A DNA stretch of 64,000 bases, from contig NC_043003.1 in NCBI RefSeq assembly GCF_006345805.1, positions 58,838,001-58,902,000 of the forward strand, read 5' to 3'. Under the pieces are notes generated by a model that was not told the DNA's origin, ran no database searches, and saw only the letters and a program-made list of their open reading frames with translations. This DNA comes from Octopus sinensis. Taxonomy: Eukaryota. Of this stretch, positions 1 through 64,000 are shown in pieces; the stretch's first letter is position 1; each line of letters begins with the position of its first letter. A program made the position numbers and the translations under genes.

Positions 1-44
1 TACATACATACATACATACATACATATATGTATATGTATATGTA

Positions 45-100
<56 letters not shown>

Positions 101-182
101 AGGAGATTAAGAGAGAGACATACGTATTTTATACATAAACATATATATGCATGCGTACGAAGAATATTATATAAACACACAC

Positions 183-235
<53 letters not shown>

Positions 236-378
236 TATATATATATTATATACATGGCATTACTATACATAAATGCCGCCTAGAAGGAGGGACTCACCCT
301 ATATGCTATATAATTTTTTCGCACATATGCATATATATATATGCTTGTGACTAGAATACGTATGTATGTATATGCGTA

Positions 379-427
<49 letters not shown>

Positions 428-1740
428 ATGCACATGCATATCTACACACACACACACGCACATATATATATTTATACACATGCGTATATGTATGTCTTCA
501 TATATAATATATATATATAATTAAATTCACATCTGTCTGTCTGTCTTTCTATGTACATGTAATTAATTATCTTAATACATATGGGTGTGTGTGTATGTGT
601 GTGTATGTGTATATGTGTATGCGTGTGTGTGTGTTTGTGTGTGTGCATATTGCTGTATGGATATTTTGTTAAGGTACATACAAATTCTATATATCCATAT
701 ATACACACACACACACTCGTACACGAGCGCACTCGCGGGCACGCACGCATAAACACACATATAACTATATGTATGTATACAAACGCATCTGAGAATCGAA
801 CGCGTATACACACACATGCACATAGTCATCAATATATTTTTAGAGCAAGCGAAAGCCAGAGAGGTGATAGATATGAAGGCAGAAAGAAAAAATATCCATA
901 GACTGTCTATATTTATGACTACTCATTTTCAACATATTAATTATCTTCGAGCTTCTAAGAAGTTATCTTTCAGAGCGTATATGCATGCATACATGTATGT
1001 ATGTATGTATGTATGTATGTATGTATGTATGTATGTATGTATGTATGTATGTATGTATGTATGGAAGGATGTATGGAATGATGTATGGATGGACGCGTGT
1101 ATGTATGTATGAATGTATGAAATGATGGATTGATGACTGTATGTCTGTATGTACGCATGTAAGAATATATGAATAGATGGATGGATACACACACACATAC
1201 ACATATATATCTGTATATATTTGTATGTATGTATATATTTATGTATACATGTGTGTGTGTGTGTGTGTCGGAGCATGGATGGGCTCGTATATATTTATGT
1301 AGTATATGTTTGTATAAATATATATTTATGCAAACATATACATACATATATACGAGCCCATCCATATATATATATATATATATATATTACATACATATAT
1401 ATATATGTATGTATGTAAATATATATATATATGTGTAATTATATATATATATGTGTGTATGTGTAAGTGCATACATGTGTGTGTGTAATTATATACATAT
1501 GTGTGCGTATGTGTGAGTAATTATGAATATATGTATGTGTATGTGTGTATCGAAACGTATGTGCATACTTATATCAATGAAATACATATATAGATAAGCC
1601 TATAGAAGCACACAAACACACACACATACACACACTACACACACCACACATACACACACACACAAACACAAACACATACACACACACACACACGCTCACT
1701 CTCACATAGACACTCTCTCGCACACACACATATATTCGTA
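1..1740. repeat. Compound microsatellite block: (AT)n, (ATAC/GTAT)n, (CA/GT)n
   Basis: Read directly. The overlapping ORFs translate to YI/HT/CV runs and are non-coding noise. Confidence 0.95.
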
Positions 1741-2330
1741 TATGAACGCGTATACATTCGCCTCAATTGGCACAAAAAGCCTCCCCTTTAAAATAGCTTA
1801 ACGAAAATAAAGTCAGAAATCATAACCATTAACACATTTTTTAATACGCGACTAAATTAATCACAACCACAACGGTTTATCAATCTTCACCTACATTAAA
1901 AAACTGCCAACTGCTTGTACGGTGACTTACACTTCTATCACGATACGTAGGTTAGTTTATTTTTTGAATATTTTTGTTCGAATTAAACGAACGTTATACA
2001 TATATATTACATTTTATTATGCATAACGTGTGATTTATTTCATAAAGAACGATATTGTTTTTTTTTTTTTGCATTCTCGTCTGCTTCTTTTCCACCTTCA
2101 TTCTCTTACATTCTCTCTCGCTCTTCCTCTTTAATACACCATCTCTCGGTTTTATCTCTTTGTTGCTATTACATAGCTCCACTCTCTCCATCTTGTTTTT
2201 TGTTTTTGTTGTGTGTGTAAAGGAATGATGAATCGTACCTTCTTACGCAGAGAAGTGTTTGATACATACACTCGCGCACGCACACACACACATTTATGCA
2301 TGATGATATATAAGTGTATACACGTACATA

Positions 2331-2400
<70 letters not shown>

Positions 2401-2439
2401 TGTATATGTATATGGTGTGTGTGTGTGTATGTGTGTGTG

Positions 2440-2760
2440 TGGATGCGCAATGGCCCAGTGGTTAGGGTAGCGCACTCGCGGTCGTAAGATCGCGGTTTCG
2501 ATTCTCAGACCAGGCGTTGTGAGTGTTTAATGAGCGAAAACACATAAAGCTCCACGAGGATCCGGCAGGAGGTGGTGGCGAACCCTGCTGTACTCTTTCA
2601 CCACAATTTTCTCTTACTCTTTCTTCCAGTTTCTGTTGTACCTGTGTCACGCTGAATCTCCCCGAGTACTACGTTAAGAGTATACGTGTCTGTGGAGTGC
2701 TCAGCCACTTGCACGTTAATTTCACGAACAGGCTTTTCCTCGTTGACATAACCACGGCAC
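2440..2760 (+). mobile_element. tRNA(Arg)-like-head SINE (family 2)
   Basis: Head GG(A/T)GCGCAATGGCCCAGTGGTTAGGG...CGCGGTTTCGATTC with A/B boxes. The same head occurs at 10848-10975(-), 18364(+) and 31256(+). Confidence 0.85.
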
Positions 2761-2782
2761 ATGTATATATATATCTATATAC

Positions 2783-2880
2783 ATATACGACGAGCCTCTT
2801 TCAGTTTCTTACCAATCCACTCACAAGGCTTTGCTTGGCCCTAGGATATAGTAGAAGTTATTTGCCCTGGGTCCCGCACA
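2783..2880 (-). mobile_element. Family 1 SINE fragment
   Basis: CTTTCAGTTT..ACCAATCCACTCACAAGGCTTTG is the reverse complement of the family 1 internal motif. Confidence 0.65.
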
Positions 2881-3109
2881 GATGGACATAACTTGGTACC
2901 CTGGAGTTGGGCTGTAAACATCTTGTCTTACAGCCACACATGCGCCTATATCTATGAAAGTATAAAACATGTTTATATATACCTGTATATAAGGGTATGT
3001 CCTTGATAAGCCCCAAATATGTGTGTGTATATATGTATGTGTGTATATATTATATACATACATACATTTTTGTATATAATGTGTATTCTGGAGTATATGT
3101 GTCATATGT

Positions 3110-3512
3110 GAACTGGCTTCCGTGCCAGTAGCACGTAAAAAGCACCATTCGAGGGTGATCGTTACCTGCGTCGCCTTACTGGCACTTGTACTGGTGGCAC
3201 GTGAAAAAACATTCGAGGTAGGTCGTTGCCAGTGCCGCTGGACTGGCTCCTGTGCAGGTGACACATAAAAAGCACCATTTGAGTGTGGCCGTTGCCAGTA
3301 CCGCCTGACTGGCCCTCGTGCCGGTGACACGTCAATGCACCCACTACACTCTCGCAGTGGTTGGCGTTAGGAAGGGCATCCAGGTGTAGAAACTCTGCCA
3401 GATCAGATTGGAGCCTGGTGAAGCCATCTGGTTCGCCAGAACTCAGTCAAATCGTCCAACCCATGCAAGCATGGAAAGCAGACGTTCAACGATGATGATG
3501 ATGATTATGATG
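3110..3512 (+). mobile_element. 3' part of a SINE with ~65-bp internal tandem units and an RTE-like (GAT)n tail
   Basis: Four units starting CACGTAAAAAGCACC-like at 3132, 3198, 3262 and 3328, then GGTTGGCGTTAGGAAGGGCATCCAG, ending CATGGAAAGCAGACGTTCAACGATGATGATG. Confidence 0.75.
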
Positions 3513-3570
3513 TTATATATCTAAGCACACACACAAAAAATCACACAGACGTACATATATATACATACAC

Positions 3571-3621
<51 letters not shown>

Positions 3622-4543
3622 CACGCACGTACACACACACACACACATGCAAATTTTTATAAAATACATTACTTTACTTCATGCCGTCAATTTAATATCA
3701 CACCTGTCCGCTCACTTAACTGTTGAAAATCCGATATTTGACTTAATAAGAAACTGCAGTTTATACATACCTTAATAGCTATATGAGCTGAACCGGTAAA
3801 ACATTTATAATTTCAACGAATATAAATTTTAAATTAAACTAAATTTGTGTAGAGAGATTGAGTTTTAGTTCGTGTTTTACTTTACATATTTGGCGAGGCA
3901 ATTGTGAATTTGTTTATTGAGTTGGGAAAATGATATACTTACAAATTTTAATCTACTTAGGAGCATGGCTACATGTTTATTCTACATACAAGGCAATGCA
4001 ATTATGTGAAGTTCATGCATTTCTTATCAGCTTTCGACTTCCTAAATTATTTCCAAGAATGCGAAGATAACTATTTAAATTTAAAGGAATAAAACAAATG
4101 GAAAAAAAATAAATTTAAATATATGAATTTATTTAAATAAATTTAGCCATTTATATAAATTATCTATTTAAATATATTTATCAGTTCAGAGACAATGAAA
4201 GACACGTAGGACTTTTCAGTTAAATTTGAAATGTAAAATTTGAAATTAACCTCTCTAAAGTCGAGAATTAGTTCATTATATTCATTATAAATATTCATAG
4301 AATCATTTGTAATACAAATTGAGAGGATAAAAAGAGGAAAAGGAATTTTTACTGAGTGATTTCCACTCCAAGATTTGATATAATTGTGTGTATATTCAAT
4401 TTAAATTATATAATTTACTAACAAGAAAACAGGGAACCGCCATTTTGTCAATATCGATCAACTTGTCTTTCTTTAAATGTCACAAACTTTCTGGTTTGTC
4501 CTCCACCCACATTTTTGTTTCAATTCTCCCTTATTTCGTTTCG

Positions 4544-4580
<37 letters not shown>

Positions 4581-5638
4581 CACACACACACAAACAGCTC
4601 CTGGATTACTTATCTTTTAAAATTTAATATACATACATATATACGTACACACACACACGCACACACATTTCTAAGTCCGGAAGGACCGCCATCTTATTAG
4701 CGTTACGTTGCATAACAAGTCTTATTGCTGTCGCATAGTCGAAAAACATTCCATCTATACGAATATCTTCTTATTTTTTGTTACTTTTTTGTTGTTTATT
4801 TGTTTCTTTCATTTTATATATTTCCCCGTTTTCCTTATAACTTGTAGTATTCAAAGTTCAGTGTAGAGACCTCGCCCTTCCTTGTTATTTTACTTGGTTT
4901 ATTTTTCTGTGTTCGTGTTTTGTATGTTATGTTCATTTATATCCGAGAAGCTTATGCTAATGATATCGTCAAATTGAACAATATTATCGGAATGTGTCGA
5001 AATTGTGATAACATTTGGTCGATAATTGATGAGGGATTGAGTATGTTCATATCCGTTGTATATGTTTTCTCATGTTTTTCAGTATGTTCCTTTGTCGTCC
5101 CATTGTGCCACAAATATCCACTAGGAGGCAGTGTCACAGCATCACTACAGACCAAAGACTGAAGAAACCATAAATGATGCGTTAACGGGTTCGATCTCGC
5201 TGACTGACAACTTGCGTAAGTGCCTTCTGTAGTAAGCCTAAGGTCGATCGAATCTTGTAGAAGAAGCTCAGAAGACTATAATGTGTTGGTTCTCTTAACT
5301 TCCCTTAGTTTAGCGTCCCATGTTTCTTTCTGAGACTACCCTTTTCTCCCCCTTTCACTTTCCCAACCTCTCCCACTAACGGCGTTATCTTGCCTCTTTG
5401 TACTTATAGACTGGATCTGGGTGGAAAGTCTGTCGTATATATTGTATTTGTTATTCGAAGGGCGAACTTTGTTATATGGATTGTATAACTTTTGTTATAT
5501 GGATTGTATTTGTTATTCGAAGGGCGTCTGTCTCTCCCTATCGCTTATTATTTTCCACTATCTCTGCCCGCAGCAGAATGCGCACTCACATGAAATAGTT
5601 ACCCTCACAGAATAAACCTATCTTATTGGTTTATTCTG

Positions 5639-5873
5639 TGAGGCGGTGAGCTGGCAGAAACGTTAGCACGCCGGGCGAAATTGCTTAGCGGTATTTCGTC
5701 TGCCGTTACGTTCTGAGTTCAAATTCTGCCGAGGTCGACTTTGCCTTTCATCATTTCGAGGTCGATAAATTAAGTACCAGTTGCGCACTGGGGTCGATGT
5801 AATCAACTTAATTCCTTTGTCTGTCCTTGTTTGTCCCCTATATGTTTAGCCCCTTGTGGGCAATAAAGAAATA
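5639..5873 (+). mobile_element. Family 3 SINE monomer (central domain resembles Meta-type, unverified)
   Basis: Head GAGGCGGTGAGCTGGCAGAAACGTTAGC, B box GAGTTCAAATT, core GTCGACTTTGCCTTTCATC..GGTCGATAAATTAAGTACC. A 21-bp direct repeat AGAATAAACCTATCTTATTGG flanks it at 5609-5629 and 5874-5894. Confidence 0.9.
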
Positions 5874-6485
5874 AGAATAAACCTATCTTATTGGAAACAC
5901 TTCATGTTAGTTTCATCAGTCATACTCTTCCGTGCTGGCTTAGTTTGAATTTTGGAGTTTTCCCTCTATATTGATTGCTTTCACCTCAGCTAAGGAGCGC
6001 AATCTACTCTTAAAAGAGTAGCTTGCTTTAACCAATAGATGGGATCCTGACACGACCTGGATCAAAGCAGACCTCTGGGAGTAAGGGTAATTAAAGGGTG
6101 ACAACACGCTCCCCAAAACTCACGAACTGGGGCCCCACGACTGGATGCAGTTTACTGTTGTACCTAGATCGTTTAAAGGTTACATTAAGGGTACATGTGA
6201 GTAGGTATATGAGGTGTTATGCTATAACATTGCAAAATAGCAATTGATTCGAATTGAAATATGTAATTCGAATTGAAATATGTTATTGAAATATGTAATA
6301 AAATTGGCTGTTTTTATATTCAGAGTGTAACTAAATTTACATTATAGGAGCATATATAGAACATTTGATGTAAATATAGCAGACTTTGATATTTCTTTTA
6401 CAGATGTTGGTAAAGTGGGTTTTGAGAAATGTATCTTGATTAAGATCATTTCCCTGGAATATGAAACCAACATAGGATCTGAATA

Positions 6486-6822
6486 TGAAGGTGCTTGGCT
6501 CAGTGGTTAGAGCGTCAGGATTACAATCATGCGGTAGTGAGTTCGATTCCCGGACCGGGCTGTGTTGTGTTCTTGAGCAAGACACTTTATTTCACATTAC
6601 TCCAGTTCACTCGGCTGTAGAAATGAGTTGCAACGTCACTGGTGCCAAGCTATATCGGCCTTTCCCTTGGGGAACATTGGTGGCGTAGAGAGGGGAGGCT
6701 GGCATGCATGAGCGACTGCTGAACTTCCATAAACAACCATGCCCAGACCTGTGCCTCGGAGGAAAACGTCCTAGGTGTAATCCCATGTCATTCATGACCG
6801 ATTGGAGTCACACACTCAAATG
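6486..6822 (+). mobile_element. tRNA-derived SINE (family 4) with target-site duplication
   Basis: A box TGGCTCAGTGGTT, B box GAGTTCGATTCCC. Flanked by TAGGATCTGAA(T/C)A at 6473-6485 and 6823-6835. Confidence 0.85.
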
Positions 6823-6886
6823 TAGGATCTGAACACAACATAAATGCAAGTAATGTTAATTAGTTTAAAATATGTAACATATGGTA

Positions 6887-7281
6887 AGGCGGCGAGCTGA
6901 CGGGTGAAGTTGCTTAGCGGTATTTCGTCTGCCGCTACGTTCTGAGTTCAAATCCCGCCGAGGTCGACTTTGCTTTTCATCCTTTCGAGGTCGATAAATT
7001 AAGTACTAGTTACGCACTGGGGTCGATATAATCGACTTAATCCGTTTGTCTGTCCTAGTTTGTCCTCTCTGTGTTTAGCCCCTTGTGGGTAGTAAAGATA
7101 TAGGTATTTCGTCTGGCGATACGTTCTAAGTTCAAATTCCGCCGAGGTCGACTTTGCCTTTCATCCTTTCGGGATTGATAATTTAAGTACCAGTTACGTA
7201 CTGGGGTCGATATAATCGACTTAATTCCTTTGTCCTTGTTTGTCCCCTCTATGTTTAGCCCCCTGTGGGCAATAAAGAAAT
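6887..7281 (+). mobile_element. Family 3 SINE dimer (head + 2 bodies)
   Basis: The second body restarts at GGTATTTCGTCTG after TAGTAAAGATATA. Flanks AAATATGTAA(C/T)ATATGGTA at 6868-6886 and 7282-7300. Confidence 0.85.
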
Positions 7282-8470
7282 AAATATGTAATATATGGTA
7301 TAATTATAAACAGAGCAAATTTTAGCCATTTCTCTGCAGACTAAAAAAACGATGAACAACCTTGATCGATTTTTGAACCATATTGGGCTCTCATCAGAGG
7401 CGTCCACATCATTCTGATGCAAGCAGTCAGACTGTTTATATACTCAACAAATGCAACAGTTACTCTATGAAGGATTTCCTAATTTGCATACCGACAATGT
7501 TTAATACTCTATAAATACCAGCGGCCTGTTAACGGGGATCTTAGTCCAAACAGTATCAAGGTACGATAAAATATATATGTAATATATGGCAAATTTATTA
7601 TTAATTTCTACACAATAAGGTGGTGTGTGGTATTGATACCATGTTGTAAAAAGGTGTGAGTTATGTGGTGATTTAGTTATGTACGTATTTAAATAGAGAT
7701 TCTATACATCTTCTAGGATTATCTAAGAGCACAGGAAACTGATGCGCATCCTCCAATCTATTAGTGGCATTGTAAAAATTTTTAAGATATTCCGAAGATA
7801 CTCCTGAGATTCTTTAAATGAATACATAGACATACACGCACAAACACTTAAGTACCAAATAGACATGTTCACACAGAACATAGGAACAAATACATACACT
7901 TTCATAGGTGCATGTACGAGCTCAAACACATATATACAGACTGCGGGTTTTGGAACTTGTCACTTGGCGACCTACTTAAACTCCATGAATAAAGGCTTAA
8001 GTAGACCTCAAAGAAAACGTAGCATACAACCACACACACACACACACACCCGCTCGCCGCCTTAACCATGAATATAAATAATGTTTATGTAATGTTACAA
8101 CATATTACGCGTCAATCATGATCATCTCGTCAGACGATATACATATGTGCGTGCATGTTTATGTGTGTATATGTGTGTGTGTGTGTGAATACGACTGGAT
8201 TCAAAACAGTATCCATAAATCAAATTTCCCTCTTGAATCATAGTTAATCTCAGTTGTACAGCAGAAAGCAGTTGTCCAAGAGACTGCGCAATGGGATAGT
8301 ATTCGAAGGCAAAAATATCTAACAGCAATCGGTAATAAGCCTAAGGTATAAATACTCTCGCATTTGATGAAATAGCAGTTCATAAATGAATAATGCCCGG
8401 AATTTGAGCACAAGCTATTCAAAAACATGACAATATAACTGACCCACTACATAAAACAACATCAACATCG

Positions 8471-10065
8471 ACAAACGCATCAGAAAGAGCAGTAAGACCT
8501 CGGTAAATAAACGCATCAGAAAGAGCAGTAAGACATCAGTCAATAAACGCATCAGATAGAGCAGTAAGACATCAGTCAATAAACGCATCAGATAGAGCAG
8601 TAAGACATCAGTCAATAAACGCATCAGATAGAGCAGTAAGACATCAGTCAATAAACGCATCAGATAGAGCAGTAAGACATCAGTCAATAAACGCATCAGA
8701 TAGAGCAGTAAGACATCAGTCAATAAACGCATCAGAAAGAGCAGTAAGACCTTGGTCAATAAATGCATCAGATAGAGCAGTAAGACCTTGGTCAATAATT
8801 GCATCAGAAAGAGCAGTAAGACCTTGGTCAACAAATGCATCAGATAGAGCAGTAAGACCTTGATCAATAAATACCTCAGAAAGAGCAGTAAGACCTTGGT
8901 GAATAAATGCATCAGAAAGAGCAGTAAGACCTCGGTCAATAAATGCAAAAGAAGGAGCCGTAAGACCTTGATCAATAAATGCATCAGAAAGACCAGTAGT
9001 AAGACCTTGGTGAATAAATGCATCAGGAAGAGCAGTAAGACCTTGGTCAATAAATGCATCAGAAAGACCAGTGGTCAGACCTTGGCCAACAAACGCATCT
9101 GAAAGAGCAGTAAGACCATGTTGATTAAATACATCAGAAAGAGCAGTAGTAATACCTTGGTCAATAAATGCATCAGAAAGACCAGTAGTAAGACCTTGGC
9201 CAACAAACGCATCAGAATGAGCTGTAAGACCTTGGTCAACAAATGCAACAGAAAGAGCTGTAAGATCTCGGTCAATAAATGCATTAGAAATAGAAGTAAG
9301 ACCTTGGTGAATAAATGCATCAGAAAGACCAGTGGTAAGACCTTGGTGAATAAATGCATTAGAAAGAACAGTAAGACCTTGGTGAATAAATGGATCAGAA
9401 AGAGCAGTAAGACCTTAAACAAACGCATCCGAAAGAGCTGTAAGACCTTGGTCAATAAATGTCTCAGAAAGAGCAGTAAGACCACGGTCAATAAAGGCAT
9501 CAGAAAGAGCAGTAAGACCTAGCTGAATAAATGCATCAGAAAGACCAGTAAGGCCTTGGTGAATAAATGCATCGGAAAGAGCAGTAAGACCTTGGTCAAT
9601 AAATGCATCAGAAAGACCAGTAGTAAGACCTTGGTGAATAAATGCATCAAAAAGAGCAGTAAGACCTTGGTGAATAAACGCATCAGAAAGAGGTGTAAGA
9701 CCTTGGTCAATAAATGCATCAGAAAGACCAGTAGTAAGACCTTGGTGAAAAAATGCATCAGAAAGAGCAGTAAGACCTTGGTGAATAAAGACATCAGAGA
9801 GAGCAGTAAGACCTCGGTCAATAAATGCAAAAGAAGGAGCCGTAAGACCATAGTCAATAAAAGCATCAGAAATAGCAGTAAGACGTTGGTCAATAAATGC
9901 ATCAGAAAGACCAGTAGTAAGACCTTGGTGAATAAATGCATCAGAAAGAGCAGTAAGATCTCGGTCAATAAATGCATCAGAAAGAGCAGTAAGACGTTGG
10001 TGAATAAACGCATCAGAATGAGCTGTAAGACCTTGTCAATAAACGCATCGAAACGAGCAGTAATA
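8471..10065. repeat. 36-bp minisatellite (variants of 33 and 39 bp), roughly 43 units
   Basis: Consensus AATAAATGCATCAGAAAGAGCAGTAAGACCTTGGTC. The ORF track shows the frame held across the array. Confidence 0.95.
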
Positions 10066-10847
10066 CATTGGAACTATAAAATACAATGCCGTGGTAAAAA
10101 CATAGAATCCTTCATATCGATACAGCTTAATGAGAAAATCACTGTAACTTTCAAGACATTGTGTTTGGTCCCTTCGGTAAACGAATAAGTACATAAAAAA
10201 TGGGACAGCTGTATCTTACATAATTAAGATCTAACTACGTTCACATAGCAATTTCAAATAGCAGGACAAATAAAAATTTTATGGCTCTCAAAACGATTTA
10301 GTAAAATAACGGTAAGAGTTCAGTAAAAGTTATACATAATATATATAATATAAATATAATATAATATAATATATATAATATAATATAATATGATATATTA
10401 TATATATATTATATATATTTATTATCAACCCGGGACCTACATATATATATATATATATATATATAGATATATATATATATATTATTTACACATACATACA
10501 TACACTCGCACACACACATGTACTTATGTATATATATATGTATGTTGTATGCATATATAGATAAATTTATAAAACAATATATATATATATATTAATAATA
10601 TATTATATATATATATTATAATACTAACATACATACTACATACTTAATACATACACTCGCTCACACATGTAAGCATGTATGTATGCATGTATATACACAC
10701 AGGCACACACACACATATAAATATACGGTGGAAAGTAAGTTTTTCACACGAATAAATGTATAAAGAAAAGAAAAAAGGTAGAAAATTTATTTTATGAAAA
10801 TTTACATGAATTTATATATAATTTACTTTATCGATTTCATATGTTTT

Positions 10848-10975
10848 GCCGGAGCCTCGTGGAACTTTAGCTATTTTCGCTCAATAAACACTCACAACGA
10901 CCGGTATGGGAATCAAAACCGCGATATTACGACCGCAAGTCTGCTGCCCTAACCGCTGGGCCATTGCGCCTCCAC
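10848..10975 (-). mobile_element. Family 2 SINE, 5' part
   Basis: Reverse complement reads GTGGAGGCGCAATGGCCCAGCGGTTAGGGCAGCAGACTTGCGGTCG. Confidence 0.85.
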
Positions 10976-11354
10976 ATACATACATACATACATACATACA
11001 TACATACATACATACATACATACATACATACAAACAAGTATGCATACACACACACACACACATACAGACACACATACTTATGTGCGAGATTGGTTAGGTA
11101 CAAAATAAATTAGGATTGTTACTGTTAAAACTATTTGTATTTAACACAGCACTCATCTGTTGATAAGACACGTGACAAAAATACCTGGGTATCTTTACTG
11201 CGCGTTCCAATACACAAGCAGACATACTTAAACAGGTACACTTGTACACCTGAATGTATCTGAAAAATGTTTTCGTTCAAGAGTTTCTTCTATTTTGCTG
11301 TAATTATATACACGGGAAATATGATTGTGTGCTCAATTGTGTGCGTATGTGTTG

Positions 11355-13977
<2,623 letters not shown>

Positions 13978-13980
<3 letters not shown>

Positions 13981-14184
13981 TGAAAATTATAATAAGGGCG
14001 TTGAATGATTACAACACCAGTCTGCTAGAAATAGACCCCAAAAGGCCTATGAACCACTTAGATTATTACTCCACTACACATGGTTTTGTAGTGGGGTAAT
14101 CTAAGTAGTTTTAGTCCATTTGGGGTCTATTTCTAACAGACTGGTGATGTAATCATTCAACACCCTTATTATAATTTTAATATA
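13978..14184. repeat. Fold-back inverted repeat, ~100-bp arms, ~9-nt loop
   Basis: Left AATAAGGGCGTTGAATGATTACAACACCAGTCTGCTAGAAATAGACCCCAAA pairs with right TTTGGGGTCTATTTCTAACAGACTGGTGATGTAATCATTCAACACCCTTATT. Confidence 0.92.
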
Positions 14185-14731
14185 AATTAACCATTATAGT
14201 ATTTCTAGTATCGTAGCCACTGATAAATCATTAAATAATGATTTTATCCTAATTACGTATAAACATATATATGTATGTATATATTTTTTAAACGCATGCT
14301 GACAGAGATATCTTAACTCTTTAATTCAGTTTTCTGCAAACAAGTGGGTGATGATAATTTTCTGCAAAGAAGCATTATGCACATGCTCGCGTCCATTCCC
14401 TCACTATGTGCACGCATACATTTCTTATACCTAGTGAATATATATACAAAATTTTATACTTATGGATTAAATATATATATTCTATTCTTTTATTCTTTTA
14501 TTCGTTTCAACCAAAAGAATAAAGGAATAGAATATATATTCATAGGTACATTTTTTTCAATGTATACGCACGAAGTATGACAACGTTCACATGTTGAGGG
14601 GAATGGACAATGAATATGTGTATATATATGCGCTGTGTGTGTGTGTGTATTGTTTGTATGATATATATATAAGAAAACCCATATATATAAATATATATAA
14701 TAAATATATATATATATATATATATTATATA

Positions 14732-14766
<35 letters not shown>

Positions 14767-15164
14767 ATATATATACGTATTATATGCATATGTATTATAT
14801 ATAATGTATATATATATGCATATATACACACAAGTCACACACACCATGCACACCCATAAATATATATCATATATATACATATATATATGTATATATATAT
14901 ACATATATATACACACACATATATACATACACACATACACACCCATTAATATTTATTATATATGCGTGTGTCTATATATATATATATATACGCACACATA
15001 TATAATATATATTTATGGATATGTATGTGTGTATGAGTATGTGTGTACATGTGTTTGAGTGTGGTGGGTTGTGTGGTATTTGTACTTACACATGTATAGA
15101 GATACATTCATATATAGTTAACTGGGTGTATATTTATATAGGCATGTATATAAAGATATATATT

Positions 15165-15208
<44 letters not shown>

Positions 15209-16098
15209 ATATATATATACTTATATATATATAGTTATAAGAAATAATATTGCATTCGGGTATACACCTTGTACTATGCCGTATATCAATATGTATAAAT
15301 ATACATACATTGGAATATACGTACATCCATACACATACAAAACATATGTAAAAACCATAAGAAAATAAATACAATAAGAGACCTGCCTTTGTTTAGTGTC
15401 AACAGTGGCTCTCCTATATCCATCTATGTGATAATATACACAGATGAAAATAAGACTGGAGTCACATTTTTATATATAAACAATGATAACAGAAGCTGAT
15501 AAACGAAGTATTATGGTACCCCGAGAATATGTTTTCACCTGAAACGATGCTCCCAACGGTTTAGCGAATTGCAAATAACAATAAAAAAAAAAAAAAAAAA
15601 AAAAGAGAAAATTTGTTGCCCGTTGATGAATAAGTGAAACGCACAAAAGATTTATACAAGTGCTTTTATCATAAGCTTTTCTTTTCCATCCTCCAGCTCT
15701 GTCTCTCTCTCTCTTTCCCTTCTTTCTTTCTTTCTTTCTTTCTTTATTTCTTTCTTTCTTTCTTCTTTTTCTTTCTTTCTTTCTTTCTCAGTCAATCTCC
15801 CTCAGTCTCTGTCTTTTCCCCTCCTTTTCCTTTTATTTTTTTGTTGTTGTTTGTTGTTTTTTTCTCGGCAATTTGTATTTATTTCATCATTAAGGAACTA
15901 AGCTATCGCAATTCCTGTAGTTGTTTTGTAAATGTGAAAAATTAAAAGCAGAGAGACACTGTACATACACAATACAGGCGTTTTCACACACACACACACA
16001 CACACACAACACACGAACAAACACATGCACACACGAACTCACGCACGCACACTCACACATACGCGCATATATCTACATAGATAGATATATACATGTTA

Positions 16099-16142
<44 letters not shown>

Positions 16143-16377
16143 TATGTACACACACACCATATATATATATCTATATAATATTATATATATATATATACAA
16201 TATAATTTCGTATACACACATGCATATATGTATATATATATGTAGTATAAAAAACTGTAACAGTTTTAATAGTAATAATGCTTTTTCTCTCTCTCTCTCT
16301 CTGTATATATATATATTATATATATACAGAGAGAGAGAGAGAGAGAGAGAAAAAAAGCATTTATTATTACTATTAAA

Positions 16378-16419
<42 letters not shown>

Positions 16420-16961
16420 GATATATATATATATAATATATATACATATACACATATATATTCAACATAACCGTGAGGAGCGCTCTCCATCACTCATTTT
16501 CCTAGCGTCTCATTAAAAAAAATAACATTTTTTCTTCTATTATGCGTTTTATTTTATCATCTGGAAATTAAACTGTTTCCATACGTGTAGTCATATGATG
16601 AAAAGTTGAATGTCAAACGCAGTGTAAGTATACTAAACAGGATTCTCGCCTTGTTGCAGTTGTCGGGCTGGTGTACATTGGACGGTGGGGCTGGTGTACA
16701 TTGGTCGGTGTTGGCGATTGTAAAGAAGTGTAGTGAGAGCTGAACAACTATCAGATATAAATTTTTACATATGATTTCTGTGGTTCACCTTAGAGTTTTT
16801 GAATGGGAAGTAGGTGTAATTTGTAAGATGCCAGACCTATACACACGGATGCATGTATATAATAATACACATGCATATACACACATGTGTGCGTATATCT
16901 ATGTGTGTGTGTATATATATATATACATTATATACGTATGTTTGTGCGTGTTTATCTAATA

Positions 16962-17026
<65 letters not shown>

Positions 17027-17320
17027 GGGTCGAATGAACATTCCAAGACAGTGCTCCAGTATGGGTACAGTCCCGATGATTCGAAGAAACGAAAAGAAAC
17101 ACACAACACACACACACACAGCGCGCGCACGCACACACATACACAGACGCACCAGGTATATATATATATATAATATATATATATATAATATATATACTAA
17201 TGTATATATATACATCTGGGTATATATATATATCTATATATATATATATATACATATGTATATTTATATACAGATGCATATATATATATATATATTACAT
17301 ATATACATATAGATGCATAT

Positions 17321-17397
<77 letters not shown>

Positions 17398-17832
17398 TTT
17401 TAGCATAACACCTACGCTAATTCTATAAACCTACGCTAATTCTATAAACAAGCCTGTCCATATAAATATTCTCCTGAATTGACTGAGACTGCCAGCCGCC
17501 ACTGACCATTCAAAATACGACCATCAGGGCACTCCCCAGATTCTCCCATCCCCCTTTCCCCACCAGCCTTCTTCTCTACTACCCTTCCAAGAACTCACAA
17601 CGACCTCCGACACACAAGTGCAAACAAGGGAGTCAGAGAAAGGCAGAATGCCACTTAAATCTGAACACTACTATAGAAATATTTTTTAAAAAACTTTTCT
17701 TCTAATTTTTCTAAATTTAATTATTTAATCGTTACAGTTGAAAAGGTCTCAAAATGACCGAAACCGGTACTGAAATGTTCACTATATAAAATTATTTAGC
17801 ATTTTCTATTTTTGACTTGTTTTTTCATATAT

Positions 17833-17882
<50 letters not shown>

Positions 17883-17918
17883 AATATATATATATATTTA
17901 TATATAATATATAATATA

Positions 17919-18315
17919 GGCGCAGGAGTGGTGGGTGGTGTGAGTAGCTTGCTAACCAACCACTGGTTCCGGGTTCAGTCCCACTGCGTGGCATCTAGGG
18001 CAAGTGTCTTCTGATATAGCCCCGGACACCGACCAATGCCTTGTGAGTGGATTTGGTAGACGGAAACTGAAAGAAGCCCGTCGTATATATATATTATATT
18101 ATATATATATGTATATGTGTGTGTGTTTGTCTCCCTAGCATTGATTGACAACCGATGCTGGTGTGTTTACGTCCACGTCACTTAGCGGTTCGGCAAAAGA
18201 GACCGATAGAATAAGTCCTGGGCTTACAATGAATAAGTCCCGGGGTCGATTTGCTCGACTAAAGGCGGTGCTCCAGCATGGCCGCAGTCAAATGACTGAA
18301 ACAAGTAAAAGAAAA
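17919..18315 (+). mobile_element. Family 1 SINE, full length
   Basis: GCAGGAGTGG..GTAGCTTGCT..GGTTCCGGGTTCAGTCCCACTG head, internal (AT)/(GT) tract, tail GGCGGTGCTCCAGCATGGCCGCAGTCAAATGACTGAAAC. Confidence 0.9.
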
Positions 18316-18363
18316 GAAAGAAAGAAAGAAAGAATATATACATACATATATATATACACACAG

Positions 18364-18622
18364 TGGAGGCGCAATGGCCCAGTAGTTAGGGCAGCGGATT
18401 CGCGGTCGGAGGATCGCGGTTTCGATTCCACGAGGCTCCGGCAGGGAATGGTGGCGATCCCTGCTGTACTCTTTCACCACAACTTTCACTCTTTCTTCTG
18501 TTGGCCTGCTCGCTTAGCCAGCGGGGTGGCGTCATTTGAAGGCTAAAACAATGCGAAGCGCATTGTGACCAGCGATGTGTAGCAACGTCTGATAGCCTGG
18601 TCGGTCACGGTGATCACGGTGA
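18364..18622 (+). mobile_element. Family 2 SINE with an internal deletion
   Basis: Head as at 2440, jumping from GATTC directly to CACGAGGCTCCGG. Confidence 0.8.
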
Positions 18623-18645
18623 TATATACATATATATATATTTGC

Positions 18646-18680
<35 letters not shown>

Positions 18681-18681
18681 A

Positions 18682-19427
18682 TACTAAGCAATAAGGGTTT
18701 AGCAACGAGTTGCCTTACCACATACCGAATTAGAAATAGCAGTCAAAGGGTTATAGCTATCTTCTACTACTAAAAAGGGAGATCTCAGTAAAAAACAGCA
18801 TTTGGAAGGCAGACCCAAACAGGTAAGAGAGAATGAATTGACTGCAATCTATCATACATTTTTTTAGTTATCCACGGACGTACGTTTCGAAATCAAGTTT
18901 TAAGGAAAGCAAAGAATTAAATATTAAATATTAAATAATAAATAATTCTATCTTACCGAAACTTCTTTTCTCTTCAGCGTAGAAATACTAATCATAAATG
19001 ATTATTATTGAATTTTGAGATACCAGAAGGCACCAACTCCAATCAGTATCAGAGCGAGCTCTGATACTGAGTGGAGTTGGTGCCTTCTGTATCTCAAAAT
19101 TCAATATTAAATCATTTATGATTATAGTATTCTACGCTGAAGAGAAAAGAATTTCGGTAAGATAGAATTATTTATTATTTAATATTAATATTAATTCTTA
19201 TGCTTTCCTTAAAACTTGATTTCGAAACGTACGTCCGTGGATAACTAAAAAAATGTATGATAGATTGCAGTCAATCATTCTCTCTTTACCTGTTTGTGTC
19301 TGCCTTCAAATGCTGTTTTTACTGAGATCTCCCTTTTTAGTAGAAGAAATAGCTATAACCTTTGACTGCTATTTCTAAATTCGGTATGTGGTAAGGCAAC
19401 TCGTTGCTAAACCCTTATTGCTTAGTA
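18682..19427. repeat. 746-bp near-perfect palindrome (~370-bp arms, 2-nt loop at 19056-19057)
   Basis: Begins TACTAAGCAATAAGGG and ends CCCTTATTGCTTAGTA. Centre is CAGTATCAGAGC-GA-GCTCTGATACTG. Confidence 0.95.
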
Positions 19428-20103
19428 TTACTTAAATTTTCCTCAAATGAGGCTTTTACATGCCGAAGACTACTTGGTGTAATTGATAATTTTCCCAAAT
19501 TAATTAATTTCACCCTTCATTATTACGGATAACTATATATATATATATATTATATTATATATATATTAATATATATATATATGTATGTATTATGTATAGA
19601 TACATAGATAGATAATTATATATACGTGTATGCGCACACACACATATATATTTACTTATATACGCATATGTATATTTATATACAACGTGCTTCCACACAT
19701 TTTCCATCTAGAAAATGATCTTCAGTTGTTCAATTAACTAAACTACACGCCTATTCAATTAAGGGCTTAATGATTAAATGTCCCCCAAACCAGGGTAAAT
19801 TTTAGGTAATTCTAGCGCAGATCCAGCTAAAGAATACAAAATCCTTACATTTATCCTCGGATAATCCAAAGCGTTCCCGTCGACACTGATTAGTACCGAA
19901 GTCACTTTCAAAGATGGTGCTCATTTGTATCGAACCAAGGACATCGCAATTAAGTGATGAATTACATACCAATTCGGCTACCTTCCTTACATACATACAT
20001 GCATACATATATGCATGTTTATGTGTACAATTACATGTATATATATATATTATATACATGCAAATAAACACATAGATAATGAACTCACACACGCATACAT
20101 ACA

Positions 20104-20185
20104 TGCAGGATTGGCTGTGGTAAGTAGCTTGCTTACCAGCCACATGGTTCCAGGTTCAGTCCCACTGCGTGGCACCTTGGGTATA
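20104..20185 (+). mobile_element. Family 1 SINE head only
   Basis: GCAGGATTGGCTGTGGTAAGTAGCTTGCTTACC...GGCACCTTGGG. Confidence 0.8.
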
Positions 20186-20347
20186 CATTCGTTACTCACC
20201 ACACCTAATACCATCACAGTTTCTGGAATCTAGTAGTAGTGGTGTGGTAGTGGTGGTAGTGTGGATAATTCTAATGTCGAGATGGTACTTCGCTGTTGTT
20301 AATTGTGGGTGTCATAACCTTGTCGTAGCTATGGCCACACTACTGTG

Positions 20348-20349
<2 letters not shown>

Positions 20350-20421
<72 letters not shown>

Positions 20422-20431
20422 GCTGCTGCTG
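20350..20431. repeat. (CTA)n followed by (CTG)n trinucleotide repeat
   Basis: Read directly. Confidence 0.95.
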
Positions 20432-20499
20432 CTTCATTCTGGGACACCGGAAGGATCTGCACATAACTGCCAGTCATTTCTACTGTTAAACTTTTGTTC

Positions 20500-21260
20500 T
20501 TAGTCGAAGATTTTTTCTCACCAGAGAAGAACTAAATCATGCCATGTTCGTGAGAGTTCTTAATCTTGTTAAATAAACGTTTGACACTGATCAACGGTTT
20601 TCTTGTGTCTTTGCAGACGTGGATTGGCTTCTCCTTAGTATATATGCCTTTTATCGAATATCCTTGTGCACCACAGTTCTAACACTTCACTCCAACCCTT
20701 CAGGTTATTTGGCGATGGTCATCACTGATTTTCCCTAACCATTGTCGATTTTAATTAATTAATGTAAAGCATTCTTTATTGTCCTTGTTATTTTTCCAGT
20801 CTAGTCTTGCTGGTTCAGGTGAGAATATTAAAGTATAACTTATTAACGGAATAGCTAAAGTTGTAATGTAACTATTTCATTCTTGCATTTAGATTTGTTT
20901 TAAATATTAATTCGATGTATCTACAATATTCTATGTTAATCCTTTTAAAATTTTGTGTGTTCCTCATTGCCTACTTCATCAGTTCTTGAGAATCTGCCAG
21001 GCTGTGCTTGGTTTAATCCTGCAGTCACTCTGATTCTTCATCAAACATAATATTTGTTTTCTCAATCAATGTCCCACTCTACACAATTTTCTTTGAGCGT
21101 TTTTCTCACATCAATCCATTTGGCAGTCCATATATAATTTACCGTTGTGTTTCTAGTTCTACATCATCTGCAGTGTACAATTTGAGATCGTCCATATACA
21201 AAGGATAGTTAATTGCTTCGGTCCTAGTTGAGGATAGGTGTTTCCCCTGCATGGATTGCT
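20500..21260 (-). pseudogene. Degraded non-LTR retrotransposon RT fragment, R4/Dong-like
   Basis: Minus-strand translation INYPLYMDDLKLY (YMDD at 21187-21198), followed by TNLNAR and TTLAIPLISY-like remnants with many stops and frameshifts. Confidence 0.6.
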
Positions 21261-21279
21261 TCTTTGTCTCTGGCTTCAG

Positions 21280-21362
21280 CCAGAGACAACTCTCAAAGAA
21301 CCCAACACACATCCTGGCTCAGAAAACATTCAAAGAAATCAACTGGATCTGCCTGAAACAAA
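21280..21362 (+). other. Possible 83-nt exon (weak)
   Basis: Acceptor TTCTTTGTCTCTGGCTTCAG and donor GTGAGT; two frames open. It may simply be antisense LINE remnant. Confidence 0.25.
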
Positions 21363-21879
21363 GTGAGTGTAAGCACTTGACAGAAAAAATAAAATGAAGA
21401 GAAGGAGCACCTATCTAATAAAGGAATTAATCTTCTAATGGAAATGAGATTGGATATAATTCTTTGTTTATCATTTGCTCATGACATATAATGCATATTC
21501 TTATTACTGGGTTACCTTAATCGTGGATAGTATTTCGAATATCCACGTCCAGCTAACACAATCAATAACATCCTAGGAGTCAATTCATTAAATGCTTAGA
21601 TCTCCATTGTCTGCTGCGGCGCACAAGACCCAAAATTTCGGGCCTTGTGCCTAGAGTAGAAAAGAATAATTAATATGAGTCTTTAAATTATCCCCTTTTA
21701 TCTTTTGGAAACAAATTGTTTTTTAATTTTGTATCCTAATGTATCTATGCAATATTATGACATCAAAGCTTTGTTGGTTGTGGAAAGGCAATTTAGGCTG
21801 CGGTCTTTAGGATTCGCTGTTTCTATAGTTATGGGGATTCATATGATTTTACGTAACAGGATTGTGTCTAATTTCGGTA

Positions 21880-22525
21880 CAAGGCAGGTAATTTTGACAA
21901 GAAGGGTTAGACGATACCATCGACCCTAATACTTTGACTGGTAATTGACTTTTTCGAGCTCGAAAATATGAACGACAAGGTTGACGTTGGCGCGATTTGA
22001 ACTCAGAACGTAAAGAGCCAGAACAAAATCTGAAAGACTAATTTTCTGACGCTCGAACGATTTAGCCAGCTCGCCGCCTTTACGTAATAGTAAAAGCCTT
22101 TCTTAGTTTAGCACAAAACTAACAATTCTGAAGGGAGAAACAGTTGATTACATCGTTCCTAGGATTAAAAAGGATAAAAAAGGCAAAGTCGACTTCAGTG
22201 GTATTTGAACTCGATACGTAAAGAACCGGAAGAAACGTCGCTAAGCATTTTGTCCGGTATGGTACGGATTCTAAAACCTCGCCTACATAATTATAAAATA
22301 ATATTTGCTTCACCGAGTAGGACGTCGCGCTGGCAGAATCGTTAGCACGCCAAACAAAATGCTTTGCGTCCGGCCGTCTGTACGTTCTGAGTTCAAATTC
22401 CGCCGTAGTCGACTTTACCATTCATCCTTTCAGGATCGATAAAATAAATACCAGTTGGACACTGGGGTTGATGTAATCGACTCACCCTTCCCCGAACTTG
22501 CAGACCTTTTGCCAAAATTTGAAAC
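21880..22525. mobile_element. Cluster of three old family 3 SINE copies (two minus, one plus)
   Basis: GAACTCAGAACGTAAAG and CCAGCTCGCCGCCTT on minus; GCTGGCAGAATCGTTAGCACGCC on plus at 22328. Confidence 0.75.
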
Positions 22526-22637
22526 CGAAACTTGCTTCACAGTTTCAATTTAAGTAAACGACACAACAGTGTCATCTTTATTGTTGATTACAAGTCACTT
22601 CAGAATTATGTTACCAAAATGGGCTCCGTGTGTGTGG

Positions 22638-22760
<123 letters not shown>

Positions 22761-22773
22761 GATATATATATGC

Positions 22774-23175
22774 GCGCAGGAGTGGCTGTGTGGTAAGTAG
22801 CTTGCTAACCAACCACATGGTTCCGGGTTCAGTCCCACTGCGTGGCATCTTGGCAAGTGTCTTCTGCTATAGGCCCGGGCCGACCAAAGCATTGTGAGTG
22901 GATTTGGTAGACGGAAACTGAAAGAAGCCTGTCGTATATATATGTGTGTGTTTGTATGTCTGTGTTTGTTCCCCTAGCATTGTTTGACAACCAATGCTGG
23001 TGTGTTTACGTCCCCGTCACTTAGCGGTTCGGCAAAAAGAGACCGATAGAATAAGTACTGGGATTACAAAAGAATAAGTCCCGGGGTCGAGTTGCTCGAC
23101 TAAAGGCGGTGCTCCAGCATGGCCGCAGTCAAATGACTGAAACAAGTAAAAGAGTAAAAGAGAGTAAAGAGTAAT
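22774..23175 (+). mobile_element. Family 1 SINE, full length
   Basis: Complete head, body and (GAGTAAA)n tail. Confidence 0.92.
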
Positions 23176-23537
23176 ATATATATATAAAATCCCATTGTTC
23201 CCTGGCGTAAGGTATCTTTTAACATAACTTAATAAAATTGATTTAAAAAATGATAATATTTGTTTTCAAAAATAATTTATTTATATATTTTATATGAATA
23301 CTATCTCTAAAATAATTTTCGTATTATAAACTGTCGCCTTACGAAAAATAGGGTGGGTAGTCCATAAACTAGAGGTATGGGTCCTGTGATTTGTGGAAAA
23401 TCGTACAAGGGTTTCGTAACAAAATAATTCTGGGAATATCTGCAATAGAAAATCAATGTGTAACGGCAGTTACTTTTCTAAGATAGTCTATTTCCATAGT
23501 TCAAATAGCATCCAGCTATTTCCCTCAAAGTTCAATA

Positions 23538-23673
23538 CAATAGTCACTCGCCACATCTTGGTTCACCTATCGCGGTTCACCTATCGCGGCTCACCTATCA
23601 CGGTTTATTATTTAAGCTTACCATCGATTCCTTCTTGGTGTTGTTTTGCATTTATAAAATAAAATATATATAT

Positions 23674-23713
<40 letters not shown>

Positions 23714-23803
23714 TACACAATACAGTACTGTTTCTACTTCGCGGATTTTCCCCTATCGCGTAGGGTTTGGAACGTAACACCTGCAATTGTCGAGGGATTA
23801 CTG
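23538..23803. mobile_element. Tigger/pogo-like MITE
   Basis: TA|CAATAGTCACTCG left end and CGAGGGATTACTG|TA right end, with subterminal CACCTATCGCGG repeats. Confidence 0.6.
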
Positions 23804-25559
23804 TACTCTGGTCTTCTTCCCCTGAAACCTGTTGAGCTATTCTAAATCAGACGGAATCAATACTTTACGACTGAAACGTCCTGAGTGGTACTGAGTAATA
23901 GTTGACGATTGATAGAGCTGAGACTATGGTTTCCTTTCCTGATCGGGAAGGCTTTCCATTTCATTGCGTTTATCACCAAAAAATATAGGGAAAAATATAC
24001 TAATATTTTCTTCAAGAAGCGAGTTCTAAAATCTCTAAAAGACGTACAGGTAGTACGATACTAAACTATAATGTTTGTTGCCATTATGGTGTGTTACTGC
24101 ATTTTTAACGCCAGGAAAACATCTTTTCCAGCTGGTTAACGACACACAACATGTATCTGTTATATTGCTAGTAAGGGAGCGAACCACTCCCCTTCAGCGT
24201 GGCAAGACCAGTAGACTAGACTGGTTTCAGGGTCTTGACATGTTTTCAGTATTTTCTTCCTTTTTAATATGTTAAGCATTTTTGTTTAGTTAAAAAGAAA
24301 GCAACACTTTTCAAAGAATCTGAATATTTTATAAAATTTCGACACAAGACCGGCAATTTTAAGGCGGGAATAAGTCGATTATATCGATCTCAGTGTTCAA
24401 CTGATACTTACTTTATCGACCCGAAAGGATGAAAAGTAAAGTAGGCCTTGGCGGATATTTGATTTCAAAACGTAAAGAATTTAGATAGAAATAAATAAAA
24501 CTGAAAATCAACTGAGATAGGAAGTGCATTGTAGCGCTTAATATTAACCTTGTAAAATTCGAGTTGAAATCCTATTAAAATCAGCATGGTTTTTCATTAT
24601 TTCGGGGACCCATAAAAATAATACCAGTAATTTCTTCTGTTTATGAATACTTTATATTTAACTTTTAAGTTTGCACCTAAATCGAATTAAATAATAAATA
24701 AATAAATAAATATTATCATCGCAAATGCTGTTTGAAGAAAAACACGTTTAGCAGAAAATGCCTTTATGAATTTATTTCAGTCTTATCAAAATTAAAATTT
24801 TATTTTATATACAAAATGCCTAGTCAAAAGAAATTTCAAACGAAAAAATATGAATCTAAGGGCATTTTATTGAGATGTAATTGAAATAGGTAACGCTCAA
24901 TCACTTTGAAAATCAAACAGATGTACCTAAACTTGAGCTCCCTCGTGTATAAAAAAAAGTTTAAAATCTGCAAAATTTTCGACTATGAAAAATTAAATGA
25001 AAACTAATGAAAAAATTCGAAACAAACATAGATTCATATTTATCTAAGAAAATCATATTTTCGCATTAAAAACTATATTAAAGAAAATTAAATAGAGGGA
25101 AAAGAAAAATATACTGTAATTAGTATATGCAATAATAATAAAAAAATATCAAAAATAGGAGAAAATAAACTGAAATAATTATATCAAAACATGTTCAACA
25201 ATGCTGCGGGACGTTTCTTTAAGGGCTGTGAGCAGGAAATGGTGAGAATTCTGCCATTAAATTTCAAGTGATACTCGGTTATATTTTGAATTTTTAATGA
25301 AGAAAATTTCAATATTTCTGGAGTTTTCGAAAATCATTCCCACACTTTTGTATTTTCAAAATTACGAAAAAAAAAAAAGAAGTTTTTACAGAAATAATTA
25401 TAGTTTTGATGATTTAACGTATTTGGAATTTTAAAATTATCTTACACACCCATAAACGCCTATTTCTCCAGCACCGTGGCGATAGCCACAGCAAAGCTAT
25501 GACACCCACAGTTAACAACAGCGAAGCACCACCTCTACATCAGCATTGCCCACACTAGC

Positions 25560-25817
25560 AGCAGCACCACCACCACCATTACCACTACCACCAGCACCAT
25601 TACCACCACCACCACCACCAGCACCACCACCAGCACCACCGCCACCACCACTACCGGCACCACCGCCACTACCACCGTTACCACCACCACCACCACCACC
25701 ACCACCACCACCACCAGCACCACCACCACCACCGCCACCACCGCCACCACCGCCACTACCACCGTTACCACCACCACCACCACCACCACCATCACCACCA
25801 CCACCACCACCACCACC

Positions 25818-25876
<59 letters not shown>
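25560..25876. repeat. (CAC)n-(CTA)n trinucleotide tract
   Basis: Read directly. It generates the poly-Pro and poly-Val pseudo-ORFs. Confidence 0.95.
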
Positions 25877-26289
25877 AGAAATAATTAACATAACCGAAGA
25901 CCCATAAAGTCCAAAATCGAAGTGTTAATATTGGGTATTATCGTGCATTTTAGTTTTCACGAAATAAACTCTTAAGATTATGGCGAGAGTTTGGTATTTA
26001 AATATGTTTTTTTCAGATAGCTGGCAACCCCAAATTTGTGCATTTTAGAAGGCTCTGAGGTTAATTACTCGTATATGTAACACACCGTAGTTTTTCATTC
26101 ATTAATTCAATCAACCTTTAGGTAGCTTGTGGAATATATTCAGTATATATTAGCTCGTGAGTAAGTTCCGTAGAGAGGTAATCAAAGTAGATTTAACTAT
26201 TATCAATATCAGGACATATTTGCCATCACAAGTTGTATATGTTACTTGCCGGATAATTCTATAAAGGAAGTGAGATGCACTGAAGTTTA

Positions 26290-26813
26290 CCGTAAATCCT
26301 CGATTATAATCCGCATTTATTCCCAAAATTTAAAGGTCAAAATACCTAATGCGTACTATATACGAGGTTAAAAATGAAAAATATTTTCTAAGCAATGTCC
26401 GAGTCTCTATTTGCTGTCCGGCAATGTTTATTCAGACACATTTTGTGATGTCGGGCGCGAAAATACCTTAAGCTAAGCCTGAAAGTAATGAAGTCATAAA
26501 AGAATCATCCATAACTTGTAGTAAACAACATTTATTGAAATAAAAGTATTCAGAACACAGAATAACATATTAAAAAAGAAACAATTTGCAAACATATTTA
26601 CATTCCCCTATAACAATTAAGAACACCACCATTATTGTATTACGCATGCACAGAAGTGTTTCTTCGACTAGGTGCTGCTAGCTTAATTACGCACGACTCA
26701 AGTTAGAGAAGGGGTGCGTATTATACACAAGGTTTAGGTTTTTCAGAAGTACAGCCCCCTAAAAATCCCCTGCGTATTCTATTCAAGGGCGGACTATACT
26801 CGAGGATTTACGG
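26290..26813. mobile_element. Non-autonomous Tc1/mariner-superfamily (Tigger/pogo-like) element, 524 bp
   Basis: TIRs CCGTAAATCCTCGATTATAATCCGC and GCGGACTATACTCGAGGATTTACGG, with TA on both sides. Confidence 0.85.
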
Positions 26814-27916
26814 TACTCCATTTTTATTTCACGAAGTTGAGATGTCAAGACACATTTGCAGGATTATTTCATCGAATGTTATACTTCACAATGAACTGAA
26901 AGTTAGTACAATAGAGTGACAAAGAAGTACCGATTGTACTGAATCAAGCCAAGCGCCTTTGAAAGATTAGGTTTCCACTCAGATGTTACGAAACATTTTC
27001 TCGGCACTTGTTCGGCCTTCAACGAAATACAAGTGCCTCAAATTAGTAGGTTTATTTTTGTCAAATCTGGAATGATGAAACTGCCGCATACTTAACAAAA
27101 TTGATTATATACTCTCAACAAAAGGACTATCCTACATAGGGTCAAACAATCACTCATCAATGTGCGCGACTATTAAATCACTGACGTATTGTATCTTCAA
27201 TCTCTATCTTCTACCATTTTCTAAAGATCTGTATTTCTCTATATTAATAAAATGCCTCCGATTTATATGGTTTAGAGGAGCACGGGGTACATTGATGCTC
27301 TTTTTCTTACCCGTGAGAATGATGAAAAAAAAGAGTTTGTTATTCCTCGACCCGAAAACTGGACCAAATTCTTGCAACACTGAGGACTCCTCTTAAGGAA
27401 TGTCAGGCCAAATGGCAATATTAATGCGAGACAGATGATGTTTCAGTCCAAAATAAGTGAAGTCGTCCATACAGTTTGGATGTATCAACGATCTTCCTCA
27501 CACATTCTGTTTACCAAATTTCTTTCACGAGGATTTCGTCGCACTGAGGCTACAATAGATAAAAAAAAAAGCCCGTGGTTCTGCATCCCGGGAACGAACC
27601 GGAGACCACGTAGTATTGAAGATAATTTTTAAATCACACACACATACACTATCATCATAATGCTTAGAACGCATTTACTGTAGCTTCTTGTAACAATCTA
27701 AGTTATCTCCCATAACGAATCGGACACTGATTTCCAATATTCTTTTCTTGAAAGAGTTAACTAAATTGCACCATGGTCTCTTGTTCCTAGCACATAACAC
27801 TGAAGCATATCCCTGTATGAGAGTTTCAACCTGAACCTCACCAACATAAATGTCAACATGAGAAAGCCTGTAAGTAATACATACGCTAAACATCCTCTAA
27901 TCCAATCTATCTATCA

Positions 27917-28002
<86 letters not shown>

Positions 28003-28061
28003 ATATCTATCTATCTATCTATCTGTCTGTCTGCTATATGTCTCTCTCTCACTCCCCGCTC

Positions 28062-28109
<48 letters not shown>

Positions 28110-28147
28110 TATATATACATACACCTATACATATATGCAAACATTGT

Positions 28148-28460
28148 CTTTTACTTGTTTCAGTCCTTCGATTACGGCCATTACACCACCTTGAAGAATG
28201 TTAACCGAACGAATCGACCCCAGGACTTATTCTCTATAAGCATAGTACTTAGTCTATCGGTCTCTCTTGCTGAACCGTTAGGTTACGGGGACCTAAACAC
28301 ATCAACACCAGTTGTCAAGCAGTGGTAAAGGACAAACACGGACACACACGCACATATACAACGGGCTTCTTTCAGTTTCCGTCTACCAAATCTACTCAAA
28401 AGGCCTTGGTCGGCATGAGGCTATAGCAGAAGACACTTGTCCAAGGTGACTGAACCCAGA
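28148..28460 (-). mobile_element. Family 1 SINE
   Basis: Reverse-complement tail TCTTTTACTTGTTTCAGTC through GAAGACACTTGTCCAAGG. Confidence 0.85.
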
Positions 28461-29369
28461 AATATATATATATGTATATATCTAAATATATACATGCGTA
28501 TTAAAGGGATGACCACTAAGTGGACATCCAATATGCTAGAAATAGATCACCTACGATATAATCACAAAGAAAAGAAACATCAGCAAACACCAGAACATAA
28601 GCGGGTAAGACAAATGAAAATATACAAAATAAAGATTTCGCCATTAACTACTTTACTTACGTAAAAACGTCCGTGGCTCGTCAGTACGACTGTTCTATTT
28701 CAATGTAATTGGTAGAACTGTACACATGTCTAATTTTATGAGGACAACTCGTGTATAGTTCTGCAATTTATATTGAATTAGAACGGTTCATCAAAGACAG
28801 TATTACATGCCGATTATTTGTTACGATAATTATAAAGGTTATAACTTTGCTATAAAATTTAGAAAAGGACCTGATGCACCTTTGCATATCTTAAATAGAC
28901 TTAATTTTCATACCTCAATTTTCGTTTTATACATTTGGACATTAAGTATTATTTCAAATGTTCATTCTGTCCATTACATATATACATATTTGCATAGGAA
29001 TATTTTGATTTGTCTTCCAATTGTAAGTAGCCAAAAATATTTTCATTGTGGTTCATTTTATATCTGAACATAAATATGCATGTCTTTTCGTCAATGATAT
29101 ATTTAATAAATAATTGCCACCAAATATAATAGACAATGCTTTCACTTATATTTGTCTTGTAAGCTAAATAGATTGTGTTAGGGTAACGCTTGTTATGCCA
29201 AACATAACATATTCTGCACATGAGGTAATCTCCGCAAAAAAAAAAGCAAAAACAAAAATTACACACACACATAGTTGAAATTTATAGATAAACAAAAAAA
29301 AAAAAACGAAGATTGGTGTATAAAAAACAAGCAGGTGTATTAGTTTGACGCTCGGAAAGGTGAGAAAGT

Positions 29370-29405
29370 CTTTTACATTTCGAGCCTACGCTATTCATCA
29401 GAAAG
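29370..29405 (-). ncRNA. Minimal type I hammerhead ribozyme motif
   Basis: Minus strand: CUUU CUGAUGA A UAGC GUAG GCUC GAAA UG UA AAAG. Stem II has one terminal mismatch and the stem III palindrome is imperfect. Confidence 0.6.
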
Positions 29406-29733
29406 GAATGAGAGAAAATAAGCAGAAAGTGAATAACAAAAAAGCTTGTGGATTTAGCGATCAGTCAATATAAATTGTTAAGGTGGCTATTCGCAATTTT
29501 ACAACCGAAAAGCAAAACAGTATAGTCGTTACTAAGTGAGGGAGGGTGTTTGGTATATATTATATATATATATATATATATAATATATAATATATATATA
29601 TTTATTTATTTATTCATATGTTGCCAAAACTGGTATTTCTGTTTCTTGTAACCTCACCATACATTCATGAAAAAGAGCAATTGCAACACTCATACACTAT
29701 AAACAAAGCTAAACAGGAAAATATTATCAGATT

Positions 29734-29833
29734 NNNNNNNNNNNNNNNNNNNNNNNNNNNNNNNNNNNNNNNNNNNNNNNNNNNNNNNNNNNNNNNNNNN
29801 NNNNNNNNNNNNNNNNNNNNNNNNNNNNNNNNN
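29734..29833. other. Assembly gap (100 N)
   Basis: Run of N. Confidence 1.
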
Positions 29834-30009
29834 CACACACACACACACACACACACATAAAAACACACACGCACACATACAGACGGAGCACGAATAAAAT
29901 GGAAAGGAGGAGGAAAGAAGGATGAAAGAAACAGAGAGATAGATAGAGAGTGAGAGCGAGAGAAAGAGAGAAAGAGAGAGAGAGGGGGAGAAAGAGAGAG
30001 AGAGAGAAC

Positions 30010-30139
30010 CTTGCACAACGCCTGCCTTCGCTGCTGGGTGAGCTTGAAAGTGGGGTGGAGGTTGGTGTTATTGATGGTGTTGATGGAGGCATAAACATAT
30101 CGCGGACTTGGTGAACACAAGAACACCACAAGATTCTCT
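30010..30139 (-). CDS. Candidate internal coding exon, 130 nt, unidentified product (ENLVVFLCSPSPRYVYASINTINNTNLHPTFKLTQQRRQALCK)
   Basis: Pyrimidine tract then CAG acceptor, AAG|GT donor (weak at +3 to +6), open frame with complex amino-acid composition, locally raised GC. Confidence 0.45.
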
Positions 30140-30774
30140 CTGTCCCTCAGGGAAAGACAGAAAATTAAAGACAGCGTGAAAGAACAACAACAAACAAATA
30201 AATAATTTCAATAAATATTTAAAAAAAAAGAGAGAAAAAAATCATTATCAGTACGACAAAAAAAAATCTACCATTAGCATCATCACCACCACAATTAGTA
30301 TCACCGCCGTTTCCTACAGTACCACCACCACCACCATCACCAAAACCACTCTCACCACCACCACCATCATCATCATCGTTGTCATCGTTGTTGTCACCAT
30401 CATGACACTCCCCCTCCCCCTCCTTCTCCTCCTCTACATCATCGCTAACATTGTCATTATCATCATCAGTGTGACAAAAACATTTACGCTTTTCCAGTTT
30501 GCCAAACATAATCCCTAAATGCTCCTCAAATCAGACCCTTCCATCATTAAAAGAAATTTAAAAAAATAATGGGAGGAAGCACATTGGACAACATAAACCA
30601 GGGTACCTTGTACTTATAAAGATGAGAAAAATGTTGGCCGGGTCACGCAGGGTTGTTAAGCAAAAAATAAAAGACAAGGTGGCCTCGCTTGGATTTGAAC
30701 TTACAACATAAAAAGACATCACTTTAAACGGTAAATCAGGTTTCCCAAAGCTCTATAAATATTGATTTTAAATT

Positions 30775-31210
30775 TTAGCACAAGACCACAATTCTGAGGG
30801 AGGGCTTAATACGAAGGAGGGCATCGACTCCAGTGCTCAACTGGTACTTGTTTTATCGACTCCGAAAGGATAAAAGGAAAAGTTGACCTCTGCAGAATTT
30901 GAACTCAGAACATAAAAACTGACGATATGCCACTAAGCATTTTAATCGGCGTGCTAATGGTTCATCCAGGGCGCCGCCTTAATGTTCTACAAATATTGGT
31001 AGTAAATTTTGGTACAAAACCAGAAGTTTTGGGAGAGGGGCCAAGTCGATTAAATTGATCCCAGTGTTCAACTAGTACTTATTTCATCGAACTCGAAAGA
31101 ACGAAAGGCAATGTCAACCTCGACAGAATTTGAACCCAAACGTAGGGACGGACGAAATGCCGCTAAACATTTTGTCCGGCACGGTAACGATTCTGCCAGC
31201 TCACAGCTTT
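30775..31210 (-). mobile_element. Two old family 3 SINE copies
   Basis: GAATTTGAACTCAGAAC and ACGATTCTGCCAGCTC motifs. Confidence 0.75.
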
Positions 31211-31255
31211 AAGCACTCTATATATCGAGAGGCAACGGTTGTAACAACAACAGCA

Positions 31256-31440
31256 GTGGAGGCGCAATGACCCAGTGGTTAGGGCAGCGGACTCGCGGTC
31301 GTAAGAACGCGGTTTCGATTCCTAGACCGAGCATAGTGAGTGTTTATTGAGCAAAAACACCTAAGCTCCACGAGGCTCCGGTGGGGGGTGGGGGTGAACC
31401 CGCTTTCACCACAACTTTCTCTCACTCTTTCTTACTTCTG
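31256..31440 (+). mobile_element. Family 2 SINE, 5' part
   Basis: GTGGAGGCGCAATGACCCAGTGGTTAGGGCAGCGGACTCGCGGTCG. Confidence 0.85.
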
Positions 31441-31589
31441 CCACAAAGCAGAGGAACCATGGTGTAACCCAGTATGGTGTGGTAACCTTTCCGACCCTAG
31501 TCTAGATTGCGAATCCTCTGTACCCCGTTAAAAGCCACCGTTTACGAAATGAGGATAACAACGTAGCTTTCGCGCCCGTGCAACAGCCA

Positions 31590-31954
31590 GTCTGTCCTTG
31601 TTTTTCCTCTCTGTGTTTAGCCACTTGTGGGTAGTAAAGAAATTGGTATTTCGTCTGTCTTTACGTTCTGAGTTCAAATTCCGCCGAGGTCGACTTTGCC
31701 TTTCATCCTTTCGGAGTCGATAAATTATGTAATAATTGCGTATTTAGGTCGAACTAATCCAATAGGCAAAAAAAAAATTTCGGTCTTTGTGCCTTGAGTA
31801 GAAAAGAATATTGAGTAACGTAGTAAGGCGGCGAGCTGGCAGAGACGTTAGCACGCCGGGCGAAATACTCAACGTCATTTCGTCTGTCTTTACGTTCTGA
31901 GTTCAAATTCCGCCGAGGTCGACTTTGCCTTTCATCCTTTCGGGGTCGATAAAT

Positions 31955-31955
<1 letters not shown>
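31590..31955 (+). mobile_element. Family 3 SINE fragments, including a body-body junction
   Basis: AGTAAAGAAATT|GGTATTTCGTCTG junction near 31645; new head AAGGCGGCGAGCTGG near 31825. Confidence 0.75.
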
Positions 31956-32005
<50 letters not shown>

Positions 32006-32010
32006 GATTT

Positions 32011-32368
32011 CAAGCAAAACGCCTCCGTCCAATGGACGGTGCTGCGTTGTCGAACATTTAAACCAAATTTTCTCAAAACAACTTGTCCGACCGTCCCATA
32101 GGCCTCCTTTTTGAGAAACACTGATTTAACCTAAATTTGAGCCATCAGCAAAAGAAGAAATAAAGATAGACATTTTTTTTCTATTCCAAAGAATGCTTTA
32201 TCGATCGCATTCTCACCTGGAATCGATTTTTCTAATTTTTGTCAAGACTTATACACGCCCTGATACCGTCAGTATCTACATGTCAAATTTGAGTGCAATC
32301 GGATGGAGGATGCTCGAGATGCTAGAAGACACAGACACAGACACACAGAACAGATTTTATATAATAGA
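32011..32368 (-). mobile_element. Non-autonomous Helitron-like element
   Basis: Minus strand starts A|TCTATTATATAAAATCTG(TGTC)n. Subterminal hairpin CCGTCC-AAT-GGACGG lies about 11 nt from an imperfect CTTG end. Confidence 0.5.
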
Positions 32369-32422
32369 TATGCATACATACATATATATATGACAGGGAA
32401 AAAGACAGATAGAGAGACAAAG

Positions 32423-32484
<62 letters not shown>

Positions 32485-33023
32485 AGGGAGAAACAGACAA
32501 AGTCAAACAGAGAGACAAAGAGAGTAGCTCATGTTGCAGTCTGGCAACTCATGCAATGTGTTTCTTCTTCAAAGCGCTGAAGCATTTCCCAAACATCGTT
32601 AAATAGTTCTGTAGTTTTATTCGTCTAATCACTCAAGCAATTTGCCAGCTCTGATGACAACTGCATTGACACAATCTGTTGTTACTGCAGATGCAGCTTG
32701 GTTGCAGTCATTGTTGTTGCTTTGCACAATGTGTCGCTGAACTGCTGTTATTCGATAACATCTGTTGTGTCGATTCAGCTGTTAGCAAGTTGCACAATAG
32801 TCGTAGACATGTATCTACCGTACCATTCCTAGCGAAATTGGAGAAGATGTAAAAAACGATAATGTAAAGAAAGTACCCCTCCCTGTCTCAGTCTGTCTGT
32901 CTCTGTCTCTGTCTCTCTCATATACGTGTGTATCATATATATATATATATGTATATATATACAGGGTGTCCCAAACACACACACACACACACACCACACA
33001 CACACACACACACCACACATATA

Positions 33024-33061
<38 letters not shown>

Positions 33062-33063
<2 letters not shown>

Positions 33064-33211
33064 GCAGGAGTGGCTGTGTGGTAAGTGGCTTGCTTACCAA
33101 CCACATGGTTCCGGGTTCAGTCCCACTGGGTAAGTGTCTTCTACTATAGTCTCGGGTCGACCAAAGCCTTGTGAGTGGATTTGGTAGACGGAAAACTGAA
33201 AGAATCCCGTC

Positions 33212-33244
<33 letters not shown>

Positions 33245-33466
33245 TATATATATATATATATATGTTTGTGTGTCTGTGTTTGTCCCCCAAATCGCTTGAC
33301 AACCAATGCTGGTGTGTTTACGTCCACTTAGCGGTTTGGCAAGAGAGACCGATAGAATAAGTACTAGGCTTACAAAGAATAAGTCCTGGGGTCATTTTGC
33401 TCCACTAAAGGCGGCGCTCCAGCACTGCCACAGTCAAATGACTGAAACAAATAAAAGAATAAAAGA
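33062..33466 (+). mobile_element. Family 1 SINE
   Basis: Head, body and tail present, with a short internal deletion. Confidence 0.9.
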
Positions 33467-33552
33467 ATATATATATATATATAATATATATATAATATAT
33501 ATATATATATATTATTATATATATATATATATATAATATATATATATATATA

Positions 33553-34037
33553 CAGGGTGTCTTTGATAGACGATGTACGGCTTACCTCGATGCAACAAAT
33601 CCAAACAAATGGATTGGGAGGAGAGGTAGCATGAGGCAGCGTTGAATTTCCTGCACGTTCTCCAGACCTCACGCTAATGGATTTTTTTTTTAATGGGGAC
33701 ATCTCAAAGATAAGGTTTACACTGCAAAACCAGTGACAATTGATGATTTGAAAAATGAAATTCGAATAGAATATCTTGCGATTCCAAATGAAATGTTTGG
33801 CAATGTTGTCGGATCCATTGTTGGACGTTATCAGCTTTGTTTGGAAAAAGAAAGGAAGGTAGTTTGAACATTTGCGAACACGCAGGAATGAGAGAGAACA
33901 TTAAATAATTGTTTCTACAACAATATATTTTCCTGAATTTAATTTAACTTTTTAGGATTGTATGTATATCAATAAACATCTACTTGAACACAAAATGCAT
34001 GAGTCAAAGAGTGAATACCTCTTTTGGGGACACCCTG
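33553..34037 (+). mobile_element. Internally deleted mariner-like element with transposase C-terminal remnant
   Basis: Ends CAGGGTGTC and GGGGACACCCTG; a better left TIR lies at 32962. Translation contains KWIGRRG and WGHLKDKVYTAKPVTIDDLKNEI. Confidence 0.75.
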
Positions 34038-34239
34038 CATATGTATACCAGGTTGATTAAAAAATAAGTAAAGTTTTGAACCATGAAATTTTTGTATCGG
34101 ACTTTTGCAGAGTTTTGAATGTTTTAAAACATTTCTTTGCAATTGTCTGATAATACAGACACAGACTTGCCCAAATGCATCAATAAATTAACATTGTTTT
34201 ATTTTTTTCACCATTGTTACAATCGTCTGTGACCGAGTT

Positions 34240-35440
34240 TGTTTGTGCGTCGTTCGAGAGGTTAGTGAAGGATTGTTGAATTGGAATTATATTTGTTATT
34301 AATTGTTGTGTCTTGAAACACTTGATTTCGCTGCCTCGAGGCAGTTTTGTTAACGCCGTCCCCCTTGTTTGAAGGGGGAAGCGCATTGTGTCTTCATGAT
34401 GCATGAAGATTTGAATTTTTCAGACCTGACGACATCTGAAGAAGAATTACTGAGAAGTTTGAATATTGCAGACTAGAAGATGGAAAAATGAAGGTGGGTA
34501 AAAAAAAAAAAGAATTTTGCAGTTGCGGCTGGTGAAATAAGAGAAGGGATTTGGAGTTGAACAAGTACAGGAAAATCCTGCGAAGGGAGGGGCACGAAGT
34601 AACCCTCTTAGTGAAGTTACAAGGGACACGCAAAAAAGGCAATAATATATAGAAATTACAGCATGCATGTAAAGAGAAGTTGAGAAGGCATTGAGACCCA
34701 TCTAGCAGGATGTCATCTATCTTGTCAGAGGGAAGAAATACGCAACTGTGGAGGTGCGATTTGCATCCGAGGAGAAGGCCAGGCAACATTCTGTAGCCTC
34801 CCTGAAAACGGACGAGGTAATACTTCTGCCAGCTTATCTTGGAAGATGTGCTTCCAGGGTAAGGGTGGAAGAGATTCCCCGGGAGGTAGATGTCACCTGG
34901 CTGGTGGCTGCAGTACTGCTGGGTGTAGAAGAGAAGATAGATGTCCTCTAAGTAACGAGAGCAACACTGAAGAATTGGCAAGGGCAGATCCTGGAGATAA
35001 TCATCCAGGCTGCCCCGGAGGACCTTGAAAGAATGGTCGACAGCATAACGATGAGCGAGGAGGTGGTATTAAGTATTATAGTGAAGGGCAAGAAACTCGC
35101 GACTATAAATGTAGCCAGAAGGGCTACTTAAGAAAAGAGTGTCCTCCACCGACCACAATGATACTAGCAGCACTGCAGGCCCGAAGGGATATCACATCTC
35201 TACCTCCTGCAATGACAATGGAGTGTGGAAGAGCTCGGCAAAGAAGCACAAATAGAGGAAGAGAAAACAGAAGAATGGAAGACGGTAAGCCGGAAAAAAA
35301 GAAAAGGAGAAATCAGAGTGTTGATGTTAAGCCCCATGTTACTCCCACCCGACCCCTACCCCGCCCCACTTTGACCCACCCTCCCCCTGCAGACACCAAT
35401 TCTCACCCTATCCCACCAGACACTGTGTGTTTGCAGCTAT
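34240..35440 (+). pseudogene. Degraded L1/Tx1-type LINE 5' end (ORF1 remnant)
   Basis: Purine-rich ORF pieces (ATVEVRFASEEKARQH..LLPAYLGRCASRVRVEEIP) and a decayed zinc knuckle DYKCSQKGYLRKECP at 35101-35145. Confidence 0.55.
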
Positions 35441-35546
35441 AGTATCAGTGTCTTTTGTGTTGATGTATATATGCATACGTATATCTTCATATATATTATA
35501 TATATATATATATATATTATATAATAATATATATACATATATATAA

Positions 35547-35690
35547 TCTTTATATATAAAAATGAGAATGTGTGTCTGTCTGTCTGTCTGTGTGTGTGTT
35601 TCCCTAAAACTTGAGAACTACACAACCAATTTCATTCAAATTTTACACATGCCTTACTTAGGGTCCGGGGAGTGTCATCGGCCAAAATAG
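35547..35690 (+). mobile_element. Helitron-like 5' end
   Basis: A|TCTTTATATATAAAAATGAGAATGTGTGTCTGTCTGTCTG. Confidence 0.5.
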
Positions 35691-36691
35691 TTGACATTCC
35701 CTTTGCAGTTTTTAATTCAGAAACTCTTTTTGGCATTGAACTGATGAGCTTTGTGATTGTCTCTTGTTGAATTTCTGCCTATTTTTGACGCAACAATCGA
35801 AACATTTCATCTTTAGACTTAGGTTTCTCTCAATTTTTCCCTATATCTCTATCTAGTATGCTCCAAAGATTTTCAATTGGGTTCATGTCATGAGATTGGC
35901 TCGGCCAAGGAAACTTTTTGATCCCATTTTCAGTCAGTCATTGTTGATTGCTTTTCGCTGTGTGGCATGGAGTCCCATCTTTCATGAATAAAAACTCATT
36001 TTTCGTTGTGTTATCGGAAGTAGTCCTTGCTTAAGTAGTTCGATGCATTTTTCAGAGTTTATGGTTCCAACACATTCAATCAGCTCAGAACGACCATTGC
36101 TGGTGACAGCTCCCCATACCATTACAGAGATACCACCATAATATCACAGTTGGCTGGAGTCGTTTCAAATCAAATTCTTGATTGGGAAGCCTCCAGACCC
36201 AAACACGACCACTGTCTGAAAATAATGCAAATCTGGATTCATCTGAGAAAATCACACTATCCCAAAATTAAGTGGATTTTTCTGACTTTTCCTTAGCCCA
36301 TTTCTTTCTTTTCGTGATATTAATTGGTTGAAGGAGAGGTTTACTTCTAGCTGCTCGTCCATAATACCCAAACTTATGCAGATATGTAACACACGTTCTT
36401 GGACTAACTTCTAGCTGCTTTTCAATGTCAGAGGCCTTCGAACGGGGTTCGTTTTCCACAATTCCCTTCAAACAGCGAAGCTTCCTTTCCGAGGGCCTAG
36501 GTCGGCCGGGAAGAGAATCTGTTGATTCTTTTCCTTGGCTTTTGAATTGCACTATAATTCTATTAACAGTAACAAGAGGAATTAGAAGATTTTCGGCTAT
36601 TTTTCGCTGGCTAAGACCAGCCTCAGATAGCCCAATAATACGACCTCTTTGAAAATCTGACAGTTCTGCTGAATTTTTTTGTGCGTGACAT
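35690..36691 (-). pseudogene. Tc1 (DD34E-type) transposase, frameshifted
   Basis: N-terminal HTH-like region; GRPR and ARSKPLL motifs; VIFSDES, VMVWG, KDG.PCH, WPSQSHDMNPIENLW; C-terminal LISSMPKRV. Confidence 0.9.
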
Positions 36692-37089
36692 GGTTACTCT
36701 TCGGAAATGCTTAATATAATGGCACCTGGAATGAAAAAGAATAATTACATTGTAAATTCTACATCGCTGAAAAGATATTAAGACACTAAGATCAGAAATT
36801 TTGAAAATTAAAGGTGCCTTTTTATTTTCTGCATGTCTGTGTCTATATATGCATTTATTAATGTTAAAACTACGGGCTTCTTTTAATTTCTGTCTATCAA
36901 AATACACTCACAAGGATTTAATAGGCCCAGGGCTATAGTAGAAGACATGCCCGAGGTGCCACGGAATGGGACTGAATCCAGAACCATACAGCTGGGAAGC
37001 AATCTTCTTACAACACATCCAATCCTGTTGTTTACCGTCTTAAGCTCATCCACGGATGTTGTATCATGATGATTCGCGCCGGGTAACAA

Positions 37090-38100
37090 AATGCCGATAT
37101 CATCACAGCTGCTCAATGCTGTGAACACTGTAAAACATGACATGGACGGCTGCAACGGAAACTACGAAGCAGTGGCCAGAAAAAGGCACACAACAGGCGT
37201 TCTGATTGCGTCTGCACGCCTGAATTCATTCAAGAACTGCGGGACTAGGTGATGGAAGATCCGGGCAAGGGATTTCGGTCTTTGGCGAAAGAGATGAGTA
37301 CTGGAGTCGCCATCATGAAGCTGGTCCTGAATGAAGCCTTCATTACAACTCGTACACGAGGCGCAAGGAACAGGGTCTGACAAGATCCGCTTGACGAAGG
37401 CAAAGAAACTCCTGAACAAGCTAAGGCATCTTACTGAGCCGGGAATGATATGTTTCTTTTCAGATGAAAAGAACTTTGCCAGGACCAGTTGAACAGTACG
37501 CCGAAGAACAGGTGGCTTGCAAATAATCCATGCCATCTTCCATGTATCATGAAAACCAAGTTCACCAAAACTGTGATGGTCTTTGAACGTGTCTCCAGCG
37601 AAGGTGACGTCATGTCGCCCCACATATTTAAACAGGACCTTAGTTTCAATTCAGATGGCTATGTGAAGCTGCTGGAGACAGTGACCAAAATCTGGCTGGA
37701 GAAGGTTGCTGCTCGAAGGTCATATGTGAGGCAGTAGGATTCAGTTCCTTACCATGCCGTCTGAAAGAGTCAGAAGTGGTTGTCAGAGAATTTCTACGAC
37801 TTCACCAGCCACAGTTTCTGGCCCCTTAATCCCCCAATTGTAATCCCATGGACAGTGGGGGATGTAGCGGAGAAAACCACTAATCACTCAGCCAACAACA
37901 CCAAGGCCGAGCTGGAGGTCAAGATAAAAGAAGTGATCGAAGATCGGTCTAGGGACACAATGAGGAATGCATGCACCAGGTTCCGGAACCATTTTGAAGG
38001 CGTAGAGGAAGCCGAGGTCTGCTACTTTGAGAAAAATGTTATCTCCCAATCATAATCTTGTTGATATTTTCTGATTTTTAAAGATACTGATATTTTTAGA
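37090..38100 (+). pseudogene. mariner-like transposase of maT/DD37D type, degraded
   Basis: FFSDEK, VMVFERVSSEGDVMSPHIF, RQ*DSVPYH, FWPLN/CNPMD motifs across frameshifts. Confidence 0.85.
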
Positions 38101-38232
38101 TTGGATATTGTGTTTTCTGTTCCTTTTGCGGAAACTGTCTTCGTTGGCCCAAATATCCTTATATATAATCAAGCATTATATTATTGTTTTTCGTATACAA
38201 TTAGTCAGAAAAATATATATTGTCCTATTTTG

Positions 38233-38296
<64 letters not shown>

Positions 38297-38301
<5 letters not shown>

Positions 38302-39010
38302 ACTCAACTTGTGTGTCTGTGTGTGTATCTGTGTGTGTGTCTGTGTGTTTAAATTTCCGGTACATCTCTTCCTAGCCAACAAATCGAAGAACCACCAAAA
38401 ATGGGTCACTTAAAGTTTAGGCGAATGAAAATTGAACTGCGCTATTTTTGTTCCGAAATTCATCTCGCAAGTGCAAAAATCGATAATGTGTTTGTTTAGG
38501 CCTTATCCCATGCATTGAATAGTGAACTTTACTCAGTCAGCTGTTTGACGTGTACTGTGTTCACCACGCGTGCAAGCATGCGTAAATTGCATGAAAAATA
38601 AAAAATCAAGATATAAAAACGAATCGCCGTAAACATCGTAGAAATTCGGCAAAGAAATGAATTTTCGGGATGTAGCCTGGGTTTTTTTTTTCGTATTAAT
38701 CGTTTGGACTTTGTGAACACATACCAATTGTTTTCATAACATTTTTAACGCTTTGAATTAAATGTAACCATTTTGCGTTGACTCTGCAGTTTGAATCACT
38801 TTAACCAAATTTTAGCAGGCCGGATATTTGATCATCACGATACATCGCCAGCAACTCCCTGAAACTCTCCCCTGAAATCCCCGTTGAGAAATCTATATAT
38901 ATAAAACTCAACTTGTGTGTCTGTGTTTGTATCTGTGTGTGTGTGTCTGTGTGTTTAACTTTTAGATCTACTAAGTTACATTATTAAGGATGGAAAGTAG
39001 TGTGTAGCAA
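38297..39010 (+). mobile_element. Two related Helitron-like 5' segments (38297 and 38892)
   Basis: Shared AACTCAACTTGTGTGTCTGTGT.TGTATCTGTGTGTGTGT..CTGTGTGTTTAA; the second starts A|TCTATATATATAAAA. Confidence 0.55.
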
Positions 39011-39011
39011 A

Positions 39012-39401
39012 TCTATTTATATATAAAGCTAAAGCTGTCTGTGTATGGCAGGTTTGGTAGCCTTCAACTAACACTATCTCCTTCGAGACCCTGCAGCGCA
39101 AGTTGACCAAAATTGAGAGTATGATAGAAAAAGCTTGCTCTTCATTCTGTAAAAGATAAAATTCAAATCGGACCATGTTAACACCAAAAATTATTTACAT
39201 CAAAAAGGTGCTTTTTTTCTATGAAAATCCCTATTTTTTACGACTTTTGACTGCTGTGTTACCATTTTTCGGTGTATTTCAACTGGAAAAATGTTCACTT
39301 GAAGATAATAACAAGTTGCATAATGCAAAATTTTTACTTTTCAAAATTTCCAATTCTAAAGGGTCGAAACAAACCCAGGCAACACCGGGTGATACTGCTA
39401 G
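39012..39401 (+). mobile_element. Complete non-autonomous Helitron, 390 bp
   Basis: 5' TC after A; 3' hairpin CCCAGGCAACACCGGG then CTAG followed by T; no TSD. Confidence 0.85.
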
Positions 39402-40264
39402 TATATATATATATATACGTACGTACACTTTGTTCTCTTATATGTAAGTACACATTTCACAAAATTTTGTACGACATTTTCAAATCTTTCTCCCCACTCT
39501 CTCTCACATTTCTTTGCCTTTCTTACTCACTTTGCATTTCACTATGTCCCTCTCTCTCTCTTTTTTTTGCCACTCTTTTATTCTTCCATCTATCTACTGC
39601 TACACACACACTCTCTCTCTTCTCCCCTCCTTAGTTCCTTTGTTCCTCTTTTTCTCTCTCTTCTCTTCTCACGTGACCGTTGACCGACTGCTAACCCTTT
39701 TGCGTTTGACCGTGGTCATTGCCACATCGATACTGTTCCCTCTGCCGTAAGGCTTCATTTACATACACGCCAGCTGAATTCAGTTCGTCTCCAGTCGAAA
39801 GACGCCTGTTGTTATGTCCTGTTATTATTATTATTATTATTATTGTTTTTTATTGTATTTTTGTATTTATATTCGTGTAATATCGTCTGTTTTTCCGTCC
39901 TTGTTTCGTATACATTCGATGTTTTTTCCAAGGAATCTAATGCTCTTAGCTTAGTTTTCCTTGGAGCTGGCCAGATTGGAGCAATCTCAAGATTAATCAG
40001 CCGAAATTGCGAGGATGACCCGGTTCTTGACTGAAGATAAAAGGCTTCGAATGACCCATTCGTGTTTTTTGTATCGTCTATCTGGATGTTTTGTTGTCCC
40101 CTTTTGTATCACCTAGTTGTCCGGATGTTTTGTGTTCTTGTCCCATTTTGTATAATATTATTATATATATATGTGTATATATATACATACACGTGATATA
40201 TATGTATAGTGTGGGTGTGTGTATATATACATACACGTATATATATAGTATATATGTATATATA

Positions 40265-40325
<61 letters not shown>

Positions 40326-40483
40326 ATATAATATATATACATATATATATATTATATTATATATATATAATATATATATGTATATATATATATACATATA
40401 TATATATATACACACCACATGGACATACATTTAATATATATATATAATACATAGGCTTAAATCTACGAATTTATCTATCTGTA

Positions 40484-40514
<31 letters not shown>

Positions 40515-40552
40515 TCTATCTATCTATATTATATATATATATATATAGATAG

Positions 40553-41560
40553 ATAATCTGGACAGAATCTCTAAATACTCTGGAAGAGTTCAATATCCTC
40601 CTGAACAACCTACACCCATCTCTCCAATTTACAAAGGAGATGAGTAGTACCAAATTACCATTCCTAGATATAATGGTAATTAAAAAAGACACCACCATCA
40701 CCACAGATATATACTATAAACACACAGACACACATCAATACCTAAATTTTAAGTCGTGCCAGCCACCACATACAAAACGCAACATCCCATACTGCCTAGC
40801 CAGAAGAATTTGTACCATTATAGAAGATGCAAATATCAGGAACAAACGCCTAACAGAACTAAGAGAATTTTTGCTCAAACAAAAATACCCATCTCTACTT
40901 ATAGAAAATGGCATACAGCGGGCTATAAAAATACTCATACAACAACTTAGGACAACCCAAGGAAGAGGAAAACAAGAACAAATCATACCATTTATAGTGA
41001 CACACAACCCATGTCACCAGAATATCTTCAACATTGCCAAAGCAAACCTACCAATCATTGCCCAAAGTAATGAATTAAAAGACATAATCACGGATCGAGC
41101 TATGGTTCTTAGTAAAATACAGCCTAAAAACTTGAAAAAATTACTAACAAAGGCAAAATTTGACCTTAGCAACAAAGACCAAACATTCACTGTATCTAGA
41201 TGCAATGATAGCCGATGTGGCACATGCCAATTCATACATACCGGCCAATATATAAACACAAAAACCGGGAAAATATTCACAAATGCGAATATGAACTGCA
41301 AAAGCAGAAATTTAATTTACTGCATCAAATGCCCAAATTGTGAAGAAATATATCTAGGTCAGACGGGAAATGCACTATCAGAACGCTCACGTGTACACCG
41401 ACAACAGATTAGAGACCCAGAGGTCCGTCAGATACCTTTGAGTAACCACCTAGCAACATGTGGTCGGAAAATATATATAATATTTCCATTCTACAAATTA
41501 CACAGCCCAAGTGAAATCGAGAGGAAAATCAGAGAAAAGAATTTTATTGATAAATTCTAA
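40553..41560 (+). CDS. Penelope-like element ORF, 5'-truncated: RT C-terminus/thumb, Cys linker, GIY-YIG endonuclease
   Basis: NNLHPSLQFT, KLPFLD, DIYYKHTDTHQYLNF, CNDSRCGTC, NLIYCIKCPNCEEIYLGQT. The stop is followed by PKLN, suggesting it is slightly premature. Confidence 0.93.
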   Translation: MIWTESLNTLEEFNILLNNLHPSLQFTKEMSSTKLPFLDIMVIKKDTTITTDIYYKHTDTHQYLNFKSCQPPHTKRNIPYCLARRICTIIEDANIRNKRLTELREFLLKQKYPSLLIENGIQRAIKILIQQLRTTQGRGKQEQIIPFIVTHNPCHQNIFNIAKANLPIIAQSNELKDIITDRAMVLSKIQPKNLKKLLTKAKFDLSNKDQTFTVSRCNDSRCGTCQFIHTGQYINTKTGKIFTNANMNCKSRNLIYCIKCPNCEEIYLGQTGNALSERSRVHRQQIRDPEVRQIPLSNHLATCGRKIYIIFPFYKLHSPSEIERKIREKNFIDKF

Positions 41561-41827
41561 CCCAAGCTAAATAAGCAATAATAATAATACTTAGATAGCA
41601 GGAAAATTATCTTATTTAGGGTTAAAAGTTCTATTGCCACCACCATCACCACTAGCAACAATAATTAACGTGCTGACAATGATGATGATGACAATTGAAA
41701 TATAAAAATATAAAAATCTCTCACAAAGGCTATTTACAACATTTCTAAAAATAGCCCAACAATTGCTGCCTCGGCCAGGGTTAAGATACAGGACTCTTGA
41801 CATGTCCAATAAAGCGTGACGCCTAAA

Positions 41828-41940
41828 CCAATCAGCTCAACCAACCAATCAGCTTAAGTAATTGATTGATACTACACACTGATTGGTCAGAATACAGTTT
41901 GCAAAACCTAGCACTCTGGAGCCCACACAGGTGTATTTAA
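41828..41940 (+). promoter_or_regulatory. Candidate pLTR promoter: three CCAAT boxes and a TATA-like motif
   Basis: CCAATCAGCT at 41828 and 41845, TGATTGG at 41880, TATTTAA at 41934, about 65 nt upstream of the hammerhead. Confidence 0.45.
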
Positions 41941-42004
41941 GGCACAGATTCAATCATCTCGCTACAGTCAAAAATTGTGAAGTATGACTGTCACCACTAC
42001 TACA

Positions 42005-42049
42005 TGAACCTGAAGATTGCAGAATTTAATGCATGAAAGTACTAGTTCA
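42005..42049 (+). ncRNA. Minimal type I hammerhead ribozyme in the PLE 3' repeat
   Basis: UGAAC CUGAAGA U-UGCA-GAAUUUAA-UGCA-U GAAA GUAC UA^GUUCA; palindromic stem III AGUACU; U-U at 10.1/11.1. Confidence 0.75.
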
Positions 42050-42593
42050 ATCAGAATGAACATTTAACATTCTATTATTTTATTTTATTTTATTATATTA
42101 TATTATCTTATATCATTATAAGATTGTAAATAAAACGTGAAAATCAGACAAGGTTGGAATTCCTTTTATTAATATATAAATATATAAGTTTCTTGTCGAA
42201 GATACGTCTCGCTTTCACCTTCGAAACGTAGAGTAGATGAAACCATTGCGACTGAAGAAGGGATTTTTTCTTTGTGTTAATTGTCCTGTACTCTATTTTT
42301 TGTTGTTGTTTAAAAAAATGTCCAGTTCCTTGGATTTGTGTCTATGTTTTCGTTTCTCATTGTGTTCGACGTCCTTTTGGTGTCCTGTTCTCATATATGC
42401 GTGTATATGTACATGTAGAGGTAGGTACGTACATATATGTTTATATATATGCATATGTTTTATTTATTAATATATATATATATATATATATATAAAACGG
42501 GAAGCTTTATGAAAATAAACAAAAGACGAAGGCAGGTGGAATACAAACAAACAATTGTATTAGTATGGCGCTCAGGAATATAAATAAAACAAG

Positions 42594-42631
42594 TCTTTTA
42601 CGTTTCGAGCCTACGCTCTTCAACAGAAAGA
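42594..42631 (-). ncRNA. Minimal type I hammerhead motif (same family as 29370)
   Basis: UCUUU CUGUUGA A GAGC GUAG GCUC GAAA CG UA^AAAGA; one core substitution (CUGUUGA). Confidence 0.65.
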
Positions 42632-42762
42632 TACACAGAAATGAAACACGGATAGAAACAAGGAGAGAAAAAAAAAATGCGTGCAGAAGCTAGCGAATCA
42701 ACATGGCGATATATATATATAGGTGAGAAAGTTGGTGTGTGAAAGCACGTGGTTGGATATAT

Positions 42763-42977
42763 AGAAAATAGAAAAGAGTGAAAAAACTACAGAAGGCTTG
42801 TTTTATAAGGTTAAAGAACATATTTAAGAATATATATTAAGTTATGTTAGAAGAATGATATAAAAATTTTCATACAGTAACATGAAAAATTTTATAACAT
42901 TCTTCTAACATAACGACTTAAATATATTCTTTAACCTTATAAAACAAGTCTTCTGTAGTTTTTTCACTCTTTTCTAT

Positions 42978-42984
<7 letters not shown>
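42763..42984. repeat. Fold-back inverted repeat, ~105-bp arms, 8-nt loop (42875-42882)
   Basis: AGAAAATAGAAAAGAGTGAAAAAACTACAGAAG versus CTTCTGTAGTTTTTTCACTCTTTTCTATTTTCT. Confidence 0.92.
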
Positions 42985-43035
<51 letters not shown>

Positions 43036-43321
43036 GGAATACATACACACAGATACATTTATTTATGATTCTTAAACAAGAATGTTATTGATAGTAACTT
43101 TGAAGTTACGACCAGCTAAGCCATCACTTCACGATCACTTCACTGGCCGAATCTCCGCAGTCACTGTCAACAATCAACGACATTCTTGTTTGATGATAAT
43201 AAATTTGGAACTCTACAAAAGTATAACGTAACCCATCAGATTAATGTAAAATTGTTTTTATTTTAACTGAACATAAACAAAACATTAATATATATATTCA
43301 TTCATATATATATATATATAG

Positions 43322-43392
<71 letters not shown>

Positions 43393-43738
43393 GCGCGCGT
43401 GTTTGCATTTACAAGATGTAGCTGAAATTGCAGTGATAAATGCAAGTTGTTGTAATTACACCTCTTACACGATGATGTCATGGCTGTCACTTAAATTGCA
43501 AGTGTCATTGCAGCAGATGTGACTTCAATTGTTCTCAATGTCACAGTCAATATTTGTAGTGGTTACAGTAATTACATTGGTGGCACAAAGGTGTTTTTAT
43601 GACAAAGCTGCTAACGTTAAGGTAGTTGCGCGACAAAACAATGATACATTTTCATTCATTTTCATGAAAAGAGGCTCTATCTTTTTGCAGGAATGAGGAA
43701 TGCTCGTTGAGATGAGTGCGATAGCATATGGCCATATA

Positions 43739-43972
43739 AGGCGGCGAGTTGGCAGAAACCTTAGCACGCCGGGCGAAATGCGTAGCCGTATTTCGTCTGC
43801 CGTTACGTTCTGAGTTCAAATTCGGTCGAGGTCGACTTTGCCTTTCATCCTTTCGGGGTCGATTAAAATAGTCCCATTTACGCACAGGGGTCGATATAAT
43901 CGAATTAATCCGTTTGTCTGTCCTTGTTTGTCCTCTCTGTGTTTAGCCCCTTGTGGGTAGTAAAGAAATAGG
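43739..43972 (+). mobile_element. Family 3 SINE monomer with 17-bp TSD
   Basis: TAGCATATGG(C/A)CATATA at 43722-43738 and 43973-43989. Confidence 0.92.
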
Positions 43973-44145
43973 TAGCATATGGACATATATTGTGTTACTA
44001 AATATAACAGGTCCATAAGATGAAGACTTCAGTAAATTCCCCTGTCAACAATGTATTAACATTATTTATGATACATCGGTGCTATATATATATATATATT
44101 AAAATTACTAAGTCTCTCTAAAGGAGATTACGGCAGCGTTACTGG

Positions 44146-44253
44146 ATATTAATAGTTATCGGCATACTAATATGGCAGTCTATAAATATAAGACTAAAGC
44201 TTTAGTCTTTATATTATAGACTGCCATATTAGTATGGCGATAACTATTAATAT
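44146..44253. repeat. Loop-less palindrome, 54-bp arms
   Basis: Centre GACTAAAG|CTTTAGTC at 44199/44200. Confidence 0.92.
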
Positions 44254-44304
44254 TATATATATATATATATATTATACATATATATATTATATATATATAT
44301 ATAT

Positions 44305-44566
44305 ATACATGTATATAAATTAGAGAAGAACCACCATGAAGATTTAAACAATGATATACTTAGATCATACCATATAGAAAAAAAATTTAAGATACAATAA
44401 AACATTTACCTAAAACTAAATAAAGTACTAAATAGTAAATAAATAGTATATTAGTACTTTATTTAGTTTTAGGTAAATGTTTTATCGTATCTTCAATTTT
44501 TTTCTATATGGTATATCATTGTTGAATTGATACATGGTGGTTCTTCTCTAATTTATATACGTGTAT
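44305..44566. repeat. Fold-back inverted repeat, ~120-bp arms, 19-nt loop
   Basis: TATATAAATTAGAGAAGAACCACCATG versus CATGGTGGTTCTTCTCTAATTTATATA; 12-nt indel in the left arm. Confidence 0.9.
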
Positions 44567-44914
44567 TGCATATTGTGAAATTTGATTTAGTATTACTAAA
44601 TTGAATTTTCCCTGTAAGTTTGGAACCATATTCCCTAACATTATTATTATATATATATATATATATGTATATACATGCATACATACATACATACATACAT
44701 ACATACATACATACATTACATACATACATATATATATATATTATATATATATATATATATTATATATACGGTTAAGTAATTGAGATTCTAGTGAATTCTA
44801 AAGAATCACATGAATATGGTCCTTAACTAGGATGCACCGGAATCTATATGGTGTTAACCATACGACAAGTGGGGTGATTACAAATAGGAAAAAAGCAACA
44901 AGAATGGGTTAAAA

Positions 44915-45001
44915 TCTCGGTACGATCGTTTCGTACGAGGACATCTTTAATAAGCTACAAAAATGCAGTGAATACAGATGGCTCGTACTCGTCAGCCGAA
45001 A
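44915..45001 (-). ncRNA. Type I hammerhead ribozyme (left arm)
   Basis: Reverse complement of the 45538-45625 motif; all core nucleotides intact. Confidence 0.85.
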
Positions 45002-45537
45002 AAACATCAGAGAATTCCCAAACATCAAAAGGGGTAGATACAAAAGAGGTTGTAAGATTAGCTGCATTGAAGAAAGTTCGATTCATGGAGATCCGATGAA
45101 AGGTTTTAAACCTACAGAATTTATGCATGTCTACATATAGCTCATATTGAATATTTGATCAGTTGTGTGAAGAAATTTTCGGATACAGTCATGCAAAATT
45201 TCTGAAAATCCGAGTAAGAGGCAAAGTGACTGCCATATCATGTAGAGGAAAGTCTGAGTAAAAGCAAAGTGACTGTCATATCGTGTAGAGGAACAGATTG
45301 TTATTGAAATTTACAAGAATCGCAGATAAGTTCGATTTTTTGGAGATCCGATGAAAAAGTCTTGAACTTACAAAATATGTGTATGTCCTTATAGTTCATA
45401 ATCCAGTTTTGTGAAGAGATTTAGGGTACAATCATGCAAAAAATATCAGGGAATCCGAATGAGAAGCAAAATGACAGCTAATCTTACAACCTCTTTTGTA
45501 TCTACCCCTTTTGATGTTTGGGAATTCTCTGATGTTT

Positions 45538-45625
45538 TTTCGGCTGACGAGTACGAGCCATCTGTATTCACTGCATTTTTTGTAGCTTATTAAAGATGTC
45601 CTCGTACGAAACGATCGTACCGAGA
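45538..45625 (+). ncRNA. Type I hammerhead ribozyme (right arm)
   Basis: UUUCGG CUGACGA GUACGAG..CUCGUAC GAAA CGAUCG UA^CCGAGA; predicted cleavage after 45619. Confidence 0.88.
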
Positions 45626-45690
45626 TTTTAACCCATTCTTGTTGCTTTTTTCCTATTATATATATATATATATATATAATAATATATATA

Positions 45691-45754
<64 letters not shown>

Positions 45755-46012
45755 TATATTATATATATAGATCAGGATTCATGTGAATCAGGAACCAGTA
45801 GGTCAAAGCATAAAATAGATGAATACATACGGAGGTACCGGAGTGCAGACAAAAGATATTCATTTATGTACACGATTAACTGTACCCGACTGAGTATACC
45901 AATAATCCTGAGGTTAATCAAAAACGCACATTATACTAAATATACGGTCCATAATATGCTGGTTCCGAGAGAGGTGAATAATGAATATACAAATAACAAA
46001 AGATGAATAACG

Positions 46013-46212
46013 TATCAATTCACTACAGCTGTTTCCAACGAATTTTTAATTGATTAATGGAGACATTACGTCTTAAGAAAAAATCATTTTCAGCAGGTGA
46101 ATACATGAACTACAACATTATATAATCAACGCATAAAACGAATTTTACTAATGATGTAATATCCCCATTAATCATTTAAAAATTCGGTGGAAACAGCTGT
46201 AGGGAATTGACA
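46013..46212. repeat. Inverted repeat, ~62-bp arms, each with a decayed hammerhead-like core
   Basis: TCAATTCACTACAGCTGTTTCCAACGAATTTTTAA versus TTAAAAATTCGGTGGAAACAGCTGTAGGGAATTGA. Confidence 0.8.
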
Positions 46213-46237
46213 CATGAACTATCTATCGGAGCATCCA

Positions 46238-48085
46238 TTTCGATAGGGTAGACCATCGATACTTAGAGGCAATCCTGAGGGCGGCTGGTTTCGATCCCGT
46301 CTTCCGCGGCTGGATAGCTGCTTTGTACAGAGGTATCCGTTCGGTAATTCGCGTAAATGGACATCTATCGAGACCCTTCGACATTGCACGTTCGGTCCGT
46401 CAGAGATGCCCCCTCTCGTCGCTTCTATACATATTGACTCTCGAGCCACTACTGAGTAAGTTGGCGACTCTGAGGAGCATCCCGCGAGAATTGGGATGCG
46501 GAACGAGCGTGTCTGCATATGCGGACGACGTCGCCGTTATAGTGTCAAGCCACGAGCAACTGGAGCTGGTCGGCGAGACACTGAAATACTACGAAGCGGT
46601 GTCAGGAGCGAAAATCAACCGGGAAAAGTCAGTGGGCTTGCAGCTCGCCACCTGGAGAAGCAAGCCCATGTCGTCCACCAGCACCTCCGTCGTGGGACGC
46701 TGGACGGACGGCCCGGTTGAGTTGCTCGGGGTCTGGTTCGGTCTGGACCTCCAAATGGAGAAGAACTGGAACGAGATAACGAGTAAGGTGGTCACTCTCG
46801 CCCGGCAAGGGGCCGAGAGGAAACTGTCCCTAGAAGGTCGGGCGGAGGTGGCGAACACGTACATCGCGTCCAACATCTACTATCGCCTGACCGTCGTAAC
46901 TTGTCCCGACCCTACCATCACCAAACTAGAACGCATTCTCTTCCGCTTCTTGTGGAAAGGATGCGTCTCGATGGTCAGGCGATCCATTTACTGTCGACAC
47001 CCGTTAAAAGGAGGGCTGGGCATGCCGTGGTTGATGATGCGCAGACACGCGCTGAGACTGCGACATCTCCAGTTCTATGTAGACGACGGTGAACAGGTGT
47101 GATCGCCGTTTGTGAGGCACGCTTTTCCGCAGCTCGTCTCCATGACAGAACTGCAGTCGCGGATCAAAAAGAGGCCGAGGAAGGGCGAATGGCACCGCGA
47201 GTGTCGCGTTGCTCTCAAGCAACTATGCCGTCCCGGGTCGACCTTGAGTGACTTCAACACAACCCAAGCATTCTATAGGGGAGGGGAGGTACGACGACGA
47301 GCTCGGGGCGAACCTGGACGTCGACGAGGAATACTTGACCCGCCTGTTCAGGACGATATTCGGGCCAGGGCCCATGGACAACTTTTAGAGATCCCTGGCC
47401 TGGCAGTACTACCGAGAAGCGCTAGCCGTTCGGGATAAGCTCTACAGACACGGCTCGAGAAACACGGGGCCGACCTGCCCGAGATGCGGTCAGAGCGACG
47501 AAACCGTTCTGCACGCACTCGTACAGTGTCCAACAATTTCCGACCTGTGGGCTTATGTCGAACAACTGCTGTCACGTGTGGGACGAGTCGGTTTATCAGC
47601 CGAGCCTATCGTCAATATTGTCACGCCTCCTTCCTTCAAACGGGAAAGAAGAGCTATTTTCATCATCCTTGTGGCTATGGTGAAAGAATGCATCTGGTGG
47701 ACGCATCTGAAAGGATTGGAGACAAGCACTTTCCTCTCTGGTCAATCTCTCATCAACTTCTTTTAGTATCACTTGAAAAGCAAAGTGAGAGTAGAGAGGC
47801 AAGTTTTGTCTAGCGAATGTTTTAAAAAAAGATGGATGAATGTAGCAAGGATGGCACGTATGAATGACGAAGCCACCTTGAGCATAATCCTATGAACCCG
47901 GAAATTTAAAACAGAGGGTTACCTACTTGCAAACAAATGTGGTAACATGTAACAATATTGACCGAGGTTACCGTGGTCTTTTCCGTAGGCTTTTCTTCCC
48001 ACGGATAAACCTTATCTGCTTCCCCTTTACACCTTACATCATGACACTGTGATACACGATTCCTATTGATCGTTTTTTTTATTTT
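46238..48085 (+). mobile_element. Tx1/L1-clade LINE, 5'-truncated: RT 3' half, C-terminal zinc finger, 3' UTR
   Basis: FDRVDH, VRQRCPLSSLLY, SAYADD (46518), LLGVWFG, CPRCGQSDETVLHALVQC (47476). GC-rich; few stops or frameshifts; T-rich tail. Confidence 0.92.
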
Positions 48086-48242
48086 CCTTTTTTTTCGTGT
48101 TTTCTTTCTTTCTGCTTTCCCTTTTACAATCCCTTTTGATCGAAAACCTACCCCACCTTTATATTTTTTTTTCGCTCCCCCAAAAAGAAAAGCTCTACTT
48201 TGTAATGTCTGTGTGCAGCAATGTGTGGTTAATAAAGAAACA

Positions 48243-48339
<97 letters not shown>

Positions 48340-48882
48340 AGAAAGCGTAAGGGTTTCATTCTATATATTCTACGGCTTTATCTGCCTATCACTTCTTTCT
48401 CTTTCATGGGAGAGTTTGATTCTACTTTCAGTTTTCAGGAAAGGCCATCATATGTTAGACTCTCCACCATTCTTCAGTTGCCTACTCATCTGCTTTGGGG
48501 CCTTTGTTCTTCGCCTCATAACGATTTTACCGTTTCTACTAATTTCACTTTGAGTAATGATGACCCCCTACCACGAGTGCGCGAGCACACACACTCACAC
48601 ACACACACACACAAACACGCACATCAAAAGGATGTAGAAACTTAGAGATTTATGAAATAATTTGTTATTAAGGGTGGGATTCGAAATAGATAAAGCTACA
48701 AAATTATAGCGTGCAAATACTGGGTTAGAAACCCTTTTCTTTAGCCTTCGACTTTTTGTGTGTAAAGGGTTTAATCCAATATTCACAGACTATTATTTTG
48801 AAGCTCTATCTACTTCGAATTCCGCCGTTAAAAAACGAATGTGTATGCGTGCATACATACATACATACATACATACATACTA

Positions 48883-48953
<71 letters not shown>

Positions 48954-49019
48954 AAATCCTTAAATCCTTAAAAATCCTTTAAAATGTTTTAGCCGAAGGC
49001 CGCGGCCGTACTATATATT

Positions 49020-49480
49020 CTTCTTATTCTTTTACTTGATTCAGTGTGATTTGATTGCGACCACGTTTGTGCACCACCTTTAGTCGAGCAAATCGACACC
49101 AGGACTTATTTTTTGTAAGCCTAGTACTTATTCTATCGTTTTTTTTTTTTTGCTGAACCGCTAGGTTACGGAGACGGAAATACACCAACACAGGTTGTCA
49201 AGCGATCTTGGGACAAACGCAGACACACAAACACACACACACACACACCACACACACACACACACACACAAACACACACCCACACACAACACACACACAC
49301 ACACATACAACAATACACACACACACATACACACACACATATATATACGACGGGTTTCTTTCAGTTTCCCTCTACCAAATCAACTCACAAGGACTTGGTC
49401 GACCTGAGGCTACACTAGGAGACACTTGCCCAAGGTGCCATGCAGTGGGACTGAACACGGAACCATGTGGTTGGTGAACA
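49020..49480 (-). mobile_element. Family 1 SINE with expanded (CA)n
   Basis: Reverse-complement tail, body and head. Confidence 0.85.
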
Positions 49481-49748
49481 ACATAGACGTATGCATACAT
49501 AAGCGCATGTGAATACACACACATACTCACACAAGCGCCAAATGTCTATAACGTAATATATATATATGGTTGTATATACATTTATATATATGTTTATATA
49601 TATATGCATGTATGTATATAAACATATATATACATATGCATATAAATATATATATATATGCATATGTATATATATGTTATATACATACATGCATATATAT
49701 TTATATGTATATATGTATACATCTTCATCATCATTCAAACATATGAAT

Positions 49749-49789
<41 letters not shown>

Positions 49790-49824
49790 CATTTATATAC
49801 ATACATACATTCAACACATACATA

Positions 49825-49862
<38 letters not shown>

Positions 49863-50759
49863 TTCATATACATACAGACACACACACGCACACAAACACA
49901 CACACAGTTACGATGGTTCAAAAGAAGCAGCTTTAACATTCTAATTTTATATATAACTTAAATGTTAAAAGGCCTTCTCTATTACGTTATAGACATTTGG
50001 CGCTTGTGTGAGTATGTGTGTGTAGTCACATGCGCTTAGGTATGCATACGTCTATGTTGTAAGTGCGTGAGGAGTCTTAATACAAAGCCAGCGTCATCGC
50101 TGTATACACACACACACACATACACACACACAGATATAATTATATATATATATATATATATAGAATATATATAGATATATATAGATAGATAATAGATAGA
50201 TATTTGATGTGATGAAGTAGATGAAAGTTGAAGTGAGTTTATGAAACTAGCTGGCAGCATTTAATTTTTTAAAGGTTAAACTTGTAATATTCGATCAACT
50301 GAACGTTTATAGTATGATGGTTAAAATTTTGTCATGGCATTTCTCTATGGAATCATGCTTGAAATTACAAATAATGCTTTTACGTTCAAATCCTAACTGG
50401 ACTTTTAAATATAAGCGAATGCCACTAGGAATTACGTTCTCTTCCCTACACCTCACTGCAGCACTCGCCGAATTACATTAGTTGCATTCATTCGCAGGGT
50501 TCCTGCGATATTGCATTATCACATCTCAAATCTCGGCGAGCGATGCGCTGCGATCGATATTGGCTAGTTGCAATCAAGGCTAGTTACAAGCGAGGGAAAA
50601 CGACCGAGGCGAAAATATGCAGTTGTAAATATAATGCAAGTGTAAATCCGATTCATTTTTTCATATCTATTTCTTCCTCATATTTCTTGCTCTCTCTTTT
50701 TTAAGTATTACTGATGGTATTCCCACAAATTTGCTTCTCTAACCTTCGATGTTTTAGGT

Positions 50760-51470
50760 ATGTTGTGCCGATACATATATATGTATGTATGTGTGTATGC
50801 ATGTATGTATGTACGTATGCATGTATGTATGTATATATGTATGCATGTATGTATATATGTATGCATGCATGTATGTATGTATGCATGTATGTATGCTTGT
50901 ATGTATACATATATGTATGTATACATGTATGTATGCATGTATGTATGCATGTATGTATGCATGTATGTATACATCTATGTATGCATGTATGTATGCATGT
51001 ATGTATGCATGTATGTATGCATGCATGTATGCATGTATGTAGGCATGCATGTATGTATGTATGCATGCACGCATGCATATATGTATGCATCTGTGTGTGC
51101 ATGTATGCTTGTATGTATGCATGTAAGTATGTATGCATGCATGTATATATGCATGGATGCATGGATGTATGCATGCATGTATGTATGTATGCATCTATAT
51201 ATAAATGTATGTATGCGTGTATATAACCATTTATGTATGCATGCACGTATATATGTGCGTGTGAATGAATGTATGTATGTATGCATGTATGCATCTATGT
51301 ATGCATGTACGTATGCATGTATGTAGGCATGCATCTATGTATGTATGTATGTATGTATGTCTGCATGCATACATTTATGTATGTATGCATGCATGTCGGT
51401 ATGTATGTATGTATGCGTGTATGTATGTGTGTGTATGTATGTGTGTGTGGTTGAGTGTGCATGTGTGTAT
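50760..51470. repeat. Degenerate (ATGT/ATGC)n tetranucleotide array
   Basis: Read directly; source of the MHAC/YVCM pseudo-ORFs. Confidence 0.95.
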
Positions 51471-51857
51471 GCGCGAGAGTGTCAGTAAGTGAGCGAAAGA
51501 GAGAGATGGGTAGACTTCTCTCACTTTCCGTTTACCAAATCCATTCACAATGCTTTTGACCGCCTACGCTATTGTAGACGTCACTTGCACAAGTTGCCAC
51601 GCAGTAAGACTGAACCTGAAATGTTATGGTCGGCACGCAAACTTCTTATCACACAGCTACGTTTGCACCTATATACATATGTATATATATACACGCACAT
51701 CGGTGCATATACATACATATAGGTGCATATACATGCATATATACAAGGAACCTTGACCGTCAATTGCACAAACCCTCGCTCAAGGCACAAACCCTCGCTA
51801 AGGGTACAAACCCTCACCAAGCTTTTCTCTAGTCTACAGGCACATACTTTTTTGAAG

Positions 51858-52190
51858 GAACGTGACCTAGCGGTAGGTTATTCGGCTCGCGATCGTAAGG
51901 TCGTGAGTTCAATTCTCGGTGGCGCCCTTTGTCCTTGAGCTAGGCACTTTATTTTACGTTGCTCCAGTCCACTTATCTGGTACAAACGAGCAGTTCCTGT
52001 ATTTCGAAGGGCCAGCCCTGTCACATTCTGTGTCATGCTAAATCTCCCTGGGAACAACGTTAAGGTTATGCGTGTTTTTGGAGTACTCCGTCATTTATCC
52101 GTTTTACGAAGAATTTTACGAAGAGGCTGTTCTGTTGATCGGATCAACTGGAACCCGCGTCTTGGTAACCTACGGAGAGCCAGTTAAGCA
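51858..52190 (+). mobile_element. Old tRNA-derived SINE related to families 2 and 4
   Basis: GACCTAGCGGTAGG A box, GAGTTCAATTCTC B box; body shares CTGTGTCATGCT.AATCTCCC with 2645-2665. Confidence 0.65.
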
Positions 52191-52641
52191 CATCCATGAA
52201 GTGGCTCCATTTACCTAATCATAAACGGGTGTTCGTGTATGTGCAAAGACCGAAAAATGAAACAGTTGGTTTAAGAAGAGGGAAATAATTATTTTAAGAA
52301 GATTGACAATAACTTCTTATAAGTTCTTTATAAGGTATATGAATCAATGAAGAAATGGATATTTGTCGTCAACATAGAAGTTGAGGATGCTTGATATAAC
52401 AATGTTTCTGAAGTTGAAAATGAACATTTCCGTTTGTATTGCCTTGTAACCATGTGGTTTCGGGTTCGGTCCTACTCCACGGCACTTTGTATCAGTGTTT
52501 CCTATTATAAACCCGACTAATGTCTTGTGGGTGAATTTGGTAGATGTATACTGTGTGGAAGACCGTCGTATATTTTATATATACATATATGCATATATAC
52601 ATATATGTATATGAGTATATATAATATATATATATGTGTTT

Positions 52642-52696
<55 letters not shown>

Positions 52697-52808
52697 GTGT
52701 GTGTGTGTGTGGTGTGTGTGTGTGTGTGTATATATATATATGTATATATGTATATATAATATGTATATATATACATACATATAATATATATACATGCTCA
52801 TATATATG

Positions 52809-52888
<80 letters not shown>

Positions 52889-52891
<3 letters not shown>

Positions 52892-54152
52892 GACTTTGCA
52901 AAGGCCTTTGATAAAGTCGATCAGGAATGATATGTCACAAACTGCGTGATCTCAACATAGTTGGAAAACTGGGAGAATGGCTTCATGACTTTTTGAAGGA
53001 TAGAAGTCAGGTGGTGTAGTAGCCAATGGGGCCACCTCCATTAACACACAAATAGTGAGCGGGTGTCCGCAGGGCCACTGTTCTGGGACCACTACTGTTC
53101 ATAATGCCCTCTCAGACATGCCTCAGCCACGCAGAGAGCCACGATCACAAGTTATGCAGATGATACAAAAGTTTCACAGGCAATACAGAACCCTGAGGAC
53201 ACTAACACCTGCAATGTGAGCTGGACGAAATATACAAGTGGGCTGAAAAGAATAGCATGCAGTTCAATGCTGAAAGTTTCAAGCTTTATACTATCAGCAT
53301 GCAAAACTGAATGCAATACCCAATGAATACACTGGACCCGGAGGATTGCAATCCCAGAGGCACAATCAGTGCGTGACCTGGGTATTCACATGAGTGATGA
53401 CGCGACCTTCATGTACATGTTGCTAAACTGACAATGAAATGTAGACGGCTGGCTGGATGGATTCTTAGAACCTTTAGAACAAGAGAACAAGAAACCATGA
53501 TGGTCCTCTGGGAGACACTTGTCCTAAGCCACTTTGACTATTGCTCTCAGCTATGGTCACCATCCAGTGTCAAGTTGATCACAGAACTTGAGGCGATCCA
53601 ACGAAGCTACACAAAGAAGATAGCCTCTATGCAGAATGTACGCTACTGGGAAAGACTCAAGAGATTAAAATTATATTCCTGGAGCGTAGGGCGGGAAAGA
53701 TATGCCATAATATACATCTGGAAGATCCTGGAGGGAAGTGTCCTGGACTTTGGCATCGAGAGTTACGCAAATGCCAGAACTGGGCGCCACTGCGTGGTGC
53801 CTAGGACTCCAAACTGCCATCAAGATGTAGGACAAGATTCTGTGATAGCCTGGGCTTCCGAGGCCCACAGCTCTTCAATATCCTCCCGAAGAACCTGAGA
53901 GACCTGCAGTGGGGTGGATACAGATGTCTTTAAAATGAAGCTGGATCTCTTCTGTCAGGTGTCCCAGATGAACCAACTTCACGGCAGGAGGGGCAGATGA
54001 GGCAGCTGCATCGAACTCTCTCATGCACCAAATAGCAGTTGCTCGATAGAAAGCCTCCATGAAGTGAACCAGCAGTAGCAACCACCAAATGGCGGTGCCC
54101 CAGCATGGCCACAGCTCATAAGCTGAAACTAGAATAAATCAATCAATCAATC
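52889..54152 (+). mobile_element. CR1-clade LINE 3' fragment (RT, frameshifted) with (AATC)n tail
   Basis: LDFAKAFDKVD, SGCPQG, VLGPLLF, SYADDTK (53153), HFDYCSQLWSP, YWERLKRLKLYS. Confidence 0.92.
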
Positions 54153-54566
54153 ATATATATATATATATATATTTAATACTTCAGCTAATTAATGCTTTTT
54201 GGGGGCCTGCAATCGCCTAGATTATTGATTCTGTTATTATTATTAATAGAGTCAATGATATCTTCGCAAATATTTCTTGTCTTGAATTATTTGCTCCTAA
54301 CGTTCATTAATAATATTTTAACAATCCAAAGACGAGTGCTAGGATGGATCTTGAGGACTTTGTAGATGGAAACTATGGAAGACTGGCGTACTTTCCCATA
54401 CACTCGGGTTGATACATGTCTTGTCAGTGAGCTTGTGTAAATGACAACAGTAAGAAAGCTTGTCAGGTAGAGTGTACAAGTAATTCAAATGTCAAGTTTT
54501 ATCACTTGTGTTAATTTGATTCATCTTGAAAATTGTTTCCCGTACGTAACTGGTACTTGATTTATT

Positions 54567-55332
54567 CTTTTCTACTCCAGGCACAAAGTCCGAAATTTTG
54601 GGGGGAGGGGGTCAGTCGATTAGATCGAACCCAATACGCAACTGGTACTTAATTTATCGACCACGAAAAGATGAAACGCAAAGTCGACCTCGGCGGAATT
54701 TGAACTTAAAGTCAGAGGAAATACCTATTTCTTTACTACCCACAAGGGGCTAAACATAGAAGGGACAAACAAGGACAGACAAACGGATTAAGTCGATTAC
54801 ATCGACCTCAGTGCGTAACTGGTACTTAATTTATTGACCGCCAAAGGATGAAAGGCAAAGTCGACCTCGGCGGAATTTGAACTCAGAACGTAGCGGCAGA
54901 CGAAATACCTATTTCTATTTCTTTACTACCCACAAGGGGCTAAATACAGAGGGAACAAACAAGGACAGAAAAAGGGATTAAGTCGATTACATCGACCCTA
55001 GTGCGTAACTGGTACTTAATTTATCGACCCCGAAAGGATGAAAGGCAAAGTCGACCTCGGCGGAATTTGAACTCAGAACGTAGCGGCAGACGAAATACCT
55101 ACTTCTTTACTACCCACAAGGGGCTAAGCACAGAGGGGACAAACAAGGACAGAAAAACGGATTAAGTCGATTACATCGACCCCAGTGCGTAACTGGTACG
55201 TATTTAATCGACCCCGTAACGATGAAAGGCAAAGTCGACCTCGGCGGAATTTGAACTCACAACGTAACGGCAGACGAAATACCGCTAAGCATTTTACCTG
55301 GCGTGCTAACGTTTCTGCCAGCTTGTCGCCTT
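54567..55332 (-). mobile_element. Family 3 SINE multimer: head + three bodies (184/190/184 bp) + a fourth partial body with an alternative tail
   Basis: Junctions at 54725/6, 54909/10, 55099/100 and 55283/4; 16-bp flanking duplication TGG(T/C)ACTTGATTTATT. Confidence 0.92.
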
Positions 55333-55604
55333 TGGCACTTGATTTATTGAAGTCATAGTGGGTTCGGGGTGAGTGGCGGAGCTCTTCTCTGGTGCGATAG
55401 CGTTTTCTGGTTTTTTTTTTTTTAACGCGTGGTTGTCGAAGAAACGGGGCTGACCATGATCTCTGCAGCGCTCCAAGAGCAGAGGCAATGGTAACATTGA
55501 TGTTTCTCTTGAACCTTTACAAGTCAACAACTGAGGGAACAACATAAGTAGAGAGAGAACTTTAGAGGGCCGAGGTCCTGGATAAGAACGTAACATGTGG
55601 TCGT

Positions 55605-55841
55605 TCGAATGCGGCCAAACTGGAACACCATCTTGAAGTGCTTAGTTGCACAAATCGACCCTAGTAATTATTTTTTACAAGTCTTTTTATTTCTTCTATC
55701 ACACCTTCTTTTGCTGAATCGCCAAGTTATGGGGACATAAACAAAATAACACCGATTGTGAAGCAAGGAGGAAGGTGCAAATACAAACACAAAGATACAC
55801 ACAGACACAAGCCTTTGTCTGTCTGTTAGTCCATCTCCCAC

Positions 55842-55890
<49 letters not shown>

Positions 55891-56106
55891 TTTCTTTCTT
55901 TCTTTCTTTCTTTCTCTCTCTCTCTCTCTCCCTCTCTCTCATACACACACATACATACACATGATAGACTTCTATAGAGCTGTCAACCAAATTTACTCAC
56001 AGATCAATAGCTGTCCCGGGGCTATAGAAGAAGACACTTGCTCAAGGTACTGCGCAGGTGGGTGGAACCCGAAATCACGTGACTGTAAAGTGGACTTCTT
56101 GACCAC
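55605..56106 (-). mobile_element. Old family 1 SINE interrupted by (TTTC)n
   Basis: AAATCGACCC and GAAGACACTTGCTCAAGG remnants. Confidence 0.6.
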
Positions 56107-57466
56107 TTAGAAAACACAATGAGTGAGCTACCGTTTCTGCTCTACATTGTCATTGAAAACTTATCCCTTTCAATTGCCGCCGAAGGCAAGTATGCCTTTC
56201 TTCCTGCAGGGCTCAGAAAGTAAAAGACCCAGCCAAGCACTGATTTGCACTACATAGTATTTGAAACTATATTCTGTGTTCAAATCCTATCCTGGTGAAC
56301 TATACATTTCAAATTTTTTCCTGGGGGTCAATATTGGTTTCAATTTAACATTCCAATAAACGAATGGAGTTCTAACGGTCTTGAGTTCTAATATAAGACT
56401 AAGAAGATCCTGTTTCAATTAGTAGAGATGACCAAATCTGCATTATGGACATATTTCGCCAGGATCTTATTTATACCTTGCCCAGCCATATTTACCAGTT
56501 GGCTACCAAAAGTATTGATCACAAAATTATACATTGTTGCGATGATATACATATTTCAGATGTTAAATTATAGATGTATATAATTCATCAATTAGCAAAC
56601 CTTCAGATATTTCTCCAATTTCTGCTCTTTTCTTTGTCACTCACCTTCCTCTCTCTCTCTCTCGCCATATTTCTGTCTTTCACACACTGCGCGCACGCAT
56701 ACATGCACAGACACAGACACACACACACACACTCTCCATCTCTCTCTCTCGCTCTCCCCTTCTTTCTCCCTTTCTCTATCTCTATCTGTATCTCATGTAC
56801 ACACACTGTCTCTTCCTTGTCTCTTTCTCCCATTTGTTTTAAGGGATTTCTCAACATGAACAAACATGCCCTACTGTTGATGTAAAAATCTCTAACGAAG
56901 AAACAGACAAGCCCTGGAGATTTTCATGAGGTTATGATTTCTAACTAGCCCCAACTTTGCTTTGATAAGTAGTTTCTTAATACAACAACCAATCAATAAT
57001 GCTGTTGTGTCTTTTACTATGCAATGCGCGTTGTTTTGCTATAAGATCTGTGAATACCCTTGTTGTCTAGCTTAAAGCTGTTTATTTGAGGTTATCAAGT
57101 TCCGAATTAGCAAAAGGAAAAGCTGTGCCCATTTTCATCCGAGGTCATTATAAGTTTTTCTGGCCATTAGATTTGATTGCAAACATGAGTAAACAATACG
57201 GCCGGGGGATATATATTTCATACAACCTATGCTAATGATTAGAGAGACGAGCTAGTGAGTACAGCAGGGATACAGCGATACAACTACTGAAACCAGCTAA
57301 ACATCAGTATACAATATGCATACAGCGAAACGCTGCATGGCGAAAACGTTTATATATGATTAAAGAGATGCTAGCAATCATATATATATATATATATATG
57401 TATTATATATATATAATATGATATATATATATCTATATAATATATATATATATAATATATATATAT

Positions 57467-57515
<49 letters not shown>

Positions 57516-57939
57516 TATATATGTGTGTGTGTGTGTGTGGATATATATACATGCATACACACATATGTGTATGTATGTATATATATATATATATAGGCAT
57601 ACATACATACACACGTATATATGTATGTGGTGAAAGGTCTGTGCGTGCGTGTCGTGTGTGTGTGCGTGCGTGGGTATTGCATGTGTGTGTACGTGTGTTT
57701 GTGAGTGGTGGTGGTGGTGTGTGTGTGTGTGTTTGTGTATGTGTGGTTATATAAAAATGTTGCTTGCTGAATATGATGTCTAATCGAATCCATCCATAGC
57801 TTCAACTAAAATACAAAGGTAAATATACTTTACTAAATTCTAGATTAGTGTTACAAACATACATACACTCATTATGCTTGTACACACACACATACACACG
57901 CAGATCCTCACACACACTCACACACATACAAGCACACAC

Positions 57940-57978
<39 letters not shown>

Positions 57979-57984
57979 CTCTTT

Positions 57985-58225
57985 TACTCTTTTACTCTTT
58001 TACTTGTTTCAGTCATTTGATTGTGGCCATGCTGGAACACCGCGTTTAGTCGAGCAAATCGACCCCAGGACTTATTCTTTGTAAGCCTAGTACTTATTCC
58101 ATTGGTCTGTTTTGCCGAACCGCTAAGTTACGGGGACGTAAACACACCAGCATCGGTTGTCAAGTGATGTTGGGGAGGACAAACACAGACACAGAAACAT
58201 ATACATACATACATACATACATACA

Positions 58226-58261
<36 letters not shown>

Positions 58262-58385
58262 TACATATACACAACGGGCTTATTTTAGTTTCCGTCTACC
58301 AAATCCACTCACAAGTCTTAGGTCGGCCCGAGGCTATAGTAGAAGACACTTGCCTATGTGGTTGGTAAGCAAGCTACTTACCACA
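57985..58385 (-). mobile_element. Family 1 SINE
   Basis: Reverse-complement tail, body and partial head. Confidence 0.88.
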
Positions 58386-58754
58386 CACCTACTCTACGCC
58401 TATATATATATATGTGTGTATATTATATATGTATATATATATATATATATATAGATATATATATATATTATATATATATAAATACACAAACATGCACTGA
58501 AAGAGAGGTGAAACAAACGTATACGTGAGTGTGTGTGTGTGTAAACACTTAAAAATTCCAAAGTTCCAAAATATATTTATTAAAACTGAAACTAACACAT
58601 TTTGATCTTTTCTGTTTGGCCACCACTTTTCGATTTTTCCAATTTTGTTCCAACTGATTTCAAATTTGGTGTGTGGATGTAGTTTTGTATGCTAATTATT
58701 GACATGAAATTCATTTTCGCCATAAATCAATAAATAAAGAGTTAATAAAAATGT

Positions 58755-58924
58755 GCGGCCAAACCACATGATTCCAGGTTTAGTTCCACTGCGTGGCTCC
58801 TCAGGCACGTGTCTTCTACTATAGCCATGGGCCAAACGAAACCTTGCGAGTGGATTTAGTAGACATAAACTGAAAAAAAGCCTGTCATATATATATATAC
58901 ATGAATAAATAAATAAATATATAA

Positions 58925-58995
<71 letters not shown>

Positions 58996-59225
58996 GTGTG
59001 CGCGCGTGTCTTTGTGCGTGTGTTTGTCCTCCCATCACTGCTTGACAACCGGCGTCAGTATGTTTACGTCCTCGTAACAGCTGTTCGGCAAAATAGACCG
59101 ATAGAATAAGTACTAGCCTTAAGAAATAAGTCTTGGTGGCTGATTTTCTCAACTAAAATCCTTCAATGCGGTGTTCCAGCATAGTCGCAGTCAAATGGCT
59201 GAAACAAGTAAAAGAATAAAAGAAT
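58755..59225 (+). mobile_element. Family 1 SINE, diverged
   Basis: ACCACATGATTCCAGGTTTAGTTCCACTGCGTGG through CAGTCAAATGGCTGAAACAAG. Confidence 0.8.
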
Positions 59226-59847
59226 AAAGGAAAAAAGATCCGACGCCTGTATCTATCTATCTATCTGTTTCTCTTTTTGCTTTTTAGCCTCTCTAACAGT
59301 TTGCCTAAATGATTGCCTATATTTACAGTCTCGTCATCTCTCAGGACGTTTGAACCTTAAAACCTGATCCAGCAACAAAACGTAATTTATCTGTTACACT
59401 ATTTCGATATTTACTCTTTTGATATCTCGCCATTTAGTTAATATGAATCTCTCGTACTACTATAAACCATATTTAACTAGAAGTAAGCCATACCGACAAT
59501 TTTCTATGCTACATACGAAGCGAAAAATCCTTTTGTTGTTGTCGTCTCAGTCCATCCCGTGACCTGGGTCTTGATATACTCCAGATCATTGATGACCCCC
59601 AACCTTCTATATAGATTTCTATTACGTAATAAAACTTATACCTACACACGTAGATCATGTGTGGAAGCAGCTGTAGCTTATTGAACTGAATATTGTGAAT
59701 ATTTCCTGCAGATCAACTGTGTAATAAAGCGCAATGCTAATGCTGATAGGCAGGACTTGAATGCCAAAGCTGATCAGCAGGATTTGAACTTGGTCATTAA
59801 TCAATGAAATTAAGTACTGCTCGACGTCTTACCATCTATGCCACACT

Positions 59848-59997
59848 TTCTACTCTAGGCACAAGGCCAGAAATTTTTGGGGAGGGGGATAGTCGATAAG
59901 ATCGACTCCAGTACGCAACTGGTACTTAATTTATCGACCCCCCAAAGGATGAAAGGCAAAGTCGACCTCGGCGGAACTTGAACTCAGAACGTAACAG
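59848..59997 (-). mobile_element. Family 3 SINE 3' part
   Basis: AAAGGATGAAAGGCAAAGTCGACCTCGGCGG. Confidence 0.85.
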
Positions 59998-61210
59998 ACC
60001 TGATAATAATGTCACACTTTATTGTATTTTGATAATAGTATAAGGCCAGTAATTTTAGGGAGTATGTGTTAACTTTATGATTAAAGGGGGTGCTTCAGCA
60101 TGGCCTCAGACTGAAACATAAAAGAATAAAAGAATATATTTCTGCCTTAAATTTGAATGTTTTCGAAATAATTAGATATTGAAGTTGGACAAAGTTTCAT
60201 ATTATGTATTCGAGAAGATTAATAAAGCTCGTTGATTAGTTTTCATTAATTGTGTTCATGAAATATTTTGCAGAAGGAAATCAATTCTGTAGATGTTTTC
60301 CCATAGCAGCTTAACAAGCGAGATTACAGTATAGCGGGATTAACAACAGATAGGCCAAAAGATAGGTAGCTCAGTAAATCACAAAAAACGCACATTTGGT
60401 TGGTGCTGATGATTGACAAATCTCAGCGAGAACCAATTGAGAAAGAGGCCAATATGTCGACAATGAAATCTAAATAAATTAAATGTTTTCCAGACAATGA
60501 CGGGAGAGTTAAAAAAAAATTAAGAAAAAAATTGAAAAACGAAAAAAGAAACGAAACAGAAAAAATTATCCCAGACATACAAAATCGTTATGAAATGAAG
60601 AACAAAGGCCTCAAACTTGTTAACTGGAATAAATAAAGAAGATAAAAATAAAATTAAGAATGGCACTCAATGAAATTAAGAATAATATACAGCTCTCACT
60701 AATATGAGTGAACAGTAAATTGAGAGTATGATTATAAAAATACATAAAAATCAACTATAAAAGTTTCTATTAATCCAGCTTGTTTGCTATAGAAAGTAGA
60801 GGCATAAAGCCTTTAACCCTACCAGTAGTTCAGCTGGTACTTAGAAGCAATACTCTTTGTGTAGAACTTTTGGGTCACTTCCAAAACAGCAGGGGGCTTG
60901 ATATTGTGGCGAACTATAGTAAGAAGCAATAATGCAGATGTTTTGAGAACAAGTGTCGTTTATAGAGTCAGCATGACTTCCCGTTTTCAATGTCCTCGGG
61001 TTCCATCCTAGCAGTCGTCCCCGTGTTTTTGTAAGTTTAGTAATGTACGTTACTAATATACATTTAGTAATGCTATGAGTTTATTAACTGTATACAATAA
61101 GCAATATGATAAACATGTGGTTACTTATAATTTCAGGTTAGGCATAGCTTTGATATACCATTTAGAAATTATCTTCTCTTATCACTACCCGTTCAAATGC
61201 GGGGGAGTCT

Positions 61211-61400
61211 ATCTTTTGCTTCTCGGCCTTTTGGCTAAAATCAAAGTGTATTATCTGTTCTTAGTTTAATATCTGATATGGTCCCTATTTGGGGCCATCG
61301 ATATTAAACTGATTTTTAGAACGAGGTGAAGTGTTAGGGACTTGCTCCGCCTTTGCCACGGGTTGACCTGGTATTGCAGTGCTTCCAGGATTCAGCCCCT
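61211..61400 (+). ncRNA. U2: U2 snRNA, full length but degenerate (probable pseudogene)
   Basis: GCTTCTCGGCCTTTTGGCTAA, ATCTGTTCTT, AGTTTAATATCTGATA, Sm-like GATTTTTAG, CTTGCTCC, GACCTGGTATTGCAGT. Branch-pairing GTAGTA is changed to GTATTA and ATC is deleted before AGTTT. Confidence 0.92.
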
Positions 61401-61448
61401 ATTCTTAAGAAAGAGAGCCACTTACTGTAATGTGTTTTCTTTTTGAAT

Positions 61449-61567
61449 GACACTATTGCCCAAGGTTCCCCTGGTCTTTTCTGTAGGCTTTTCTATCCAC
61501 GGACAAACCTAATCTGTTTTCCCTTTTTACATTGACATTTCTGTGATACACGATCCCTATTGATCGT
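61449..61567 (+). mobile_element. 3' terminal ~120 bp of the Tx1-like LINE
   Basis: About 80% identical by eye to 47951-48073 (50 of the first 60 nt; 26 of the last 27 nt). Confidence 0.88.
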
Positions 61568-61583
61568 CCCCACTTTATTTTGT

Positions 61584-62320
61584 AGATAACAGTTTCAGTT
61601 GGAGTGCCCACATCAACGATAAGGTCGATATAGCTCCTAGGATGAGCTCTTGGATCTTAGGAACCTTCTGGTCCAGAGAACAAGGTCTCATCCTTCCACT
61701 TTTCTCCTCCTTTGTGCGGCCACACCTCGAATACTGCTGCCCCTTGTGGTTTCCCCATACAAAACAAAACATCTCGAGGATTGAATCACCCCAGAGGGCA
61801 CTCACTAAACGAATTGAAGGCATGGCTGATCTCGATTATCGGGACCGCCTTAAAGCTTTGAAATTCTACTCTCTCCAGCGACGCCGTGAGTGGTACATCA
61901 TTTGTATTCATTTGTGGGGAATATACCGCCAGCATTGCCCAAACGACCTGAACATTAGTTTCAAGGTTCATCTAAGGCTGGGACCACGGGCCATACACCC
62001 CTTGCCCAATTCAGGATCACAGTATATAGGTACACTGCGATATAATTTCTTTTCCTCAACAGGACCTACCCTGCTTAACATTGTCCCGAAAGAGATCAAA
62101 GAGGAAAAGGATCTCATCAACTTTAAACGGAATCTGGATAGATTTCTTCAAGGAATACCGGATAAGTCACCCATACGTGGATACAACTCACTCAACAAGA
62201 ACTCACTACTTGAATGGACCATAAACAAAACTTGACTTAAACAGGATTTAGATAATCCTATCAGGTGGTTCTATTAAGTTAGACATGACCTGGACCAATC
62301 TTTGGTCGAAACATATCTAA
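61584..62320 (+). mobile_element. CR1-clade LINE 3' fragment (second family), ORF 61642-62235
   Basis: FVRPHLEYCCPLWFP, RIESPQRALTKRI, YRDRLKALKFYSLQRRRE, FKRNLDRFL; 3' hairpin GACCA-ATCTT-TGGTC followed by GAAAC. Confidence 0.9.
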
Positions 62321-62436
62321 TTTTATCTAAGTTTATATATATCCTTCTTTCTTTCCTTCCTGAGCTTCCAATAACACTATACTTGTTCCACGTCCTCGCG
62401 TTGTTGTGTTTTCTCTTTGTGTTTTCATGTTTGAAT

Positions 62437-62494
<58 letters not shown>

Positions 62495-63084
62495 TACCAT
62501 TTGTTTGAGTCATTAATAGTGATTTGTTCTGTCACTCATTTCTATTAGTTTAAAGAAATGTAAACAAACCTTCAAATCTTGTTGCTGAATTCAAGCTCAT
62601 TGCACTTTTTATTTTACGGGTTTTATATTTATTCTATACCAATTTAATTTAAAATTGTTATTGTTTCCACGCGGAAGATTGCAGTGATGTTAAAATAAGC
62701 CTCTCTAATCAAACTTGGACAGTTTCGAAACCTGGAATTTCTTGAAGGGCTAGTATCAAATATTAACATGCAATAAAACTGCAGATACGTGTCACACGTT
62801 GGTTCCAGCATGAGGGCGATATATTGCAAAATTATCGGCTCTGTTAGTGTATATGTTTTCATTCATGTGCATTAACTACAGTATTAGAGGACTTTAGCTC
62901 TTATTTCTAGCAATGTAGGTGTTTCCTTACACCCTAGTCACATTTAGTGACATTTGTAATTCTCCGTTTTGGTGAAATATTTCAAACTGCTGTTTATATT
63001 AACTTTATACACACACACACACACACACGTAGTTGTATCTATGTGTGTGAATGAGTGAGTGTGTGGGTGTGCGTGTGTGTAGGT

Positions 63085-63280
63085 GTGCGTGTTTTTGTGT
63101 TTGATTTCTTCCGTATCCCACCGCTTGACAACTGGTATGGGTGTGTTAATATCCCTGTGTTTTAGCGATATAATAATAGCTTTAAAAAATAAATGCTAGT
63201 GTCGATTTAGTTGACTGAACTCTTCATGGCGGTGCTCCAGCATGGCCGCAGTCCAATAGGTGAAACAAGTAAAAGGTTAA
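63085..63280 (+). mobile_element. Family 1 SINE 3' half
   Basis: CGCTTGACAAC through GGCGGTGCTCCAGCATGGCCGCAGTCCAATAGGTGAAACAAG. Confidence 0.75.
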
Positions 63281-64000
63281 AGATATTCTGTCTTGAATAT
63301 ACGAAAAACGATAAACTATGGAATCTGTACAATTCCCTTAGTTTTCTGCATTCAGGAAAACCTATCACAAACGTAAACCTCTTCTAAGTTTTAATAATTT
63401 AATAATAAAGTTTCAACTTTGTAGTTTGATAAAATGTTCAGAAAACATTAAAATGCCATGATTGAATTAATAGTACACATATATATTTATATTGAAGCAA
63501 GTGTACTGGGGAGCGTGAGAGAAATTTGAAGTGAAGAGTTTAAGGACAACATAGCATAATGAAAATAAAATATACAAATGTAGATTAAATATTTAAAACT
63601 GCATCAAGAAACTTGAAAGAAAAAAAATGGTTTGCTTCGACTGTTGTAAGTTATCAAAGTTCAACGAAGGTTTTATACCTGCCAACAAGTTCAAACTGTA
63701 CTCGGAAATATAAATAATCATAAGTGTACAGAAGTAAAAACAGTTATTCTGGATCGACTAAAATATGTACACACGCTACTGTGAGCTGATGCATTCAAAT
63801 TCACGAAGTTCAATGAATTTGTTATAGTAAAACAGACACACATGCATACACACACACAACTATACAGTATGTGTTTGATATATATGATATACACATGTAA
63901 GCTTATGTGATACATACATACATACATACATACATGCACACACACACACATATATATATGCATATATATATACTCATACACAAATACACGCACATACAAA

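What the first reader, a model, noticed from the sequence alone, without database searches (positions are those of the whole stretch)
61211..61567. U2 snRNA joined to the 3' tail of a Tx1 LINE: candidate snRNA-headed SINE or chimeric retrogene
Seen in sequence: a full-length degenerate U2 (61211-61400) is followed about 50 nt later by ~120 bp matching the extreme 3' end of the Tx1-like LINE in this window (47951-48073, about 80% identity, shared terminal CTGTGATACACGAT.CCTATTGATCGT). A 5'-truncated CR1 starts 17 nt after that. Established knowledge: snRNA-headed SINEs (SINEU) are known from crocodilians, U6/U2-LINE chimeras arise by template switching, and some Tx1 families target U2 genes. 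Inference: either a U2-headed SINE in a mollusc, a one-off chimera, or a heavily truncated Tx1 inserted just downstream of a U2 gene copy. The 3'-box-like ATTCTTAAGAAAGAGA after U2 and the lack of an obvious TSD favour caution.
Basis: partly seen in the sequence, partly recalled or inferred. Interest (0 to 1): 0.75.

Follow-up and report, generated by a model that had tools for sequence, protein, structure and literature searches.

The report
U2 pseudogene fused to LINE tail
A decayed copy of the U2 spliceosomal RNA sits directly in front of the last ~120-165 bases of a LINE retrotransposon, most likely a by-product of the LINE's reverse transcriptase jumping from its own RNA onto U2 RNA; whether this one copy belongs to an amplified SINE-like family could not be tested.

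Summary
Rfam finds one full-length U2 at 61215-61405 (143.5 bits). It is a pseudogene: GUAGUA is GUAUUA, and stem IIa lacks 3 nt. From 61450 to 61567 the sequence matches 47952-48073 at 81.6% (E 6e-26). That segment is the end of the 178-nt 3'UTR of a 5'-truncated, frameshifted LINE with RT and zf-RVT domains (L1/Tx1 superfamily; Tx1 itself not verified). Both copies end at the same base, in a 6-bp terminal hairpin. The 46-nt spacer is weakly collinear with the start of the LINE 3'UTR.

I read this as an RNA-mediated fusion: the LINE reverse transcriptase switched template onto U2 snRNA. This is the process behind U6/U2-L1 chimeras in mammals and the U1/U2 heads of crocodilian SINEU and Tx1.

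Keno/Utopia-type targeting does not fit. Those elements insert inside U2, with U2 from nt 39 as the 3' flank.

Only one copy lies in the 64 kb. The source genome is absent from every searchable collection, so SINE family versus single chimera stays open. No target-site duplication was found. The adjacent CR1-like fragment keeps a 219-codon open frame and looks like a younger, separate insertion.

Modest interest; new member of a known kind.

The parts
61212..61405 (+). Full-length U2 snRNA pseudogene. The Rfam match is 61215-61405. A possible 5' ATC lies at 61212-61214.
   Evidence: RF00004, 143.5 bits, model 1-192/192. Invariant positions are mutated: GUAGUA->GUAUUA at 61252, a 3-nt deletion in stem IIa, a 1-nt insertion, and Sm site AUUUUUAG.
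61406..61449 (+). Spacer between U2 and the clear LINE homology. It is either the proximal part of the LINE 3'UTR or U2 3' flank or filler, and it contains the '3'-box-like' AAGAAAGAGA.
   Evidence: The best local match to the LINE 3'UTR is collinear (61404-61426 against 47905-47927, spacing 46 vs 47 nt). Shuffle p is about 0.035. The ungapped score is 20/46 at offset 47905 (z 2.6, tied for second-best of about 430 offsets). Suggestive, not conclusive.
61450..61567 (+). Copy of the last 122 nt of the LINE 3'UTR (the 'tail'), complete to the LINE's 3' terminus.
   Evidence: 81.6% identity to 47952-48073, E 6e-26; the terminal 22-mer occurs only at these two places.
61550..61567 (+). 3'-terminal hairpin of the tail (ACGATC / loop CCTATT / GATCGT).
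   Evidence: predicted in both copies. The one difference (C->T in the LINE copy) keeps the pair as G.U. Only two sequences, so support is weak.
61568..61578 (+). 11-nt filler or remnant of the original 3' flank (CCCCACTTTAT).
   Evidence: homology to the next element starts at 61579. It weakly resembles CCCCACCTTTAT about 85 nt downstream of the LINE copy's end, near 48151 (p about 0.035).
61579..62343 (+). 5'-truncated CR1/L2-like non-LTR fragment: the C-terminal part of ORF2 with a 219-codon open frame to 62235, then a 3'UTR. The 3' end is approximate. It is probably a younger, separate insertion.
   Evidence: tblastn of homologues covers 61579-62271 with no frameshift. The motif VDNSFSWSAHINDKVD matches P0049. 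There is no Pfam hit.
46218..48073 (+). 5'-truncated, frameshifted L1/Tx1-superfamily LINE copy that carries the reference tail. It has an RT, a zf-RVT, a stop at 47893-47895 and a 3'UTR at 47896-48073. It has no poly(A), and its 3' flank is T/TTTC-rich.
   Evidence: RVT_1; zf-RVT, 32.8 bits against a cut-off of 27.5; homologues from Octopus bimaculoides and Acanthosepion; sequence.

Best explanation
The 61212-61567 unit is an old, decayed chimeric retrocopy.

Proposed origin (inferred, not shown): during target-primed reverse transcription, the reverse transcriptase of an L1/Tx1-superfamily LINE began on the 3' end of its own RNA, with its terminal hairpin. It copied about 120-165 nt of the 3'UTR, then switched template to the 3' end of a U2 snRNA and copied that to its 5' end. 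The integrated product reads 5'-U2 (complete)-LINE 3'UTR-3'.

The copy is now inert, because the U2 has lost invariant residues. A CR1/L2-like element was probably inserted later, 11 nt downstream, possibly into the same TC-rich microsatellite.

Shown: the two parts, their order, their strand, their completeness at the 3' ends, and their decay. Inferred: the template switch, and the order of the insertions. Unknown: the number of copies in the genome.
For: 1. The U2 is complete (model 1-192) and its 3' end is intact. This is the arrangement reported for snRNA-L1 chimeras (PMC4494074, Discussion).
2. The LINE part is a 5'-truncated piece that runs exactly to the LINE's 3' terminus, on the same strand.
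3. The spacer is collinear with the rest of the 3'UTR at the expected spacing, so the junction may lie within a few nt of the U2 3' end.
4. The U2 is a pseudogene, as a retrocopy would be.
5. There is precedent. PMC4494074 reports crocodilian Tx1 families and their SINEU dependants carrying U1/U2-derived 5' heads, and attributes the heads to template switching. It also describes mammalian L1 making U6/U1/U2 chimeras.
6. The 3' flank of the LINE copy is T/TTTC-rich, and a TTTC/TTCC-like stretch follows the CR1-like element. This would fit insertion of both by the same microsatellite-preferring machinery. The link is weak.
Against: No target-site duplication was found around the unit, with or without the CR1-like element.

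The 46-nt spacer is not significantly LINE-like on its own (p about 0.035; 20/46). It contains a vertebrate-type 3'-box-like motif, which would point to a DNA-level U2 gene copy with its own 3' flank.

Only two copies of the tail exist to define the LINE terminus. The 3'UTRs of the closest LINE relatives from other species (L001, L002) do not align significantly with it, so the tail has not been shown independently to be native LINE sequence.

No genome-wide data were available.
Confidence: 0.45

Rival explanations
1. Member of an amplified SINEU-like family. This could be a U2-headed SINE, or an internally deleted non-autonomous derivative of a U2-headed LINE. Such an RNA would have been copied repeatedly by the LINE, recognised through the shared hairpin tail.
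For: The architecture is that of a SINE: a small-RNA head, a LINE 3'UTR tail complete to the terminus, and about 355 nt overall. The tail keeps a terminal hairpin of the kind that could serve RT recognition. SINEU families with U1/U2 heads are mobilised by Tx1 in crocodilians, and some Tx1 there carry U2 heads (PMC4494074).
Against: There is one copy in 64 kb, whereas a real abundant SINE-like repeat has at least 15 copies in the same window. U2 has no internal promoter. No other copy turned up in any searchable collection, but the species is absent from all of them, so this says little.
Confidence: 0.2
2. Chance juxtaposition. A decayed U2 gene copy, or a plain U2 retropseudogene, keeps about 46 nt of its own 3' flank. 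An unrelated, extremely 5'-truncated LINE insertion of 118 nt landed next to it.
For: The spacer is not significantly LINE-like and carries a 3'-box-like AAGAAAGAGA 8-10 nt after the U2 end. No TSD brackets the pair. The region is dense in transposable elements: a CR1-like fragment follows 11 nt later, and many repeats lie nearby.
Against: It needs the same strand, a distance under 50 nt, and a very short LINE fragment all at once. The best spacer match to the LINE 3'UTR falls at the collinear offset. The U2 lacks invariant residues, so it is not a working gene now.
Confidence: 0.25
3. A single tripartite event. One reverse transcription began on the CR1-like RNA, switched to the 3' end of the LINE RNA (or of a U2-tail RNA), and then switched to U2.
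For: All three pieces are on the + strand. Each upstream piece is 3'-intact and each downstream piece is 5'-truncated. Only 11 nt separate the tail from the CR1-like fragment.
Against: The CR1-like part keeps a 219-codon frame with no stop or frameshift relative to homologues. The 190-nt U2 already has at least 2 indels at conserved positions, and the tail has a 4-nt indel. The parts therefore look different in age. No TSD was found around the whole unit.
Confidence: 0.05
4. Target-specific insertion of a U2-targeting LINE (Keno/Utopia type).
For: Tx1-clade Keno does target U2 genes (PMC4640811, PMC4494074).
Against: Keno and Utopia insert inside U2 at a fixed site, with U2 from nt 39 as the 3' flank. 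Here the U2 is uninterrupted, lies upstream of the LINE piece, and the 3' flank is not U2. The other copy of this LINE in the window is not next to U2.
Confidence: 0.02

Closest known systems
snRNA-LINE chimeric retrocopies made by template switching (U6-L1, and rarer U1/U2/U3/U5 chimeras in mammals; Buzdin 2002 and Garcia-Perez 2007, as summarised in PMC4494074)
   Same: A 5' snRNA-derived copy is joined to a 5'-truncated 3' end of a LINE, on the same strand, and the product is a dead pseudogene.
   Different: The host is a cephalopod-like mollusc and the LINE is an L1/Tx1-superfamily element without poly(A). No TSD can be seen. A 46-nt spacer of uncertain origin lies at the junction.
SINEU-1/2/3 of crocodilians and the U1/U2-headed Tx1 families (Kojima 2015, PMC4494074)
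   Same: A U2-derived head sits on a short retroposon linked to L1/Tx1-type LINEs, and the head is thought to arise by template switch onto snRNA.
   Different: SINEU are families of 137 to about 7,700 copies, with poly(A) tails and mostly partial U1/U2 heads. No LINE shares the SINEU-1 tail. Here the U2 is full length, the partner LINE tail is identified, there is no poly(A), and only one copy is known.
Keno (Tx1 clade) and Utopia, U2-gene-targeting LINEs (PMC4640811)
   Same: A LINE physically associated with U2 sequence.
   Different: Those elements split the U2 gene at a fixed internal site. Here the U2 is intact in length and lies 5' of the LINE piece.

Membership tests
snRNA-LINE template-switch chimera | 5' component is an snRNA copy with an intact 3' end, in the same orientation as the LINE part | tested here: met
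   U2 model positions 1-192/192 on the + strand. The LINE tail is also on +.
snRNA-LINE template-switch chimera | 3' component is a 5'-truncated LINE that reaches the LINE's own 3' terminus | tested here: met
   61450-61567 matches the last 122 nt of the 3'UTR, and both copies end at ...CTATTGATCGT.
snRNA-LINE template-switch chimera | Direct junction between the snRNA 3' end and LINE sequence | tested here: inconclusive
   the 46-nt spacer is weakly collinear with LINE 47905-47951 (20/46; p about 0.035).
snRNA-LINE template-switch chimera | Target-site duplication flanking the whole chimera | tested here: not met
   the flanks share no repeat of 7 nt or more, with or without the CR1-like element. 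The copy is old and the 3' flank is disrupted, so absence is weak evidence.
SINE / SINEU | Small-RNA-derived head plus LINE-derived tail, under 500 bp | tested here: met
   the unit is about 355 nt.
SINE / SINEU | Many dispersed copies sharing the same head-tail junction, with different flanks | not testable with these tools
   There is one copy in the window. The source genome is absent from the searchable collections.
Keno/Utopia-type U2-targeting LINE | Insertion at a fixed site inside U2, with U2 from nt 39 as the 3' flank | tested here: not met
   the U2 is uninterrupted. The 3' flank of the tail is CCCCACTTTAT followed by a CR1-like fragment. The criterion comes from PMC4640811.
Functional U2 snRNA gene | Invariant branch-point-binding GUAGUA and an intact stem IIa | tested here: not met
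   alignment: GUAUUA, and a 3-nt deletion in stem IIa.
Functional U2 snRNA gene | Upstream PSE promoter and downstream 3' box shared with other snRNA genes of the species | not testable with these tools
   The window has no other snRNA gene and no genome of the species was available.
Tx1 clade of LINEs | L1-superfamily ORF2 architecture (APE, RT, C-terminal zinc-binding domain) | tested here: met
   RVT_1 and zf-RVT are in the window copy. The APE region is missing through 5' truncation, but is present in the related full-length element L004. This feature is shared by L1 and Tx1, so it does not separate them.
Tx1 clade of LINEs | Phylogenetic placement of the RT with Tx1 reference elements; target-specific insertion | not tested
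   No reference Tx1 sequences were at hand. With a single copy, the T/TTTC-rich 3' flank is only a hint of the (TTTC)n preference described for one Tx1 group (PMC4494074).

The most novel reading that the evidence does not exclude
This is one copy of a U2-headed SINE-like family in a cephalopod, mobilised through a hairpin tail shared with an identifiable L1/Tx1-type LINE. That would be a SINEU-like class outside crocodilians, and unlike SINEU-1 it would have a known partner LINE. It would suggest that template switching onto snRNAs recurs in this LINE lineage across animal phyla.
Probability: 0.2. Interest if true: 0.65.

Novelty: new member of a known kind. Interest (0 to 1): 0.35.

Why it matters
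As a single chimera, it records in a mollusc that an L1/Tx1-type reverse transcriptase switched template onto a spliceosomal RNA. Within what I read here, that behaviour was described for mammalian L1 and crocodilian Tx1, so this would be useful but unsurprising.

As one member of a family, it would extend snRNA-headed SINEs beyond crocodilians (Kojima 2015 found none elsewhere). It would also supply a head-tail-partner trio for studying how a retroposon without an internal promoter gets transcribed.

Tried and rejected
1. Genome-wide copy search was not possible.
- Exact scans for two conserved tail motifs found nothing in JGI metagenomes.
- A scan for the terminal tail motif found nothing in GTDB genomes or IMG/VR.
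- A 52-aa spurious ORF over the tail, searched against 1.84 billion protein representatives, gave only two weak, multi-stretch matches that look unrelated.
- Exact look-ups of two window ORFs found no record.
- The best protein relatives are only 65-75% identical, so the species is not in the collections. These negatives say nothing about copy number.

2. 3'UTRs of the closest LINE relatives (L001 from JGI, L002 from ENA) are homologous to each other (z 21) but not significantly to the window's tail. They could not confirm the tail or extend the consensus.

3. A related full-length LINE in L004 has no U2-like head and shares no DNA similarity with the window.

4. TSD search was negative.

5. 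Keno/Utopia-type targeting was rejected on geometry.

6. I considered that the U2 might be a working variant gene. I rejected this because of GUAUUA and the stem IIa deletion.

7. Pfam could not classify the 'CR1' fragment or its homologues.

Full report
**Observation**

Rfam (cmscan, gathering threshold) finds exactly one RNA family in the 64-kb window. It is U2 (RF00004) at 61215-61405 on the + strand, at 143.5 bits against a gathering score of 46, E 2.3e-29, covering model positions 1-192 of 192 (repeated).

The copy is full length but damaged at positions that functional U2 RNAs keep:
- The branch-point-binding GUAGUA reads GUAUUA (G->T at 61252).
- Three nucleotides are missing from stem IIa.
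- An extra A precedes GUGU.
- GAUC reads AAUC.
- The Sm site reads AUUUUUAG.

It is therefore a pseudogene.

Downstream, blastn and MAFFT align 61450-61567 with 47952-48073 at 81.6% identity over 125 columns (E 6e-26). The terminal motif GATACACGATNCCTATTGATCG occurs only at these two places, against 0.01 expected. Neither the U2 nor the tail has any other copy in the window.

**The partner element**

The sequence at 46218-48073 is a 5'-truncated, frameshifted non-LTR retrotransposon.
- Pfam finds RVT_1 in the ORF 46323-47102.
- Pfam finds zf-RVT in the conceptual translation of 47197-47895 (32.8 bits, cut-off 27.5).
- Homologues come from Octopus bimaculoides, Acanthosepion pharaonis and unnamed ENA/JGI contigs. 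Their tblastn matches cover 46218-47865.
- A related full-length element (L004) has APE, RT and zf-RVT.
- The ORF stops at 47893-47895, so the 3'UTR is 47896-48073, 178 nt.
- There is no poly(A). The 3' flank is T/TTTC-rich.

This architecture places the element in the L1/Tx1 superfamily. Tx1 itself was not tested, because no reference sequences were available.

Both tail copies end at the same base, in a 6-bp hairpin (ACGATC-CCTATT-GATCGT, 61550-61567). The single difference, C->T in the LINE copy, keeps the pair as G.U. With only two sequences this is suggestive only.

**The junctions**

Between the U2 end and the clear homology lie about 46 nt. Their best local match to the LINE 3'UTR is 61404-61426 against 47905-47927. 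That match is collinear and at the expected spacing, 46 vs 47 nt (shuffle p about 0.035). The ungapped score at that offset is 20/46 (z 2.6), tied for second-best of about 430 offsets. The LINE-derived part may therefore be nearly the whole 3'UTR, starting within a few nt of the U2 3' end, but this is not established.

After the tail come 11 nt (CCCCACTTTAT). Then, from 61579, comes the C-terminal part of another non-LTR ORF2. It keeps an open frame of 219 codons to 62235, with no frameshift relative to homologues. Pfam does not classify it, so 'CR1' remains a label by resemblance.

The 190-nt U2 already carries at least two indels at conserved positions, and the tail carries a 4-nt indel. The CR1-like fragment therefore looks younger, and I treat it as a later, separate insertion.

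A TTTC/TTCC-like stretch follows its 3' end (62344-62361). This resembles the T/TTTC-rich flank of the LINE copy. It would fit two elements having used one microsatellite, but that is inference.

No target-site duplication was found.

**Comparison with known systems**

Kojima 2015 (PMC4494074) describes SINEU:
- These are crocodilian SINEs with U1/U2-derived heads, mobilised by Tx1-Mar LINEs.
- Some of those LINEs themselves carry U1/U2 heads.
- The heads are attributed to template switching onto snRNAs.
- No SINEU was found outside crocodilians.
- One Tx1 group prefers (TTCC)n/(TTTC)n microsatellites.

The same paper summarises the mammalian snRNA-L1 chimeras.

Kojima and Jurka 2015 (PMC4640811) show that Keno and Utopia insert inside U2, with U2 from nt 39 as the 3' flank. 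The present locus has the opposite geometry: an uninterrupted U2 lies upstream of the LINE piece. The other LINE copy in the window is not near any U2. The U2-targeting reading is therefore rejected.

**Interpretation**

The arrangement is a complete, 3'-intact snRNA copy, then a 5'-truncated but 3'-complete LINE tail, on the same strand, both decayed. This is the signature of a fusion made at the RNA level by the LINE reverse transcriptase switching templates during target-primed reverse transcription.

My estimates for the competing readings are:

| Reading | Probability |
|---|---|
| Solitary or low-copy chimera | about 0.45 |
| Member of an amplified SINEU-like or internally deleted non-autonomous family | about 0.2 |
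| Chance juxtaposition of a U2 gene relic or retropseudogene with a short LINE insertion | about 0.25 |
| Single tripartite event including the CR1-like fragment | about 0.05 |

The chance-juxtaposition reading survives because the spacer is not demonstrably LINE-derived and no TSD was found.

**What could not be done**

The decisive test is the copy number of the junction in the source genome, and it was out of reach.
- The species is not in the searchable collections. The best LINE and CR1-like protein relatives are only 65-75% identical.
- Exact look-ups of window ORFs fail.
- Motif scans of JGI metagenomes, GTDB genomes and IMG/VR are empty.
- A peptide search over the tail finds nothing relevant.
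- The 3'UTRs of the nearest LINE relatives do not align with the tail.

As a yardstick, a real abundant SINE-like repeat has at least 15 copies in this window, and the U2-tail unit has one. This bounds its abundance only loosely.

**Verdict**

The locus is best filed as a new example of a known kind, an snRNA-LINE chimeric retrocopy. It keeps a roughly one-in-five chance of being a SINEU-like family member, which would be the more interesting result.

Noticed in passing
window 59847-59999, 54569-54706, 54791-54892, 54974-55082, 55165-55268, 5705-5808(-), 6936-7037(-), 7120-7221(-), 31657-31804(-), 22376-22524(-), 43802-43903(-) and others: A high-copy 105-150-nt dispersed repeat, partly in short tandem clusters, with at least 15 copies in 64 kb. 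Its complement carries a tRNA B-box-like GAGTTCAAATTCCGCC, so it is probably a tRNA-derived SINE of this genome. Its tail does not match the LINE tail studied here.
   Followed up: partly
window 48074-48142: A 37-nt T/TTTC-rich stretch follows the LINE end at 48073. Next comes a 32-nt 'mini-tail' (CTGCTTTCCCTTTTACAATCCCTTTTGATCG) that resembles the LINE tail with an internal deletion. It may be a remnant of a tandem or earlier insertion at the same site. The individual matches are weak (E 1.4 and 3.9).
   Followed up: partly
window 46020-46205: A MITE-like inverted repeat (CACTACAGCTGTTTCCAACGAATTTTTAATTGATTAATGG ... CCATTAATCATTTAAAAATTCGGTGGAAACAGCTGTAGGG) lies directly upstream of the truncated 5' end of the LINE.
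   Followed up: no
window 40640-41560 (+): An intact 306-aa ORF with a weak GIY-YIG endonuclease match at its C-terminus (E 9e-4, below the Pfam cut-off). It may be a Penelope-like element.
   Followed up: no
window 53209-53811 (+): A second, more diverged CR1/L2-like ORF2 fragment. No U2 or LINE-tail sequence lies next to it.
   Followed up: partly
window 62344-62361: The TTTC/TTCC-like stretch CCTTCTTTCTTTCCTTCC lies right after the presumed 3' end of the CR1-like element. It is similar in kind to the T/TTTC-rich 3' flank of the LINE copy at 48074 onwards. Both elements may have inserted into a TC-rich microsatellite.
   Followed up: no
window 8456-10063 and 25496-25918: Long tandem arrays, with a 36-nt period at 8.4-10.1 kb and a 9/12-nt period at 25.5-25.9 kb. 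The window also has very abundant (TA)n, (CA)n, (CATA)n and (CTTT)n microsatellites throughout.
   Followed up: no
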